Part shown: positions 1 to 64,000 of the stretch, in pieces
How the letters are laid out: every line of letters starts with the position of its first letter
Numbering within the stretch: position 1 is the stretch's first letter
IMG/VR virus record: IMGVR_UViG_3300032222_000151
Span: 32,001-96,000 of that record
Direction: 5' to 3' (one strand)
DNA from: a virus
DNA length: 64,000 bases
Notes under the pieces: model-generated
What the model was told of the DNA's origin: nothing
Database searches by the model: none
Seen by the model: the letters and a program-made list of their open reading frames with translations, nothing else
Program-made: the position numbers and the translations under genes

Positions 1-1
1 A

Positions 2-1165
2 GTCCATGTCAAACCATTTAGAGGCGCACTCTTCAAGAACTACTGGAGCAAAAGGTCTAAACAACTCTCTTTGTTTAATTAAATTAACTTTGTCTTTTAT
101 TAATGGATCTCTTGGGTCAGCCAGTATACTTCTATTTCCAAGGGCTCTTGGACCATACTCTGCTCTGCCTGATGCCACTGCTACTATTCCATTTTTTAAT
201 ATACCGTCCACAATTTGCTGAACAGGATACTCTCCTCCAAGATCATAACCAAGATATGGAGTCTTCCAGTCAAGATGCTTTCCGTATAGGGCTGCTGCAG
301 CACCCAAAGAACTACCAGCATCTCCAGGGTTAGGCATGATCCATATCATATCAAATATATTCCATAGCAATGTGTTTGCTGATGAGTTAAGTGCACAACC
401 ACCCATAAATACTAAATTCTTTTTACCAGTAATAGAATAGGCCATATGCATAAAATCATTTAGTCTTTGCTGATATACAACTTGAACTGCTGCAGCAATA
501 TCAAACCTATCTTGCTCAGTTATAGGAATACCCCAGTCATTAATTCCTTTATGAAAGTTATATTTTTGTTTTGAATGGGATGGGAAATACTCATCAACCT
601 CTTTGTAATATCTTTTCCAGTCTCCATAAGCAGCCATACCCATCATAATATACTCTTCTTGGTTCGGCATTAGTCCAATCAGTTGGGTAAAAGCAGAATA
701 GAATAAGCCAAAACTAACTGGATAGTTTTGCTTATACTTAAGCCTAATTTTTTCACCCTCTCCAACCCAAATTGTTGAGGTATTAAATTCACCAATTGCA
801 TCTAATACTACAATACATGCATCATTAAATGCGCTAGTATAGTAACCAGCAGATGCATGCGAGTAGTGGTGCCCAAAGTTTTTTCTTGGCAAGTCTCCAA
901 GTTCTGTAGACTCAAACCATGGTCTATCTCCTCCAAATCCACCACGAGTTTTTACTCTAAGTTTCTTAAGTAAAGGTTTTTCGTAGTAAGCAATCTGATC
1001 TGGATATCCATATTGCAGGGCATCTTTAATCAGTCCTTTGTTTGTGAACCAGTCATTTTTTTGCTTACTATATCTTTCTGCATGCCCAGCAAAAAGTATC
1101 TCTCCATCTTTAATTAAAGATACTGATGCGTCATGTGTGGTTTCATTAACTCCAAGGATTAACAA
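2..1165 (-). CDS. O-carbamoyltransferase, NodU/CmcH/TobZ family (3' end off the window; absent from ORF track)
   Basis: Manual translation from TTG at 1165 gives LILGVNETTHDASVSLIKDGEILFAGHAERYSK, then HYSHASAGYY, GGCALNS, PNPGDAGSSLGAA, GRAEYGPRALGNRSILADP and RPFAP, all canonical family motifs. Confidence 0.93.
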   Translation of the reverse strand, partial: MLILGVNETTHDASVSLIKDGEILFAGHAERYSKQKNDWFTNKGLIKDALQYGYPDQIAYYEKPLLKKLRVKTRGGFGGDRPWFESTELGDLPRKNFGHHYSHASAGYYTSAFNDACIVVLDAIGEFNTSTIWVGEGEKIRLKYKQNYPVSFGLFYSAFTQLIGLMPNQEEYIMMGMAAYGDWKRYYKEVDEYFPSHSKQKYNFHKGINDWGIPITEQDRFDIAAAVQVVYQQRLNDFMHMAYSITGKKNLVFMGGCALNSSANTLLWNIFDMIWIMPNPGDAGSSLGAAAALYGKHLDWKTPYLGYDLGGEYPVQQIVDGILKNGIVAVASGRAEYGPRALGNRSILADPRDPLIKDKVNLIKQRELFRPFAPVVLEECASKWFDMD

Positions 1166-1992
1166 TTTTCTTCCAATTCTGAAACATTTATACCTGCATA
1201 ATTATCAAGATATGTTTTATATGCATGGCAAGACCAGTAGTCGTGGTAGGCTGATCCAAGATGTTTTCCATCTCTTGCAATAAGAGATTCTGACTTATTA
1301 TTTTTTTGATCGTTAACAAAATCTGAAACATTATTTATTTTGGTGTTGCTAAAAGTTTTAAAATTTTCTAAGATATGCACATCGTGACCTAAATACCAAG
1401 TAAAAGATATCAGCAATATATTATTAGAAAGACAGTACTGCTCTAGCATATAGTAGTACTGGTATGCAAGCAACTCTAAAACTTTATTGTCTGAAATGTT
1501 TGATCGATAAAAATTTTTATCTTCTTTGCTATAAGCATAAAACCTTGTAATGTCTTGAACATTAAAAAATATCACATCTGGATTTCCAAAAGTTTTAAAG
1601 TATTTGAATGCATTAGTTATTGATGAATATATAGAGTCCCCTGGAACTGCAAGATTAAAAAATCCAGAAACATCTCTGACTTCTTTTATTTTGTTATATG
1701 TTTTTTTTGACCAAACTTCATCAAGAAATAGCCCAGTGCCCCATGTATAAGAACATCCCAAAAACAAAACATGCAGCCCGTCATGATCTTTTTTAAATTC
1801 TTCAGACCTAAAGCCATATCTATTAATTTCTGTCTTAAGTGTTTGAGCATGATTTTTTTTAAATGTGTCTGACCAAATTTCTGGATTAGGAGATACACTT
1901 GATATTGGCATTTCAAAAAATATACTTTTTTCTAATAAAGCGCTCTGCCCAACACTGTCTGGCTTTATATAAAAGTTTTTTAGTTTATGCAT
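1159..1992 (-). CDS. SGNH/GDSL-hydrolase-like protein
   Basis: FLGCSYTWG (GDS-like block I), NLAVPGDS (block II), DGKHLG (DxxH block V); the ATG at 1992 overlaps the upstream stop (TGATG). Confidence 0.55.
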   Translation of the reverse strand: MHKLKNFYIKPDSVGQSALLEKSIFFEMPISSVSPNPEIWSDTFKKNHAQTLKTEINRYGFRSEEFKKDHDGLHVLFLGCSYTWGTGLFLDEVWSKKTYNKIKEVRDVSGFFNLAVPGDSIYSSITNAFKYFKTFGNPDVIFFNVQDITRFYAYSKEDKNFYRSNISDNKVLELLAYQYYYMLEQYCLSNNILLISFTWYLGHDVHILENFKTFSNTKINNVSDFVNDQKNNKSESLIARDGKHLGSAYHDYWSCHAYKTYLDNYAGINVSELEENC

Positions 1993-2087
1993 CAATATAT
2001 AAACTTCTTCTTCTTAATAATTTTTTTTATTTTTCTTATTATAAAATAATTTTTTATTGATGTATAAATCTTTTTAAATATTCTCAT
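1992..2087 (-). CDS. 31-aa basic micropeptide ending KKKKFIY
   Basis: Manual translation MRIFKKIYTSIKNYFIIRKIKKIIKKKKFIY; it fills the intergenic gap and its stop is coupled (TGATG) to the next start. Confidence 0.5.
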   Translation of the reverse strand: MRIFKKIYTSIKNYFIIRKIKKIIKKKKFIY

Positions 2088-2093
2088 ACCCTG

Positions 2094-3539
2094 CTACCTT
2101 CCATTTATAGCATTGATAATATGATCAGCAAAGTCTTCATAAAACTTTGAACTATTTATGGACAAAAACTTGTTCAGTGATTGATCAAAATTTCCAGAAA
2201 CTGAGTAGTCAATAATAAACTTATCAACCTTTTCTGCATCATGATTTAAGAATAAAGACTCTACAGCCATCATACCCAAAGAATATCCAGCCTGATTTTT
2301 AAAACAAAAGTCTTCATCCTTTTCTATTCTTTTTAATGTATCTACCCACTGTGTTTTTGATAGGTCTCTGTACCCTGGAACAAACTTTGTTAACTGAAGC
2401 ATTTGGCCATTTCGATATGTTAGCATGTTAGAGTATCTGGATGCCATAGCAAATCCAATAAGGTTTGCTTGCCCTTCAACTATCCAGCAATTTGGGTAGC
2501 CATTTTTAAATGTCAAAACTTGATACATGTGAACGGCCTCATGCTCTGCAATCATGTCGTGTTCTTGTGTCCACTGTGATTTTGAGCCAACCATTGTGTA
2601 AAAAATTGGATTCTTTGTGTTAGAGTTTCCATATGAGCATAGAGAAGTAGAAGATATAAAGCACTTTCCACTATCCCACCAAGATGTCCAGTCGTAATCG
2701 TCAATCTCTAAAGACTTTTTGACATACCAAGGCTTTTCATTCTCATTCATAAATACCCATCTGATCTTTTTGCCTGAATCAAAAGAGTAAGAGTTGATTG
2801 CTTTTTCATACTTATTAATAATATATTCAACCTTAGATGAATCCACATCTGGACTCTTAATAACTGTTATAGAAAAATTATTTTTATGGTTATAGTGGTT
2901 TGTTATTTTGCTATAAATTTTTTCTAATGTAGTTGGCTCTTGAACCTTTGTGGTTACTGGAGCAGGAATTGTTGCAATGGTGGTAGGTGTTGGGCTTGGC
3001 TTTCTAAAACTTAAATTAAAGTTTTGATGCCAAACTAAAACGTTGTCCTTATACATGCACAATAATTCGCCCTGAGAGTTTTCTATTCTATCCAAATAAG
3101 AAGGGCATGGCTGCATACTTCTTGGATCTAAGGCTATTCTAAGTTCAGTTGCCTCTTCTAAAGTCATAGGCTTTTTATTTGATGACTCGTCAGGTGTAGG
3201 TGTTGGTGTTGGCACAACTGGCGCAGGTGATGGTGTTGGTGTTGGCGTAGGAACCACTGGCGCAGGTGTAGGTGTAGGTGTTTCTACAGCAGTTGTTTCT
3301 TTTGTTGGAATAGGGCAGCACAAAGGACACTGACAAGACCCAAGAGTTCCTTTTGGCTTAACTGAGTTATCTTTTGTCCAAACAAGTTTACCATTTTTCT
3401 TGTGGCACACATACTGTACACCACTCACCTTTTTTGTTTTGCTATGTGTAAAGCACTTTGATCCCTCAACCTTTGTAGCCCCATAGGATGACGCTGGGAA
3501 AAGCAAAGAAACAAAAACAATAAAAACAACCTTCTTCAT
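2094..3539 (-). CDS. Secreted protein with Pro/Thr linker and gluzincin-like zinc metallopeptidase domain
   Basis: Signal peptide, Cys-pair N-terminal module (KC...YVC..K.GKLVW), PT repeats, HEAVH plus downstream WIVEG. Confidence 0.65.
   Translation of the reverse strand: MKKVVFIVFVSLLFPASSYGATKVEGSKCFTHSKTKKVSGVQYVCHKKNGKLVWTKDNSVKPKGTLGSCQCPLCCPIPTKETTAVETPTPTPAPVVPTPTPTPSPAPVVPTPTPTPDESSNKKPMTLEEATELRIALDPRSMQPCPSYLDRIENSQGELLCMYKDNVLVWHQNFNLSFRKPSPTPTTIATIPAPVTTKVQEPTTLEKIYSKITNHYNHKNNFSITVIKSPDVDSSKVEYIINKYEKAINSYSFDSGKKIRWVFMNENEKPWYVKKSLEIDDYDWTSWWDSGKCFISSTSLCSYGNSNTKNPIFYTMVGSKSQWTQEHDMIAEHEAVHMYQVLTFKNGYPNCWIVEGQANLIGFAMASRYSNMLTYRNGQMLQLTKFVPGYRDLSKTQWVDTLKRIEKDEDFCFKNQAGYSLGMMAVESLFLNHDAEKVDKFIIDYSVSGNFDQSLNKFLSINSSKFYEDFADHIINAINGR
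3193..3281 (-). repeat. Pro-Thr low-complexity linker (TPTPTPAPVVPTPTP duplicated)
   Basis: Visible in DNA and translation. Confidence 0.85.
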
Positions 3540-3724
3540 TAGAACTCCTTTATTTTAAATACTACCTGGCAAGGATCTCCGCCAGACTCCCACTCTTCTT
3601 GCTCTTCATCGCTCATGTATGGATCTCCATCATGTGTATTACAGAATGGCTCTGTAATCCATCCACGATCAATACCATTATTTATCCATATCTCAAACTC
3701 TAAAGAATCATCGTCGCTTATCAT
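3539..3724 (-). CDS. Small acidic hypothetical protein
   Basis: 61-aa ORF with C..HDG and GGDPC; TATAAT lies 6 nt upstream of the ATG. Confidence 0.7.
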   Translation of the reverse strand: MISDDDSLEFEIWINNGIDRGWITEPFCNTHDGDPYMSDEEQEEWESGGDPCQVVFKIKEF

Positions 3725-3739
3725 ATAATAATTATACCT

Positions 3740-4264
3740 TTAAGCACTGATGATGTCAACTGGACCCATGCAGGATGGGTTAAATTTTATTGCAGCATTT
3801 ACTGCTTGGTTAACTCTGTTTCTTGCATTTTTTTGTTTATCTGTTGCATATAGCACACCATAGGCATACTCTGCTCCAGAACCTATTGCAAGATACGGAA
3901 GCATATATTTTGATAGTGACATGTCACCAGTTGAATGTTCGTAGATCTCACCACGAACAGCAATAATTAGCCCTAAGTCTCCATCTTTAGATGTATCAAC
4001 CCAGAACTCATTATAAAATTCTTTAAGTTCTTTAATAAACCTTGTCTGCATAAACTTATCTGTATCTTTAATATTAGGTGGTGTTGGTTTAAAGTTATAA
4101 CGGATTCTTTCTCCGTCCATTGATCCAGCATACCCAATTAAGTATGGGCCAATCTTCCAAACCTTTGGAGCAGTAAGTGCTAGAATAGTCCCATCATCTG
4201 ATGCTCCACGATCTCCAGCCATATAAATCTTATCTTCATGGCGTAAAGCAACAATACAGGTCAT
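3740..4264 (-). CDS. Ntn-hydrolase, proteasome-beta/HslV-like peptidase
   Basis: N-terminal M-T-C-I-V (Thr1 nucleophile), AGD, conserved Lys (PKVW), GYAGS, AIGSG. Confidence 0.8.
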   Translation of the reverse strand: MTCIVALRHEDKIYMAGDRGASDDGTILALTAPKVWKIGPYLIGYAGSMDGERIRYNFKPTPPNIKDTDKFMQTRFIKELKEFYNEFWVDTSKDGDLGLIIAVRGEIYEHSTGDMSLSKYMLPYLAIGSGAEYAYGVLYATDKQKNARNRVNQAVNAAIKFNPSCMGPVDIISA

Positions 4265-4295
4265 GACAAAGCCCTCTCCAGATAGGTGATACTCA

Positions 4296-4325
4296 AGTAT
4301 ACCATTACCCAGAGAGGGCTGTCAA
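4296..4325 (-). promoter_or_regulatory. Sigma70/SigA-type promoter embedded in a long inverted repeat
   Basis: TTGACA (4325-4320), 18-nt spacer ending in TGG, TATACT (4301-4296). Confidence 0.75.
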
Positions 4326-4341
4326 CTACCGTCAATAATGA

Positions 4342-4629
4342 CTAATTAGCCTTTTTGTCTACCGTCTTAAACGCATCATTGATCTCTGCCAATGTGAGTT
4401 TTCCATCGTCCAAAAAAGCCCTTGCCAGTCTTTCAATGACTGTTGCTACTCCTAATAGTCCTGCTAAGAATACTGCCTGTATTGTGTCAATTCCAACCAC
4501 TGCTCCAGCACCAAGTACTGATAGACCAGATGCTGCGAAGACTGCTACGATTCTCATCAAGATATTTGTTATTGCTTTCTGTGGGTGCTCTTTCTTTGGA
4601 GCCTCTACTACCTTTTTTCTAGTCGCCAT
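4342..4629 (-). CDS. Small two-TM membrane protein, holin-like
   Basis: Two hydrophobic segments, charged termini, AGGAGG RBS. Confidence 0.55.
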   Translation of the reverse strand: MATRKKVVEAPKKEHPQKAITNILMRIVAVFAASGLSVLGAGAVVGIDTIQAVFLAGLLGVATVIERLARAFLDDGKLTLAEINDAFKTVDKKAN

Positions 4630-4630
4630 T

Positions 4631-4837
4631 TTAGTCCTCCTTTCTTAGTGGGATTGTAATTAGCCAGACTACTGTGGTTGCAAGTACTGCAATACCAACA
4701 ATGTCTCTTGCTGATCCCGTCAAAGTTAGCCATGCGATGAAGAAGCCAAGGAGAGTAAAGGCTTGTGCAATCACTTCCACCCCTGCATCTTTAAGCCATG
4801 TGAAGAATCCCTTCACAACCTTTTTGATTATTTTCAT
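4631..4837 (-). CDS. Small two-TM membrane protein
   Basis: Basic amphipathic N-terminus plus two hydrophobic helices; GAGGAGG RBS. Confidence 0.65.
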   Translation of the reverse strand: MKIIKKVVKGFFTWLKDAGVEVIAQAFTLLGFFIAWLTLTGSARDIVGIAVLATTVVWLITIPLRKED

Positions 4838-4839
4838 TT

Positions 4840-6927
4840 TTACCTCCTCATCCCAATCATTACATTTGCAATCTGTGAAACAATGATTACTGGGATAATG
4901 ACTTCTTGGGCTTTTTCTCTCTGATCGTCTGTCATGTCCATACCCAACTCAGAAAAATTGGATAGGAGTTCTGTAACATCTACACTGAATACTGCACCCA
5001 GTGGATCTGCTAAGAATGCTTCTGTTTGTACTTCTGTTACTGCATCTGCTAATGTAAATGGCATTGGAGTTTCTCCTGCATCCCCTGCTCTATCTGCGAA
5101 TTCAACAAACGCTTCTGCAAGTGCAGGGTTGTCCTTCATCTGCTCAGCAATCTGTGCAACTTCTGATGCTTTAATACCAAGGTCTCCAGCAATTTCTGCC
5201 TTTGCTTCTTGTGTCAAAGACTTTAGGGTTTGGCTAACTGCTGCTATTTGCTCTGGAGAAAGTGTAACTAACTTATTATCCTTGCTTGTAAGGTTAGCAA
5301 TAACTCCAGATAGATCTTCTGCTGTTCCTGTACCCTTTTCAGGAATGAGTGCAGAAAGTTCTTCATCCTTTATTTCAGGATTCTTCGTTGGCTCTGGTAT
5401 TGGTTCTGGCAATGGTTCTGGAGAAGGCTCAACTGTAGGCTCTGTTTCAGGAGCAGGGGTTGGTTGTGGTTCTGGTGTAGGTTCTGGATCCACTGTTGGC
5501 TCTGGCTTAGACTCTTCTGTAGGTGGTGCTTCTGGAGTAGGTTCTGGGCTTGGAGCAGGGGTAGGTGGTGTCTCTGCTGTAGGCTCAGGTGAAGGTGCTG
5601 GACTTGGTGCTACTGAAGGCTCTGGAGTAGGCTGTGGCTGTGGCATATTTGCAAGGGCAGTAGCAATAGCAGCATTAATTCTTTGCTTCTCTTCAAAATC
5701 CCATTGAGAAATATACTCTTCTTCTGCAGCAGTAATAGCATCATTCATATCCTCAATTGCGTTGTTGTAGTTTTCAATAGCACTATCTTTTGCTGCTAAT
5801 GTTAAAGCAGTGTTCAGTTGTGCAATTTCATATGTCGTTTCTGCTTGATCTTTTTCGTCTTGTGCTAATTCTAAATCATCTTGTAACTCATTTAGTGTTG
5901 CAACCTCTTGGTTATAAACAGATAACTTATCGTTATAAACTGCCAGAGCAGATGTTCTTGCTGCAAGTGCTTCGTTGTAATCATCTATTTGTGACTGAGT
6001 TGCACCTGGTCCTGATGAAAATGTTCCAAGATTACAACTAAACCCTACTCCCCATCCACCAGTGTAGTCGCATCCTGCTCCAGTCCAACCTCCAGGTATT
6101 GCCCATCCAAGATGATATGATCCTGGGCCTCCACCGTTGTACCACCAAATTTCTACATCCAATGTTTTATCTTGGCTTACATCATATACTGGTGAATAGT
6201 TGCTCCATCTTACCCCTTGTTCTACCCAGTTGTTGATTGCAAGTTGTCCGTCAATGAACATTCTAAAACCATCATCTGTGTACCCTGCAAAATAGGTTGA
6301 TGTCCAGTGGTCTGGGACTGTTATCTTTCCAGTAAACTTAACAATAATGTTTTCATATCTACCACATACTGGAAGGTTCATAGAGTTTGAGTTCCAAGTA
6401 CCAGTACATATAACAGAGCCAGGCACTGCCTGACTGCCATTTCTTAAAAGATTGTACACAGTATATTCTAATCCTGGACCTCCAGCAGCCTGCATATTAG
6501 ACTGTGTTGTTTGAAGATTAAGGTTGGCTATGGATAAGACTTCTTGGGCATCATCTTTGTTTGTTAAGGATAAAGCAACTGTGGCTGTTTGTCCATCTAC
6601 TGAGGACTGGGCTAAGGAAAGGTTTGATATTTTTGTGTTGAGGGTTGATAGGGATTCTGCTTCTGTCTCTACTGCTTCATCATATGACTCTTCTGCTGAG
6701 ATTTTGTTATCCCTGGCAGTTACGGCATCATCATACTTCCCCTGTGCCACATCAATAAGGGACACCAACTCAGCACTATCATTAAGGTCTGAGACCTTTT
6801 CATTAAGGGCTTCTATCCTCTGGGCACCTACTGTTATAGGGTCGTCAGAATGAGCCTCTGTAGGGGCTATTAGGAGCCATCCAAAGGCTAATACTGTGGC
6901 TGTTACTATTCTTAATAATTGCTTTAT
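4840..6927 (-). CDS. Secreted/membrane-anchored PA14-domain protein with coiled coils and Pro-Glu linker (probable ATA start)
   Basis: PA14 motifs (FTGKITVP, TDDGFRMFIDG, WYNGGG); frame open upstream of 6768 encodes a signal peptide; hydrophobic C-terminus ending MRR. Confidence 0.75.
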   Translation of the reverse strand: MKQLLRIVTATVLAFGWLLIAPTEAHSDDPITVGAQRIEALNEKVSDLNDSAELVSLIDVAQGKYDDAVTARDNKISAEESYDEAVETEAESLSTLNTKISNLSLAQSSVDGQTATVALSLTNKDDAQEVLSIANLNLQTTQSNMQAAGGPGLEYTVYNLLRNGSQAVPGSVICTGTWNSNSMNLPVCGRYENIIVKFTGKITVPDHWTSTYFAGYTDDGFRMFIDGQLAINNWVEQGVRWSNYSPVYDVSQDKTLDVEIWWYNGGGPGSYHLGWAIPGGWTGAGCDYTGGWGVGFSCNLGTFSSGPGATQSQIDDYNEALAARTSALAVYNDKLSVYNQEVATLNELQDDLELAQDEKDQAETTYEIAQLNTALTLAAKDSAIENYNNAIEDMNDAITAAEEEYISQWDFEEKQRINAAIATALANMPQPQPTPEPSVAPSPAPSPEPTAETPPTPAPSPEPTPEAPPTEESKPEPTVDPEPTPEPQPTPAPETEPTVEPSPEPLPEPIPEPTKNPEIKDEELSALIPEKGTGTAEDLSGVIANLTSKDNKLVTLSPEQIAAVSQTLKSLTQEAKAEIAGDLGIKASEVAQIAEQMKDNPALAEAFVEFADRAGDAGETPMPFTLADAVTEVQTEAFLADPLGAVFSVDVTELLSNFSELGMDMTDDQREKAQEVIIPVIIVSQIANVMIGMRR
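5385..5645 (-). repeat. Pro-Glu-Pro-Thr/Ser low-complexity linker
   Basis: PEPT/PSPEP repeats in the translation. Confidence 0.85.
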
Positions 6928-6965
6928 TTGCCTTCCCCCTCGCAGACCTGATGTCTGATAGGATG

Positions 6966-6974
6966 ATTATACCA
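6966..6974 (-). promoter_or_regulatory. Extended -10 promoter TGgTATAAT
   Basis: Consensus match just downstream of a terminator and upstream of the PA14 gene. Confidence 0.65.
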
Positions 6975-6985
6975 TTTTATTGCAC

Positions 6986-7015
6986 AAAAAAGGGGCTACC
7001 ACAATTGGCAACCCC
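6986..7015 (-). terminator. Rho-independent terminator
   Basis: GGGGTTGCCA-attg-TGGTAGCCCC followed by T6, just after the 7032 stop. Confidence 0.85.
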
Positions 7016-7031
7016 TTTAGTGTTGGATTAA

Positions 7032-8159
7032 TTACTTAAGCAAAGAAACCTTTGCCTTTGGATTCTTCTTGTTCCACTGAAGAGCCAACTTATTGAATGC
7101 AGCCTTCATTGACTTAAGTGCTGCAGCATTGTCTGCAGCCAACTTAGCAATCTGTGCATCCTTAACAGCAAGTGCTGCATCTGAAGCAACCTTTGCATCT
7201 GCTAGTGCCTTTGCTGAAGCAGCCTTTTCTGCTGCAAGTGCAGCATCTGAAACAACCTTAGCAGCAGCAGCATCCGCTGCAGCCTTAACTACTGCAGCAT
7301 CTGCAACAGCCTTAGCAGCAAGTGCTGCATCCTTTGCAGCCTTTTCAGCAGCAAGTTCTGATACTAGATCACGAACTGCAATCTCTGCAAATGGTGCTAG
7401 TGTTGGAGCAGTCAAACCTACTACTGCACCTGCAACTGCATCTGATGATGTTGTTGGAGCAAATGTAATAAGTGATCGTGTTCCTGTTGTTGGAAGAGTT
7501 GCCTTAAAGGTTGCTGTTCCAAAGTCTGAAAGTGTAGCACCAGTTGTTACTGTTGCTGTGTCTAGTACTGCTGTTGCAGCAAATACTGTTGCTGTAATTG
7601 ACTTACCAGATACCTTGTTACCAAATGCATCTGTTGCAGTTACAACGATGTCCTGCTTAGTTCCTGCTGCACCTGCTGAAGGTGCTGAAACTGTTAGGTT
7701 GTTGATCTTACCAGCAGTACCCTGTACATAGTATGTAAGAGTTGTTCCGCCATTGTTGATTACAACGGTACCAATTGCTGTTGTCTTTGTGTATACAAAG
7801 AATGTTGCAGTTGTTCCAGTGCCTGTTGCAATTGTCAAAGATGATGATCCTGACGATGCTCCGACTGGTGCTGCTGATGTGTGTAGTGCAGATACGATTG
7901 TTGCATTAGTTGCTACTGCAGAAACTGATGTTCCTGCTGCTACTGTTGCTACAAAACGCAATGCATCTCCTGCATCAATTGTGTTGTCTGCTGGGACTGG
8001 TAGTGTAGCAGGAGTAGCAATTACACCATTAGTTGTATTTGCTGTTCCATCTAGTGTTACTGCTACCGTCATTACTGTAGCATTTGCAGGTGCTACTGCG
8101 ACCATGCCCAAAGTCATGGCTGCAACCATGGCTAGTGCGATTTTCTTAAATGAGTTCAT
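7032..8159 (-). CDS. Secreted Ala/Thr-rich surface (S-layer-like) protein with Ig-like region and C-terminal coiled coil
   Basis: Actinobacterial-type signal peptide (MNSFKKIALAMVAAMTLG...APANA), Ig-like motif TATDAFGN, Ala/Lys coiled coil, basic C-terminus. Confidence 0.7.
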   Translation of the reverse strand: MNSFKKIALAMVAAMTLGMVAVAPANATVMTVAVTLDGTANTTNGVIATPATLPVPADNTIDAGDALRFVATVAAGTSVSAVATNATIVSALHTSAAPVGASSGSSSLTIATGTGTTATFFVYTKTTAIGTVVINNGGTTLTYYVQGTAGKINNLTVSAPSAGAAGTKQDIVVTATDAFGNKVSGKSITATVFAATAVLDTATVTTGATLSDFGTATFKATLPTTGTRSLITFAPTTSSDAVAGAVVGLTAPTLAPFAEIAVRDLVSELAAEKAAKDAALAAKAVADAAVVKAAADAAAAKVVSDAALAAEKAASAKALADAKVASDAALAVKDAQIAKLAADNAAALKSMKAAFNKLALQWNKKNPKAKVSLLK

Positions 8160-8179
8160 TTAATGTATTCCTTTTCTGT

Positions 8180-9976
8180 TTATAGTGTTTTTAGTCCGTC
8201 CAAATAGTCTTTTATGTCTTCTATTTGGCTAGGTTTATATTGTATCACATTGCGACTTTCCAAGTCAAATTGCTCTTCTGGAGTCTTTGGTCTGTCCTTA
8301 AAAGTGTGAACCTCTACTTCAGTGTCTACATTTTTTGGAGTATGTGATATTGCTCCAAATATTGCCCCACACACCGCATCTGCTAAGTCCTTAGATTTTT
8401 TGCGGGGGTGGTCAACTCTATCATTTTTCATAATCTTTAATTGTGTTAGTTCATCAAATAATAAATCAATTGCAGGCATAGCAAGTCTTTCCTCATACAC
8501 GAGCATAGCCATATCCTCGTAGTGCTTTTTAGCAACAGAAACAGTATCAGTTTTCATTCCTACCTGCTTCAACTCATTTTGAATATCAAATGACTGCCAA
8601 CGGTCAAAAGAAACCATGCCAATATCAAACCCAAGTCTTCTAAGGTTCTGGATCCACTGCTTTACTTCAGATAGATTAACTGGACCTTCAATCTTTGGTT
8701 CCCACCATGCTACTGCATCCACTACAACTATAGGTGCTACCTGTTCGTAATTGTTAATTACTTGAATATTTACCCATTTTTCTACATGTGCAATTGCTAC
8801 CGCACACTTATCGTGCTTCTGTGCAAGGTCAGCATGAACATAATATTTTTTAGTTGGGTCTGGCTTAAATGCTTCATCAAACCTTTTAAAATTATCTACT
8901 GGGTTTCTTAGTGTCATGCATGCTCTTACTTTTTCTGCTTGTTTAAAGAATGCATCTGATGCAAATGTTGGGACACAAGCAAAACGCATCATAGCATCTC
9001 CAAGGTCTGTTAAAAATGCAATCATAAAATCATCAATCTTGCGTGTTGGGTTTACTTCCCATGTAGGTCTTTTTAGTGCAAACACTCCTGGATATTTGTA
9101 TGATGTGATTTGATCTTCATCCCAGGAAATTTCAAAGGTGTTGTCTGGGCTATTTTCTGGAAGTAGTGGATTGATAATAAACTTGTGTGTTCTTTCTATG
9201 ATCTCTTTTTCAGCAATAACATCTTCGTATCTTTCTGAAATAAAGTCACCTGGGTATCGTGGAAATGAAAGCAAAACAACCTTACCAAGGTCTGGAAAAC
9301 GAGAGTCTACTGATCCACGGAAAGCCTTGTATATGTTGTCAGCAGTCTTACCCTGCTCGTTACCTGTTCCAACCTCAGATGCAAAACCAGAAATCTCGTC
9401 AAGAACTGCAAGCAAAAGGTTTAAACCCTCATGTGATTCACGCTCTGAGTGACCAGAGTACACTGTAATAGATTTATCAAACTCAACTGAGTCTGCTTTA
9501 GCATTGTACTTTCCTGCAAACCAAGGGGATCTTTCAATCTTAGACTTAAAGCCTTTAAAGAAAACATTCTTAGCCTGTTGAGCGTTAATAGCCACATTGA
9601 TAAGGTCGATAGCATCTCCAGATGGCTTGCCGAAATACTTTGCTGGATCTTTAAGGCATAAAAGTTTGTATACGATATATGAGCAGGCTACGGTTGATGT
9701 AAAGTCTTTTCCAGATCCCTTGCCAAGTTGCAAAATGATTTCATTCTTTGTGTACTTATTGTAGTACTTAGATCCTTCTTCTTCCCCCATAATGTTTATC
9801 AGGTCTTCTTTACGATAGATCTGACTCATGGCTTCTACAATGTCGTATTGAATGTCAGAAAGTGGTGGCTGTCCAAGGTATGCTTCACCTTCGACAAATG
9901 TTCTTGCATCTACGGGAGTCTCTTCAAAGTGATCGTCTTGAAGTGCTTCAAGAAACTCATTGAACATCGTGGACAA
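8180..9976 (-). CDS. terL: Terminase large subunit
   Basis: Walker A GKGSGKD, Walker B LAVLDE, RNase-H-like HADLAQKHD and KDLADA. Confidence 0.92.
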   Translation of the reverse strand: MSTMFNEFLEALQDDHFEETPVDARTFVEGEAYLGQPPLSDIQYDIVEAMSQIYRKEDLINIMGEEEGSKYYNKYTKNEIILQLGKGSGKDFTSTVACSYIVYKLLCLKDPAKYFGKPSGDAIDLINVAINAQQAKNVFFKGFKSKIERSPWFAGKYNAKADSVEFDKSITVYSGHSERESHEGLNLLLAVLDEISGFASEVGTGNEQGKTADNIYKAFRGSVDSRFPDLGKVVLLSFPRYPGDFISERYEDVIAEKEIIERTHKFIINPLLPENSPDNTFEISWDEDQITSYKYPGVFALKRPTWEVNPTRKIDDFMIAFLTDLGDAMMRFACVPTFASDAFFKQAEKVRACMTLRNPVDNFKRFDEAFKPDPTKKYYVHADLAQKHDKCAVAIAHVEKWVNIQVINNYEQVAPIVVVDAVAWWEPKIEGPVNLSEVKQWIQNLRRLGFDIGMVSFDRWQSFDIQNELKQVGMKTDTVSVAKKHYEDMAMLVYEERLAMPAIDLLFDELTQLKIMKNDRVDHPRKKSKDLADAVCGAIFGAISHTPKNVDTEVEVHTFKDRPKTPEEQFDLESRNVIQYKPSQIEDIKDYLDGLKTL

Positions 9977-10493
9977 CTGTAATCACCTCGTTGTCTTTTG
10001 CAAATGAAGAAAGTCTACGCATAATTTCATCACGAACCTGTGGGTACTCTGAGGCAATATCTTTTAGAATAAGAACAAGAATTTCTTGACGCTTTTCAAT
10101 TTCCATCATCTCTTCTGCAAGTTCCTTGTTTTCAAGAAGGCCAGCCTTTTGCAGCATATCAATACGCTTAGACTCGATATCCATTACAAGTTTAATGGCT
10201 GCAGTCTTTGCGCTAAGATTGTTAGTCATAGATGCTTCATCAATAACTTCGTATGTACGAGACACTAACTTGCTGTAGTGTGTGTCTGCTGCTGCTAATG
10301 CTTCTTTGGCACGAGCACGGATTGCATCATTAGCAGATGCCATAACCTTCCACTCATTAATAAGTGTTACAACCTTTTGTCTTGGTATGGCGAGTTGCTT
10401 TGAAATTACTGTTGGATCATTGCCCTTTAAGTATTCTTCTACAACTTGATTAACCTGATCAAGGTGTTTGACTAAATCATCTTCAGTCGACAT
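9957..10493 (-). CDS. Putative terminase small subunit
   Basis: N-terminal HTH-like segment, helical body, overlaps the terL start. Confidence 0.6.
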   Translation of the reverse strand: MSTEDDLVKHLDQVNQVVEEYLKGNDPTVISKQLAIPRQKVVTLINEWKVMASANDAIRARAKEALAAADTHYSKLVSRTYEVIDEASMTNNLSAKTAAIKLVMDIESKRIDMLQKAGLLENKELAEEMMEIEKRQEILVLILKDIASEYPQVRDEIMRRLSSFAKDNEVITVVHDVQ

Positions 10494-10755
10494 GATTTAA
10501 CTCCCTTGCAATCTTTAAAAGGATTAAGTATCCTATTAGATCATCAATATCGTTATCACCAATAAAGGATCCTCCACGAGTGATGCGAGACAACTTGTCA
10601 TCTATTCTTACATGAAGTTGTTCTACACTATCAGATGTAGAAAAAATTCTAACTGGATTCAAAGCAGAATCTCCGTATGATTTATTTTTTGCAATAAGCA
10701 TTGCCTTTATCTCATCACAAACTTGACCTATGGTAAATTGTGTTTCAGTGCTCAT
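10483..10755 (-). CDS. DUF1599 / nucleotide-modification-associated domain 1-like protein
   Basis: KNKSYGDS, RIDDKLSRI, DDLIGYLIL pattern. Confidence 0.7.
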   Translation of the reverse strand: MSTETQFTIGQVCDEIKAMLIAKNKSYGDSALNPVRIFSTSDSVEQLHVRIDDKLSRITRGGSFIGDNDIDDLIGYLILLKIARELNHVD

Positions 10756-11336
10756 GCTGCCACCATATTAAAATAATTCTTATATTTTTGATAAGGAATA
10801 ACATTTGGATCAACCCACCAGTCTTCGTGTGGAAGTCTAACAACTAAAGAATATCCCAAAGCATTTAAGATTTCTCTTTGTGCATCTCTCATCGCTTCAT
10901 TCTTATATTCAATTAGCGTATCATGCTCGAAAGATATTACAGAGAATCTGTAAGTGTTAAGTGGAATTGCTAAAAGCCCAAGAAGCGACAAGGAAGGATT
11001 TCCAACTGCACGGCCTAGGTTATCGTATCCAGCATCTATGTCTACCTGAAGAAAATCTATTTGATTTGGAAAATTGTTTTCTTCAAAGTACTTTATATAA
11101 TTAAACTTTGTTGCATCTCCAAGCATACATGGGTTCTTTCTGTTTGCAGTGATCTCTTTGTGAAATTCATCTATGATCTCAAAGGAAACGCCTTTCCAGT
11201 CAAACTCTGTTTCAAATTTGTATGTAGTGCTTCCCTGTGTTGAGTGAAAGGCACCAAGTTCTACATAGTGTCCTTCTCTCTTGTTGTCTAAAACCTCTAG
11301 AACAAAATCTTCAACCTTATCAATATGATTCATCAT
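10752..11336 (-). CDS. FkbM-like SAM-dependent methyltransferase
   Basis: YVELGA, WKGVSFE, IDFLQVDIDAG, VISFEH. Confidence 0.7.
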   Translation of the reverse strand: MMNHIDKVEDFVLEVLDNKREGHYVELGAFHSTQGSTTYKFETEFDWKGVSFEIIDEFHKEITANRKNPCMLGDATKFNYIKYFEENNFPNQIDFLQVDIDAGYDNLGRAVGNPSLSLLGLLAIPLNTYRFSVISFEHDTLIEYKNEAMRDAQREILNALGYSLVVRLPHEDWWVDPNVIPYQKYKNYFNMVAA

Positions 11337-11460
11337 TTTCCTCTTCTTCTAGATCCCATGAAAGCGTGTCTGGAATATTTTTTAACATTACAATAAAGTA
11401 TGTAATTCCTGCTGCAGACATTAGTGTAAACAAAAACATTAGTCTCTTTAGTTTCTTCAT
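11320..11460 (-). CDS. 46-aa single-TM peptide (not in ORF track)
   Basis: MKKLKRLMFLFTLMSAAGITYFIVMLKNIPDTLSWDLEEEENDESY; ATGA overlap with the upstream stop. Confidence 0.55.
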   Translation of the reverse strand: MKKLKRLMFLFTLMSAAGITYFIVMLKNIPDTLSWDLEEEENDESY

Positions 11461-11612
11461 CGCTTAGACTTCCTTAATCCAAATTTAGCAAGGTAGACAT
11501 AGATGGTTTCTAGACTCACTCCACACTCCTTTGCGATTTCCTCTGGTGACCTTTTATCCATAAGGTATCTCTTACGCATATAGACTTCACTTGTATATAG
11601 TTTAGCAGCCAT
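11457..11612 (-). CDS. 51-aa helix-turn-helix protein (not in ORF track)
   Basis: MAAKLYTSEVYMRKRYLMDKRSPEEIAKECGVSLETIYVYLAKFGLRKSKR; EIAKECGVS..TI is a typical HTH. Confidence 0.75.
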   Translation of the reverse strand: MAAKLYTSEVYMRKRYLMDKRSPEEIAKECGVSLETIYVYLAKFGLRKSKR

Positions 11613-11616
11613 GATA

Positions 11617-12207
11617 CTAGTTGTCAACTCCAATTGCCTTACCCCAATTCTTTAGTGCCCAGTGACCAATACCGCAGGCATCGGCAACATCGTTGTCTGT
11701 AATAGTTCTATCATAGATTGTATTAATAAACTTTATTGTTCTTTCCTTGCGTAAATTTCTTTCATAAGACTTATACCAAGATACTGACTTGCCTGGATTT
11801 TGTGATCGTATATAAAGTTGCTCGTCTTTTGATATTTTTTTATTCCCAATATAGTTTTGCCATGTTATTGGAGAAACCTTGCCTATAATCTTGGTTCCAG
11901 TCTGTCCTGCTGATCCAAGTATTGCTCCTTGAACTAGTGCAAGGTCTGCTGCTGTCTTTGGGCTATTCATGAATACTGTGTGTTCAATAACAATTGCCTC
12001 AAAGCCACCATATATATCAAAGAATGCTTTTACTTTTTTGCCAGCATCCATGACCTTTTCATAAACATCATTTCCTTCAAAGTTTATCTTACCAATAGAC
12101 TCTAGACTATCTCCATCAAATAGGGCAAATGCAAGACTGTTGGTACTTGCGTCAATAGAGCAAATTCTGTTAGGCTTAACCTCTAGGCCCCACTTATTTT
12201 TTACCAT
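11617..12207 (-). CDS. ruvC: RuvC-like Holliday junction resolvase
   Basis: SIDAST, IVIEH, DVADACGIG acidic catalytic set. Confidence 0.8.
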   Translation of the reverse strand: MVKNKWGLEVKPNRICSIDASTNSLAFALFDGDSLESIGKINFEGNDVYEKVMDAGKKVKAFFDIYGGFEAIVIEHTVFMNSPKTAADLALVQGAILGSAGQTGTKIIGKVSPITWQNYIGNKKISKDEQLYIRSQNPGKSVSWYKSYERNLRKERTIKFINTIYDRTITDNDVADACGIGHWALKNWGKAIGVDN

Positions 12208-12478
12208 TTATTCGTCCCTTTATTTCTTTTATAGCCTTACTTACTGCGTCTGGATTAACACTGCAGGATGAGCAAACTGGATCATCGTTATAGATAGACA
12301 GAGGAAGGGAACAAGACTTGCAAAGCCTTGTCTTGCCCTTTCTCTTTTGCCTTTTTGATTGCAAATATCTAGTTGCAATTTTTTCTTTTGTTGCTATATC
12401 CCTACAACTTGGAGAGCAATATATCTGATATGATACAGATGGCTCAAACTGATTGTCGCAGCATTTACAATTGTTCAC
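12194..12478 (-). CDS. Zinc-finger protein
   Basis: CxxC, CxxxC, CxxC, CxxC. Confidence 0.7.
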   Translation of the reverse strand: MNNCKCCDNQFEPSVSYQIYCSPSCRDIATKEKIATRYLQSKRQKRKGKTRLCKSCSLPLSIYNDDPVCSSCSVNPDAVSKAIKEIKGRINGKK

Positions 12479-13280
12479 CGAGAATCTCCAGAGGCGCTAT
12501 TTTTAATACGCCTGTACCTGCAGACTCACATGCTTTTTTAATTGGGCATGACTTGCATATCTTGGAGTTTGATCGATAGTTTTTGGTTGGCAGGGTTTTA
12601 TCTTCCCATGCCTTGCGAACTGATCTCATCCAATCAAATGCCTGGTCTACCCACCGACGGTAATGATCGTTTACATCTACTGGGATCAAAAGGAGTTCGT
12701 GATTATTTTTATTTTCATAAATCATTACACCCTTCGGTCTCTTTAGAATCTTCATGTATATAAGTAATTGCATTAGGTGGCCATTCTTTGCCTTTCCTGA
12801 TGCCTTTCTGTACTCAAAGCCCTCATTCATCATTGTCTTAATTTCACCAATGAGTTCTTCTCCTTGCCAATCAAGCATAACGTCGCCGTATCCAAAGATA
12901 GGAGGATCATCATGTTTAATCTTAAACTCTGTAGTTGCCTCATTATCTTCATCACGATATATCTTTGCCACACCAGAGTTCATCATTGCTGCTTGAATTC
13001 TTGCATGGGATAAAGTTCCAGCAGTCATGTTTGCTGCTGAATATGCATCTGCATTGTCTTCAAAAATCTGACCATCAAATGCAAGGTACCAATATCTTGC
13101 ACACTCTCCATGACCATAAGCAATGGTAGATGGCGCAAAAGTCTTTTTTGTTGTATGCTTGTCTACACGATTAATCGTATATCCTTCTTTAATCTTTGCC
13201 TCAAGTGCTGCTATATCCATGGAGTGGACTGGCTTTTCTTCTGGCTTTATCATCACTGTATGTAGTAAGTTTTTCGTCAT
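12465..13280 (-). CDS. Cas4-like PD-(D/E)XK exonuclease
   Basis: N-terminal Cys (ECAR), GTLSH, GYGD, GEIKT, QLLIY, C-terminal CKSCPIKKAC. Confidence 0.85.
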   Translation of the reverse strand: MTKNLLHTVMIKPEEKPVHSMDIAALEAKIKEGYTINRVDKHTTKKTFAPSTIAYGHGECARYWYLAFDGQIFEDNADAYSAANMTAGTLSHARIQAAMMNSGVAKIYRDEDNEATTEFKIKHDDPPIFGYGDVMLDWQGEELIGEIKTMMNEGFEYRKASGKAKNGHLMQLLIYMKILKRPKGVMIYENKNNHELLLIPVDVNDHYRRWVDQAFDWMRSVRKAWEDKTLPTKNYRSNSKICKSCPIKKACESAGTGVLKIAPLEILGEQL

Positions 13281-13304
13281 CGTTTCTCGTTTCTATTAGT
13301 TATA

Positions 13305-13313
13305 ATTATAGCA
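13305..13313 (-). promoter_or_regulatory. Extended -10 promoter TGcTATAAT
   Basis: Consensus match in the short intergenic gap. Confidence 0.55.
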
Positions 13314-13315
13314 GA

Positions 13316-13621
13316 TTAGCGGGTGATGTACTTGAGTGCAGAGACAAGATTGTTGATTGATTCTGCTGCTGTGTAATAAAGATTTTTCTTTCCACGATCT
13401 GACTTATCTACATTGGCCATCCATGTAGCCTTAAAAGCCATCTTTGCTGCAATTGCCTGTAGTCTTACAATCTCTACAGTCGCCACATTTAGAGGAATGT
13501 CTGGCTTAATAATTATCTTGGCAATAAAAGTAAGTGCTGTTGTTAGTTCTTCGTCCTGCATGTAGTCAGCAATCTCTGCCAAACCATTTACCATATCTAT
13601 CGTTGTTTGTTGTTGTTCCAT
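13316..13621 (-). CDS. Hypothetical helical protein
   Basis: GGAGG RBS, packed within the operon. Confidence 0.75.
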   Translation of the reverse strand: MEQQQTTIDMVNGLAEIADYMQDEELTTALTFIAKIIIKPDIPLNVATVEIVRLQAIAAKMAFKATWMANVDKSDRGKKNLYYTAAESINNLVSALKYITR

Positions 13622-13902
13622 TATTCCTCCACTAGATCTTCTAATATACTCATCTCAATTATAGCAAGTCTGACCTTTGCGTTACCCTCGCCCATAACCA
13701 CAACTATGGCTGGATCCTTGCCATTCTTCATAGCATCTGTAGTAGCCTTAGCCCAAACCTCTTTATTTAATGTAAAAGATTTTCCAACCTCTTTAAAGTC
13801 TACGACAAAGTTTTTCCAGGAAGCATCACCCTTTTGTGTGTTGCGTCCAGAGTTCTTGTGTTGTTTAGCACCAATTCTCTTTGACTCACTCTTCTCCGTC
13901 AT
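13621..13902 (-). CDS. Small PD-(D/E)XK nuclease, Hjc-like resolvase
   Basis: E...NSG...KGD...VDFK pattern. Confidence 0.65.
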   Translation of the reverse strand: MTEKSESKRIGAKQHKNSGRNTQKGDASWKNFVVDFKEVGKSFTLNKEVWAKATTDAMKNGKDPAIVVVMGEGNAKVRLAIIEMSILEDLVEE

Positions 13903-14062
13903 TGCCCTTCCATTTCTGCTTACCAAACTTAACGGTACTTAAATGCTTTTCTTTGCACATCCAAGTTGCTGTTTTTGTTTCTGCATAAAGTCTAAGAGTT
14001 CTAACTTCTGTTTTACATGTATGACAAACAAATTTTCCATTATAAACAGTAAAGTTACCCAT
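13886..14062 (-). CDS. 58-aa zinc-ribbon protein (not in ORF track)
   Basis: MGNFTVYNGKFVCHTCKTEV...WMCKEKHLS (CxxC...CxxxH); overlaps both neighbours. Confidence 0.7.
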   Translation of the reverse strand: MGNFTVYNGKFVCHTCKTEVRTLRLYAETKTATWMCKEKHLSTVKFGKQKWKGNDGEE

Positions 14063-15065
14063 TTAGTTTTGCCTTGATTGATTCTTGCAAGTCAAGATCC
14101 TCTCTTACACGATTGACGAATGCTTCCTTACCTTGAACCTTTGAACCATCAGGAAGTATGTACCATGCTCCTGTTCGCTCCACAATACCATTTAATTCAG
14201 CAGTAGTAACAAGATCACCGATGGTGTCAAGACCAATATCGTCACCTCTAAAATAAAAATCATACTCGCCAGATTGAAACCCTGGGGAGGTTTTTGAGAA
14301 CTGTAGTTCCCACTTAATAGTTCTGCCAATTTTTTCTTCAATTAATTTATCTCCTACCTTGATCTTGCCCTTAATCGCTTGATTGTCTGACTCTGAAGAA
14401 AAGAGTTTAATAATACATGAGGAATAAAACTTAGTAGCCTGACCACCAGAAGGCTGCTGGCTAGTATACATAGCATTGATATTGTTACGAGACTGAGAAA
14501 TAAGAACAAGCAGAGTTGGCTTAACTTTATTGTTTGCATAGTTAAGCATTTTCCATGCGTTACTAAAGTCACGAGATTCGGCTCCAATCTGTTTAGTGTT
14601 TTCTAATGCCTTCATTTCATCTGTATCTTTTTCAAAATAGATTGCAGGAAGCATTGATGTAATAGAGTCTACCACAATTAGATCAACTCCCGCATTCATT
14701 AATCCGACACCTACATCTACCATGTCACTAATAGTTCTTGCTTGTGAGTAGATTAGTTTTTCTGGATCTACACCTAAAGTTCTGGCCCAGTCTTCTGAGT
14801 ATGACATCTCTGAGTCAATCCACGCACACAACTTGCCCTCTGCCTGAGCAAGAGCAATCATCTGAAGGCACATAGAAGACTTTGCAGAGGACTTTGATCC
14901 CCAAATAAGAACCTGTCTGCCGTAAGGAAGACCACCACCAAGAGCACGGTTCAATCCAAAACTAGGAGTAGGTTGATACTCATAATTGACTCCTACGCCA
15001 CTGCCCAATCTCTTTCTTAACTTGGGATCTAACTGTGCTAACGCTTCTTCGATACTAACTGACAT
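14055..15065 (-). CDS. recA: RecA/UvsX recombinase
   Basis: LGGGLPYGR, P-loop GSKSSAKS, WIDSE, IVVDSI, SGGQATKFY, GAWY. Confidence 0.93.
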   Translation of the reverse strand: MSVSIEEALAQLDPKLRKRLGSGVGVNYEYQPTPSFGLNRALGGGLPYGRQVLIWGSKSSAKSSMCLQMIALAQAEGKLCAWIDSEMSYSEDWARTLGVDPEKLIYSQARTISDMVDVGVGLMNAGVDLIVVDSITSMLPAIYFEKDTDEMKALENTKQIGAESRDFSNAWKMLNYANNKVKPTLLVLISQSRNNINAMYTSQQPSGGQATKFYSSCIIKLFSSESDNQAIKGKIKVGDKLIEEKIGRTIKWELQFSKTSPGFQSGEYDFYFRGDDIGLDTIGDLVTTAELNGIVERTGAWYILPDGSKVQGKEAFVNRVREDLDLQESIKAKLNG

Positions 15066-18000
15066 GTACATCCTCCAATGTTACGGTTCCGTCTTTAGTC
15101 TTGCCAAAATCAAACTTGTACGATTTTCCTTCTTCAATATGCATGTATGCTTTTGCAAACGCCGTAGGAAAAACTGTAATAGAATGTAGGTCTCTGCTTG
15201 TATCTGCAAGCGTAAGAGATGCCATTTTCTTTCCAGTCTTTGTAATTCTTGGTTTAAAAGAAACTACAAACATTTCATCATCCTTGTATGGAAGTTGCTT
15301 ATAACTTAAGAACTTCACAAGAGCATGAGATGATTCTTTTATCTCATCTGAAGGTATGAAAGATACAATCCTGTTATCATTACAAAGAACCAGATAAGAG
15401 CGACCCGTTTCAATAGTTGTATTTTCATCATCAAATATACCGACACTGCCAGTCTTGTCCAAAATTTCAACTCGTGACCATCCTGTTCCTCGCTTAATTG
15501 ATTTTACCATACCCATAAAAATGTATGAACCCTTTTCTTCAAAATCTACAATGTCCTGAATAAAGGCATAGTAGTGTGAAGGTATTGTGATGTTAAACTC
15601 TGGAAGGTTTAAGTATTCATATAGGTTTTCTTTTATTTGCTGATCATCTCTAGGATTATCATTGAAAGTCGCTGCACCAATTGCATTTAGTGCTTGAAGT
15701 GCACGACTGTTTACTCCATTTCCTTTTGTAAATGTGAATTCTTCAAGTTCTTTAAACGAACGGAATGGTCGTGCTGAAATGTATCGTTCACCAATCTTGT
15801 CAGATATGTACTTGATAGCACTGAGTCCAAACCGAATGCCTTTACCCTCAATTTTAAAATCGATATCCGAATCATTAATATGAGGCAGTTTAATGCTAAT
15901 GCCCATTCTCTTTGCTTCAATAAGGTATTCAGTTCTTGCATCCTTGTCCTTTTCATTCTTTAGCACTGAGTACATAAACTCAAGTGGGTAATAATACTTT
16001 AGCCATGCTGTCCAGTAAGATAGCGTTGAGTATGCTACTGCGTGAGACTTGTTAAACGAGTACCCTGCGTGAGCCTCAAAGTCATGCCACAAATCAAGGG
16101 CAAGGTTTGGAGAGATAAACTTTGATGCACCCTCTACGAACTTTTCCTTAAACTGATCAAATTCTTTAGCATCTTTTTTCTTTCCAATGATCTTTCTAAC
16201 TTTATCTGCTTCCGACATGGACATGCCGCCAAGGTGTACGCATGCTTGCATAACTTGTTCCTGGTAAAGAATACAGCCATAGGTGTCCTCCGTAAATTGT
16301 TTTAGTACTTGGTGGGTGTATGAAATACCCTGCCTACCATGCTTTCTATCAACATAGTCTTTTCCAATAGTGTTCATCGCTCCTGGACGAACAAGAGCGT
16401 TTGATGCTGCAAGTTCGTTTAGGTTCTTAACACCCATCTTAACAAGAAGGTTGGTGTATGGTGCTGCTTCACACTGAAACACACCCTTAGTATATCCATC
16501 AGACAGCATTTGATAAACATTTGCATCATCCATCTTGATTTTAAGAAGATCAATCTTCTTTCCATCTCGCTCTTTAATTATATCAATAGTGTTCTTGAGA
16601 ACTGATAGTGTCTTAAGACCAAGTGCATCAATCTTAATCAAACCAATTCTTTCAGCCTCTTCCATGTCAACACCAACAACAGGAATTCTTTCATCTGACC
16701 CTGTAGAAGATCTTGTTTCTAGTGGTGCGTATCTAAAGATTGGTTCTTTTGCAGTCACAACACCAGCAGCATGGATTCCTGTTCCACGAATGCGACCACG
16801 AAGTTGTTCTCCATAAATCTCTACTTCTGGATACTTTTCACGAAACTCGTATGTTGATTTTGATGTGCAGAAGTCATCCCATGAGTCTACAGTCTTTAGA
16901 ACCTTGTTTACATCTGATAGTGGGATGTTCAATACTCGTGCAACATCTCTAACAATTCCTTTACCAGTAAACTCAAGGAAAGTGGCAATAGATGCAACAT
17001 GTCGATACTGTCTAACTAGATAGTCTTTAACTTCTTCACGACGAGTATCTTGAATATCTGTATCGATATCTGGAAAGTCATTACGCTCTGGATTAATAAA
17101 ACGGAAGAACAAAAGATTATGCTCAATAGGATCAATGTCTGTAATCTTTAATGCATAACAAACAAGAGAGCCAGCAGAGGAACCACGACCTGGCCCAACC
17201 ATAATCTCTTCCTTCTTTGCCCAGTTGATCATGTTACTTACAACAAGGAAGTATGGAGCAAACTTCTTATCCTTAATAATTTGTAGTTCTTCTTCAAGTC
17301 TGTCAAGGTACTCTTGGTTTTCTGACAGACCACGCTCTGCCAAACCTTCTAGCGCAACCTTAGCAAGTTCCTTGTCTGGACTCTTGTACTGTACTGGTAG
17401 AAGGTTTAGTCCTTCTTGAATGCCATAGTCTCCTACTGTCTCTGCTAATAGGAGTGTGTTTGAGTAGATGTCTGGTCGATCAATACCCTGCGATTCCATC
17501 GCTGCCTTAATCTCTTCATAAGAAAGCAGATGAATATCAAACTTATTGAATGTAATCTGACGGTCTTCGCCATAAAGATAATCAAGGCGCTCCATCATGC
17601 TGCCTTTTTTCTTTGACTTCTCATATGTTGCATCTTTTACAAACTTGCCGTGTGTGTTCATAAGTAACTTAAACTCTTGAACTTCTTTTTGTGATGGATC
17701 AACATGGTGGCAGTCTGGTGTAACAATAACCTTAATACCAAACTCGTCTGCAAGTTCTATCAAATACTTATTAATGTGTGCTTCGTTGTGAGGCATAACC
17801 TCAATGTAGTAGTCATCAGCAAAGCGTTCTTTAAACCAAGAGATGTATTTCTTGGCAAGAGCAAACTCTTCTTCCTCAAGCGCTTTAACTAAAACGCTAC
17901 TTGGACAAGCAGAAGAAACAATAATTCCTTCTTTATATTTTTCCAATATAGTAAAATCAAATCTTGGCTTTTTAAAGTATCCATCTGTCCAAGATAGTTC

Positions 18001-18330
18001 ACTAATCTTGTTTAGGTTTTCTAAACCAATTTGATTCTTGGCTAGAAGGATAATGTGGTTATAGACAAGATCTTGCTGACCTTCTCTTTCAGACTTATCT
18101 CTTTTATCAGATATGTCTGCACACATGTATCCTTCTAGACCTAGAATTGGCTTAATGCCCTTTGCTTTTGCAATACGGTGCAGTTCCCTATGCCCAGATA
18201 AAGTACCGTGGTCAGTGATGGCTATTGCAGGCATCCCTAACTCAACTGCACGGTTCACGTATTCTTCTGGAGTAGCAATCCCATCAAATAAACTAAAATG
18301 GGTGTGGACATGTAAGCCGACGTAGTTCAT
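15055..18330 (-). CDS. dnaE: DNA polymerase III alpha subunit
   Basis: PHP HVHTHFSLFDG and AITDHG, GPGRGSSAGS, PDIDTD, HAAGVV, KIDALGL, YSFNKSHA. Confidence 0.97.
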   Translation of the reverse strand: MNYVGLHVHTHFSLFDGIATPEEYVNRAVELGMPAIAITDHGTLSGHRELHRIAKAKGIKPILGLEGYMCADISDKRDKSEREGQQDLVYNHIILLAKNQIGLENLNKISELSWTDGYFKKPRFDFTILEKYKEGIIVSSACPSSVLVKALEEEEFALAKKYISWFKERFADDYYIEVMPHNEAHINKYLIELADEFGIKVIVTPDCHHVDPSQKEVQEFKLLMNTHGKFVKDATYEKSKKKGSMMERLDYLYGEDRQITFNKFDIHLLSYEEIKAAMESQGIDRPDIYSNTLLLAETVGDYGIQEGLNLLPVQYKSPDKELAKVALEGLAERGLSENQEYLDRLEEELQIIKDKKFAPYFLVVSNMINWAKKEEIMVGPGRGSSAGSLVCYALKITDIDPIEHNLLFFRFINPERNDFPDIDTDIQDTRREEVKDYLVRQYRHVASIATFLEFTGKGIVRDVARVLNIPLSDVNKVLKTVDSWDDFCTSKSTYEFREKYPEVEIYGEQLRGRIRGTGIHAAGVVTAKEPIFRYAPLETRSSTGSDERIPVVGVDMEEAERIGLIKIDALGLKTLSVLKNTIDIIKERDGKKIDLLKIKMDDANVYQMLSDGYTKGVFQCEAAPYTNLLVKMGVKNLNELAASNALVRPGAMNTIGKDYVDRKHGRQGISYTHQVLKQFTEDTYGCILYQEQVMQACVHLGGMSMSEADKVRKIIGKKKDAKEFDQFKEKFVEGASKFISPNLALDLWHDFEAHAGYSFNKSHAVAYSTLSYWTAWLKYYYPLEFMYSVLKNEKDKDARTEYLIEAKRMGISIKLPHINDSDIDFKIEGKGIRFGLSAIKYISDKIGERYISARPFRSFKELEEFTFTKGNGVNSRALQALNAIGAATFNDNPRDDQQIKENLYEYLNLPEFNITIPSHYYAFIQDIVDFEEKGSYIFMGMVKSIKRGTGWSRVEILDKTGSVGIFDDENTTIETGRSYLVLCNDNRIVSFIPSDEIKESSHALVKFLSYKQLPYKDDEMFVVSFKPRITKTGKKMASLTLADTSRDLHSITVFPTAFAKAYMHIEEGKSYKFDFGKTKDGTVTLEDVHVS

Positions 18331-18331
18331 A

Positions 18332-18988
18332 TTACCAATCTGCGTTGGTAGATGAAGTTACAGATGGGCCATCAAAGCCCAAATAGTATGCTTCTTGCTC
18401 GGCATAAGGAATCTTCTTAAGTGCTGACTCAAGAGGATAAGGCTCAATGTCCTTCCAATCAAATGGTTCCTTGTCTGGTGCTGATGGAATAAGTGTGTAA
18501 TTAGTTTCAGTTCCCTGACCATTACGCTTTAACTTCCATAGTACGTTTGAGATGCTACCTGTTTCTAGTGCATACTCACGAATTGTATTGAATGATGACT
18601 GCTTGCTGATACCCATTGACCAGATTGCAACATATGGTGCTTCAATTCCATCGTCAACTAATACGTTGCAATAGAAGCGAAGACGGCCACGCCATCCAGC
18701 CTTTGGATCCTTGCGGTGCATTTCTTCTGCCCAGTCACGGCCTTCTGATTCCATTGTATCTACAGCCTTGCGCTTATAGTCCTTTGGATTTACGTGCTCC
18801 TTAACAACAAGTGCTAGTCCACGCTTTTCGTTATAGTTTGCAGAATCTTCATCGAGTTCTTCAATGAATCGAATCTTTACAGACTGACCATCTGCAAGTT
18901 TTAGCCACTTTACCTTTGGCCCGTCGTTTTCATACTTTGGCTTGTCGAGCAGGGCATTAATGTTCTTGAGTCCCTTTACTACGCTCAT
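18332..18988 (-). CDS. Single-stranded DNA-binding protein (gp32-like)
   Basis: WLKLADGQSVKIRF, KRNGQGTETNY, acidic/aromatic C-terminal tail, located between primase and polymerase. Confidence 0.7.
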   Translation of the reverse strand: MSVVKGLKNINALLDKPKYENDGPKVKWLKLADGQSVKIRFIEELDEDSANYNEKRGLALVVKEHVNPKDYKRKAVDTMESEGRDWAEEMHRKDPKAGWRGRLRFYCNVLVDDGIEAPYVAIWSMGISKQSSFNTIREYALETGSISNVLWKLKRNGQGTETNYTLIPSAPDKEPFDWKDIEPYPLESALKKIPYAEQEAYYLGFDGPSVTSSTNADW

Positions 18989-19011
18989 ATTATTCTCCTT
19001 TGTTTGTTATA

Positions 19012-19956
19012 TTAGTTTAGCATAACTGATATGGATTTGTCAAACTGAAACTCCAAACCTGCAAGTTCATCATCTGGCATATCTCCAATATCTTTATACT
19101 GATTGTTTAGTTTAATAACAGAAACACGGCTAGAAAGTTTTTCAACTATCCTATCCTTCATGTTTCCTCCCGCCTCATCGTTATCAGCAATAACAATTAT
19201 GTTATTGAAATACTTCTGAAGCAATTCTATTTGTGTGCTTGAAACATTAGCGCCAAGAGTTGCTACTGCTGGCAAACCAACCTGATCAAGCCTGATGGCA
19301 TCAAATGAAGACTCCACTACATATACTCTATCAGATTTCTTAACACGATGCAAGTTAAAAAGTGTTTTACTTTTTGGAAGTCCTGGAGTATTTTTAAAAT
19401 CTTTTCCTTCAATAGATCTTCCAACAAACCCTAGTGGTATTCCGTCTGGGCTATGAACTGGAACGGTAACCATGTCTTGTTTTTCTGAATACCCTAATGC
19501 AAACTTAATACATGAAGACTTTTCAATTTTTCTATATGTAAAATAATTTTTTGCTCTTTCAGAAGCAACTAGATTATTATGCAATCTTTTAATGATTAAC
19601 TCATCAAATGTTTTGTACTGCTCTTCTTTTACAAGAACCTTATCAATTTCTGTAGTAATATTGGTTAACTTTTCTTTGCTTTTGATAAATCTTGCAGACT
19701 CAAAGTATGTTCTTCCAGATGTGTGCATGACTAATTCTATAAGGTCTGCAGATTTTTGACAAGAAAAACAGAAAAACATTCCGCTATCTTTTTGTACTTC
19801 TCCTGCTGGTGTTCTGTGATTATTATGAAATGGACAAAAGATCATGTAGTCTGCATCAAGTTCAGACTCTACTGTTATACCCGATCCTGTAAGGACTCTT
19901 TTGACTTGCTCTGCTGTGTATAGATTGGCTTGATTCCGTCTACCCCTGCTATCCAT
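19012..19956 (-). CDS. dnaG: DNA primase
   Basis: CPFH...CFSC zinc finger, TOPRIM VVESSFDA and DNDEAG. Confidence 0.92.
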   Translation of the reverse strand: MDSRGRRNQANLYTAEQVKRVLTGSGITVESELDADYMIFCPFHNNHRTPAGEVQKDSGMFFCFSCQKSADLIELVMHTSGRTYFESARFIKSKEKLTNITTEIDKVLVKEEQYKTFDELIIKRLHNNLVASERAKNYFTYRKIEKSSCIKFALGYSEKQDMVTVPVHSPDGIPLGFVGRSIEGKDFKNTPGLPKSKTLFNLHRVKKSDRVYVVESSFDAIRLDQVGLPAVATLGANVSSTQIELLQKYFNNIIVIADNDEAGGNMKDRIVEKLSSRVSVIKLNNQYKDIGDMPDDELAGLEFQFDKSISVMLN

Positions 19957-20228
19957 TCACTATTCCTTTTCCCTGCGTAAACTGCATGTATTGATAATTC
20001 AAACTCAAAAACTTTCTTCTTATCATTATATCCTATTGTGAAGTCTGGGTCAAGGTCAAGCCTTGGAACATATCCACTTAGCCTCATTTCTGATACTAAT
20101 AGTCTTATGTATTCTAATTTTAGTCTGCCAATTGCTGCTTCATCGTGAATAACCCCATCAAGATAGAACTTCTTGATAGCCTTATGGTGATAGAAGGTTG
20201 GAGAGTTAATCTCTTTGCTTTTGGACAT
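19875..20228 (-). CDS. Hypothetical protein
   Basis: ORF between helicase and primase, same strand. Confidence 0.65.
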   Translation of the reverse strand: MSKSKEINSPTFYHHKAIKKFYLDGVIHDEAAIGRLKLEYIRLLVSEMRLSGYVPRLDLDPDFTIGYNDKKKVFEFELSIHAVYAGKRNSEWIAGVDGIKPIYTQQSKSKESLQDRV

Positions 20229-20240
20229 ACCATATTATAA

Positions 20241-21461
20241 CTACTTATCTTCAAAATCTTTGTACCTATAGTATCCCTTGTCGAAGTCACACTGGACCAA
20301 AAAGTCTCCCATAAATCCGTTACGGTTCTTCCTAAATGCACATTCGATAATGTCGCTGTTTGCTCCACGGCCTAGGGCAAGAACCCAGTCAGCATCATAG
20401 GCAATCTGTCTAGACCATGCCGTTTGACCCAGTGTAGGGACTGTGGAGAGGTCGTTAACATCATCTGGTGTTGCAGATGAGATAGCAATAATTGGAACTT
20501 CTTCACCAATAGCCATTAATTTAAGTTCTCTTGAAAGGTTCTTCATTCGTACCGTTTCATTATCTGACTTCTGATTAGGAGCCATCAACTGAAGGTAGTC
20601 AACGATTACAAAGTCTGGCTTGTACTGATCAATCTTTCCACGAAGAACAGAAGGGTTGATTTCTCCACCACTATCATTTGAGATAATGTGAAACTCTGGC
20701 TTGCCAGCAAGGTTATTTGCATGCCAATCTTTTAACATGTCAATCTCAATCTCGCCGTTACTAATCTTTCTGTGTGACCACCTGCCTTCGCCCATAATTG
20801 TAAACACACGATTACGAACTTCTGTCTCAGACATTTCAAGAGAGATTACCATTGGAGACTTGCCCTGCTTCCATGCTTGAACAGCAAAGTAAAGTGCAAG
20901 CCATGACTTTCCAATACCTGGGTATGCAAGGAACACACCAAGTTGTCCTGGCATAATTCCAGAGGGTAGGTAGTTATCAAAACCTGGAAGACCTGTCTTA
21001 ATTCCAGAAAGTCCTAGTGCTTGCTGCTTCTTAACATTTTCAAAGTAAGCAATTGCAGACTCAAGATCTGTTACATCGATATCACGAATTGCAGCAGTAT
21101 TCTTTTTTAGTTCTGATGTCTTTGTGATTAGTTCGTTAAGCGCACCAGTTCCATTATTGTTCTGAATCTCTGATGCTGCTGATCTAATAATATCTTTAAG
21201 GCTGTCTGTCAGGTACTCTCCCTGAAGTTCTTCAAGGTGATGCTTTGTCGCACCTACACCTGCTACTGGCTCAAAGTCTCTAAACTTCTCTGTAACAAGT
21301 TCTGCTGGTGGAAGCACTGAGTTGTTCTCAAAATATAGTCTTACAAAGTTCCAAATGTCTCCGTGAGTTCTTAGAAGATTGTCAACATTTGCCTGAAGAA
21401 GAACATGGATCTGTTTGTCTTTCAGAACAGCCGTAAGTAGTTTTGCCTCTGTGTTATTCAC
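20241..21461 (-). CDS. dnaB: Replicative DNA helicase
   Basis: AYPGIGKS, ISLEM, IVDYLQLM, SRELKLMA, KNRNG. Confidence 0.95.
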   Translation of the reverse strand: MNNTEAKLLTAVLKDKQIHVLLQANVDNLLRTHGDIWNFVRLYFENNSVLPPAELVTEKFRDFEPVAGVGATKHHLEELQGEYLTDSLKDIIRSAASEIQNNNGTGALNELITKTSELKKNTAAIRDIDVTDLESAIAYFENVKKQQALGLSGIKTGLPGFDNYLPSGIMPGQLGVFLAYPGIGKSWLALYFAVQAWKQGKSPMVISLEMSETEVRNRVFTIMGEGRWSHRKISNGEIEIDMLKDWHANNLAGKPEFHIISNDSGGEINPSVLRGKIDQYKPDFVIVDYLQLMAPNQKSDNETVRMKNLSRELKLMAIGEEVPIIAISSATPDDVNDLSTVPTLGQTAWSRQIAYDADWVLALGRGANSDIIECAFRKNRNGFMGDFLVQCDFDKGYYRYKDFEDK

Positions 21462-21762
21462 TTAACCACTCCTTTGCCATTCGTCTGCGTTCTGCTCTTT
21501 CTTCACTGTCTTTAACTTTGTCTTTTTGTGCCTGCAATATTTTTTCTGCATTATATGCAAAGTAATTCCACGATGGATTCTCTGCAACTGAAAAGTAATA
21601 CTCAAGTATATCGTAGCATCCTGGTAATGTATATGACTCAACAAGGGCATCTGATGCCCATTGCTCTACATTAAGGTTTAGGGATGGCTTTGATTCGTAC
21701 CTTGCGGTATGATACTTGCTGTATCTTGAAAGCAAAGCCATGCGGTCTTTGCGTTCTGCCAT
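21454..21762 (-). CDS. Hypothetical protein (possible helicase loader)
   Basis: Coupled to the dnaB start; function inferred from position only. Confidence 0.65.
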   Translation of the reverse strand: MAERKDRMALLSRYSKYHTARYESKPSLNLNVEQWASDALVESYTLPGCYDILEYYFSVAENPSWNYFAYNAEKILQAQKDKVKDSEERAERRRMAKEWLSE

Positions 21763-21971
21763 TATCCTTCAGCAGCCTCCGATTGGGCTTCAAGAATCTT
21801 TGCAGTTAGTTTATCTTCAACAAACTTGTAGACTCGCTCAAAAGCCTGATCAGTGTTTTCTCCATCACGCTTTGAATCTACAACTCCAAGATCTAGTCTT
21901 AGTGATTGAAAGTTTCCTAGGTTAAGTGTGTACCCAAGTGTTACAGATACCTTTGTTGATTCGTTTTCCAT
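21762..21971 (-). CDS. Small hypothetical protein
   Basis: MENESTKVSVTLGYTLNLGNFQSLRLDLG; start refined to ATG 21971. Confidence 0.7.
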   Translation of the reverse strand: MENESTKVSVTLGYTLNLGNFQSLRLDLGVVDSKRDGENTDQAFERVYKFVEDKLTAKILEAQSEAAEG

Positions 21972-21984
21972 TTTATACCCTTCG

Positions 21985-22527
21985 TTAAATAGATTCGTTC
22001 CAAATTGGAATAAACCGTCCATCTTCTGTTCTCGTATATGTAAGTATACCATCGCCCATTCTGCGTGTCAACTCTTGTTTGCTAGGCGTAATATCATTTG
22101 TAATTAACTTATCTTTTCTTGGTCTGCCCATATGATAAGAAGCAAGTATATCACGAATCTCTCTTACTTGGGATTCTGAGTAATACGACCTTACCTGAAA
22201 TCCTCTTGCACCACCCTTTTGAGAACCCGTTGGGAAAGGAATAACTCCTCGCTTCATTAAATCTGGTAGATATTTTTTATGACGATTAACTAAATCAGCA
22301 GTCTGACCTACTGTATATGCTCGTTCTCTTTTATTTTTAAACTCATTAATTAGACAACTCTCAATCTGATCTTTGGTAATATTATAAACAGACATAATTC
22401 CATTAGACTTATTGAGATGATGTATTCTAACAAGGTCTCCGTTAAGAAACCAAACCTTTTTGTTACCTGGTATTACAGGTGACTCATTGTATTTTTCGCT
22501 CTCAATTGTTCCCTTTTTAGTAACCAT
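21985..22527 (-). CDS. MerR-like HTH DNA-binding protein
   Basis: YTVGQTADLVNRHKKYL...G.IP...RSYYSESQV. Confidence 0.65.
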   Translation of the reverse strand: MVTKKGTIESEKYNESPVIPGNKKVWFLNGDLVRIHHLNKSNGIMSVYNITKDQIESCLINEFKNKRERAYTVGQTADLVNRHKKYLPDLMKRGVIPFPTGSQKGGARGFQVRSYYSESQVREIRDILASYHMGRPRKDKLITNDITPSKQELTRRMGDGILTYTRTEDGRFIPIWNESI

Positions 22528-22664
22528 TGTCCCTCCAATGTGTGGCTAGGTGGGTGGAAGAAAAATCTCATTCCGCAAAGCATACAATAAATCTCTATAT
22601 GATTAATCTCTGTATACTGCCTATCTACAAACATTCTTCCTTTGCATTTTTTACATGAAATCAT
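22473..22664 (-). CDS. Small zinc-finger protein
   Basis: CKKC.GRM...CMLCG. Confidence 0.7.
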   Translation of the reverse strand: MISCKKCKGRMFVDRQYTEINHIEIYCMLCGMRFFFHPPSHTLEGQWLLKREQLRAKNTMSHL

Positions 22665-23107
22665 TAATTAGGTATTCCAACTACTATTAGGTTAATTCCA
22701 ATACTAGTATCTCCACCAGTATTAAACTTAACAGTTCCTTCTACCTTAGATGTTGATACGCTTTTTAGCGTTACCGTGACATCTTTACCAGCATCTGTAT
22801 TTCCTATATTAATTGGTGTTGCAGTTACCACAGGTGCGAATTTAAAGTCCGTTGGGAAGTCATAGGAGAATGACTGAGAGGATCCAGCGGTCTGGGTTGT
22901 ACTTGTAGTTACCTGAACGTATCCACCGATTATACGGGCCTCTGAAGCCTTTACACTCTGCTTTCCAGAAGTAGGGGTGTCAACAGTTACATACTTATAT
23001 GTTGAAGGTGATACCTGAACAGACAGATCATTAATAGCCTTAACAATCTGGTAGATGTATGTAACATCTAAGGGCTGTCCTCTTTCTGGTACGGGTAGAA
23101 TTGCCAT
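22664..23107 (-). CDS. Putative minor tail protein (gp53/H-lectin-like beta domain)
   Basis: FPTDFKFAPVVTAT...NLIVVG; end of the tail block. Confidence 0.55.
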   Translation of the reverse strand: MAILPVPERGQPLDVTYIYQIVKAINDLSVQVSPSTYKYVTVDTPTSGKQSVKASEARIIGGYVQVTTSTTQTAGSSQSFSYDFPTDFKFAPVVTATPINIGNTDAGKDVTVTLKSVSTSKVEGTVKFNTGGDTSIGINLIVVGIPN

Positions 23108-23113
23108 ATTATA

Positions 23114-23122
23114 ATTATACCA
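23114..23122 (-). promoter_or_regulatory. Extended -10 TGgTATAAT, leaderless geometry
   Basis: 6 nt between the -10 and ATG 23107. Confidence 0.6.
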
Positions 23123-23546
23123 GAGACCTTACTCCAGAATCATAAACCTTAATTGATGAGTTTATTTCTGGCTTAATCGAAGATATCTGTACAACAACTC
23201 TTACTGAGGCTGTACCATTTTTTAAAAATGAATAACTTGAGGTGTTCGATGTTCCAACATACGATGGGGCTGCACCATCAAATCCAGCAAAAACATCATA
23301 CTGAACTTGGATTGCGACATCTGAACCATTTGACCAGTTTACAAGAATTGTATTTCCAATAACATTTAAATCTCCTGGCAAGACCAATACGGGCTGAGAT
23401 CCAACTAAAAATATTTGAGACCACGCAGACTTTCTGTTTTTATCTTCTGCAACAAGTCTAAATCTTGCCACTCTACCATTTTCAGATGTTACTTTTCCTA
23501 AGAACTCTTTCTTTACGATAACATTCTTTATTCCTGGATCAGCCAT
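23115..23546 (-). CDS. Putative minor tail protein
   Basis: Beta-rich, FN3-like, coupled within the tail block. Confidence 0.55.
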   Translation of the reverse strand: MADPGIKNVIVKKEFLGKVTSENGRVARFRLVAEDKNRKSAWSQIFLVGSQPVLVLPGDLNVIGNTILVNWSNGSDVAIQVQYDVFAGFDGAAPSYVGTSNTSSYSFLKNGTASVRVVVQISSIKPEINSSIKVYDSGVRSLV

Positions 23547-24895
23547 TATAGAACATCCAAAGAGAATCTAAACTCTATATAGTTTGTTGTGTTTGCTGAC
23601 TTAATGATTGTTTTTGCATCTGCATTTTTAATTACAGAGTATCCAGTTAATCCGTAGACAGAGTTTGTTGATGTAACATTTTCTAGTCTAACCGCATCTA
23701 AACATACATAGAAATCTGATGTAGGCTCTTCGTCCTTAATTACGCATGCATATATTCTTACAGTATTGATTTCTGACCAAGAGAAGTCTGTGCTCTTGTA
23801 CAAATCCTGAAGTTCTTTTGATACAACAAAATATCTATTTTCAGAAAAATCATTGTCTTCTCCAGAAACAACTGCCTCAAACCTAGCCCATTTTCCAGTT
23901 CCAAATGTTCCAGTTGATGAAAACTCTATCATGATTCGAACCTCATCTGGAATTGTTACTGCTTCTCCATTTTTATTTATAACAGAAAAAGCAAGCCGTA
24001 GTTCATCTGTTGGAGAGTTTTTGCTAAAGTCAATTGTTGTGTCGCTGAGTTGAATAAAGTTTGATCCAGTCTCTGCTATCAAATGATTTTCAGAGTTTAT
24101 GGTTATGTCAGAATTGTTTCCTGATATTGCAAAAATATTATTTAAAAATCTACATCTTTCATATCGTGCAACTCTATCAGAGTTAGTAAAAACTTTATTG
24201 TCTGCATTGGTTTGAAAAACTGGATATATTTGATTTATTATGTTTGTTTCAACATCATTAATTAAATAGCCAGCAGACACAAAAGTACCAGTAACTGATG
24301 ACGGGGCAGTTGATATAGTAAACGTAGTTGGCGTTGGCACTGTTGCAATGTTTTTGTTTGATAAATTAAATACAACTGGAGATATCTCAGATATTGAAAT
24401 CTCAGTTCCTACAGATAGTCCGTGTGCTGCGTCAGTTGTGTATGTTATTGTTGTTCCAGATGCTACGGCATTTATTATTCTTACAACTCTATCATCTAGT
24501 GGCTCATAAATAGAAGGAATTTCTGTTCCCTGTGATGAGTATTTCCATCCTTCTGAATCAGAAAATGAATAAACATTCTTGCTATCAAACGATCCAGCAG
24601 CAGGATTTGAGGCTGCAGAAAATATTCCTACCTCTGTTATCTCATATCTTTCCTGAGTTGGTAACTCTGCTGTAAGAACAACCTTTGATACCCCGCCCTC
24701 ATTGACGAATCCACGAGATATGATTGGCACACGAAACATTTCAAAGTCAAGTGATTTCTTGTCTGAGTAATCTCCTAGTGTTCCGTCTAGCGGTATAGGA
24801 GATGGTCCACAGCCGACTGCAATATGGGAGGCATAAGATGGTGTTTGACCTACAAGGTACTTTGCTAGGATATTCTTACCTGTATTAGTTATCAT
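23546..24895 (-). CDS. Putative tail/baseplate protein
   Basis: MITNTGKNILAKYL...IAVGCG...ITEVGIFS N-terminal tail-fibre-attachment-like motif. Confidence 0.65.
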   Translation of the reverse strand: MITNTGKNILAKYLVGQTPSYASHIAVGCGPSPIPLDGTLGDYSDKKSLDFEMFRVPIISRGFVNEGGVSKVVLTAELPTQERYEITEVGIFSAASNPAAGSFDSKNVYSFSDSEGWKYSSQGTEIPSIYEPLDDRVVRIINAVASGTTITYTTDAAHGLSVGTEISISEISPVVFNLSNKNIATVPTPTTFTISTAPSSVTGTFVSAGYLINDVETNIINQIYPVFQTNADNKVFTNSDRVARYERCRFLNNIFAISGNNSDITINSENHLIAETGSNFIQLSDTTIDFSKNSPTDELRLAFSVINKNGEAVTIPDEVRIMIEFSSTGTFGTGKWARFEAVVSGEDNDFSENRYFVVSKELQDLYKSTDFSWSEINTVRIYACVIKDEEPTSDFYVCLDAVRLENVTSTNSVYGLTGYSVIKNADAKTIIKSANTTNYIEFRFSLDVL

Positions 24896-25411
24896 TTAAT
24901 TTCCTCCACTATATATTGTACCATCATAGACATCTCCACTTGTCAACACCTGAACCTCTGCCTGCTCGCCATCTTTTATATTTATAAGGTTAATTATTAA
25001 GTCTCCACTTATTGGATCTATATATACAGACTTGCAATTTGGAACCTTCACACCGTCGACCAAATCATAACCATTTCCACATTCTGGCAAGTGATCTAAT
25101 ATAGAAAGAGATAAAGACTTAAAGAATGAGTCTGAAGACTGAAGCCTCAGAACATTGTTAGGATTATATTGCAAGTATAAATCTGTTAAGTTTTTGATTG
25201 GTGTGTATATAATCTTTTGACCATTAACCAAGTCGTGTCTAGAGATTGTTGCTAGTTCGTGTCCACCAATATCTTCAAATATTAGGTCTGTCATTATATC
25301 GATAGACATAACATCTTGATCTTGAAGAATTAAATCAGGAGTAGCAATTTTTACTGAATCATCATCTTCTGATGCTTTTGGATCTGGAAGATCTGCTGTT
25401 GCATTAACCAT
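24896..25411 (-). CDS. Putative minor tail protein
   Basis: Position in the tail block. Confidence 0.55.
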   Translation of the reverse strand: MVNATADLPDPKASEDDDSVKIATPDLILQDQDVMSIDIMTDLIFEDIGGHELATISRHDLVNGQKIIYTPIKNLTDLYLQYNPNNVLRLQSSDSFFKSLSLSILDHLPECGNGYDLVDGVKVPNCKSVYIDPISGDLIINLINIKDGEQAEVQVLTSGDVYDGTIYSGGN

Positions 25412-25413
25412 TA

Positions 25414-28400
25414 CTATACCACCTCACTTAAGAACAATGTCATGTCTGGCCCATCTGGACCTTTTGTATAATCTATATTATATACTACAAACCTACTTGA
25501 TGGTGATGACACCATGCTTACACCCTTTTCTTCATAGTCAAGTGTAACGATATCTCCAAGTTGTATTGTTGGTATTGCAAAAATCTTAACTCCTACAGAC
25601 CTTCTAGGCTTGGTTATTTTTTCAACAAGCCACTTCATCAAGGTGTTTGCTTCATCATAAGACTGAATATATGGTGTGTCTAAAGCAAAATCCATTTTAC
25701 CGTATGTCATTCTGCTTAACTTTATGTCCTGATAGTCTTGTTTAAATTTATATGGATTAGATATTAATTTTTCTGCAGCAAACTCAGGATTTGACAACAT
25801 ACTATTTCTATTAAAATATTCATCAAGAGTTATCTTGTTTTCAGACTCCTGAGTAAATGTAACGCCCTGAACTCTAAGATAGTTTCCAGTTGTCTCATCT
25901 AGACTTATGGCTGTGTCTGTTGCATTAAATATTATGAACTCTGCGCCGTATGAGCCAGCCCTGAATCCTGATACAACATACCCCTTTATTTTATTAAAGG
26001 TTGGAGATATTTTTGCTGTTAAGGCTGGGAAGGCTTTGTCATACTTAAAGTTAAATGTTGCTGCTTCTCTCATTATGCTTCCAAACTCTTCAAAATATAT
26101 TTTATACTTTGGTGCTTCGGAAGTTCCAATTCCAGATAGATATGTGTTTTGAATTAGTCCGCTAAGAGCATACTTTCTGAAAGATTCATTGACATCAATA
26201 TCTGAGTCTCCAAAAACTGAGTTGACTGGCGCACCAAGAGAGAATGTGGTGTTCTGTGAATAGTTGTTGCACAGAGCATAGACATTTTCAAACATAGCCC
26301 TTGATGATCCTCGTGAGAACAAAGCAATGTTTGAGTATACTGGCAGTGGCTCAAGGTCATCTACAGTCTTAATTAGTCTGCCATTCATGTATAGGTAGAA
26401 TCTTCTTGTTCTCCCTATGTCTTCATATTCTACTGCTAAATCGTATACCGTTGGATTTTCCTCAGCAACAATTCTTGACTGTCCTGTAAATCTTCCATCG
26501 TCAACAGTGATCTGACCAAGACCATCCCACAACTTTACTGGGATTGCCTTTCCGTTTTCTGATTTAATCTTATAAAAGAAAACATTGCTTACAGTTTCTC
26601 TTTCTTCTTCAGAAAGATTTCCAACTCCTAGAGCAGCAATTTCAAAGTAGTATCCTACGTTTGTTGTTGGATTTAGCATGAAAGCAAGACCACCAGAACC
26701 TCCAGATATATTAATGTTTTTATCTGGTGTGCTACCCTTTACAACATAATATGTAGAAGATCCATTTGATGTTTGTCCTCTGTCAGCATTGTTTTCTATC
26801 TTGCCAACTAGTCTCATTCTTGTTCCAAAATGCTTGTATTTGTTTTCCTCTAACGATCTATGAACGTAAGAGATAAAGTCTCTTGGCTTTTCTTTAGTGG
26901 TAAAGTTTGGTCCAGTAAGAGAGAGCGCTGAAGACTGAAGTGTTCCACTTTGAACCTGGGTAGAAGTGTTAACCTCTTCTATAAAAGATGTTGACATAAA
27001 GTTTTTAATAATTCCGCTTCTAGAAGAAGTTCGTGCTAGAGCATCTGAAGAAACTCCAGCCCCAGTTGTTTTACCTGCTGCAGAAATTGTTGTTGTTGGA
27101 ATTGTCAAATCTTTTTCAAATAGATATTCTGATGCCATAGAGCATCCCTTAACGTTATCGTCTGACTTCCAGTAATCTGCTATTCCAGCAGAGTGTGCAA
27201 CAATCTGAGTTCCAAACTGACCACGACCATGCTTTTGAACATCTCCATTTTGTAAGGCGATGACTCCATCCTTCTCAAAATACTTTGGCTCAGAATATAT
27301 TCTTACTAGGCCAGTTGGATATATCTTTCCATTAAATGGCAACTTTGCAAAATAGTTTTGATAATCTTCTGTAGATGTTATCCACACATTGCCAAACCCA
27401 GAAACATTATATTGCACTGCATCATACTTTATAATTTCTCCTTGAGAGTAAAAGTATCCATTGTATCGTGTAATCCAGTAGGCTGCTTCTCCAAGACTAA
27501 GAGTATTGTTTATAACAATATTGTTTTTAACAACTGGAACATCTGCTGAAAGATCTGAGTTTAAAGGAATTGCACTTAGAACATATGCTGATTGAGTTCC
27601 TACTTCATTATTGATAGACTTTGTATTTTGACTTCCAGAAACTTCCCATAGCAGTGATGGCTTATATGTGTAGTATCTTTCATTATCTACAAGGCTTGCT
27701 TGTCTTAAAGATCCAATAGATCTTTGAATATGTCTTACCTTATAATTTATTACTCCGTCATTATATACAGAGTTGGCTTGTGTTGATACAGAAATTATGT
27801 TAGCCAACTTTGTCTTTGTTGTTTTGTTTTTAAGTTCTCGATCTTCTATAAAATCTTGTGTTCCCTGGAGTGCAAAGGTGGCTGGTCTTTGTGCTGCAGT
27901 TGGCATAATGTAGTCTTTACTCATCATTACAAAGTTGTTGTATTCGTCAAAAAACATTGCTGTCTGAGTTGATATAGCCAAATCCTGAAGAACCTGTGCA
28001 ACACTTTTATCTGGAGCAACAAAAAAATATGGAATAATTATTTCTTTTTCGTTCGCCACTCTTTTAAATGTATAGTTTGAAAATCCTATATGGTCTAAAA
28101 GCAAAGATACTGCAGAACTTACTGACACTTCTGTCATTAAAATTTCTGGAGCAGTTAATGACTCAAGGTACCAATACATATCTCTAAGAGACATTGACAC
28201 ACGCTTTGACATTAGATCTTGCTTTGGAAATGAGTCTGAGTATAGCGTCTTTATTGGAACATAATAATCCCAACCATCCACATCAACAATTACCTCATAA
28301 AACTTAAACTGAGCATGCCTGTTAATATACTTTGAAATAATGCTAGTTGTATTATTAGAGTTAAAGGCTTGATCATAATCAAATAAAGTTATCTGTCCAT

Positions 28401-29703
28401 TTGAAGCAATCAACTGTCCTACTGGCAAACCAGATAGTCCAAGGTCTGATGCACTTTTGTTTATTGAGTAGTCAAGTGTTTTGTCAGAAACATTTAGAAC
28501 AAGTCTAGGGGAGATCTCAATAAGATCAAAAGTGGAGTCCTTTACGTTCATAGTATCTACAACAATTCTTACGCCACTGATATATTCAAACTCTCTATAC
28601 TGTGGCTTTGAATCTATCATTCTAATAAACATATTTGGAGATGTTGCATCTGTTACAAAGTTAGTTAATCTATCTACAGTCTCATCTTGTATATACCATC
28701 CATACTTTGGCACCTTCACTACATACTCTGTACCGTCCCAAATATGGTACTCACCGATATCATTTTCATTTTCTTTAATCAAATAAGCATATCCAACTAC
28801 TGACTGCTCTGGAAGAAGTGCTGCGCTTGTGTAGGTTTCTGCTATAACAAAGTTAAGTCTCCAGTCTTCTGGGACAACTAGGCCATATGCAATTTCTACA
28901 TACCCATCGCTTTTTATTATTGAAGAACCATCTCTTCTTCTTATCGCTGGATCAAAAGATATAACAGTCTCCCAATTTCCGTCTTTAAGAAATTGAATTT
29001 TCCATTTACTAGGAGTTTTTTGATTTAATTCGCCAAAGAATGGATCTGCATAAGCGCCTGACGGTGATGAGAACGGACCAAGGTTTTCTGTACCAGTATG
29101 CGTCTGCATTTTAACCACAACTCTGTTTGTTGGTATTTTTTCTTTATACACAACAAAAGGACAGGCATCCTCAATTGAGTACTGGGATCCACGAACCTTT
29201 GATGCAATGCCATACTCCTGACCTGACTCTGTTCTGTATGAGGTCCAATATTTAAACTTGTCATTTCTGTCTGGCATATAGTATCTTGGTCTGTCTGCCA
29301 TTACAAGATTTGGATGATGAACTTTTCCATTTTCAAAAAATACTGCCTTGTTGATTCCAGATCTTGGTCTAAACTGGCCAAAGCAATCCTCTAAAGAATA
29401 TAGACTTTTTAATTTTTCTTTCTTTGTTAGAAGAGTTGTTGGAATTCCTTCGTCATCAATCGTTCCATCAACAAGCACATCTGCATCTGTTGCTCCTGTA
29501 TAAAAGTTTCCAGCATCATTAATATCAAAACTTGTAGGTAGTGATGAGTATATTGAACCAGACTGCGTTGGCCTATATCTATAATTTCCTATCTGCTTAA
29601 TGTTTGTTGGAATGTTCATGTTCCACTCAGCAGTTATGATTGACTTATTTCTTATTACCGATGAAGTTTCTAAGAAGTTTTGTAAATCTTTATCTTCAAA
29701 CAT
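25414..29703 (-). CDS. Large tail tip/hub protein
   Basis: 1429 aa, two genes after the tape measure; C-terminal PTIQLGDIVTL hub-like motif. Confidence 0.7.
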   Translation of the reverse strand: MFEDKDLQNFLETSSVIRNKSIITAEWNMNIPTNIKQIGNYRYRPTQSGSIYSSLPTSFDINDAGNFYTGATDADVLVDGTIDDEGIPTTLLTKKEKLKSLYSLEDCFGQFRPRSGINKAVFFENGKVHHPNLVMADRPRYYMPDRNDKFKYWTSYRTESGQEYGIASKVRGSQYSIEDACPFVVYKEKIPTNRVVVKMQTHTGTENLGPFSSPSGAYADPFFGELNQKTPSKWKIQFLKDGNWETVISFDPAIRRRDGSSIIKSDGYVEIAYGLVVPEDWRLNFVIAETYTSAALLPEQSVVGYAYLIKENENDIGEYHIWDGTEYVVKVPKYGWYIQDETVDRLTNFVTDATSPNMFIRMIDSKPQYREFEYISGVRIVVDTMNVKDSTFDLIEISPRLVLNVSDKTLDYSINKSASDLGLSGLPVGQLIASNGQITLFDYDQAFNSNNTTSIISKYINRHAQFKFYEVIVDVDGWDYYVPIKTLYSDSFPKQDLMSKRVSMSLRDMYWYLESLTAPEILMTEVSVSSAVSLLLDHIGFSNYTFKRVANEKEIIIPYFFVAPDKSVAQVLQDLAISTQTAMFFDEYNNFVMMSKDYIMPTAAQRPATFALQGTQDFIEDRELKNKTTKTKLANIISVSTQANSVYNDGVINYKVRHIQRSIGSLRQASLVDNERYYTYKPSLLWEVSGSQNTKSINNEVGTQSAYVLSAIPLNSDLSADVPVVKNNIVINNTLSLGEAAYWITRYNGYFYSQGEIIKYDAVQYNVSGFGNVWITSTEDYQNYFAKLPFNGKIYPTGLVRIYSEPKYFEKDGVIALQNGDVQKHGRGQFGTQIVAHSAGIADYWKSDDNVKGCSMASEYLFEKDLTIPTTTISAAGKTTGAGVSSDALARTSSRSGIIKNFMSTSFIEEVNTSTQVQSGTLQSSALSLTGPNFTTKEKPRDFISYVHRSLEENKYKHFGTRMRLVGKIENNADRGQTSNGSSTYYVVKGSTPDKNINISGGSGGLAFMLNPTTNVGYYFEIAALGVGNLSEEERETVSNVFFYKIKSENGKAIPVKLWDGLGQITVDDGRFTGQSRIVAEENPTVYDLAVEYEDIGRTRRFYLYMNGRLIKTVDDLEPLPVYSNIALFSRGSSRAMFENVYALCNNYSQNTTFSLGAPVNSVFGDSDIDVNESFRKYALSGLIQNTYLSGIGTSEAPKYKIYFEEFGSIMREAATFNFKYDKAFPALTAKISPTFNKIKGYVVSGFRAGSYGAEFIIFNATDTAISLDETTGNYLRVQGVTFTQESENKITLDEYFNRNSMLSNPEFAAEKLISNPYKFKQDYQDIKLSRMTYGKMDFALDTPYIQSYDEANTLMKWLVEKITKPRRSVGVKIFAIPTIQLGDIVTLDYEEKGVSMVSSPSSRFVVYNIDYTKGPDGPDMTLFLSEVV

Positions 29704-30341
29704 TATACTTCTTCCAAGGTAACTGAGACATTCCAGTAATCAAACTTGGTGCCTCTCTTTTCAACAGAGTATGAAAACTCTGATATAAACATCTCTACTA
29801 GTTGATTGTATTGTGAAAGGTGGTCGTACGGTGCTTCTGTGCCCTTAAAAATACCCTTCCTGTCATATGCAAGGAATACCCAGAAAGAACCTTTGTGACC
29901 GTCGTACCATTCAAGCATGTCTGCTCCGCCTGCGCCTCCATCAGTTGTGTAGGCTTTGTATGGGGAAAGTCCAGTCTCCTGATTAAAACTAGGGATGTTT
30001 GCATGTGACCTTGATGGAATCATATCCCAACTAGTACTGATCTTCATCTTGTCTGCAATATGATAAGATCTCATACGACCATTTATCATTCTCTCCCGCT
30101 TTTCAATACGCTCATCTGAAAACTCAAGAGGAGATCTATTGTCGTCTGTAAGCATTAAGAATTGCTCTATTAGCGCTGGATCTGTTATATCTACAGGATC
30201 TGCGCCTACCTCAAGACCGTAAGGTATATATAAACCATTAATCAGGGTGCCAGAGTTTTCAGACCAAAGCATTCCGCTTGGTCTATGATATTTCTTACGA
30301 CTTTGCATGTATGTATACCTTGGATCAACTTCATCTGCCAT
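29703..30341 (-). CDS. Distal tail protein-like
   Basis: Directly after the tape measure; ERMINGRMRSY...WNVSVTLEEV. Confidence 0.65.
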   Translation of the reverse strand: MADEVDPRYTYMQSRKKYHRPSGMLWSENSGTLINGLYIPYGLEVGADPVDITDPALIEQFLMLTDDNRSPLEFSDERIEKRERMINGRMRSYHIADKMKISTSWDMIPSRSHANIPSFNQETGLSPYKAYTTDGGAGGADMLEWYDGHKGSFWVFLAYDRKGIFKGTEAPYDHLSQYNQLVEMFISEFSYSVEKRGTKFDYWNVSVTLEEV

Positions 30342-33300
30342 TTATGTTTACCCCCCTAATTCTTCTATCATCTACCTGCTTGATTGTTGACATTACTGCC
30401 TGTGCAATTTCATTTGGATTAGCATTTGTCTTGGCATTAACAGTTAATGTATATGTATTATTATACACTGAACCGCCAATGGAATCGCCCTTATTAATCT
30501 TTCTCATGGTGTCTACTCCATAAGAGTCTACTGCGTACTTGCTCATTATGAATTCTCCAGGAGTTAACATTGCTGGAACTGTATCAGTCCCCTTGGCAAA
30601 ACCACCGAATGAGAAGTACTTAGGAATTAGTCCTCCAGTTGACCAGTTTCCAAATGCATTTGCTGCTGCTGCATTACCGCCAAACTTCTTTAATATTTCT
30701 TCTTGCTTTCTCTTTGCATCCTTTGCTGCTGCTGCTGCACGAGCAGAATCTGCTGAAGCATTTTCTTTTGCTTTTTTGGCTGCTGCTGCATCTCTTGCTG
30801 CTGCATCTCTTACTGCTTTTTCTTGTGCAAGCATTCCAGGAGTTGGCTTCATAGCATTTTGTATTGCTGCAGCATTTTGTTGATCATACAAACTCTTCAA
30901 GTGAAGTCCTGGAGTTGTTCCAGCATTTTTCATTACGTCTGCAACATTCATATTTTGTTCAAATAGCATTAAGTTCTTTTTTGCATCCAGTGCCATTCTG
31001 TCTAGATCTTCTCTATGCAAAAGTGAACTGTTGTAGAATGGATCAGATGTGTTATTGTTCTTTGCTGGAGTTGTACCACTATTATTTTTTGAGCCCCCAG
31101 TAGATCCATCTGGTGTGCTTCCAGCATTTCCTCTAAACTCTGGATTAGTTCCTGTAGAACCATTACTGCCTGGGTTTATTTTAGGATCATCATCTCCGCC
31201 TGTATCGGTTCCTGTAGCAGTTCCTGTACCAGTTACAGTAGGAGTTCCTGTAGTAGTTCCTGTAGGGTTTATTGGATCAGTATTAACCTTTTGATTTTCA
31301 TATGCTGTTATTAGTTTTGGATATATATCTAATGCATCCTGCATTGCTTTAACAAACTGAGCGCTCTTAATTCTTGCAAGATCTACAAGGTTTTTAATTC
31401 CTTCCCATTCTGCTCTTGTCTTTCCAAGAACAGTTATGCCATCAATCTCTTTCTTTAACTGAATCTCTCTTAGTCTTATTAATTCTTGTGCTGGCTCTAA
31501 CTTTTTTTCTTCTATGTCAAAGATCTCATCTTGAAGTTTTTTAATTTCTGCTTCAAGTTGCTTTCTTGTTTTTCCATCTTTTGTCTTAACTCCTGAGAGT
31601 TCAAACTCTCTTGACTTCTCTAAAGCGTCCTTTTGCTTTGTGGCAGCATCTGCAGCCTCTTTAGCCCTCATGTCTTGAGCAGCCCTTGCTGCTGCTGCGA
31701 TATCTCCAGAGGTCAGGGCTTCCGCTAGTGTTAACTGACCCTTTTGCTGTTCAGAAATTGCTGCATTTGCTTTTTCTACCTGATCTAGGGCAGCAATTCT
31801 TTCATCATATTTTTCATTAATCTTCTTTTCTTGCTCTTCTATCTGCTTTAGGCCTGCCTCTTTGTCATCTATGTCAAACTGTTTTTTTGCAATTTCATTT
31901 TGAGCGGCTTCAATGTCTTTGTTTGCCTGTTTTGTATCAATATCAAACTTTAGTTGGTATTTTTTTTCTTCAACATCAAAAGCCTCTGTTGCCTTATTGA
32001 ATCCGTCTTGGAATATTTCTTCCATTCCAGGAATAGTCATCTTCTTAATTTTTAGTTCTACATTGGCCTTATCCAAAGTTAACTGTAGCAACTTCTTAAA
32101 TCTTTCACTGTCTATTCCAAACTCAAGCATAACTGCTTGAAGTGCTGGACTATCTAAAATTGCTGCTATTGTGTCACTAGACAATCCAGAAAGATCTTTT
32201 GTCATCTTTGCTAAAATCTTTGCTCTATTTTCTAAGTCAGTAGTTTCACCAGTAGCCAACTGTATTGCAGCCATTTCTCTCTGAGCCTTAGTTGCTTTCT
32301 TCGCTGCTGCAGTTATCTTCTTTAATTCTGCATCTGTTAGTCTCTTATTAGCAACTGCTGCAGCAAAAGTAGCATCTGCTACTGCTTCTAGGGCTACAGA
32401 CCCATCAACTCCAGCAGCCTGAAGTCTCTTTAGTGCTGTAACCTGGTCACCAATTTGTCTTGACATTTTTTCTTGTTCGCTTACAAACTCTCCAAGTTTG
32501 ACTGACTGAAGGGCATCTCCAATGCTTCTAGCATTATCTTTTATCTTTGTTATGTTGCCCTTTTTGTCAAACTCAAACAGAGATTTCTTTCTCTTTTCGT
32601 ATTCTTTTGGATCCATACCAGTAATAAGATCAATTAGGTCTTCTCCTGCTCCTAATGATCTCATATCATTTTCTATACCGCTAAATATTTTAATAGTCTT
32701 GCTTCCACCAAACAAGTTGTTCAGTGCCTTTTGTGATGCTCCCCAGCCTTCTGTAACCTTGATCTGGTTCTTTCTTACATCTCTTAAACGCTTAACTAAA
32801 TCGTCTAGTTCTGACGACTGAACCTTATTGCCACCACCACTACTGCTGCTACTTGATGTTGGTGCGTTTGCAGTAATTTGTGTGTTATTAGTTACAGCCT
32901 TAAATCCTTGTGCTTCCTTGTACTTTTGGATTTTAAATGCAACGCTTCCCTTAACTCCAGCACCACCTCGTGGTCCAGTCTCTTTCAACCAAGCCTGGTA
33001 GTCGTCATCTGCTACGATCTGTGGATCTGGAATATTTATAACTGAAGCAATTGTAGTTGTGTAGACCTGCTTTTGATCATCTGTTAATGATTTAAAGTAT
33101 GTCTCATCAAAGGCTGCGCTACCTCTTAGTTCTGGAATGATATTGTATACAGCATCTATAGTCTTTGGTTTTTGAGTTTCAATTGCATCTAGAACTCTAT
33201 TTAATTCATCGTATGCAGCCTTGTTTTTAGGATCAATGTAAAAGCCTACAAGGAAGTCAGAAGGAATTACTGAATTAAGATTATTTAGTTTAATTATATT

Positions 33301-36300
33301 CTTTGTAAAGTCAAGAGCGTCTGAGTCTTTTTCAAATGCCTGAACCTTAGTAATGAAGTCTGTCTGTACTGTCTTGTTTATAACCTTGTCTGCTCCAAGA
33401 ATATTTTGTGCTGCCACACCAATTGATTCAGATGTCGCACCACTAAACTTGGTAATTATGTTCATCATCTTTGGAGCAATATCTTTATTCTCTGTTGCCA
33501 TTTGCAAAAGACTTCTAAATACTGACGGAGGTATATCTCCACTTGCCATCTTTGCTTGAATTAAAAATTCCTGTCCGCTATCAATTAGTCCAGACTTTCT
33601 CAGGTTTCCTGCCTGAGTATTAACAACATCTAGGTAGGCCAACTCATTAGGATTATTTTTGTATTTTGCACTAGTTGCCTTCTGCATTCCACTCATCATG
33701 GACTCTTGAAGACCTCCTGCGCTATTGTATTGAGAAACAATGTCTGCCTGTATAGCACCTTGTGCAGCAGTCAACTGATTTCTTTTATCAATTAACTTTT
33801 CTTGTAGTTCGTTTGCTTCATTAATTTTGCCCTGAAGTCTTAACTCTTCAACCTTCTTTTCCATATACATATCAAAAGAATCAAGCATTTGCTTGTTTTG
33901 CTCCATTGCAATCTTGGCATCAACGGCATATGCAGCACCTAGTTCTGCAGACTGATTTGCAAACTTCTTTGAAGCAAAGTATCCACCGATTGCTCCTGCT
34001 GCTGCACCAATTCCTCCACCAATGATTGCTCCTACGGCATTTCCCAAAACTGGTACAACAGATCCTAGGGCTGCACCAATTGTTGCTCCGACTGCTGCGC
34101 CGCCTGCTGCTGATGCTCCAATACCAACCTTTTGCATAGTTTTTTGTCCAGCAAGTTTTTGTAGAGGGTTTGCATTTTCAATATTTGAAAAACTTGTCTG
34201 AAGGTTCTTTTTGTTTTGCTCAACCATCTTTACTCTAACTTCAAGAGGGCTGTTGACCAAGTTCTCTCCATTTGGACCTAGCAACTCTTCTATCTGTGCA
34301 ATAACCTTGATGCCCAAAGACATATCTCCTGCTTGTCTTGCAGCATTCATTGCTAAACTCTTTGCTTGACCAATATCCATTGCACCAGACATTACTGCTG
34401 TTGATAGTTGGTCTGTTAGATCTGATACCGCTTGACCACCCTTTCCTGCAGCATTTTGCTTTGAAAGTCTTTCTGTTAAAGCCTTTCCTTCTTTTGTCTG
34501 AACAAATGCTTCTCCGTATGTTGTCTTTCCTGTTGCTGGTCCTAGCATTGAGAAAGAGTTCTTTCTTCTTAAGTCCATTTGTTCTGAGGCTGTTGCTTTA
34601 CCACTAAACTTTGCTATTTCTTGAATTGCAGAAGCAGAACCCTTAAACTTTTCGCTTTCCTCTAAAACCTTCCTTTGTGCATTATCAAATGCCATTCTTA
34701 GGGCAACGAATGCACCAACTGTTGCTGTCAGTCCAATTGCAACTGCTGCCATTGGGCTCTTTAGCATTGGCAAAACCATTGCAAGACCCATCAAAGGCAT
34801 CATAACCTTTTGAGAAATTTCTCCAACCTTGCCTGGAGCCATTGATCCAATCATTGCAGCACCTGATGCGATACCAACTGCACCAGCCATGCCCATACCT
34901 GGGCTCTTTCCTGCTGCTATTTTTGCTTGTTTCTTTGCTTCTCTATTTTCAAAGTATGTTTTTGTTCTTCCAGAAAGAGTTCTCTTCTTTGCTTCTTCTG
35001 CTGCCTTTTGATCAATAATTGATTGTTTGTATGCTACCTTTTCTGCTAACTTACTTCTCTTCATTTCTTTTTGAGCATTGCGTCTCATAGACTTTGCATC
35101 TGCATCTATTGGTCCCGTGCCGTAAAGCGCTGTTCTTGAGGCTGCTGCCTTTGCCTGTGTTTTTGCTTCAGCCTTTTGACGCTTCTCTAATTGACGACGT
35201 ACAGACTTTGCATCTGCATCAACTGGACCAGTTCCATAGAGCATGGTTCTTGAGGCTGCTGCTGCAGACTGAGATATAGTTGTTCCAATATTTGCACCGA
35301 CTGCTCTTGCTTCTGCAAGTGAACCCTTTGCGCCATTTACTAGTGCTGTTGCAACTGCACCTTGTGATTCTGGTGCATCAGCAAAACCAGCAACGGTTAC
35401 TGATCCCTTTGGACCCTGTACGACCCTAGTGCCCTTCTTCGGCTTTGCAGTTATTCTAGTATCTTTTGAACTTCCAGAAGATGACTTAACGCCTTTAGGC
35501 TTTGGCTTTGTCTTTGGCTTCTTTAGGTTGCCCTTCTCATCTTCAATCATTTCATCTGGCTTTACCAAAATAGATGAATGCTTTGCATGGATGGCTCTCC
35601 AGTCAACCTTCTTTCCTTCTTCAAGTCGATCTATCATTGCCTGATAAACCTTTTGGTCTTCTGGTCCAAGACCGAAACTCTTTATAGTTTCTTTTAGTCT
35701 TGGTAGAACTCTATCAATTTCATTAATCATTGATCTGTGGTATTCATCTGCTGTCATCTTCTTTGCAATGTCTGCAGTTGCATTACCAAACCAGAAAGGA
35801 GAGTTTCCTGCTGCTGGGCCCTTTACTCCACTTAAATTCTTTTCTGCCATTTCAAGCATTGAAGGTAACTTTGCTGCGTAATCTCTTGCTCCAGATGCTC
35901 TGTCAAATACTCCAGCAGTTCCCACATCTGCAAGAATGTTTCCTCCAAGATTACCCTTCTTTAGATCTTTATCTGCACGAAGATTTGCTGCAACAAGTTG
36001 TCTAAAGTATTGATCTTTATTAAACTTCTTATCCATTTGGTTTGGATCAAACTTTGAGTCAAATGCAGACTCAAGAGCATACATTAACTTTCCAGTGTAA
36101 GGATCTTTGATGATTCTTAGTTCTTGCTTTGGTGCATCTAGACCGTGTACATCTCTTGCAATCTGTGTTGCTCTTTGTTCTGCAATTGCTGACTTCAAGT
36201 CAACCATTGGCTTTACATAAACCTTCTTACCATCTGCCGTTTCAAATACACCAGAGGCATCACGAGCAGCAACATTGCTGTATCCAGTTCCCTTTGAAAT

Positions 36301-39300
36301 TTGCTTTCCATAGGTTGTTACTGGCTTTCCATCTATGTCTTCTCCTGTAAGGCCCTGAAGAACTCCTCTTGCTGCTTTTAGTAGTGCAGGCTTTGATGTG
36401 TTTCCAATTTTAACTGCGCCTGTGTCTCCACCAGATCTTCCAGTAGCAAATCTATCTCCAACAAGGGATCCATTATTCTTTTTGTCTGTAAGAGTCCAGT
36501 CTTTTGGATCTTTAGAATTTTTCTTTCCGCTAACTTCTGGTCTTTCGTATCCAATAAGTTTTCCATCTTTGTCAGTTAAAACATCAAGCATTATTCCTGG
36601 TGCTTTTAACTTTAAATCTTCAATTGCAGAGATTGTTGCTCTATTGGTTTTAGGTCCGTCTTTCTTTATTTTTTCAATAAGATCTTCTACAGACATCTTG
36701 CCGTTATACTTAACACTTGCCTTTGATCCACCGCCAACACCTGCTACTGCGTAGATGCTCTCAATTGCTGGAGCAAGTCTAGGGTCTCTTGCAAGTCCGC
36801 CAAGAATTCCTGTCTTAAGGTTACCCATTCTAGAGTAGATGGTTTTATCTCCAATTAAGGTTCCATCTGGCAAACCCTGTAGTGAAAGAATAAGGTTCTT
36901 GCGAATCCTGTTAGTAACCTTTGCTGCTTCTTCAGCAGTCAAACTGCTTGGTGGCTTCATTAAGTTTGCAGTCATTGTTTCTACTGCACGAGGCTTTCTT
37001 AGTTCTGCTTCGTATTCTCTTACTTCTACACGATTGTCTCTAAGTCTTGCATGTACATCACTTGCAATGTCAAACCCAAGACCACGGTATCCAAATGCTT
37101 TATCAATGCCTCTTGCACCAAGATCCTTAGCCTTTCCTTCAAACTCTGGCGGAACCTGTCCTACACCCATCACTTGTGGGCTTGTTGCATGTGCAAAATC
37201 TGTTTCTACTTTTCTTCTTTTACCCTTTTTAGTTACTCCAGTTGTTCCTTCACTAAATCCTTGAATGGTTTCTCCTGCAACCATTCTGGCAATTACTGGT
37301 CTGTTTGCTGGATCCTGTGCAGCCTGTGCTGGGATTACTGCTTCTCCAGGAGTAAGCATTGTTGGAACTGTATCTTTATTACCTGTTCCTGGAACACTTG
37401 TTGTACCGTTTGAGTATTTCTTTAATCCCTTTCCACCTGCACCACCACGGACTGGGCCTGTAAATCCAACTTGTGCAGCAATTGCTCTTCTGTATGCTGC
37501 AGCCAAAGCATTAACCGCTGTTGTCTCAGAGGTAAATGTTTGCTTAAGTCTTGTATGTACTTGATCTAGAGATGCTGCAACGGCAGATGCTTCTAACTGC
37601 TCTTTAGTTAAATAAGAAGTCTGCTCTCCTAATACCTTACTTGCTGATCCTGCTCGATTGTACATCGACTTCATGTTTGCAAATAGTTTGATTATGTTTG
37701 CAGCAGCGTTAGCAATTAAACCAAATGTCATCAGAAGAATCGGACCAATTCCTCCAACTGCAACAGTAAATATAGTTAAAAACTTTTTACTTCCATCGCC
37801 CAAGTTATTAAACTTTTCCAAAACCTTTGATGCAAACTCAACGATAGGTGTTAGGGCCTTTAGGAACTGCTCTCCAACTGGAGCAATAGTAACCTTTAAA
37901 TCTTCGATTGCTTTCTTAAACTTGTATGTTGTTGTGTCTTCGATCTTATCTAATTCTCGTTGTGACAGGATTGCCAGTTCTTCTGTGGTTGCCTGTGCAA
38001 GTCCAAGGACTCTGGAAGCCTGTGTTCCTTGTGCTGTAACGTTCTGGAACAATGTAGAAAGTCTTGAGAACTGGAACTTACCAAACAATTGTTCAATTGC
38101 ACGAGCACGGTTTAGAGGATCAAGTGTATCTAGTGCCTGTGCGAACCCTACTACAGTCTTTGTTACATCTCCTTGATTTGCTTCTACAATACCCTTGATG
38201 TTTACGCCAAGACCTGCTAAAAACTTTGATGCCTTTTCGGATGGATTAATTAATGATGCAAGACCAGACTTAAGTGCGTTAGCACCTTCTGATGCATTAA
38301 TTCCACCTTCCTTCATTGCTGTTAGGAAGAATGCTAAATCTTCTACATCTCCACCTAGTTGCTGAACAACTGGTCCAGCCTTTGGAATTGCAATCGTTAA
38401 GTCTTCAATAGATACAACAGTTTGGTTTTCAACAGAGTTAAGGAAGTCAATCTTCTTTGCTAGATCTTCTGCTGCTATACCAAAAGCATTTGTAATTGAG
38501 ATTGTGGTTTCTAGAGCCTGTGCTTGCTCAACTCCACCAAGAACAGCAAGTCTGGTTGCTTGTGCAACCTGTGCAGTTAGTTCTGCACCTTGCTTACCCA
38601 TTGCTGCAGCATCTGCAGCCATCTTCATTGTCTCTTCTACTGCAACGCCGTACTTGGTATATTCTTTTGCAAGGGTTTGAATCTGCTTAACCATTGCATC
38701 TGTTTCTTCTTGCGTTGTAAACATTTCACCGTAAACACGCTTAAACCTAATTGCCTGCTCTTCAAGTTTCATAAATGTCTTGGCAGCAGTTGTTCCAAGC
38801 ATTGCCAGTGGAACTGTAAAACCAACCATCAACTGACGACCAGCCCACTGAGTGTTCTTACCAAAGTTAAGTAGGTTTGTTGAGCCTTGCTTTAATAATT
38901 GATTAAGTAGTTGCTGTCTTTGTGCAGCAATTGCTGTTTGTGTTCCAAGATTTTTCATGTCAAGTGTAAGAGGTCTTACAGCAATTGACTCTAGGGCTCC
39001 GTTAGCGCCTCTGCCCAACTTAATGTATTGGGTCTGGATATCCTTAACACGCTCTCGTGCAACCTTGTTGATTGTTTCAAATTCAGATCTAAAAAGTCTT
39101 CCGAATGTCTTTGTTGCAGCACCTGTATATCTAAAGTACTCTCTAGAGGTTAACTTGTTTCTCTCTAGGGCATCTGTAAAGTGCTCTGTACTTGATGTAA
39201 CTTTTCTAAGTGATGCTTGAAATTGTCCTGTAGCATTTATGCTGTTCATCAAGTTTTGTGCTTGATTTGCTGCTACCGCTGATGCTGACGCACCAGACTT

Positions 39301-39408
39301 TGCCATTTGTGTATGGAAGGCTGATATCTGACGTTGTAGAAGTTTTAGACTTGCTAAAGCATCGGACGTATCAATATTTACATGAATATTGGATTGAACA
39401 TCAGCCAT
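30331..39408 (-). CDS. Tape measure protein with internal cargo domains
   Basis: 3025 aa; TP901-like core (GINASEGANALKS, IEQLFGK), hydrophobic segments, coiled coils, DTVPAMLTPGE motif; follows the tail tube and chaperones. Confidence 0.93.
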   Translation of the reverse strand: MADVQSNIHVNIDTSDALASLKLLQRQISAFHTQMAKSGASASAVAANQAQNLMNSINATGQFQASLRKVTSSTEHFTDALERNKLTSREYFRYTGAATKTFGRLFRSEFETINKVARERVKDIQTQYIKLGRGANGALESIAVRPLTLDMKNLGTQTAIAAQRQQLLNQLLKQGSTNLLNFGKNTQWAGRQLMVGFTVPLAMLGTTAAKTFMKLEEQAIRFKRVYGEMFTTQEETDAMVKQIQTLAKEYTKYGVAVEETMKMAADAAAMGKQGAELTAQVAQATRLAVLGGVEQAQALETTISITNAFGIAAEDLAKKIDFLNSVENQTVVSIEDLTIAIPKAGPVVQQLGGDVEDLAFFLTAMKEGGINASEGANALKSGLASLINPSEKASKFLAGLGVNIKGIVEANQGDVTKTVVGFAQALDTLDPLNRARAIEQLFGKFQFSRLSTLFQNVTAQGTQASRVLGLAQATTEELAILSQRELDKIEDTTTYKFKKAIEDLKVTIAPVGEQFLKALTPIVEFASKVLEKFNNLGDGSKKFLTIFTVAVGGIGPILLMTFGLIANAAANIIKLFANMKSMYNRAGSASKVLGEQTSYLTKEQLEASAVAASLDQVHTRLKQTFTSETTAVNALAAAYRRAIAAQVGFTGPVRGGAGGKGLKKYSNGTTSVPGTGNKDTVPTMLTPGEAVIPAQAAQDPANRPVIARMVAGETIQGFSEGTTGVTKKGKRRKVETDFAHATSPQVMGVGQVPPEFEGKAKDLGARGIDKAFGYRGLGFDIASDVHARLRDNRVEVREYEAELRKPRAVETMTANLMKPPSSLTAEEAAKVTNRIRKNLILSLQGLPDGTLIGDKTIYSRMGNLKTGILGGLARDPRLAPAIESIYAVAGVGGGSKASVKYNGKMSVEDLIEKIKKDGPKTNRATISAIEDLKLKAPGIMLDVLTDKDGKLIGYERPEVSGKKNSKDPKDWTLTDKKNNGSLVGDRFATGRSGGDTGAVKIGNTSKPALLKAARGVLQGLTGEDIDGKPVTTYGKQISKGTGYSNVAARDASGVFETADGKKVYVKPMVDLKSAIAEQRATQIARDVHGLDAPKQELRIIKDPYTGKLMYALESAFDSKFDPNQMDKKFNKDQYFRQLVAANLRADKDLKKGNLGGNILADVGTAGVFDRASGARDYAAKLPSMLEMAEKNLSGVKGPAAGNSPFWFGNATADIAKKMTADEYHRSMINEIDRVLPRLKETIKSFGLGPEDQKVYQAMIDRLEEGKKVDWRAIHAKHSSILVKPDEMIEDEKGNLKKPKTKPKPKGVKSSSGSSKDTRITAKPKKGTRVVQGPKGSVTVAGFADAPESQGAVATALVNGAKGSLAEARAVGANIGTTISQSAAAASRTMLYGTGPVDADAKSVRRQLEKRQKAEAKTQAKAAASRTALYGTGPIDADAKSMRRNAQKEMKRSKLAEKVAYKQSIIDQKAAEEAKKRTLSGRTKTYFENREAKKQAKIAAGKSPGMGMAGAVGIASGAAMIGSMAPGKVGEISQKVMMPLMGLAMVLPMLKSPMAAVAIGLTATVGAFVALRMAFDNAQRKVLEESEKFKGSASAIQEIAKFSGKATASEQMDLRRKNSFSMLGPATGKTTYGEAFVQTKEGKALTERLSKQNAAGKGGQAVSDLTDQLSTAVMSGAMDIGQAKSLAMNAARQAGDMSLGIKVIAQIEELLGPNGENLVNSPLEVRVKMVEQNKKNLQTSFSNIENANPLQKLAGQKTMQKVGIGASAAGGAAVGATIGAALGSVVPVLGNAVGAIIGGGIGAAAGAIGGYFASKKFANQSAELGAAYAVDAKIAMEQNKQMLDSFDMYMEKKVEELRLQGKINEANELQEKLIDKRNQLTAAQGAIQADIVSQYNSAGGLQESMMSGMQKATSAKYKNNPNELAYLDVVNTQAGNLRKSGLIDSGQEFLIQAKMASGDIPPSVFRSLLQMATENKDIAPKMMNIITKFSGATSESIGVAAQNILGADKVINKTVQTDFITKVQAFEKDSDALDFTKNIIKLNNLNSVIPSDFLVGFYIDPKNKAAYDELNRVLDAIETQKPKTIDAVYNIIPELRGSAAFDETYFKSLTDDQKQVYTTTIASVINIPDPQIVADDDYQAWLKETGPRGGAGVKGSVAFKIQKYKEAQGFKAVTNNTQITANAPTSSSSSSGGGNKVQSSELDDLVKRLRDVRKNQIKVTEGWGASQKALNNLFGGSKTIKIFSGIENDMRSLGAGEDLIDLITGMDPKEYEKRKKSLFEFDKKGNITKIKDNARSIGDALQSVKLGEFVSEQEKMSRQIGDQVTALKRLQAAGVDGSVALEAVADATFAAAVANKRLTDAELKKITAAAKKATKAQREMAAIQLATGETTDLENRAKILAKMTKDLSGLSSDTIAAILDSPALQAVMLEFGIDSERFKKLLQLTLDKANVELKIKKMTIPGMEEIFQDGFNKATEAFDVEEKKYQLKFDIDTKQANKDIEAAQNEIAKKQFDIDDKEAGLKQIEEQEKKINEKYDERIAALDQVEKANAAISEQQKGQLTLAEALTSGDIAAAARAAQDMRAKEAADAATKQKDALEKSREFELSGVKTKDGKTRKQLEAEIKKLQDEIFDIEEKKLEPAQELIRLREIQLKKEIDGITVLGKTRAEWEGIKNLVDLARIKSAQFVKAMQDALDIYPKLITAYENQKVNTDPINPTGTTTGTPTVTGTGTATGTDTGGDDDPKINPGSNGSTGTNPEFRGNAGSTPDGSTGGSKNNSGTTPAKNNNTSDPFYNSSLLHREDLDRMALDAKKNLMLFEQNMNVADVMKNAGTTPGLHLKSLYDQQNAAAIQNAMKPTPGMLAQEKAVRDAAARDAAAAKKAKENASADSARAAAAAKDAKRKQEEILKKFGGNAAAANAFGNWSTGGLIPKYFSFGGFAKGTDTVPAMLTPGEFIMSKYAVDSYGVDTMRKINKGDSIGGSVYNNTYTLTVNAKTNANPNEIAQAVMSTIKQVDDRRIRGVNINGR
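35081..35262 (-). repeat. Imperfect direct repeat within the tape measure (two copies of AAASRTxLYGTGPxDADAKSxRR)
   Basis: Copies at about 35081-35148 and 35195-35262. Confidence 0.85.
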
Positions 39409-39426
39409 CCATTAACACCTCTTTAT

Positions 39427-39750
39427 TTAGTTATTTACAAGATTGCCAATTAAAGATGCGTCTGAAAGTTTGATTCCAGATGCTTCTTCAACGATCTTGT
39501 ATACAGTTGGAAGGTCTAGATTTTCTTCTAGGGCTTCCTTGTCATCTGCCAATTCTGGCTTGTATTGTTGCATTGCAATTTGAACACAGTCAATAAGTAG
39601 ATCCATTGACTTTTCGTTATCTTCTGCTACCTTTGCGATATCTTCAAACTTCTTCATAAATGGACGAAGTAGAGATATCTTTAGTGGTCTTACCTTGATC
39701 TTTGTTCCGTCGATCAGAGTTACTGTTTTTTCTTCAGTGGCGGTTGCCAT
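39427..39750 (-). CDS. Tail assembly chaperone (gpG-like)
   Basis: Directly before the tape measure; AAGGAGG RBS; paralogous to the N-half of 39807-40487. Confidence 0.75.
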   Translation of the reverse strand: MATATEEKTVTLIDGTKIKVRPLKISLLRPFMKKFEDIAKVAEDNEKSMDLLIDCVQIAMQQYKPELADDKEALEENLDLPTVYKIVEEASGIKLSDASLIGNLVNN

Positions 39751-39776
39751 TTATTCCTCCTTATAAGGTTTAGTCA

Positions 39777-39785
39777 ATTATACCA
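39777..39785 (-). promoter_or_regulatory. Extended -10 promoter TGgTATAAT
   Basis: Consensus match upstream of a strong RBS. Confidence 0.65.
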
Positions 39786-39806
39786 TAGCGCAGGCTTATT
39801 TTTTTA

Positions 39807-40487
39807 TTATTCATAAACTTCGTAATCAAGCCCCATGCCTATTCCAAAACCAGCCTTTTCAGCATTTACACCCTGTAAGGCTAGAATATCATTACCATCT
39901 GTGGTTTTACCCTTGCTAAAAACTCTAGCCTTCATGTCTTCCCACTCGTTGCCACTGCCTGAGTTTTTATCCAGATCTACACCTTGCATAGCAGCGGAGA
40001 ACTTCTTATCGCTATAATCCAATTCTCTTTTTATCTTTAAAGTTGCTGTTAGTTCTTGCATAGACATTGACGACTCCAGTTCATCATAGTCTTTCCATAT
40101 TCCAAGAAGGAATGCTTCTGACTCTAGTTTTGCCAAGTCCAATGTTTCCCATGATGAACCGCTATCTACCGCCTGATCTTTAACAGTATCATCTGACTTT
40201 TGATTAATTTTAATTCCTGCTGCGATATCTATAACCTCATAAATTGTTGGCAAGTCCAGACTGTCTTCAACATCTTCTGTAGTTTTAATTGATGGGCAGT
40301 ACTGCTTCATTGCGATTCTGGCACAGTCAACAAGAACAGCAATAGACTCATCATCTGTTTTTGCATTTTTAATACTTTCAAATACTTCTAGGAATTCTCT
40401 TAAATATTTTATTTTTAATGGTACAGCAGTAACGACTTGACCGTCTACTAAATAAAAATCTTTTTTGTCATAAATTCTTGTTGCCAT
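39807..40487 (-). CDS. Tail assembly chaperone (gpGT-like, two-domain)
   Basis: Between tail tube and tape measure; G-like N-half plus an extra C-terminal domain; start refined to ATG 40487. Confidence 0.7.
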   Translation of the reverse strand: MATRIYDKKDFYLVDGQVVTAVPLKIKYLREFLEVFESIKNAKTDDESIAVLVDCARIAMKQYCPSIKTTEDVEDSLDLPTIYEVIDIAAGIKINQKSDDTVKDQAVDSGSSWETLDLAKLESEAFLLGIWKDYDELESSMSMQELTATLKIKRELDYSDKKFSAAMQGVDLDKNSGSGNEWEDMKARVFSKGKTTDGNDILALQGVNAEKAGFGIGMGLDYEVYE

Positions 40488-40493
40488 AATATA

Positions 40494-40502
40494 AGTATAC
40501 CA
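40494..40502 (-). promoter_or_regulatory. Extended -10 TGgTATACT, leaderless geometry
   Basis: 6 nt to ATG 40487; no SD. Confidence 0.65.
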
Positions 40503-40537
40503 AACAGAAAGGCCCAACCCCGAAGGATTGAGCCTCT
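40503..40537 (-). terminator. Rho-independent terminator after the tail tube gene
   Basis: AGGCTCAATCC-TTCG-GGGTTGGGCCT followed by TTCTGTTT; cUUCGg loop. Confidence 0.8.
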
Positions 40538-40553
40538 CGTATATTAAGTTGTA

Positions 40554-41237
40554 TTATGGTGTTACTGATGTCAATGAGCGGTCTACGATCTTACCGTATG
40601 ATGCGTCATCGTTTGGAAGAAGACGGAATGAAACTTCAAACATTGAAGCCTCGTCACGCTTAGCAGATACTGTAACATTCTCAATTGAGAGTGCACGGTA
40701 TGCAACATAAATTCTTTCCTTTGGTGTTAGCGCAGAACCAGATCCTGGTCCTACTGCTACAAGGCCACGCTCTAGTGGAACGTCGCCAATATCGCCAGCA
40801 GACATCTTAAGAGTTGTTGCTCCTGATGCTGTTGACTTGTCTGAGTCATCTCCTGCAATTGCTACTAGAAGATTTTCTAGTGTTGCCTCTGCAAAAGCAG
40901 TATTTAGATTAACTGTCATACCTTGCTTGAATAAACGAGCAACGTCAAGAAGTTGATCTACTGCTACTTCACCAAAATCTGGCTGAAAAGCAAGTTCCAA
41001 ACCATTAGATGTGTATCCAATGTTTGTGTAATCTTCTGTCCAGTCTGGTGTCAGAGTATCGTCTGACAACGTTTCCTTTATAGAAGTTGTTGACTGTGCG
41101 AATGAAGGTAGATCTAATGCTGCTTGAGCATCGGTAATCTTTCCATCTTCATCAAGTCCGATTGGGCCTGCATTATGTGTGAAAAGTGCTGCTGCACCCA
41201 CGATAATGTTACTACTTGAACCACGGCTATATGCCAT
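40554..41237 (-). CDS. Major tail tube protein
   Basis: NIIVGAA, GYTSNGLE, VDQLLD, AEATLENL; GAGGTG RBS at ATG 41237; followed by a terminator. Confidence 0.85.
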   Translation of the reverse strand: MAYSRGSSSNIIVGAAALFTHNAGPIGLDEDGKITDAQAALDLPSFAQSTTSIKETLSDDTLTPDWTEDYTNIGYTSNGLELAFQPDFGEVAVDQLLDVARLFKQGMTVNLNTAFAEATLENLLVAIAGDDSDKSTASGATTLKMSAGDIGDVPLERGLVAVGPGSGSALTPKERIYVAYRALSIENVTVSAKRDEASMFEVSFRLLPNDDASYGKIVDRSLTSVTP

Positions 41238-41300
41238 ATTTCTCACCTCTTTCATTTTATTAAAAGGGGGTTGTTTCCTCGCTTTAATTATACTACCCGT

Positions 41301-41819
41301 TTATGATGGGTTTATTGGGTGCCAATCGTAGTCTATGATGATCTTATTCCCCGCATAAGTACGGGCTGTTCCAAAGTCTACTATATCTCTGGTTTCTTCT
41401 AGTTGGTAGATCTTAAAGTTGTGGAAGAATAGTGGCAAAGAGTTTGTGTCCCAATCACTCTCGTTTGCTGTGGCCCATTCATTTAGGTCTTTTGCTGAGT
41501 CGTCTCCGTTGTCAAGCAAATCGCTTATCTTTTGCTGAGTAATAATCATATTCTTTTGTGCATTCTCACCTACAGAATAAAAATAATATAGCAATTGCTC
41601 ACACTTGATATATGGGAATGGAGTTCTTCTCATTTTAAACATTCTGTCATATACGCCAAAGACTCCGTTGCTAAGTGGGAATGTTTCAGTTAAAGAGTCA
41701 ATTTGTGTTGGAAGGGTTGGAAAAAAATAAGTCACTCCAGAAGAACCAAAACTTGGACCTATCTTGTCTGCCAAGTAAGCGTTGATAATTGTTGGAGGAT
41801 GATGAATTACTGCAGTCAT
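41301..41819 (-). CDS. Putative tail terminator/completion protein
   Basis: Position immediately before the tail tube gene. Confidence 0.55.
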   Translation of the reverse strand: MTAVIHHPPTIINAYLADKIGPSFGSSGVTYFFPTLPTQIDSLTETFPLSNGVFGVYDRMFKMRRTPFPYIKCEQLLYYFYSVGENAQKNMIITQQKISDLLDNGDDSAKDLNEWATANESDWDTNSLPLFFHNFKIYQLEETRDIVDFGTARTYAGNKIIIDYDWHPINPS

Positions 41820-42493
41820 TATGCACCTACCCCTGCGTTAGCAATCCAGCGATAGCCAGTTGACACACCTTTTGTCTTGCCCATCTTTTTGCCTGCCTGC
41901 ATATCTTTTCTATAAACCTGTGGATTTTCAAGATACTGTGCAACACCGCTTACTCTTAAGAACGCTTGTGAAAAATATCTGTTAAAGAACATATCGAAAA
42001 CCTTTTCAAATCCGCCTTGAACTTCTGTTCCTCCAGGATTATCTACTCTTACTTCATTTTTTGTAAACACCATTTCTCCATTTTCTTCAAATGCTAAAGC
42101 CTGTGCAACTCTTGGTCTAATTACAACTGGAATACCTTCTTCCATAATTCTTGCTTTGTCATAAAAAGGAACTCTTGATCCATTCTTTATTGATGTGGAC
42201 TGGCTAAACGATGATCTAAAAGAGAGTCCTAAGTTACTTGTTGTATATGATATGTCATACAGTCTTGCGCTTGGGCTTCCAGTTTGATTCCATTCGTATA
42301 TGTGGTGAAGCATATCTGGATTAACTCTTGCGTTTGAATCAATAAATTGCTTCATTACCTCAACAGTTTCCATGCCCAGAGTTTTTAAAAATATAGTCTT
42401 TCCTTTTTGAACACCTTCTAAAAAACCAACTGAATAATCAATTATGTTATTCATTTCTTTTTTAAACTGATTAGAATTAAATACAGTCCTCAT
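41819..42493 (-). CDS. Putative neck protein
   Basis: Head-tail block position; MEEG...IRP...ALAF...V.NPG motif. Confidence 0.55.
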   Translation of the reverse strand: MRTVFNSNQFKKEMNNIIDYSVGFLEGVQKGKTIFLKTLGMETVEVMKQFIDSNARVNPDMLHHIYEWNQTGSPSARLYDISYTTSNLGLSFRSSFSQSTSIKNGSRVPFYDKARIMEEGIPVVIRPRVAQALAFEENGEMVFTKNEVRVDNPGGTEVQGGFEKVFDMFFNRYFSQAFLRVSGVAQYLENPQVYRKDMQAGKKMGKTKGVSTGYRWIANAGVGA

Positions 42494-42939
42494 ACGTCAC
42501 CTGTCTGATTCTCTGATCTTCTAATTACTACCTTATACGATTCAACCACTCCGAATGGGCCTACGAATGGCTCATATGTGGCTATTTCAAATAGTGTACC
42601 CTTTCCAGATCGTGGGCCAGAGGTTTCTATGTATACAAGATTTCCTTCTTGATCTTTGATATCTGTTATCAATATATTTGTTAAAGAGTTTTTGTTATCA
42701 CGAGAAGATATTCTTAGATCAGACTTTACTCTACCGATGAGAATTGAGTTCTGTGTTATATTTACATTTGGCTTTACTTCTTCTTTAAATGCTGATCCTC
42801 CTGATGAAAAACTACAGGCAAAAACCCTATCTAATATCCATTGCTTTTTAATTGCACCAAAATCACCTTGCTCAACTATTGGGTGATATACAGACGCTTG
42901 CATTGGAAACATGAAGTCTGGGGTTTCGCAAACAGTCAT
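42490..42939 (-). CDS. Putative head closure (stopper) protein
   Basis: Beta-rich, about 150 aa, after the adaptor. Confidence 0.55.
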   Translation of the reverse strand: MTVCETPDFMFPMQASVYHPIVEQGDFGAIKKQWILDRVFACSFSSGGSAFKEEVKPNVNITQNSILIGRVKSDLRISSRDNKNSLTNILITDIKDQEGNLVYIETSGPRSGKGTLFEIATYEPFVGPFGVVESYKVVIRRSENQTGDV

Positions 42940-43835
42940 TATAGTACCCCAAGTTTTGTAATAGACTTAACATACTTTGAAAGTATCTTGTCTACAATTA
43001 TGTTTCCTGTTCCTTCAAAAAGACCCTTATCAAACTGAATTCTATATTGATCTGTATTATAAGAAGAAATAAATCTCTTGTAATAATCTAGTTTACCGCA
43101 CTCAATGTCATGAATGAGCATCTCTGTTGCTCGAACAATATCTGATGGAACTACTGTGTGGCCATATTCTACTGTTATTAAATAATCCCAGCCTCTTCCA
43201 AAACCTCTATAAACAAACTGAGGATCAAGTGAGTCAGATGATGCTGCTGGAAGAACTAGTGGTGCAGATTCTGCACGGTTAATATTGTCTACAGACTTTT
43301 CAACAATTGCTGTCTTGTCTGATGTTACCTCATACTGTCTATCTTCAACTAATTGATTGTTTTCGTAAACAGACAAAACCTTTTTTACATCGTCCCAGAT
43401 TGGCAAAAAGTCTGATCCACTTCCTTCAAAGTGCAAGACTTTCTTCTTATAATAAAATCCTTCTGGCACTATTGAGTCAATAATTGCTCTTGCAATTTCT
43501 TCATTGAGTGCATATGCTGCTATATCTGATGCTGTTGTTGCCTTTGTTGATGGGTCAACATATGGTCTAAAGATCTCATAGGTTTCATCCTGAAGAATTC
43601 TTTCTTCCTCAGTTCCTAAATCTGCAACAATTTCAACTCTGTATGAAGAGTCGTATTTGCCAGGAAGGGATATCTCTAAGACATCTGTAGATGAAGAATC
43701 TAAAAACGTTAATGTAGAAATTGAAAGGTCCGCCATATCCGTTATGGTAACAGTTATATCTGCATCTGTAACTCCCGCTGGAATTACAAAATTAACAGGT
43801 ACTTCTGCATATGGCGAAACTCTCAATATTTCCAT
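42939..43835 (-). CDS. Putative head-tail adaptor
   Basis: EYGHTVVPSDIVRAT and VDKILSKY adaptor-like motifs; downstream of the capsid gene. Confidence 0.65.
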   Translation of the reverse strand: MEILRVSPYAEVPVNFVIPAGVTDADITVTITDMADLSISTLTFLDSSSTDVLEISLPGKYDSSYRVEIVADLGTEEERILQDETYEIFRPYVDPSTKATTASDIAAYALNEEIARAIIDSIVPEGFYYKKKVLHFEGSGSDFLPIWDDVKKVLSVYENNQLVEDRQYEVTSDKTAIVEKSVDNINRAESAPLVLPAASSDSLDPQFVYRGFGRGWDYLITVEYGHTVVPSDIVRATEMLIHDIECGKLDYYKRFISSYNTDQYRIQFDKGLFEGTGNIIVDKILSKYVKSITKLGVL

Positions 43836-43841
43836 ACTTAT

Positions 43842-44276
43842 TTACCCTAGAACCTTTTTGACTTCTTCAGGTGTTGCAAGGCGAACATGTGAGCGAGTTA
43901 GCCACTTGTCTGCCTGTGCCTGTGTAACAATGTTGTATCCTCTAGAAACTGATCCAACCTCTGACCAGTTAACATTCTTTGTAGAATAAATAGCGACCTT
44001 GTTTCCAAGTTCTGACTCTGGCTTAATTTTTCTCTTTGGGCCGTCTGCTGCTACTGATCCAATTGCGCCTGTCTCTGTAAACCCTAGTGCTTGCTCTGGT
44101 TCTGATGCAGCAGGTGCTTCGACAACTGGTGTCTCTACTACTGGTGCCTCAACAACTGATTCGACTACTGGCTCTGCTACATGCTCTACTGGTGCCTCTA
44201 CCGCTGGGGCTTCGACATGGGCTTGCTCTTCTGCATTTTCTACTGAAAACGGATTGTTATAATTATTATTTTCCAT
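43842..44276 (-). CDS. Hypothetical protein with acidic VEAP-repeat N-terminus
   Basis: AAGGAGG RBS and TGaTATAAT at 44295-44303. Confidence 0.7.
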   Translation of the reverse strand: MENNNYNNPFSVENAEEQAHVEAPAVEAPVEHVAEPVVESVVEAPVVETPVVEAPAASEPEQALGFTETGAIGSVAADGPKRKIKPESELGNKVAIYSTKNVNWSEVGSVSRGYNIVTQAQADKWLTRSHVRLATPEEVKKVLG

Positions 44277-44310
44277 TGTATCCTCCTTGTTTGTATTATA
44301 TCATTAAAGT

Positions 44311-44350
44311 ATTAAGGGGGACAGGAGAGTGAACTCCCGCCCCCCATTAA
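44311..44350 (-). terminator. Terminator-like hairpin after the major capsid gene
   Basis: GGGGGCGGGAG...CTCCTGTCCCCC GC-rich stem with a short T tail. Confidence 0.65.
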
Positions 44351-44366
44351 AGGTACTGTTTACAGA

Positions 44367-45500
44367 TTACTCATCTGCTGCAGCGTCAGCGAATGCAATT
44401 GCATCCTCTTCTTCCCACTGAATACCAAAGCGGACGAATACTGTGTACTCAATTGTGTCCTTCTTTGCTACGTATTCACGGTTTACTGTGATATCGCGCT
44501 GGAATCCCCATACACGGTTTGCAGGGAATGTCAAATCGATATAGCCTGCTGGGTAGTAAGGAACTTCCTGAACTTCAATTCCGAGAACACGAGTTGTACG
44601 TGCTCCACCGAATGTCTGTCCGATACCATCAAGGTATGACTGGCGATTTGCCTGGGTTGATCCTGGCATCTGGCCTGCGAATGCTTCTGCAACTGCATCA
44701 GCAAGTGTACCGTTGTTCTTAACGATTCCACCGAATGCGTCTGTACCTGCGTAGAACTTAAGATTGTTCTTAAGTGCACGGTACTTACGTGGCATTGCAT
44801 TGATGATGCCCTGCATTACATCAGGTGTCCAAGCATTATCTGCTACGGTCACTACTGACTCATGTGCATCTCCGTTTGTCTTTACCTTGTTGATAAAGCC
44901 TGGCATGATTGACAAGAATGCTCCTGTTGAACCATCACCATTGATAGCGAGATCTTCGATATCATTTGCGAATGCGTTTGTCATCAAGCGTACCAAGTGA
45001 TCTTCTAGAGCGTCACCTTCTACACCATCTTCCAATGATTCTGCTGTTACTTCCCAATCAAGACGAATCTTCTTGGTAGTAAGTTCGACCTTAGAGAATG
45101 TTGCACCTGTGTTTGTGTATGTACCAACTGCTTGCGCTGCTGCACGGATTACACGCTCACCGACGTTTACCTTCTCAAGTTCCATAGAATTAGCCTTCAT
45201 TGTTACACGACGGCCATCCTTTGCTAATACTGTTGCATCCCAAACATAGTCGATAAAACGACGTGCCTGCTCAGGGCGCAAAATTCCAGAAGCCGCTGAA
45301 CCACTAGGGTTAACAGCGTTTGCTCCGCTTGTAGATCCAAGAGTTGCTGTTGGAATGTTACCAAGTGTATCTGCACCTGGGTTTGTTACTCCACCAATTC
45401 CACCTGATGCGAAAGCACCTTGGCCCTGGTAAAGTCCTGGTGCTGTTCCACCTAGATCTCCAGATGCGCCTGGCTGGTTTTTGATTATTTCTTCTGACAT
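44367..45500 (-). CDS. Major capsid protein (HK97 fold)
   Basis: GILRPEQARRFID, ELTTKKIRL, FANDIEDLAING; after the protease; GGAGGTG RBS at ATG 45500. Confidence 0.9.
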   Translation of the reverse strand: MSEEIIKNQPGASGDLGGTAPGLYQGQGAFASGGIGGVTNPGADTLGNIPTATLGSTSGANAVNPSGSAASGILRPEQARRFIDYVWDATVLAKDGRRVTMKANSMELEKVNVGERVIRAAAQAVGTYTNTGATFSKVELTTKKIRLDWEVTAESLEDGVEGDALEDHLVRLMTNAFANDIEDLAINGDGSTGAFLSIMPGFINKVKTNGDAHESVVTVADNAWTPDVMQGIINAMPRKYRALKNNLKFYAGTDAFGGIVKNNGTLADAVAEAFAGQMPGSTQANRQSYLDGIGQTFGGARTTRVLGIEVQEVPYYPAGYIDLTFPANRVWGFQRDITVNREYVAKKDTIEYTVFVRFGIQWEEEDAIAFADAAADE

Positions 45501-45523
45501 ATTGTCACCTCCTAGTGATTTGT

Positions 45524-46861
45524 TCATTTGAATAGATCGGCTGTTTTGAGGAAACTACCGCCCCATAGGGATTTTTCAACCATTTCAGGTTGAGACTGAA
45601 AGATATCGCCGATATCTCCAGACTTTCGGAATGCGGTGTCTGCTTCCACAGCGTCTACTCGTTTTCCAAATTCATTAAACTCGCTTGATACTGCTGCAAT
45701 ATCTTTTGCAACTGCTGCAAACGAATCCTTTACTGTCTCAACATCTACCTTTGAAGACTTAAGAAGTTCTACTTCTGCTTGCAAAGATTTTACTGTTGAT
45801 AATAGATCGCTAAAGGCTGATGTTAGATTATTCTTGATTTCTGCAATTGCTTCTACAACTACATCATCTGACTTAGATACATCTGCGTCTGTGTCTGCTA
45901 CCTTTTCAACTTCTTCTGCAACTGGTGCATCTTCAGTTTCTGCTGCTGGTGCTTCGTCTGACTTAACAACATCTGCTGTTTCTGTCTCTTCTGCCTTTGC
46001 AACTTCTTCGGTAACTTCTTCAACCACGGCATCTGCCTCTGGAGCGACCACAACATCTTCAACTACATCTGTCTTTTCAACTTGTGTTTTTGATTTTGTC
46101 ATAGGTTGTACCTCCTTGTTAATCTTAGAAGTATTAATGCCTTTAGCACTATCAACTAAGAATTTTATCATTGTTGTTTTTTCATCATCCGTTTTTTCAA
46201 CGAACCCTATATTTTCCATCTGCTCTCCAGTAACGGGGCTAAGTTCTGACTCGTTTTCAGATGATATAACAATTCCATTTTCTTTATCGTAAAAAACATT
46301 TTCTAATACTGTTGAGTCTGCCTTGATAACATCTACGCCATCAACCTTTTCAACTGAAACAATATTTGCAAACTGATTTGCTGGGGAATCTACAAGACTC
46401 AACTCAACCAAATCATAATCCTTAATAATTCTAATCTGTGAGTCTGACTTCTCGTCATAACCGTCATCCCACTTATTCATTCGTCCACCAATAGAAAAAC
46501 CAGTGAGCGTTCCATCTAGAACTTTCTCCCAAGTATCTTGTGCACCCTTTGAAACATATGCAGAAACAAATACGCCCTTGTAGAACTTCTTTGTCTCTGG
46601 ATCGAAATACTTATCTTCTTTAAAGTTAACCATCTTGCCAACTGCTAGTGGCTGGTGCATTTCTCTAATGTTCCCACGGAACTTTGCAAATGCGTTCATA
46701 GATGCTTCTGATGTAACAATGTCCATCTGCTTGTCAAGGTTGTCTAGTGATGCAAAACCTGAAACGATACGACGCTCTTTGTCTACCTTGTTAAAAGGCA
46801 TTGAAAGACGAAGATTTTCCCCATCTGAATTCCAATGGGCTTTGGATATATTGCTCACCAT
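45524..46861 (-). CDS. Prohead protease fused to acidic scaffold
   Basis: REMH, GFSIGG, ELSLVDSPAN (HK97-type protease); acidic coiled-coil C-half; start near 46861. Confidence 0.88.
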   Translation of the reverse strand: MVSNISKAHWNSDGENLRLSMPFNKVDKERRIVSGFASLDNLDKQMDIVTSEASMNAFAKFRGNIREMHQPLAVGKMVNFKEDKYFDPETKKFYKGVFVSAYVSKGAQDTWEKVLDGTLTGFSIGGRMNKWDDGYDEKSDSQIRIIKDYDLVELSLVDSPANQFANIVSVEKVDGVDVIKADSTVLENVFYDKENGIVISSENESELSPVTGEQMENIGFVEKTDDEKTTMIKFLVDSAKGINTSKINKEVQPMTKSKTQVEKTDVVEDVVVAPEADAVVEEVTEEVAKAEETETADVVKSDEAPAAETEDAPVAEEVEKVADTDADVSKSDDVVVEAIAEIKNNLTSAFSDLLSTVKSLQAEVELLKSSKVDVETVKDSFAAVAKDIAAVSSEFNEFGKRVDAVEADTAFRKSGDIGDIFQSQPEMVEKSLWGGSFLKTADLFK

Positions 46862-46913
46862 TATATTATAAACCCCCTTTTGTACATATATCACATATTG
46901 GACATATTGGACA

Positions 46914-48506
46914 TTAAGGAGTTCTTCTTCCCTCTCCCTTTGGGGCTCTTCCAGCAACTGTTGAAGTGCTGTCAGAGTTGTTATTTGTTCTCTCTGCATC
47001 TCTGGCTCTTGTTGTAGTTGCCTCTGCTGCTGATGGTGCCTTAAGATCTAGAACCTCATCACCGCCATCTCTTTGAGGCATATCCAAAACAACTCTTGCC
47101 TCGTTAGGAGTCATGATCTGATTCTTAACATATCTTTCAAGAATTTGAGACTGTGCTATTTCGTCAGTCAGAGTTAACTCGTTAAACACAAACTCAATAA
47201 TGTCTGTCTTTTCACGAATGATCTTATTGATCATTTTTTCTAACTGTCTTTGTGCTGGTCTTGCAACCTGCTCCTTAAAGGTGCGATCCTGTGCAAGTGC
47301 TGCTGCAATAGATCCAGAATCGCCACCTCCAAGTTTAGATAGTGGCACTTGATGTGCTACAAGGATATCATCACGGTTTTGCTTACGATACTCTTTAAAT
47401 GAGCCGTCCTGTATCCCGTCTTCGATGGGCTCCATCTTAAATTCTACCTTGTTGTTTTCGCTATCACCTGGAAGTGGAATATATAGCGTTCTGTGCGATT
47501 GCCCCCTGAGATTTGTCTGTAAGAATCGGAACATCTTATCTTCTGCATCTCCAGAAAGTTTTGCACCCTTTAACGTTACAACATAACGTGGCACTGCTTT
47601 ATTTGCAAAATAATCAATATTGTATTGTGAGGCAAGTGAGTCTCCATGTAGTGAGTTAATAGCCGACATTATGTCTGGCACTCCGTAGAATGTGTTGAGA
47701 GGTGAGTACTGCTTAAAGTGAATAATCTCGTTTGGTCTAGCGTCTGTTGTTAGTGGATTTTGATTCTTTGCTCCAAAGTTACGGAAGTACACAATCTTGT
47801 TTCCAATAATCTGTACGTACCCATCCTTGATTCTTCGTACTCGCATTGTTGTTGCTGGTATATGTCCAACGTATCCAATTTCTCCACGAGTGGTTCTTCC
47901 GATTTCTAAGTATCCATTGCCAGTTGACTGTAGGTCTGTATAAACCTTTTCCATTGTTGCTGTGAAAGAGTCGTCATCGTTAAGTGACTCTAGCCAATCA
48001 CGCATTTCAATCTTCGCTCTTTCAATTCTCTTTCGTGCCTTCTGTGTTGCACTGTTATCTTCTGAGGACTCAAGTCTCATCATTGTTCTTGGAGAAACCT
48101 TAAACTCATAGCCAAGTCCAACAATGTTTTCTACCTTTGCATCAATTGCTGCATGGTTTGCAAAAGAGGTGTCGTAGTAATTTGCTAATTCGTAAAGATT
48201 CCATGGTGGTGTAATAACGTCAAACATTCCATAGCCGTTTACATATACTAGGCCTGGGTTTATTTCTTTTGACTGTGCTCCATCAATACCGCTTTTCCCT
48301 GCAAGTGCTGCGGTTGTGTATTGTGTTGTTGGCTCAACCATCTTGGTTGACATTCTGCTTGTTCTTCTTTTAAAGTTTGCATCTAAACCATCTAAAGTTT
48401 TTAGGGTTTCCCAATTACCATTGAAAGGATCTGACTTAGAAAAGGTGTCATCCTTTTTTAATGCTTCATCAATTCTTGCACCGATTTCATACTCACGATC
48501 TTCCAT
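46914..48506 (-). CDS. Portal protein
   Basis: GNGYLEI, NEIIHFK, YGVP, YFANKAVP, MTPNEAR. Confidence 0.93.
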   Translation of the reverse strand: MEDREYEIGARIDEALKKDDTFSKSDPFNGNWETLKTLDGLDANFKRRTSRMSTKMVEPTTQYTTAALAGKSGIDGAQSKEINPGLVYVNGYGMFDVITPPWNLYELANYYDTSFANHAAIDAKVENIVGLGYEFKVSPRTMMRLESSEDNSATQKARKRIERAKIEMRDWLESLNDDDSFTATMEKVYTDLQSTGNGYLEIGRTTRGEIGYVGHIPATTMRVRRIKDGYVQIIGNKIVYFRNFGAKNQNPLTTDARPNEIIHFKQYSPLNTFYGVPDIMSAINSLHGDSLASQYNIDYFANKAVPRYVVTLKGAKLSGDAEDKMFRFLQTNLRGQSHRTLYIPLPGDSENNKVEFKMEPIEDGIQDGSFKEYRKQNRDDILVAHQVPLSKLGGGDSGSIAAALAQDRTFKEQVARPAQRQLEKMINKIIREKTDIIEFVFNELTLTDEIAQSQILERYVKNQIMTPNEARVVLDMPQRDGGDEVLDLKAPSAAEATTTRARDAERTNNNSDSTSTVAGRAPKGEGRRTP

Positions 48507-48508
48507 AA

Positions 48509-48895
48509 TTACTCCTCATCGCCATACAAAGCAATTGTGTCTTTTGCTGCTTGAACAGCGCCGAGATCGTTTAGGTTTGGAATTAATCCAGCCTTCATTC
48601 TGTCAACCTGTTCAGAATACTCTTCTTCAGAAACTCTTGTTAGTCCTGGAACAAACACACAAGTGCCGTCTCCTGGATCTCCATAATGCATGGCAGTCTT
48701 TTTTAGTTCTGCTATTTTAGATATATCGTTCTTGTCTGAAGGAATGTTTAGTACAGAGCCAGTACCGTCTGTAAACCACTTTCCATTTGCCTTCTTATAG
48801 ACATAAAGGCCCCAGTCATAGTTCTTTTCAATGACTTGTCGTCTAACATTTTTTACAATTGGTTGACCAGTTTTTGGGTCTATTAGCGAATCCAT
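48509..48895 (-). CDS. Hypothetical protein upstream of the portal
   Basis: TGgTATACT 7 nt upstream of ATG 48895. Confidence 0.7.
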   Translation of the reverse strand: MDSLIDPKTGQPIVKNVRRQVIEKNYDWGLYVYKKANGKWFTDGTGSVLNIPSDKNDISKIAELKKTAMHYGDPGDGTCVFVPGLTRVSEEEYSEQVDRMKAGLIPNLNDLGAVQAAKDTIALYGDEE

Positions 48896-48913
48896 ATCCA
48901 TAAGTATACCATA

Positions 48914-51900
48914 TCATACTGGGTCAACGACTATTTGATTCCAATTTACATCTGAGTATGCGGTATAAGCATATCCTCCAAACTGGAGAACCCTGTCATC
49001 ATCTACAACTATTTTGTTTGTTCCAGTATAACTCTTATAGACTTCTGAAGGGTTTACGCCGTAATAACTTGTTTCGGATAAAACCAAAACCTTGTTCCAG
49101 ATAAATGATCCTCCCCAGAAAGACCAGTCTAACTCATAAGCGCCCAAAACCTTGACTCTAAACCATGGTCTTTCTGCAACGTTCTGGACTTCTTGGAGAT
49201 TTGTAGACTGATAAAATGAGATACTATTAAATAGAACTGGGCCAGTAAGTCTGATTGCACCCTCAAAATATGAAAAGTCAAGGCTGCTTGCAAAGTTTAT
49301 ACCTAGGAAGCCCCACTCCTGAAGCGTAAGAACTGGCTCCTTGACAACTTTTCCATTCCAATAAAAACCAATGCCATCTTGAACAAGTCCAGTCCTTGTA
49401 TCAATTGCATAGATCTTTGCTCTTCTTCCAGTAGGGTCACTTGCTACCATATAGAACTTTATGTATGATCCCTTGCTTTCTACCTCAAAAATTTCTGTTG
49501 GAGCGTATGGGAAATAATCCCCATCAAACCTAATTGCCATTTGCATAGCAATAACCTTAAACCCATCTGCTCTGCTTGGATTTACTGGAATCATTAGGCC
49601 ACGGTTTATGAGTGGATCATACTTCCCCTTAAGTTGTATTCCGCTTGTTTTTGTTAGATAAAGATATGGCGACGAAGCATTATAAATTGAGAATGGATTG
49701 TTCTTTTTAAAATCATAATATATACCAGACTTGGTGTATGGATATATTGGAGTTCCAAACCTTGTTCCAATAGGACTTGCATCTGATTCATTTAATGCCT
49801 GAGAAGCATAAGAAAGTTTTTTAATGTTTACATTATTTATTAATGAGTTTTTTACATTTAGTTCAATATGTGTTACTATTGACAAATCGTTAAAGTCTAC
49901 TCCCGATGGTGGATAAATAATCATATTATCAACAACTTCATATTTTGTTCTCATCCAGTCAGTACCTGGAATCAAAACACCATTTCTTGAAGGCCTTTCA
50001 ATTTTTATAAAATACTCTGATGGTGCGTTAGCACCAAGTTCTGTGTACTGAAATGTTACGTAAGTCTTAACCAATGCGCCATCGGTATCATATCTGTAGT
50101 CTTTTGCAACCTTATTCTTTAAGTCTTCGTAATCATTATAACCAGTAAAAAGATAATTATCTAGAGAAGTATAACTTCTTTGAACTGGTATTCCATATTC
50201 ATTGGCAAGTTCTGCATATGTCCAATCAACTGGGTCTGTTTCTATTGCAATTGTTTTTGATGGTATTGGGTAGTTTACATTAAACTGGATAAAATCAAGG
50301 TCAAAATATTGATCCCCTCTTTTATCAAAAACAGATTCTGCAAAATAGGTAAGAGGAATATTATCTTCCCAGTAAGCGCTAGAAGATACTGCAAGACTAT
50401 AGGTCTCAAACAGCAATTCTGGAACAAGCGTATAACTTGCAATGTGCTCAATTAAAAAGTCTTCTTCTAAAAGAAATACTCCTCCTCCAGATATTCCGCC
50501 ATTTACTACGTCTGTTAATCCTCCAGATGGTGGCTGAGATGTTGTGTCAAGTCCCGCATCTATATCTATGAGTTGATTGCTTTGATAAGCAAAAAACAAA
50601 TCTTCGTTTAGTTTGGGTACTCCGTACTCGTTAAACAAGTTTTTTATTTTTTGGAAATTATACTTAGTCGTAAATCCAACATTATATATCTTTCCAGTAA
50701 ATGTTGAGTTTGAAGATTTATCTCCTCCAAGGTATATTCTTAAATCAGACAATGATCCAAAAAATTCAGATGTTGGGTTTCCAAAACGCTCAACAAATCT
50801 AGAGATATTTACGCCAGCCTCAAAGAAATCATTTACATCTAAAATTCCAGAAGAGTAAAGAATTTCCGACTGACCATTTGTATGAATAACATACTCAATC
50901 TTATTATTTTTAATCTGTACTAAAAAGTAGTTACTTGTGTTTTCTTTTTCAACTTTAAATATTGTTTGGGGTGTTGAAGATACGTTTTCCTTTAACTGGA
51001 AACATCCGTAAAAAGAAGATATAGGCGTTTGAAGAATATCGAACTTTTCAAAAAACATGTAACCGTTTACGCTGTCCCAAGATGAGTTGGGCCTAAAAGA
51101 AAAGTACTCTCTGTCGTCATAAAGAAAAGCAACGGGGTTGTCTGTATTGTTTGCTTCAAGATTATCGTCAAATAGTTCTGCCTCTGTCTTAGAGGAAAGT
51201 ACTATCTCTGGAAGTGGATGATTAATTACAGAAATAGATTTGTTTGAGGTAGACAGGTTATCGCTAAACCCCTGAGTCCATGATCCAGTCTTTGGGTAGG
51301 AGTAGTTTGATGTATAGTCTGCAAAAGAGTAGTCAATTGCTACAGATGTTCCACTGTAAGAGGTATTAATATTTTCTGGAACCTCTACGCCTTGACCAAA
51401 AACAAACCTTCTTTTTGCAACTTGAGATGCCACAAGATATGGATATATTCCAACACAATCAATATCTATTGGGTACACATCTTCGTATGCATAAAAACCT
51501 ATCCAGTCTTGGTCTTTTCCTTGAGAATTAAACTTTGATGGCAAACTCATTGTGCTTGTAGAATATGTCAAAGATATAACTTCTTCTCCATTAATTAAAA
51601 GAGATGCTATATCTTTTCCTATCTTAAGATGAACAAGCATTGGCCTTGTCCACTCACCAACATAATGCGTCTTATATTCGTCGTTAATCTTTAAACCTAT
51701 TGATGGTCCATCAACATATATTCCATCATTAGAGGATATTGGGCCAATGATTCTTTTTCTATCATTTGTATAAGAGTTAACTCTAAGCCATGTTTCTAAT
51801 GTGTACTGCTTAAACTGCCCAGCCTCGTTTAACATTCCAACTCCAGGAATTATTAATGATGGAAGGTTTTGATTTTCATACAATGTAGTATGGCTGTCCG

Positions 51901-52654
51901 TTCCGTAAACCATTGGGATTCCTGAATTTTTTGCTTTTAGCATATTGTCAGAAACAAGGTAGTATCCGTTTAATTCTTGAAGTCCATAGCAAGTTGCTAC
52001 TACACCTTTTTGTGGTGCAATTGAAATTGTTGATGGTATGTCTATTGGCTGCAAACCTAGAGAGGTTGAAGAAAACTCTTCTGACCACTGGCCAAAACTA
52101 ATTCCGTTTATTCTAAAAGCATCTTCTGTGTCAGACCCTCCAATAAAGTTTATCTTGAATACAAGCCTGATCTTTGTATCATCTGGTGGGGTATCAAAAG
52201 TTTCTGAAATAAAGATCCAATTACTATTAATGACAGTATCGAAATTCTTTAAATGAGTTATATTCTCTCCGCTTGTGGTGTCTGTATATTGATAACCAAT
52301 TTCAAATCCCGCAATATATGCGCTTTCTGAATAAAAATAACCACCAACAGAAAATGTTCTTAGGTAGGCATTTAAATCTTTTATGTCAATAATGTCATTG
52401 CTTATGGCAAGTATTGATGCTGACTCATTAGATGTTGGGGTTGCAACAATTCTTCCTACATAACTATCTATAAATGGCTCGCCTATTGACTGTGAATATG
52501 TAGAAAATGTTCCACCAGTTACTGTCCAATTAGAAAGGTTTCTTTGCTGCTCTGATACTAAAGAAATATAGTCAGCATTATCGTCAAGTGCCCACAGCCC
52601 TGTTGGATGTTCAGCAAAAACTTTTTCAGCATATAGGTTTGATGGAATAGACAT
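48914..52654 (-). CDS. Large virion structural protein with LamG/ConA-like segments
   Basis: EHPTGLWALD N-terminal motif, YTLETWLRVN, LLINGEEV, FTGKIY; beta-rich, 1246 aa. Confidence 0.6.
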   Translation of the reverse strand: MSIPSNLYAEKVFAEHPTGLWALDDNADYISLVSEQQRNLSNWTVTGGTFSTYSQSIGEPFIDSYVGRIVATPTSNESASILAISNDIIDIKDLNAYLRTFSVGGYFYSESAYIAGFEIGYQYTDTTSGENITHLKNFDTVINSNWIFISETFDTPPDDTKIRLVFKINFIGGSDTEDAFRINGISFGQWSEEFSSTSLGLQPIDIPSTISIAPQKGVVATCYGLQELNGYYLVSDNMLKAKNSGIPMVYGTDSHTTLYENQNLPSLIIPGVGMLNEAGQFKQYTLETWLRVNSYTNDRKRIIGPISSNDGIYVDGPSIGLKINDEYKTHYVGEWTRPMLVHLKIGKDIASLLINGEEVISLTYSTSTMSLPSKFNSQGKDQDWIGFYAYEDVYPIDIDCVGIYPYLVASQVAKRRFVFGQGVEVPENINTSYSGTSVAIDYSFADYTSNYSYPKTGSWTQGFSDNLSTSNKSISVINHPLPEIVLSSKTEAELFDDNLEANNTDNPVAFLYDDREYFSFRPNSSWDSVNGYMFFEKFDILQTPISSFYGCFQLKENVSSTPQTIFKVEKENTSNYFLVQIKNNKIEYVIHTNGQSEILYSSGILDVNDFFEAGVNISRFVERFGNPTSEFFGSLSDLRIYLGGDKSSNSTFTGKIYNVGFTTKYNFQKIKNLFNEYGVPKLNEDLFFAYQSNQLIDIDAGLDTTSQPPSGGLTDVVNGGISGGGVFLLEEDFLIEHIASYTLVPELLFETYSLAVSSSAYWEDNIPLTYFAESVFDKRGDQYFDLDFIQFNVNYPIPSKTIAIETDPVDWTYAELANEYGIPVQRSYTSLDNYLFTGYNDYEDLKNKVAKDYRYDTDGALVKTYVTFQYTELGANAPSEYFIKIERPSRNGVLIPGTDWMRTKYEVVDNMIIYPPSGVDFNDLSIVTHIELNVKNSLINNVNIKKLSYASQALNESDASPIGTRFGTPIYPYTKSGIYYDFKKNNPFSIYNASSPYLYLTKTSGIQLKGKYDPLINRGLMIPVNPSRADGFKVIAMQMAIRFDGDYFPYAPTEIFEVESKGSYIKFYMVASDPTGRRAKIYAIDTRTGLVQDGIGFYWNGKVVKEPVLTLQEWGFLGINFASSLDFSYFEGAIRLTGPVLFNSISFYQSTNLQEVQNVAERPWFRVKVLGAYELDWSFWGGSFIWNKVLVLSETSYYGVNPSEVYKSYTGTNKIVVDDDRVLQFGGYAYTAYSDVNWNQIVVDPV

Positions 52655-52679
52655 TATAGGTCTATTTTACCACAGAAGA

Positions 52680-54713
52680 CTACTTGTTTATTTTAATTTC
52701 ACAGTAGTCTGTTGTGCAGTATGCCTCACCTTGAGCCTCAAGATTGTCTACACCGTCGTAGATTGCACCAAAGTCAATGTGCTTCAACTTACCGATATAT
52801 GACTCATACTGCTCTTCAGTAATCTGAGTATATGGCTGCTGTGGATAAACAGTATTTCCCATTGGTAGGAATGAGACTGCCTTTAGTTGTCCCTCGTACA
52901 TATGTAGTGCTGGAACAACATGCTTTGACTCTGTTTCCTTATCAAATGAAAGTGTTACAGAAACACCGTTGTCAGACCAGTACTTCTGAGCAGTTGCAGC
53001 AAGTGCAATCTTCTCAAACAATGTAACATCTTTTTCAGATCTTGGATGGCCTGACTTAATTGGGAAGTATACAACTGATGTGTTTGCTGATACTACGTCG
53101 TCTTCAATTGTGTACCCTGCTGCTTTGAACAAGTGCATCATTGGATCTGTGTTTCCAAATCGAACTGCACGAAGGAAGAAGTTTCCTCCAGGACCCCAGT
53201 GAACTCCAGGGGTTGCACCAGAAAGAATTGATACCGATCCTGATGGCTTAACCGTTGTTACACGAATTGACTCACGAACACATAGCCATTCTGAATACTG
53301 ATTATCATAGTGACGAATCTTGTTGTATCCTTCATCCATCCATTCACGAACAATTGGCAAGCCCTTTTGATCTGCAAAAGATGCAATACCAGTAAGCGAT
53401 GTACCAATACGACGATTGCGTTGCATGATACCGTTTGTTTGCTGCCAATGTGTTGGAACAAGTGTTACGGTCTTTCCATAAAGGTATGCAAACTTAAGGG
53501 TACGCAAGAAGTCCTCCTTGGATTCATGACGATTCAAGTGCACTTCTACAAGTGTACATAATTCGTATGATTCCAATGGCTGCTCCGCACATGGGTTGAA
53601 TCCCATCACACGATAGTCCTTACCGTCTGGCGCATCCTTTAGTCGTCCATAATTACGAGCAACGTCAAGCCAAATAAAACCTGGTTCTCCGTTTTCTGTA
53701 ATTAAATCTACATAGTCTTCGTACTTTGTTCCTACTTCTGCTGAAATAGAATTATTAGACATCCAAGCCCAACCTGGATTTTCTGGATCAAATGAGTTAC
53801 GCTCTGGGAACATCTCTGAGTTCTTTAGATTCATGAATGTTTCATCCCCTGCGTTACCCAAAGCAAGTGTTGCTGAGCGACGAACGTTACCTGATACCAC
53901 GCAGGTACCAATAAGGTTTACAAGGTCTACGATAGCACGAGAGTCTAGTGTTTCTCCACCTCTGGAGCCGATTACACGGTCTATCTGGTCATGCAACTTG
54001 ATAAGGGGTGCAGGACCTGATGCAACGCCTCCAAAGCCCTTAATGGGTGCTCCAAGAGGTCTGATCAAATCATAATTAAACTTCTGAATACTCTGGTTTG
54101 CTCTCAAATAAGAATTGATTAGAAGTCGTACTGATTCTACCCAACCTTCACGAGTGTCTGGAATTTCGAACACCTGTTCTGGTTCTGTTGGGGTATAGAT
54201 TGAGAAATTCTTATCCTGTCCCACTGTGTCAAACCCTACACCAATTCCAAGCATCAATGCATCCATAACCCAAGCAAATAATGCTCCTGGATCATTCTTG
54301 TCAAGGTCCTTTGTAGATACCATTGCACAGTTCTGTAGCGCTGCTGAGTTCTTCTTCTCCATGGTCATAGGAGTTCCAAATGCCCACATGCCTCGTCCTG
54401 GTGGTGTCCACTTTAATTCAAACATTCTTTGGAATGCTTCTTGTGCAGACTTCTGAGCCTTGTAGTCATTCCATGGTAAACGGTTTTCTTTAGCATGATT
54501 CTTCTGAACTGAATACATACCCTCGATTACACGACGACAAACTTCATGCCATCTTTCCTTAGTTCCATCTTCCTTCATGCGAGAATATGTACGAATAAAA
54601 GTAATTTCTCCAAGTGAATTTTCTGCTGCATCTTTGAATCCAAATGGGCTTTCTACATTTTTGTACTTTTCTACAAAATCTTCTGGAAGCCTAAAACTAA
54701 AAAAATCTGACAT
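52680..54713 (-). CDS. nrdJ: Class II (adenosylcobalamin-dependent) ribonucleotide reductase
   Basis: RTYSR, PPGRG, LQNC, GNVRRSA, GFNPCAEQ, TTVKPSG, C-terminal CTTDYC; no beta subunit nearby. Confidence 0.93.
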   Translation of the reverse strand: MSDFFSFRLPEDFVEKYKNVESPFGFKDAAENSLGEITFIRTYSRMKEDGTKERWHEVCRRVIEGMYSVQKNHAKENRLPWNDYKAQKSAQEAFQRMFELKWTPPGRGMWAFGTPMTMEKKNSAALQNCAMVSTKDLDKNDPGALFAWVMDALMLGIGVGFDTVGQDKNFSIYTPTEPEQVFEIPDTREGWVESVRLLINSYLRANQSIQKFNYDLIRPLGAPIKGFGGVASGPAPLIKLHDQIDRVIGSRGGETLDSRAIVDLVNLIGTCVVSGNVRRSATLALGNAGDETFMNLKNSEMFPERNSFDPENPGWAWMSNNSISAEVGTKYEDYVDLITENGEPGFIWLDVARNYGRLKDAPDGKDYRVMGFNPCAEQPLESYELCTLVEVHLNRHESKEDFLRTLKFAYLYGKTVTLVPTHWQQTNGIMQRNRRIGTSLTGIASFADQKGLPIVREWMDEGYNKIRHYDNQYSEWLCVRESIRVTTVKPSGSVSILSGATPGVHWGPGGNFFLRAVRFGNTDPMMHLFKAAGYTIEDDVVSANTSVVYFPIKSGHPRSEKDVTLFEKIALAATAQKYWSDNGVSVTLSFDKETESKHVVPALHMYEGQLKAVSFLPMGNTVYPQQPYTQITEEQYESYIGKLKHIDFGAIYDGVDNLEAQGEAYCTTDYCEIKINK

Positions 54714-54746
54714 ATGTATCGTCCTTTCAAAAACGGAATAGTGTTA

Positions 54747-54755
54747 AGTATAGCA
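54747..54755 (-). promoter_or_regulatory. Extended -10 TGcTATACT for nrdJ
   Basis: Consensus match upstream of the GAAAGGA RBS. Confidence 0.6.
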
Positions 54756-54761
54756 GAGTTT

Positions 54762-54809
54762 TATAAAAAGTAAAACTCTCCCTAATCTACTACTTGAGAG
54801 TTTTGCTTT
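54762..54809 (-). terminator. Terminator-like hairpin ending the oxygenase operon
   Basis: AAAGCAAAACTCTC / GAGAGTTTTACTTT (13 of 14 pairs) running into a T tract. Confidence 0.5.
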
Positions 54810-55599
54810 ATGCGTACTTGTTACCTTTTGCCCACTCTTCTTTTTGAATGGCTTGTTGCCTTCTTACTTCTTTTTCTTGCTCATCCCACTTATCAAGAGT
54901 TTCTTGATCATACTCTATTTCTTCAAAATCCCAAAAAGAAACCATTGTATATCTTGTTCCATCTAAAATTTCTGTAACACCGTGGATATTTTCCACACCG
55001 CCAGGAAAAACATAATAGGAATATGCATTTGGCTTAAAGGATAGATATGGCTCGTTCCATACTGGGACTGGAACCCCGTCCATATCTAAACTGTCTGACT
55101 TTTTTCCAGAGTCTTCAACAAAGTATAACTCTCCTCCATCATAATTATCATTTAAATATAATATCCCAACATATTTGTTAATTTCAAAAGCATTTGGAAC
55201 TCCAGAAAAATCTGAATTGTCTGAGTGGGGTGAAGCAAATCCCCCAACATCCCACTTCTGTGCATGAGATGTGTTTGGCCTTACTTTTCTTTCAAAAACT
55301 AACTCTACCGCTTCCTTAAACTTTTCTCTCAGATCTTCAAAAAAGTTTCCATCTAGACCATGCTCAGCAAGACCTGGATCGTTTGGGGCTAACCCCATTC
55401 CTAATGAACCATAAAAAGCAATATCTCCCCAGTCATCACCTTTAGACTCTACATAGGAGATCATAGACTTTGCTGTCTTTTCATCCAAGAAGTTTGGAAT
55501 TTCAACAATTCTATTGTGTGTTATTCCAAGCACACCTTTTGTATTTTCTTCATCCTTTATATATTTAAAGTTTGATTTATCAAGTTTATCAATTATCAT
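54808..55599 (-). CDS. 2OG-Fe(II) oxygenase, prolyl-4-hydroxylase-like
   Basis: HSD, YLNDNYDGGELYF, HGV, RY. Confidence 0.9.
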   Translation of the reverse strand: MIIDKLDKSNFKYIKDEENTKGVLGITHNRIVEIPNFLDEKTAKSMISYVESKGDDWGDIAFYGSLGMGLAPNDPGLAEHGLDGNFFEDLREKFKEAVELVFERKVRPNTSHAQKWDVGGFASPHSDNSDFSGVPNAFEINKYVGILYLNDNYDGGELYFVEDSGKKSDSLDMDGVPVPVWNEPYLSFKPNAYSYYVFPGGVENIHGVTEILDGTRYTMVSFWDFEEIEYDQETLDKWDEQEKEVRRQQAIQKEEWAKGNKYA

Positions 55600-56437
55600 T
55601 TTTTATAGTAAGCCTTTCAACGTTATTTCTCAAATACTCTTGATTCATCTTTAAGTATTCTTCCATTTGCTTTTCTACTCTTTCTGACTCCATCTTCATC
55701 CAAAGTTCTTCTCCATACTGATCTCTTTTTTCTAACCACTCTGGATTTCCTTCAAATGGCTTTTGATAAAAACATCTAATGAGGTACTTATCTTCTTTTT
55801 CAACCTGCTTAACACCATGGAGATACTTCCCATTATCTGAGAGGAGATCTGGATGCCCTGAAGGGAAAACAAGAACATCCCCAGCAACTGGCTTATAATC
55901 TAATATTCCTTTTCCTGGAATAAGGAATGTTATATCTCCGCCTTCATAATCATCGTTTAAATACATTGTGCATGTTAGTATAAACTTATTTCCTGGCCAA
56001 TCACCTTCTAAGGTTACGTAGTCTGTGTGATAAACCATATCTAGTCCATCTCCACCACCATTTCTTTCTGAGTTTTTCCAATCATACTTAGATATAGATG
56101 GTCCCATTATTACCCAGTCATCTCCAACAGACATTCCGTGAGTTTCTAGATATGTCTGCGTAGCATAACTAAATGCATTAGTTATTTCGTCCATAAAAGA
56201 TTGTTCTTTTGCATATACATCGTTATTTAAGTTTTTGTCTTTTTCTTCTGCGCCTTTGCCAATTTCCCAAACATAAGTTCCAAATCTGCTCCACTTCTTC
56301 CAGTCTTTAAATAAAACTGAAGACTCTGGATCTTTTTCTGATGACTTAAATGTATCAACCATCTCTTTGTGTTGTGGCAACAAACCTTTGTATACGTAAA
56401 TGTTTGTATCAATTTCTGTAAATGTTACATTATTCAT
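55589..56437 (-). CDS. 2OG-Fe(II) oxygenase, prolyl-4-hydroxylase-like
   Basis: HTD, YLNDDYEGG, HGV, KY. Confidence 0.9.
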   Translation of the reverse strand: MNNVTFTEIDTNIYVYKGLLPQHKEMVDTFKSSEKDPESSVLFKDWKKWSRFGTYVWEIGKGAEEKDKNLNNDVYAKEQSFMDEITNAFSYATQTYLETHGMSVGDDWVIMGPSISKYDWKNSERNGGGDGLDMVYHTDYVTLEGDWPGNKFILTCTMYLNDDYEGGDITFLIPGKGILDYKPVAGDVLVFPSGHPDLLSDNGKYLHGVKQVEKEDKYLIRCFYQKPFEGNPEWLEKRDQYGEELWMKMESERVEKQMEEYLKMNQEYLRNNVERLTIKNDN

Positions 56438-57113
56438 CTTTACTCTTTTCCTTATGAGAAAGAATTGTAAAGAAGAATGGTATAACATATCTTATTCCAC
56501 TTTTAATCTCTGTTACTCCGTGTATATAGTTTAAGTCCCCTGGGAAAAAGTATGCAGCGCCTGCCTTTGGCTTAAACTGAATTTCTTGGTTAGGAAAATA
56601 TAACTCTCCACCCTCATACTCGTCATTTAAATAAAACAGACCAGCAATATCGTACCAAGGGAAGTCATTTGGCTTGCCAGCATCATCCCCTTCGTGCAAC
56701 TCTTTATCTGCATGAGGCATTTGAAGTTGTCCTGGTAGCCATCTAACAATTGCTGTACTGGTTGGCCAAGCATCTACTCCAAAAAACTCATCAACTTCAG
56801 ACTTTAGTCTTGCCTGTAGTTCAGTAATCATTGGATTAATCTTTACATCGTTAAGGTCTAGTGTGTTTGATGTTGCAACTCTATCTTCCCAATACTTTGA
56901 GTCATAGATCACTGTTCCTTCATCATTATAGTGGGTTTCTGTAACATCCCAAACTGATATATTCTTTGCTGCATTAGAAAGAAAATCAAGTTCTTCTGAT
57001 GTCATAAAGTTTTCTCTTGCCTGAATCATTTCAGCGCTTTTTCCAAAATAACCAGAAGGGGTTATGGAAACTCTTTCATTTGCATAATTATTAGAATACT
57101 CTACGCTTTGCAT
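56430..57113 (-). CDS. 2OG-Fe(II) oxygenase, prolyl-4-hydroxylase-like
   Basis: HAD, YLNDEYEGGELYF, HGV, RY; TGgTATAAT 6 nt upstream. Confidence 0.9.
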   Translation of the reverse strand: MQSVEYSNNYANERVSITPSGYFGKSAEMIQARENFMTSEELDFLSNAAKNISVWDVTETHYNDEGTVIYDSKYWEDRVATSNTLDLNDVKINPMITELQARLKSEVDEFFGVDAWPTSTAIVRWLPGQLQMPHADKELHEGDDAGKPNDFPWYDIAGLFYLNDEYEGGELYFPNQEIQFKPKAGAAYFFPGDLNYIHGVTEIKSGIRYVIPFFFTILSHKEKSKDE

Positions 57114-57134
57114 ATTTTTATTATACCACCGAAT

Positions 57135-64000: not shown

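Follow-up and report, generated by a model that had tools for sequence, protein, structure and literature searches.

The enzymatic domains known from tape measure proteins (TMPs) are wall-degrading ones and, in a single studied instance, an RNA polymerase. In the Thermus phage P23-45 the pre-early genes are transcribed by a virion RNA polymerase that is part of the TMP, and the authors of that account propose that the polymerase acts at the TMP pore while the DNA is entering (PMC10770324). A related concept is that of the "polyvalent" proteins, multidomain virion-associated proteins that inject enzymes, effector kinases included (Iyer et al. 2017, PMC5512222). We consider the TMP-fused RNA polymerase of P23-45 and the MuF "polyvalent" protein kinases to be the nearest precedents for the locus described here, a TMP gene of an uncultured phage with a 119-kb genome, which lies in a window (the whole stretch of DNA analysed) of 64,000 nucleotides and encodes an internal domain of predicted kinase fold. 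A literature search found no kinase embedded in a TMP.

P23-45 gp96 is likewise a giant TMP with an enzyme that must act in the cytoplasm (PMC10770324), but its polymerase is N-terminal, whereas our predicted kinase-fold domain is situated in an internal, optional cassette. [quoted passage not shown] Judged by that description, our domain falls outside the clade, since its model keeps the C-lobe helices (residues 165-259) and its carrier is a TMP; "tape measure" is mentioned 0 times in that paper. CotH of the Bacillus spore coat (PDB 5jd9/5jda; PF08757) likewise displays an atypical kinase fold in a large proteinaceous assembly; nevertheless, it shares only 11-12% identity with our domain, and it acts on coat proteins as a protein in its own right, whereas ours is built into the interior of a phage tail protein. 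CtkA of H. pylori, the type II PI4-kinases, MavQ and LepB of Legionella, and HipA/HipT align with Z of 9-10.9 over about 180-217 residues, and this PI3/4K-like and HipA-like wing presents the same order of Gly loop, Lys, Glu, D..N loop and DxG, but it has no HMM-level relationship to our domain and none of its members is part of a virion protein. The closest cultured relatives of the phage itself are the Stanwilliamsviridae, large Streptomyces siphophages such as Yaboi, which have the same gene order, a major capsid protein 40-42% identical and a TMP N-terminus about 30% identical; the Yaboi TMP, of 2093 aa, is without the kinase-like domain.

A tape measure gene with a variable cassette

The initial annotation took the carrier of the domain to be a TMP, and the Pfam, PHROG and synteny evidence identifies the predicted product of the ORF as such. 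PF10145 is detected at aa 246-443 (E 2.3e-25), eight of its nine PHROG matches are TMP families (best E 6.2e-101), and the Yaboi order of chaperones, TMP and minor tail proteins is preserved, with an N-terminus 31% identical to that of the annotated Yaboi TMP. The features that characterize the class, namely the core domain, a gene position flanked by tail chaperones and minor tail proteins, and a very long chain, are thus all present. The N-terminal unit (Table 1), which is common to 117 of 150 kinase-bearing representatives, includes a hydrophobic stretch (aa 541-577, from hydropathy) and, near its end, the first MLTPGE motif, whose two copies are 91% identical in DNA over 33 nt (repeat family D5). 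The C-terminal two thirds of the protein, beyond the cassette, appear to be its membrane-active part; a Pfam Gly-zipper_Omp match at aa 1769-1814 (E 1.5e-4) lies below the curated cut-off.

The cassette starts just past the first MLTPGE motif, between the N-terminal unit and the C-terminal two thirds: BLASTP similarity to kinase-less TMPs is lost at aa 695-748 (aa 882 in the relative L097) and is regained at aa 1417-1436. The domain is present in 33 of the 80 TMPs nearest to this one and absent from 35; the other 12 are too short for a decision, which leaves 68 assessable close relatives. By these sequence comparisons, the kinase-like domain is an optional, swappable cassette. It occurs in 342 large protein clusters of 1663-5294 aa; PF10145 was found in 116 of the 120 listed large domain-bearing proteins (of the 342), which the source databases name TP901-family TMPs. 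In some relatives it is accompanied by other modules, one cytidylyltransferase-like (PF01467; in 7 of 150 representatives and, among the 112 homologues listed, in 10) and the other HAD-phosphatase-like (5 of 150 representatives). The upstream module of the cassette has invariant H740, D780, D854, S859, R860, R956 and E958 in an alignment of 18 sequences, and its AlphaFold2 model has a pLDDT of 84.2 and a pTM of 0.72.

Table 1. Features of the TMP gene and its cassette (window coordinates)
Feature	Coordinates	Strand	Basis or remark
TMP gene	30331..39408	minus	3025 aa, intact ORF (ORF list and translation)
Conserved N-terminal TMP unit, aa 1-718	37255..39408	minus	80% identity with a kinase-less relative (its aa 1-715)
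First DTVP(T/A)MLTPGE copy, MLTPGE at aa 684-689	37342..37374	minus	just upstream of variable cassette
Variable cargo cassette, aa 719-1416	35161..37254	minus	BLASTP against kinase-less TMPs
Upstream cassette module, aa 719-1026	36331..37254	minus	conserved, confidently folded, no fold match found
Predicted protein-kinase-like domain, aa 1027-1285	35554..36330	minus	conserved block and AlphaFold2 model
K1066, proposed beta3 ATP-binding lysine	36211..36213	minus	100% conserved; in model strand 43-49
E1077, proposed helix-C glutamate	36178..36180	minus	100% conserved; in model helix 52-67
Catalytic-loop motif D1146-K-D1148-L-K-K-G-N1153	35950..35973	minus	comes after model helix 112-124
D1161-V-G1163, proposed metal-binding motif (DFG-like)	35920..35928	minus	D1161 100%, G1163 98% conserved
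Basic Ser-rich linker, aa 1286-1340, with KSSSGSSKDTR	35389..35553	minus	3' of kinase-like domain
60-nt repeat, two copies, peptide ...LYGTGP.DADAKS	35089..35262	minus	near cassette 3' end
Hydrophobic region 3' of cassette	33982..34794	minus	stretches aa 1539-1574 and aa 1767-1809 (hydropathy), glycine-zipper-like
C-terminal DTVPAMLTPGE copy, MLTPGE at aa 2947-2952	30553..30585	minus	

Catalytic residues and predicted fold of the cassette domain

The initial annotation had located a kinase-like domain at aa 1030-1270, which by arithmetic corresponds to 35599-36321 of the window, in agreement with the positions that it gave. Its six motifs are each present once, in the order claimed and within one intact ORF: the Gly-rich GTGYS (aa 1040-1044), KVYVKP (aa 1062-1067), AIAEQRA (aa 1074-1080), HGLDAP (aa 1088-1093), KDLKKGN (aa 1147-1153) and ILADVG (aa 1158-1163). 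A phmmer search with the domain (about 260 residues, ~29 kDa) against 1.84 billion cluster representatives recovered 167 proteins at E<=1e-3, 134 of them at E<=1e-30. The conservation alignment comprised the query and 128 full-domain homologues drawn from the best 150 of the 167, with 22 partial matches left out, and reached down to 25% identity. Across these 129 sequences G1042, K1066, E1077, N1153 and D1161 are conserved at 100%, D1148 and L1149 at 99%, G1163 at 98% and D1146 at 95%. The K/E/D/N/D set, whose conservation in homologues had been chosen beforehand as a point on which the kinase proposal should stand or fall, is therefore retained at 99-100%. As judged from dN/dS values of 0.06-0.21 against five relatives, the domain is under purifying selection.

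The AlphaFold2 model of the domain, for which a 52-row alignment was the input, has a pLDDT of 89.5 and a pTM of 0.89, and runs through strands, helix 52-67, further strands, helix 112-124, short strands and C-terminal helices. It displays the two lobes of the protein-kinase-like fold (an N-lobe beta sheet with helix C and a helical C-lobe) together with the residues typical of it, i.e. the beta3 Lys, the helix-C Glu, an Asp with an Asn five residues on, and the DxG Asp. In the model these are placed on the expected elements, with K1066 on a strand, E1077 on the next helix and the D/N/D residues past helix 112-124. In a VIA-align search against 48,161 PDB representatives the best 50 rows were all kinase-fold proteins, as were the best 50 rows of a second VIA search among Foldseek's own matches. 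The top match was CotH (5jda; Z 12.1-12.2, 216-218 residues aligned, rmsd 4.1-4.2), with CtkA at Z 9.7-10.9, PI4KII at 9.7-10.1 (PI4KIIalpha 9.7 in the wide search, PI4KIIbeta 10.1 in the second), MavQ at 9.5-10.0, LepB at 9.6, HipA at about 9-9.5 and Vps34 at about 9. The adjoining upstream module, modelled the same way as an internal control, had a best Foldseek E of 0.17 and a best VIA Z of 4.3, with nothing at Z>=5. Foldseek against the PDB placed CtkA first (E 5.1e-4), and among the matches listed all were kinases except CylM at rank 48; its statistics were modest, with 2 matches at E<=1e-3 and a TM of 0.40. Among BFVD structures the best matches (E about 1e-5) were large phage proteins annotated as portal, MuF or ART. 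The fold had been the other test set beforehand, and the VIA matches listed for the model are to protein-kinase-like folds only. Taken together, the model and the alignment show aa 1027-1285 to be a self-contained domain of predicted protein-kinase-like fold with the full set of phosphotransfer residues.

None of the Pfam, NCBIfam or PDB sequence models detects the domain, and we accordingly regard it as a new sequence family. In a Pfam-A scan at E<=10 nothing came up but three non-kinase families, all at chance level. The CotH HMM PF08757 had no match at E<=10 in a six-frame search of the phage genome, even as control genomes were matched, and CotH was absent from the Pfam scans as well; the PI3/PI4-kinase HMM PF00454 had none at E<=10 and none in the Pfam scans; HipA_2 (PF20613) likewise had none at E<=10, and HipA_C was absent from the Pfam-A scan. 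LepB_N and PI3_PI4_kinase are among the nearest named clusters of the Atlas, both at 0.92, and are to be read as leads only. No match was obtained when 50,697 phage records were searched with the domain by tblastn, or when the Yaboi genome was searched by profile. The earlier description of the domain as a HipA/PI3-4K/atypical kinase is thus supported in part: the kinase fold is borne out, but CotH is nearer than either named family and no kinase HMM detects the domain, whose candidate substrates therefore include proteins, lipids and small molecules.

Candidate roles of the domain

The predicted kinase fold, with every catalytic residue kept, suggests that the host may receive a preformed kinase from the tail. 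We see an evenly balanced case for the proposal that the domain is an active, ATP-dependent kinase, borne in the tail with the TMP and acting on the host at infection as an accessory advantage. It would be housed in the tail within the TMP, be released along with it, and act, ahead of all phage gene expression, where the entry pore faces the cytoplasm, its target there being either a membrane lipid or a protein of the host; the benefit would lie in takeover or counter-defence and not in any structural necessity. If true, this would add to the enzymes that a siphophage places in or at the host before phage gene expression. The module, present in 342 protein clusters and, among the 80 closest viral contigs, in 33, is an ecologically common trait of an unstudied group of uncultured phages. 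It also represents a well-conserved new sequence family of kinase fold, confidently modelled and now amenable to expression and assay.

Several observations bear against delivery at infection. Only the cytoplasm offers ATP, and a folded domain of this mass must be housed in the tail. The domain is wanting in 35 of the 68 assessable close relatives and in the cultured Yaboi. Its best structural neighbour, CotH, phosphorylates structural proteins at assembly (PMC7821199). Its pairing with cytidylyltransferase-like or HAD-like modules in some relatives suggests small-molecule chemistry. The Foldseek statistics are modest and no kinase HMM matches.

A broader version of delivery, which we hold to be possible though doubtful, is that in this abundant, uncultured phage group the TMP is a modular effector platform, in which enzyme cassettes recombine at the MLTPGE-encoding motif and a tail-threaded kinase phosphorylates a host target at entry. 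The exchangeable cassettes would include the kinase, a nucleotidyltransferase, a HAD phosphatase and unknown folds, and the time-zero target at the entry pore might be an inositol lipid of the membrane or a host protein concerned with defence or translation. On this reading the module would be the first known case of a phage tail injecting a kinase. The structural gene would then contain a putative recombination hot spot.

As the cassette is optional, CotH is a fold neighbour and cargo modules lie beside the domain in relatives, roles other than delivery are also allowed. One that we judge unlikely is an assembly kinase, active in the producer cell, where ATP is plentiful at the site of TMP synthesis, and phosphorylating the TMP itself or tail proteins and thereby adjusting, in the manner of CotH, the solubility or metastability of the TMP or the release of chaperones. 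The top structural match is consistent with this, and CotH is an autophosphorylating enzyme that also polyphosphorylates the repeats, rich in Ser, Lys and Arg, of CotB and CotG (PMC7821199). The linker directly 3' of our domain, with 25% K+R and 18% S+T over 60 aa, has a KPK...VKSSSG..KDTR pattern kept in close relatives (the query sub-clade), and might conceivably be a substrate or pseudosubstrate. However, such a linker is not general: in 144 homologues the 60 aa past the domain average 11% S+T as against 13% for the whole proteins, and the tails after the domain differ in other sub-clades. Moreover, the domain is absent from half of the near-identical TMP backbones, which is unexpected if it were needed for assembly, and the CotH HMM finds no match.

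It is less probable still that the domain is a small-molecule or lipid kinase catalyzing a step in a cargo pathway on envelope or nucleotide metabolites, e.g. phosphorylating a lipid head group, sugar or alcohol that is then processed by an adjoining nucleotidyltransferase or phosphatase module. PI4KII, MavQ, LepB and Vps34 score nearly as well as the protein kinases, the LepB_N and PI3_PI4_kinase leads point the same way, and modules of the requisite kinds do accompany the domain in relatives. The host is probably an actinobacterium, and actinobacterial membranes contain phosphatidylinositol. Conversely, Pfam detects neither module in the TMP studied here, both are rare and variably placed relative to the kinase, PF00454 has no match, and the DLKxxN catalytic loop is what we take to be the protein Ser/Thr-kinase form. 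Finally, some kinase folds catalyse other transfers and the module is absent from 35 of 68 assessable relatives, but a kinase fold with other chemistry (e.g. AMPylation), or one that serves in binding or structure without catalysis, is very improbable, given that the canonical K, E, D, N and D are conserved at 99-100% down to 25% identity under purifying selection, a pattern not expected of a pseudokinase.

Near the 3' end of the cassette, the two copies of the 60-nt repeat (35089-35148 and 35203-35262; family D6) are 83% identical.

The tape measure protein and its conserved kinase-like domain

The kinase-like domain that the initial annotation had placed at about aa 1030-1270 lies in a single long ORF of a 118,809 bp IMG/VR virus record with direct terminal repeats, of which the window spans bases 32001-96000, and this ORF is identified as the tape measure protein (TMP) by domain content, gene order and homology. 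Its aa 246-443 match the TMP core domain PF10145 (E 2.3e-25, Pfam search of the whole protein), and eight of its nine PHROG matches are TMP families (best E 6.2e-101). The nearest cultured relatives are Streptomyces siphophages of 120-135 kb, with major capsid protein identities of 40-42%; Streptomyces phages account for 127 of the 226 records that match this capsid protein. In the relative Yaboi (Stanwilliamsviridae) the genes run portal, protease, capsid and, further along, two tail chaperones, a 2093-aa TMP and minor tail proteins, an order with which the ORFs here agree, and aa 50-698 align with the Yaboi TMP at 31% identity (E 1e-70). A scan of genome contigs recovered a lone match, 78% identical, in a MAG that carries the label Acidimicrobiaceae; on the basis of this single copy and the Streptomyces phage relatives, the host is probably actinobacterial. 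Plus-strand ORFs overlapping the TMP gene were set aside because purifying selection acts on the minus-strand frame, and an Rfam search of 30000-40600 gave no match.

Positions of the TMP gene, its internal features and neighboring ORFs
Feature	Position	Strand	Remarks
TMP gene, 3025 aa	30331..39408	minus	one uninterrupted ORF
Upstream cassette module, TMP aa 719-1026	36331-37254		conserved, directly upstream of the kinase domain
Kinase-like stretch, TMP aa 1030-1270	35599-36321		agrees with the 35600-36320 of the initial annotation
DTVP(T/A)MLTPGE-encoding stretches	37342-37374 and 30553-30585		91% identical over 33 nt, 6.8 kb apart
60-nt direct repeat	35089-35148 and 35203-35262		83% identical; two ...LYGTGP.DADAKS... 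peptides near the cassette 3' end
12-nt periodic repeat	31187-31281		encodes low-complexity sequence rich in Thr and Gly (TGT repeats) near the TMP C-terminal part
Two ORFs upstream of the TMP gene	39427-39750 and 39807-40517		at the site of Yaboi's frameshift-made tail assembly chaperone pair

The six motifs on which the kinase assignment had been based, from a glycine-rich GTGYS to a DFG-like ILADVG, each occur once, in the proposed order and within aa 1040-1163. When phmmer was run with aa 980-1320 as query on 1.84 billion cluster representatives, it recovered 167 matches at E<=1e-3, 134 of them at E<=1e-30, and the block common to them spans aa ~1027-1285. When the query was aligned with the 128 of the 150 listed matches that span this block (22 partial ones being left out), G1042, K1066, E1077, N1153 and D1161 were 100% conserved, with D1148 and L1149 at 99%, G1163 at 98% and D1146 at 95%, even as pairwise identity among the aligned domains fell as low as 25%. 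Conservation of the proposed catalytic Lys, Glu, Asp, Asn and Asp thus stands at 99-100% across the query and the 128 listed full-block matches. The domain has a dN/dS of 0.06-0.21 against five relatives and is under purifying selection.

Sequence family and predicted fold

Pfam searches with the whole TMP and with the kinase domain recovered no kinase family, and PHROGs gave a single match to the domain, of unknown function (E 0.035). Widening the Pfam search to 27 members of the family matched 36 families, with no kinase among the 25 listed, the remaining 11 being matched by one member each at weaker E-values; NCBIfam searches with 11 members likewise found no kinase family (best E 0.063). 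PDB sequence and profile searches returned chance matches, among them an S-layer repeat and designed helical proteins, and no kinase. There was no tblastn match of the domain in 50,697 deposited phage records, no match of the family profile in the Yaboi genome, and no match at E<=10 in the phage genome for the HMMs of PF00454 (PI3/PI4-kinase), PF08757 (CotH) or PF20613 (HipA_2). The ESM Atlas placed the domain among unnamed clusters, with HipA_2, LepB_N and PI3_PI4_kinase at 0.92 as leads only. Judged by these searches, the domain constitutes a new sequence family that escapes detection by Pfam, NCBIfam and PDB sequence comparison.

An AlphaFold2 model, built from a 52-row alignment of the window sequence, 16 loci and 35 hand-picked representatives, reached a mean pLDDT of 89.5 and a pTM of 0.89. 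In this model K1066 lies in strand 43-49 and E1077 in the next helix (52-67), the D-x-D-L-x-x-x-N loop follows helix 112-124, and D1161-x-G comes after two short strands, followed by a helical C-lobe. A VIA-align structure search of 48,161 PDB representatives recovered kinase-fold proteins in all 50 listed rows, led by CotH (Z 12.1; 216 aligned residues, rmsd 4.1) and followed by CtkA (9.7), PI4KIIalpha (9.7), HipA (9.5) and MavQ (9.5), with PI3Ks, Fam20C, actin-fragmin kinase, HipT, RIO and Bud32 further down. Re-scoring of the Foldseek candidates gave CotH 12.2, CtkA 10.9, PI4KIIbeta 10.1, MavQ 10.0 and LepB 9.6; the Foldseek statistics themselves were modest, with two matches at E<=1e-3 and CtkA as the best (E 5.1e-4, TM 0.40). 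As an internal control, the upstream module (aa 719-1026), folded by the same procedure, gave no match at Z>=5. The domain is hence predicted to adopt a complete kinase fold bearing the conserved catalytic residues. Position, motifs, conservation and modeled fold all bear out the initial observation of a kinase-like domain within a TMP, and its reading as a kinase fold with conserved catalytic residues on a TMP carrier holds; its choice of HipA or PI3/4-kinases as the nearest relatives does not, as CotH tops the structural matches and PF00454 and PF20613 have no match.

A variable cassette with further modules

The kinase domain is the constant element of the variable middle of the TMP. The N-terminal unit (aa 1-699) is common to 117 of the 150 listed kinase-bearing representatives and the C-terminal third to 93, as against just 4 for the 327 aa preceding the kinase and 11 for the 250 aa following it. 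Similarity to kinase-less TMPs ends at aa 695-748 (aa 882 in one locus, L097) and restarts at aa 1417-1436, which therefore delimits a variable cassette of approximately aa 719-1416. In the best 80 of at least 588 viral contigs the N-terminal core is 76-95% identical; the kinase domain is present in 33 of these, absent from 35 (scored where 5 kb or more of sequence follows downstream), and 12 are too short to tell. TMPs that lack the kinase are themselves complete ORFs, for the most part 2385-2760 aa long. The module is thus optional and has probably been exchanged by recombination. The cassette starts ~30 residues past an MLTPGE motif (aa 684-689), the sole other copy of which is near the C-terminus (aa 2947-2952). 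Its location just ahead of the cassette makes the stretch encoding the first copy a candidate site for the recombinational exchange of modules. Among 117 long representatives, the motif often flanks the kinase, lying no more than 120 aa before it in 44, no more than 120 aa after it in 27, and on both sides in 20.

With the search confined to protein lengths of 1663-5294 aa, the kinase domain was recovered in 342 clusters; 116 of the 120 listed contain PF10145, with LysM also present in 7 and PF01467 (cytidylyltransferase-like) in 5, the PF01467 module being positioned at aa ~728-859, ahead of the kinase. In local searches 7 of 150 listed representatives had the PF01467 module and 5 of them an HAD-phosphatase-like module; among the homologues, 10 of the 112 listed had the PF01467 module. 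PF01467-like or HAD-phosphatase-like (DxDxT motif) modules were seen in the same variable region of the homologues P0195, P0258 and P0265 (aa ~728-859) and P0036, P0038 and P0150. Such modules beside the kinase point to a predicted multi-enzymatic cargo in part of the kinase-bearing family. Three kinase-less TMPs had no Pfam cargo domain.

The upstream module has invariant positions at His740, Asp780, Asp854, Ser859-Arg860 and Arg956-x-Glu958, and recurs in three TMPs that lack the kinase (L120, L126 and L131; 29-31% identity). Its AlphaFold2 model is confident (pLDDT 84.2), and fold searches with it found no match (best VIA Z 4.3, best Foldseek E 0.17); an assignment as an H-Y-E type ADP-ribosyltransferase is unsupported because this model matches no known fold. 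Directly after the kinase domain is a basic, Ser-rich linker conserved in the close sub-clade.

Possible roles and comparison with known systems

We posit that the kinase domain would be enzymatically active, carried in the tail, and released with the TMP to act on the cytoplasmic side of the entry pore. This last step is proposed by analogy with phage P23-45, where an RNA polymerase fused to the TMP transcribes pre-early genes and, as the authors of that study hypothesize, is located at the TMP pore while the DNA enters (PMC10770324). A role during assembly like that of CotH, which polyphosphorylates Ser/Lys/Arg-rich coat proteins (PMC7821199), is in our view unlikely. Chemistry on lipids or small molecules, to which the lipid-kinase structural neighbors and the nucleotidyltransferase and HAD modules of relatives point, appears decidedly unlikely, and a non-canonical or non-catalytic use of the kinase fold most improbable.

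Virion- and TMP-borne enzymes are a known class, of which the TMP kinase domain is a variant; paper searches of openly available main texts recovered no TMP-embedded kinase. Kinases in injected proteins have already been described among the polyvalent proteins (PMC5512222). The kinase clade reported there lacks a C-lobe, whereas the model of the TMP domain has a helical one, and that clade is not placed in TMPs, the term "tape measure" having no occurrence in PMC5512222. In BFVD the best structural matches (E ~1e-5) are large phage proteins with portal, ADP-ribosyltransferase or PI3/4-kinase-domain annotations, and they suggest that the TMP kinase domain is distantly linked to the polyvalent-protein world.
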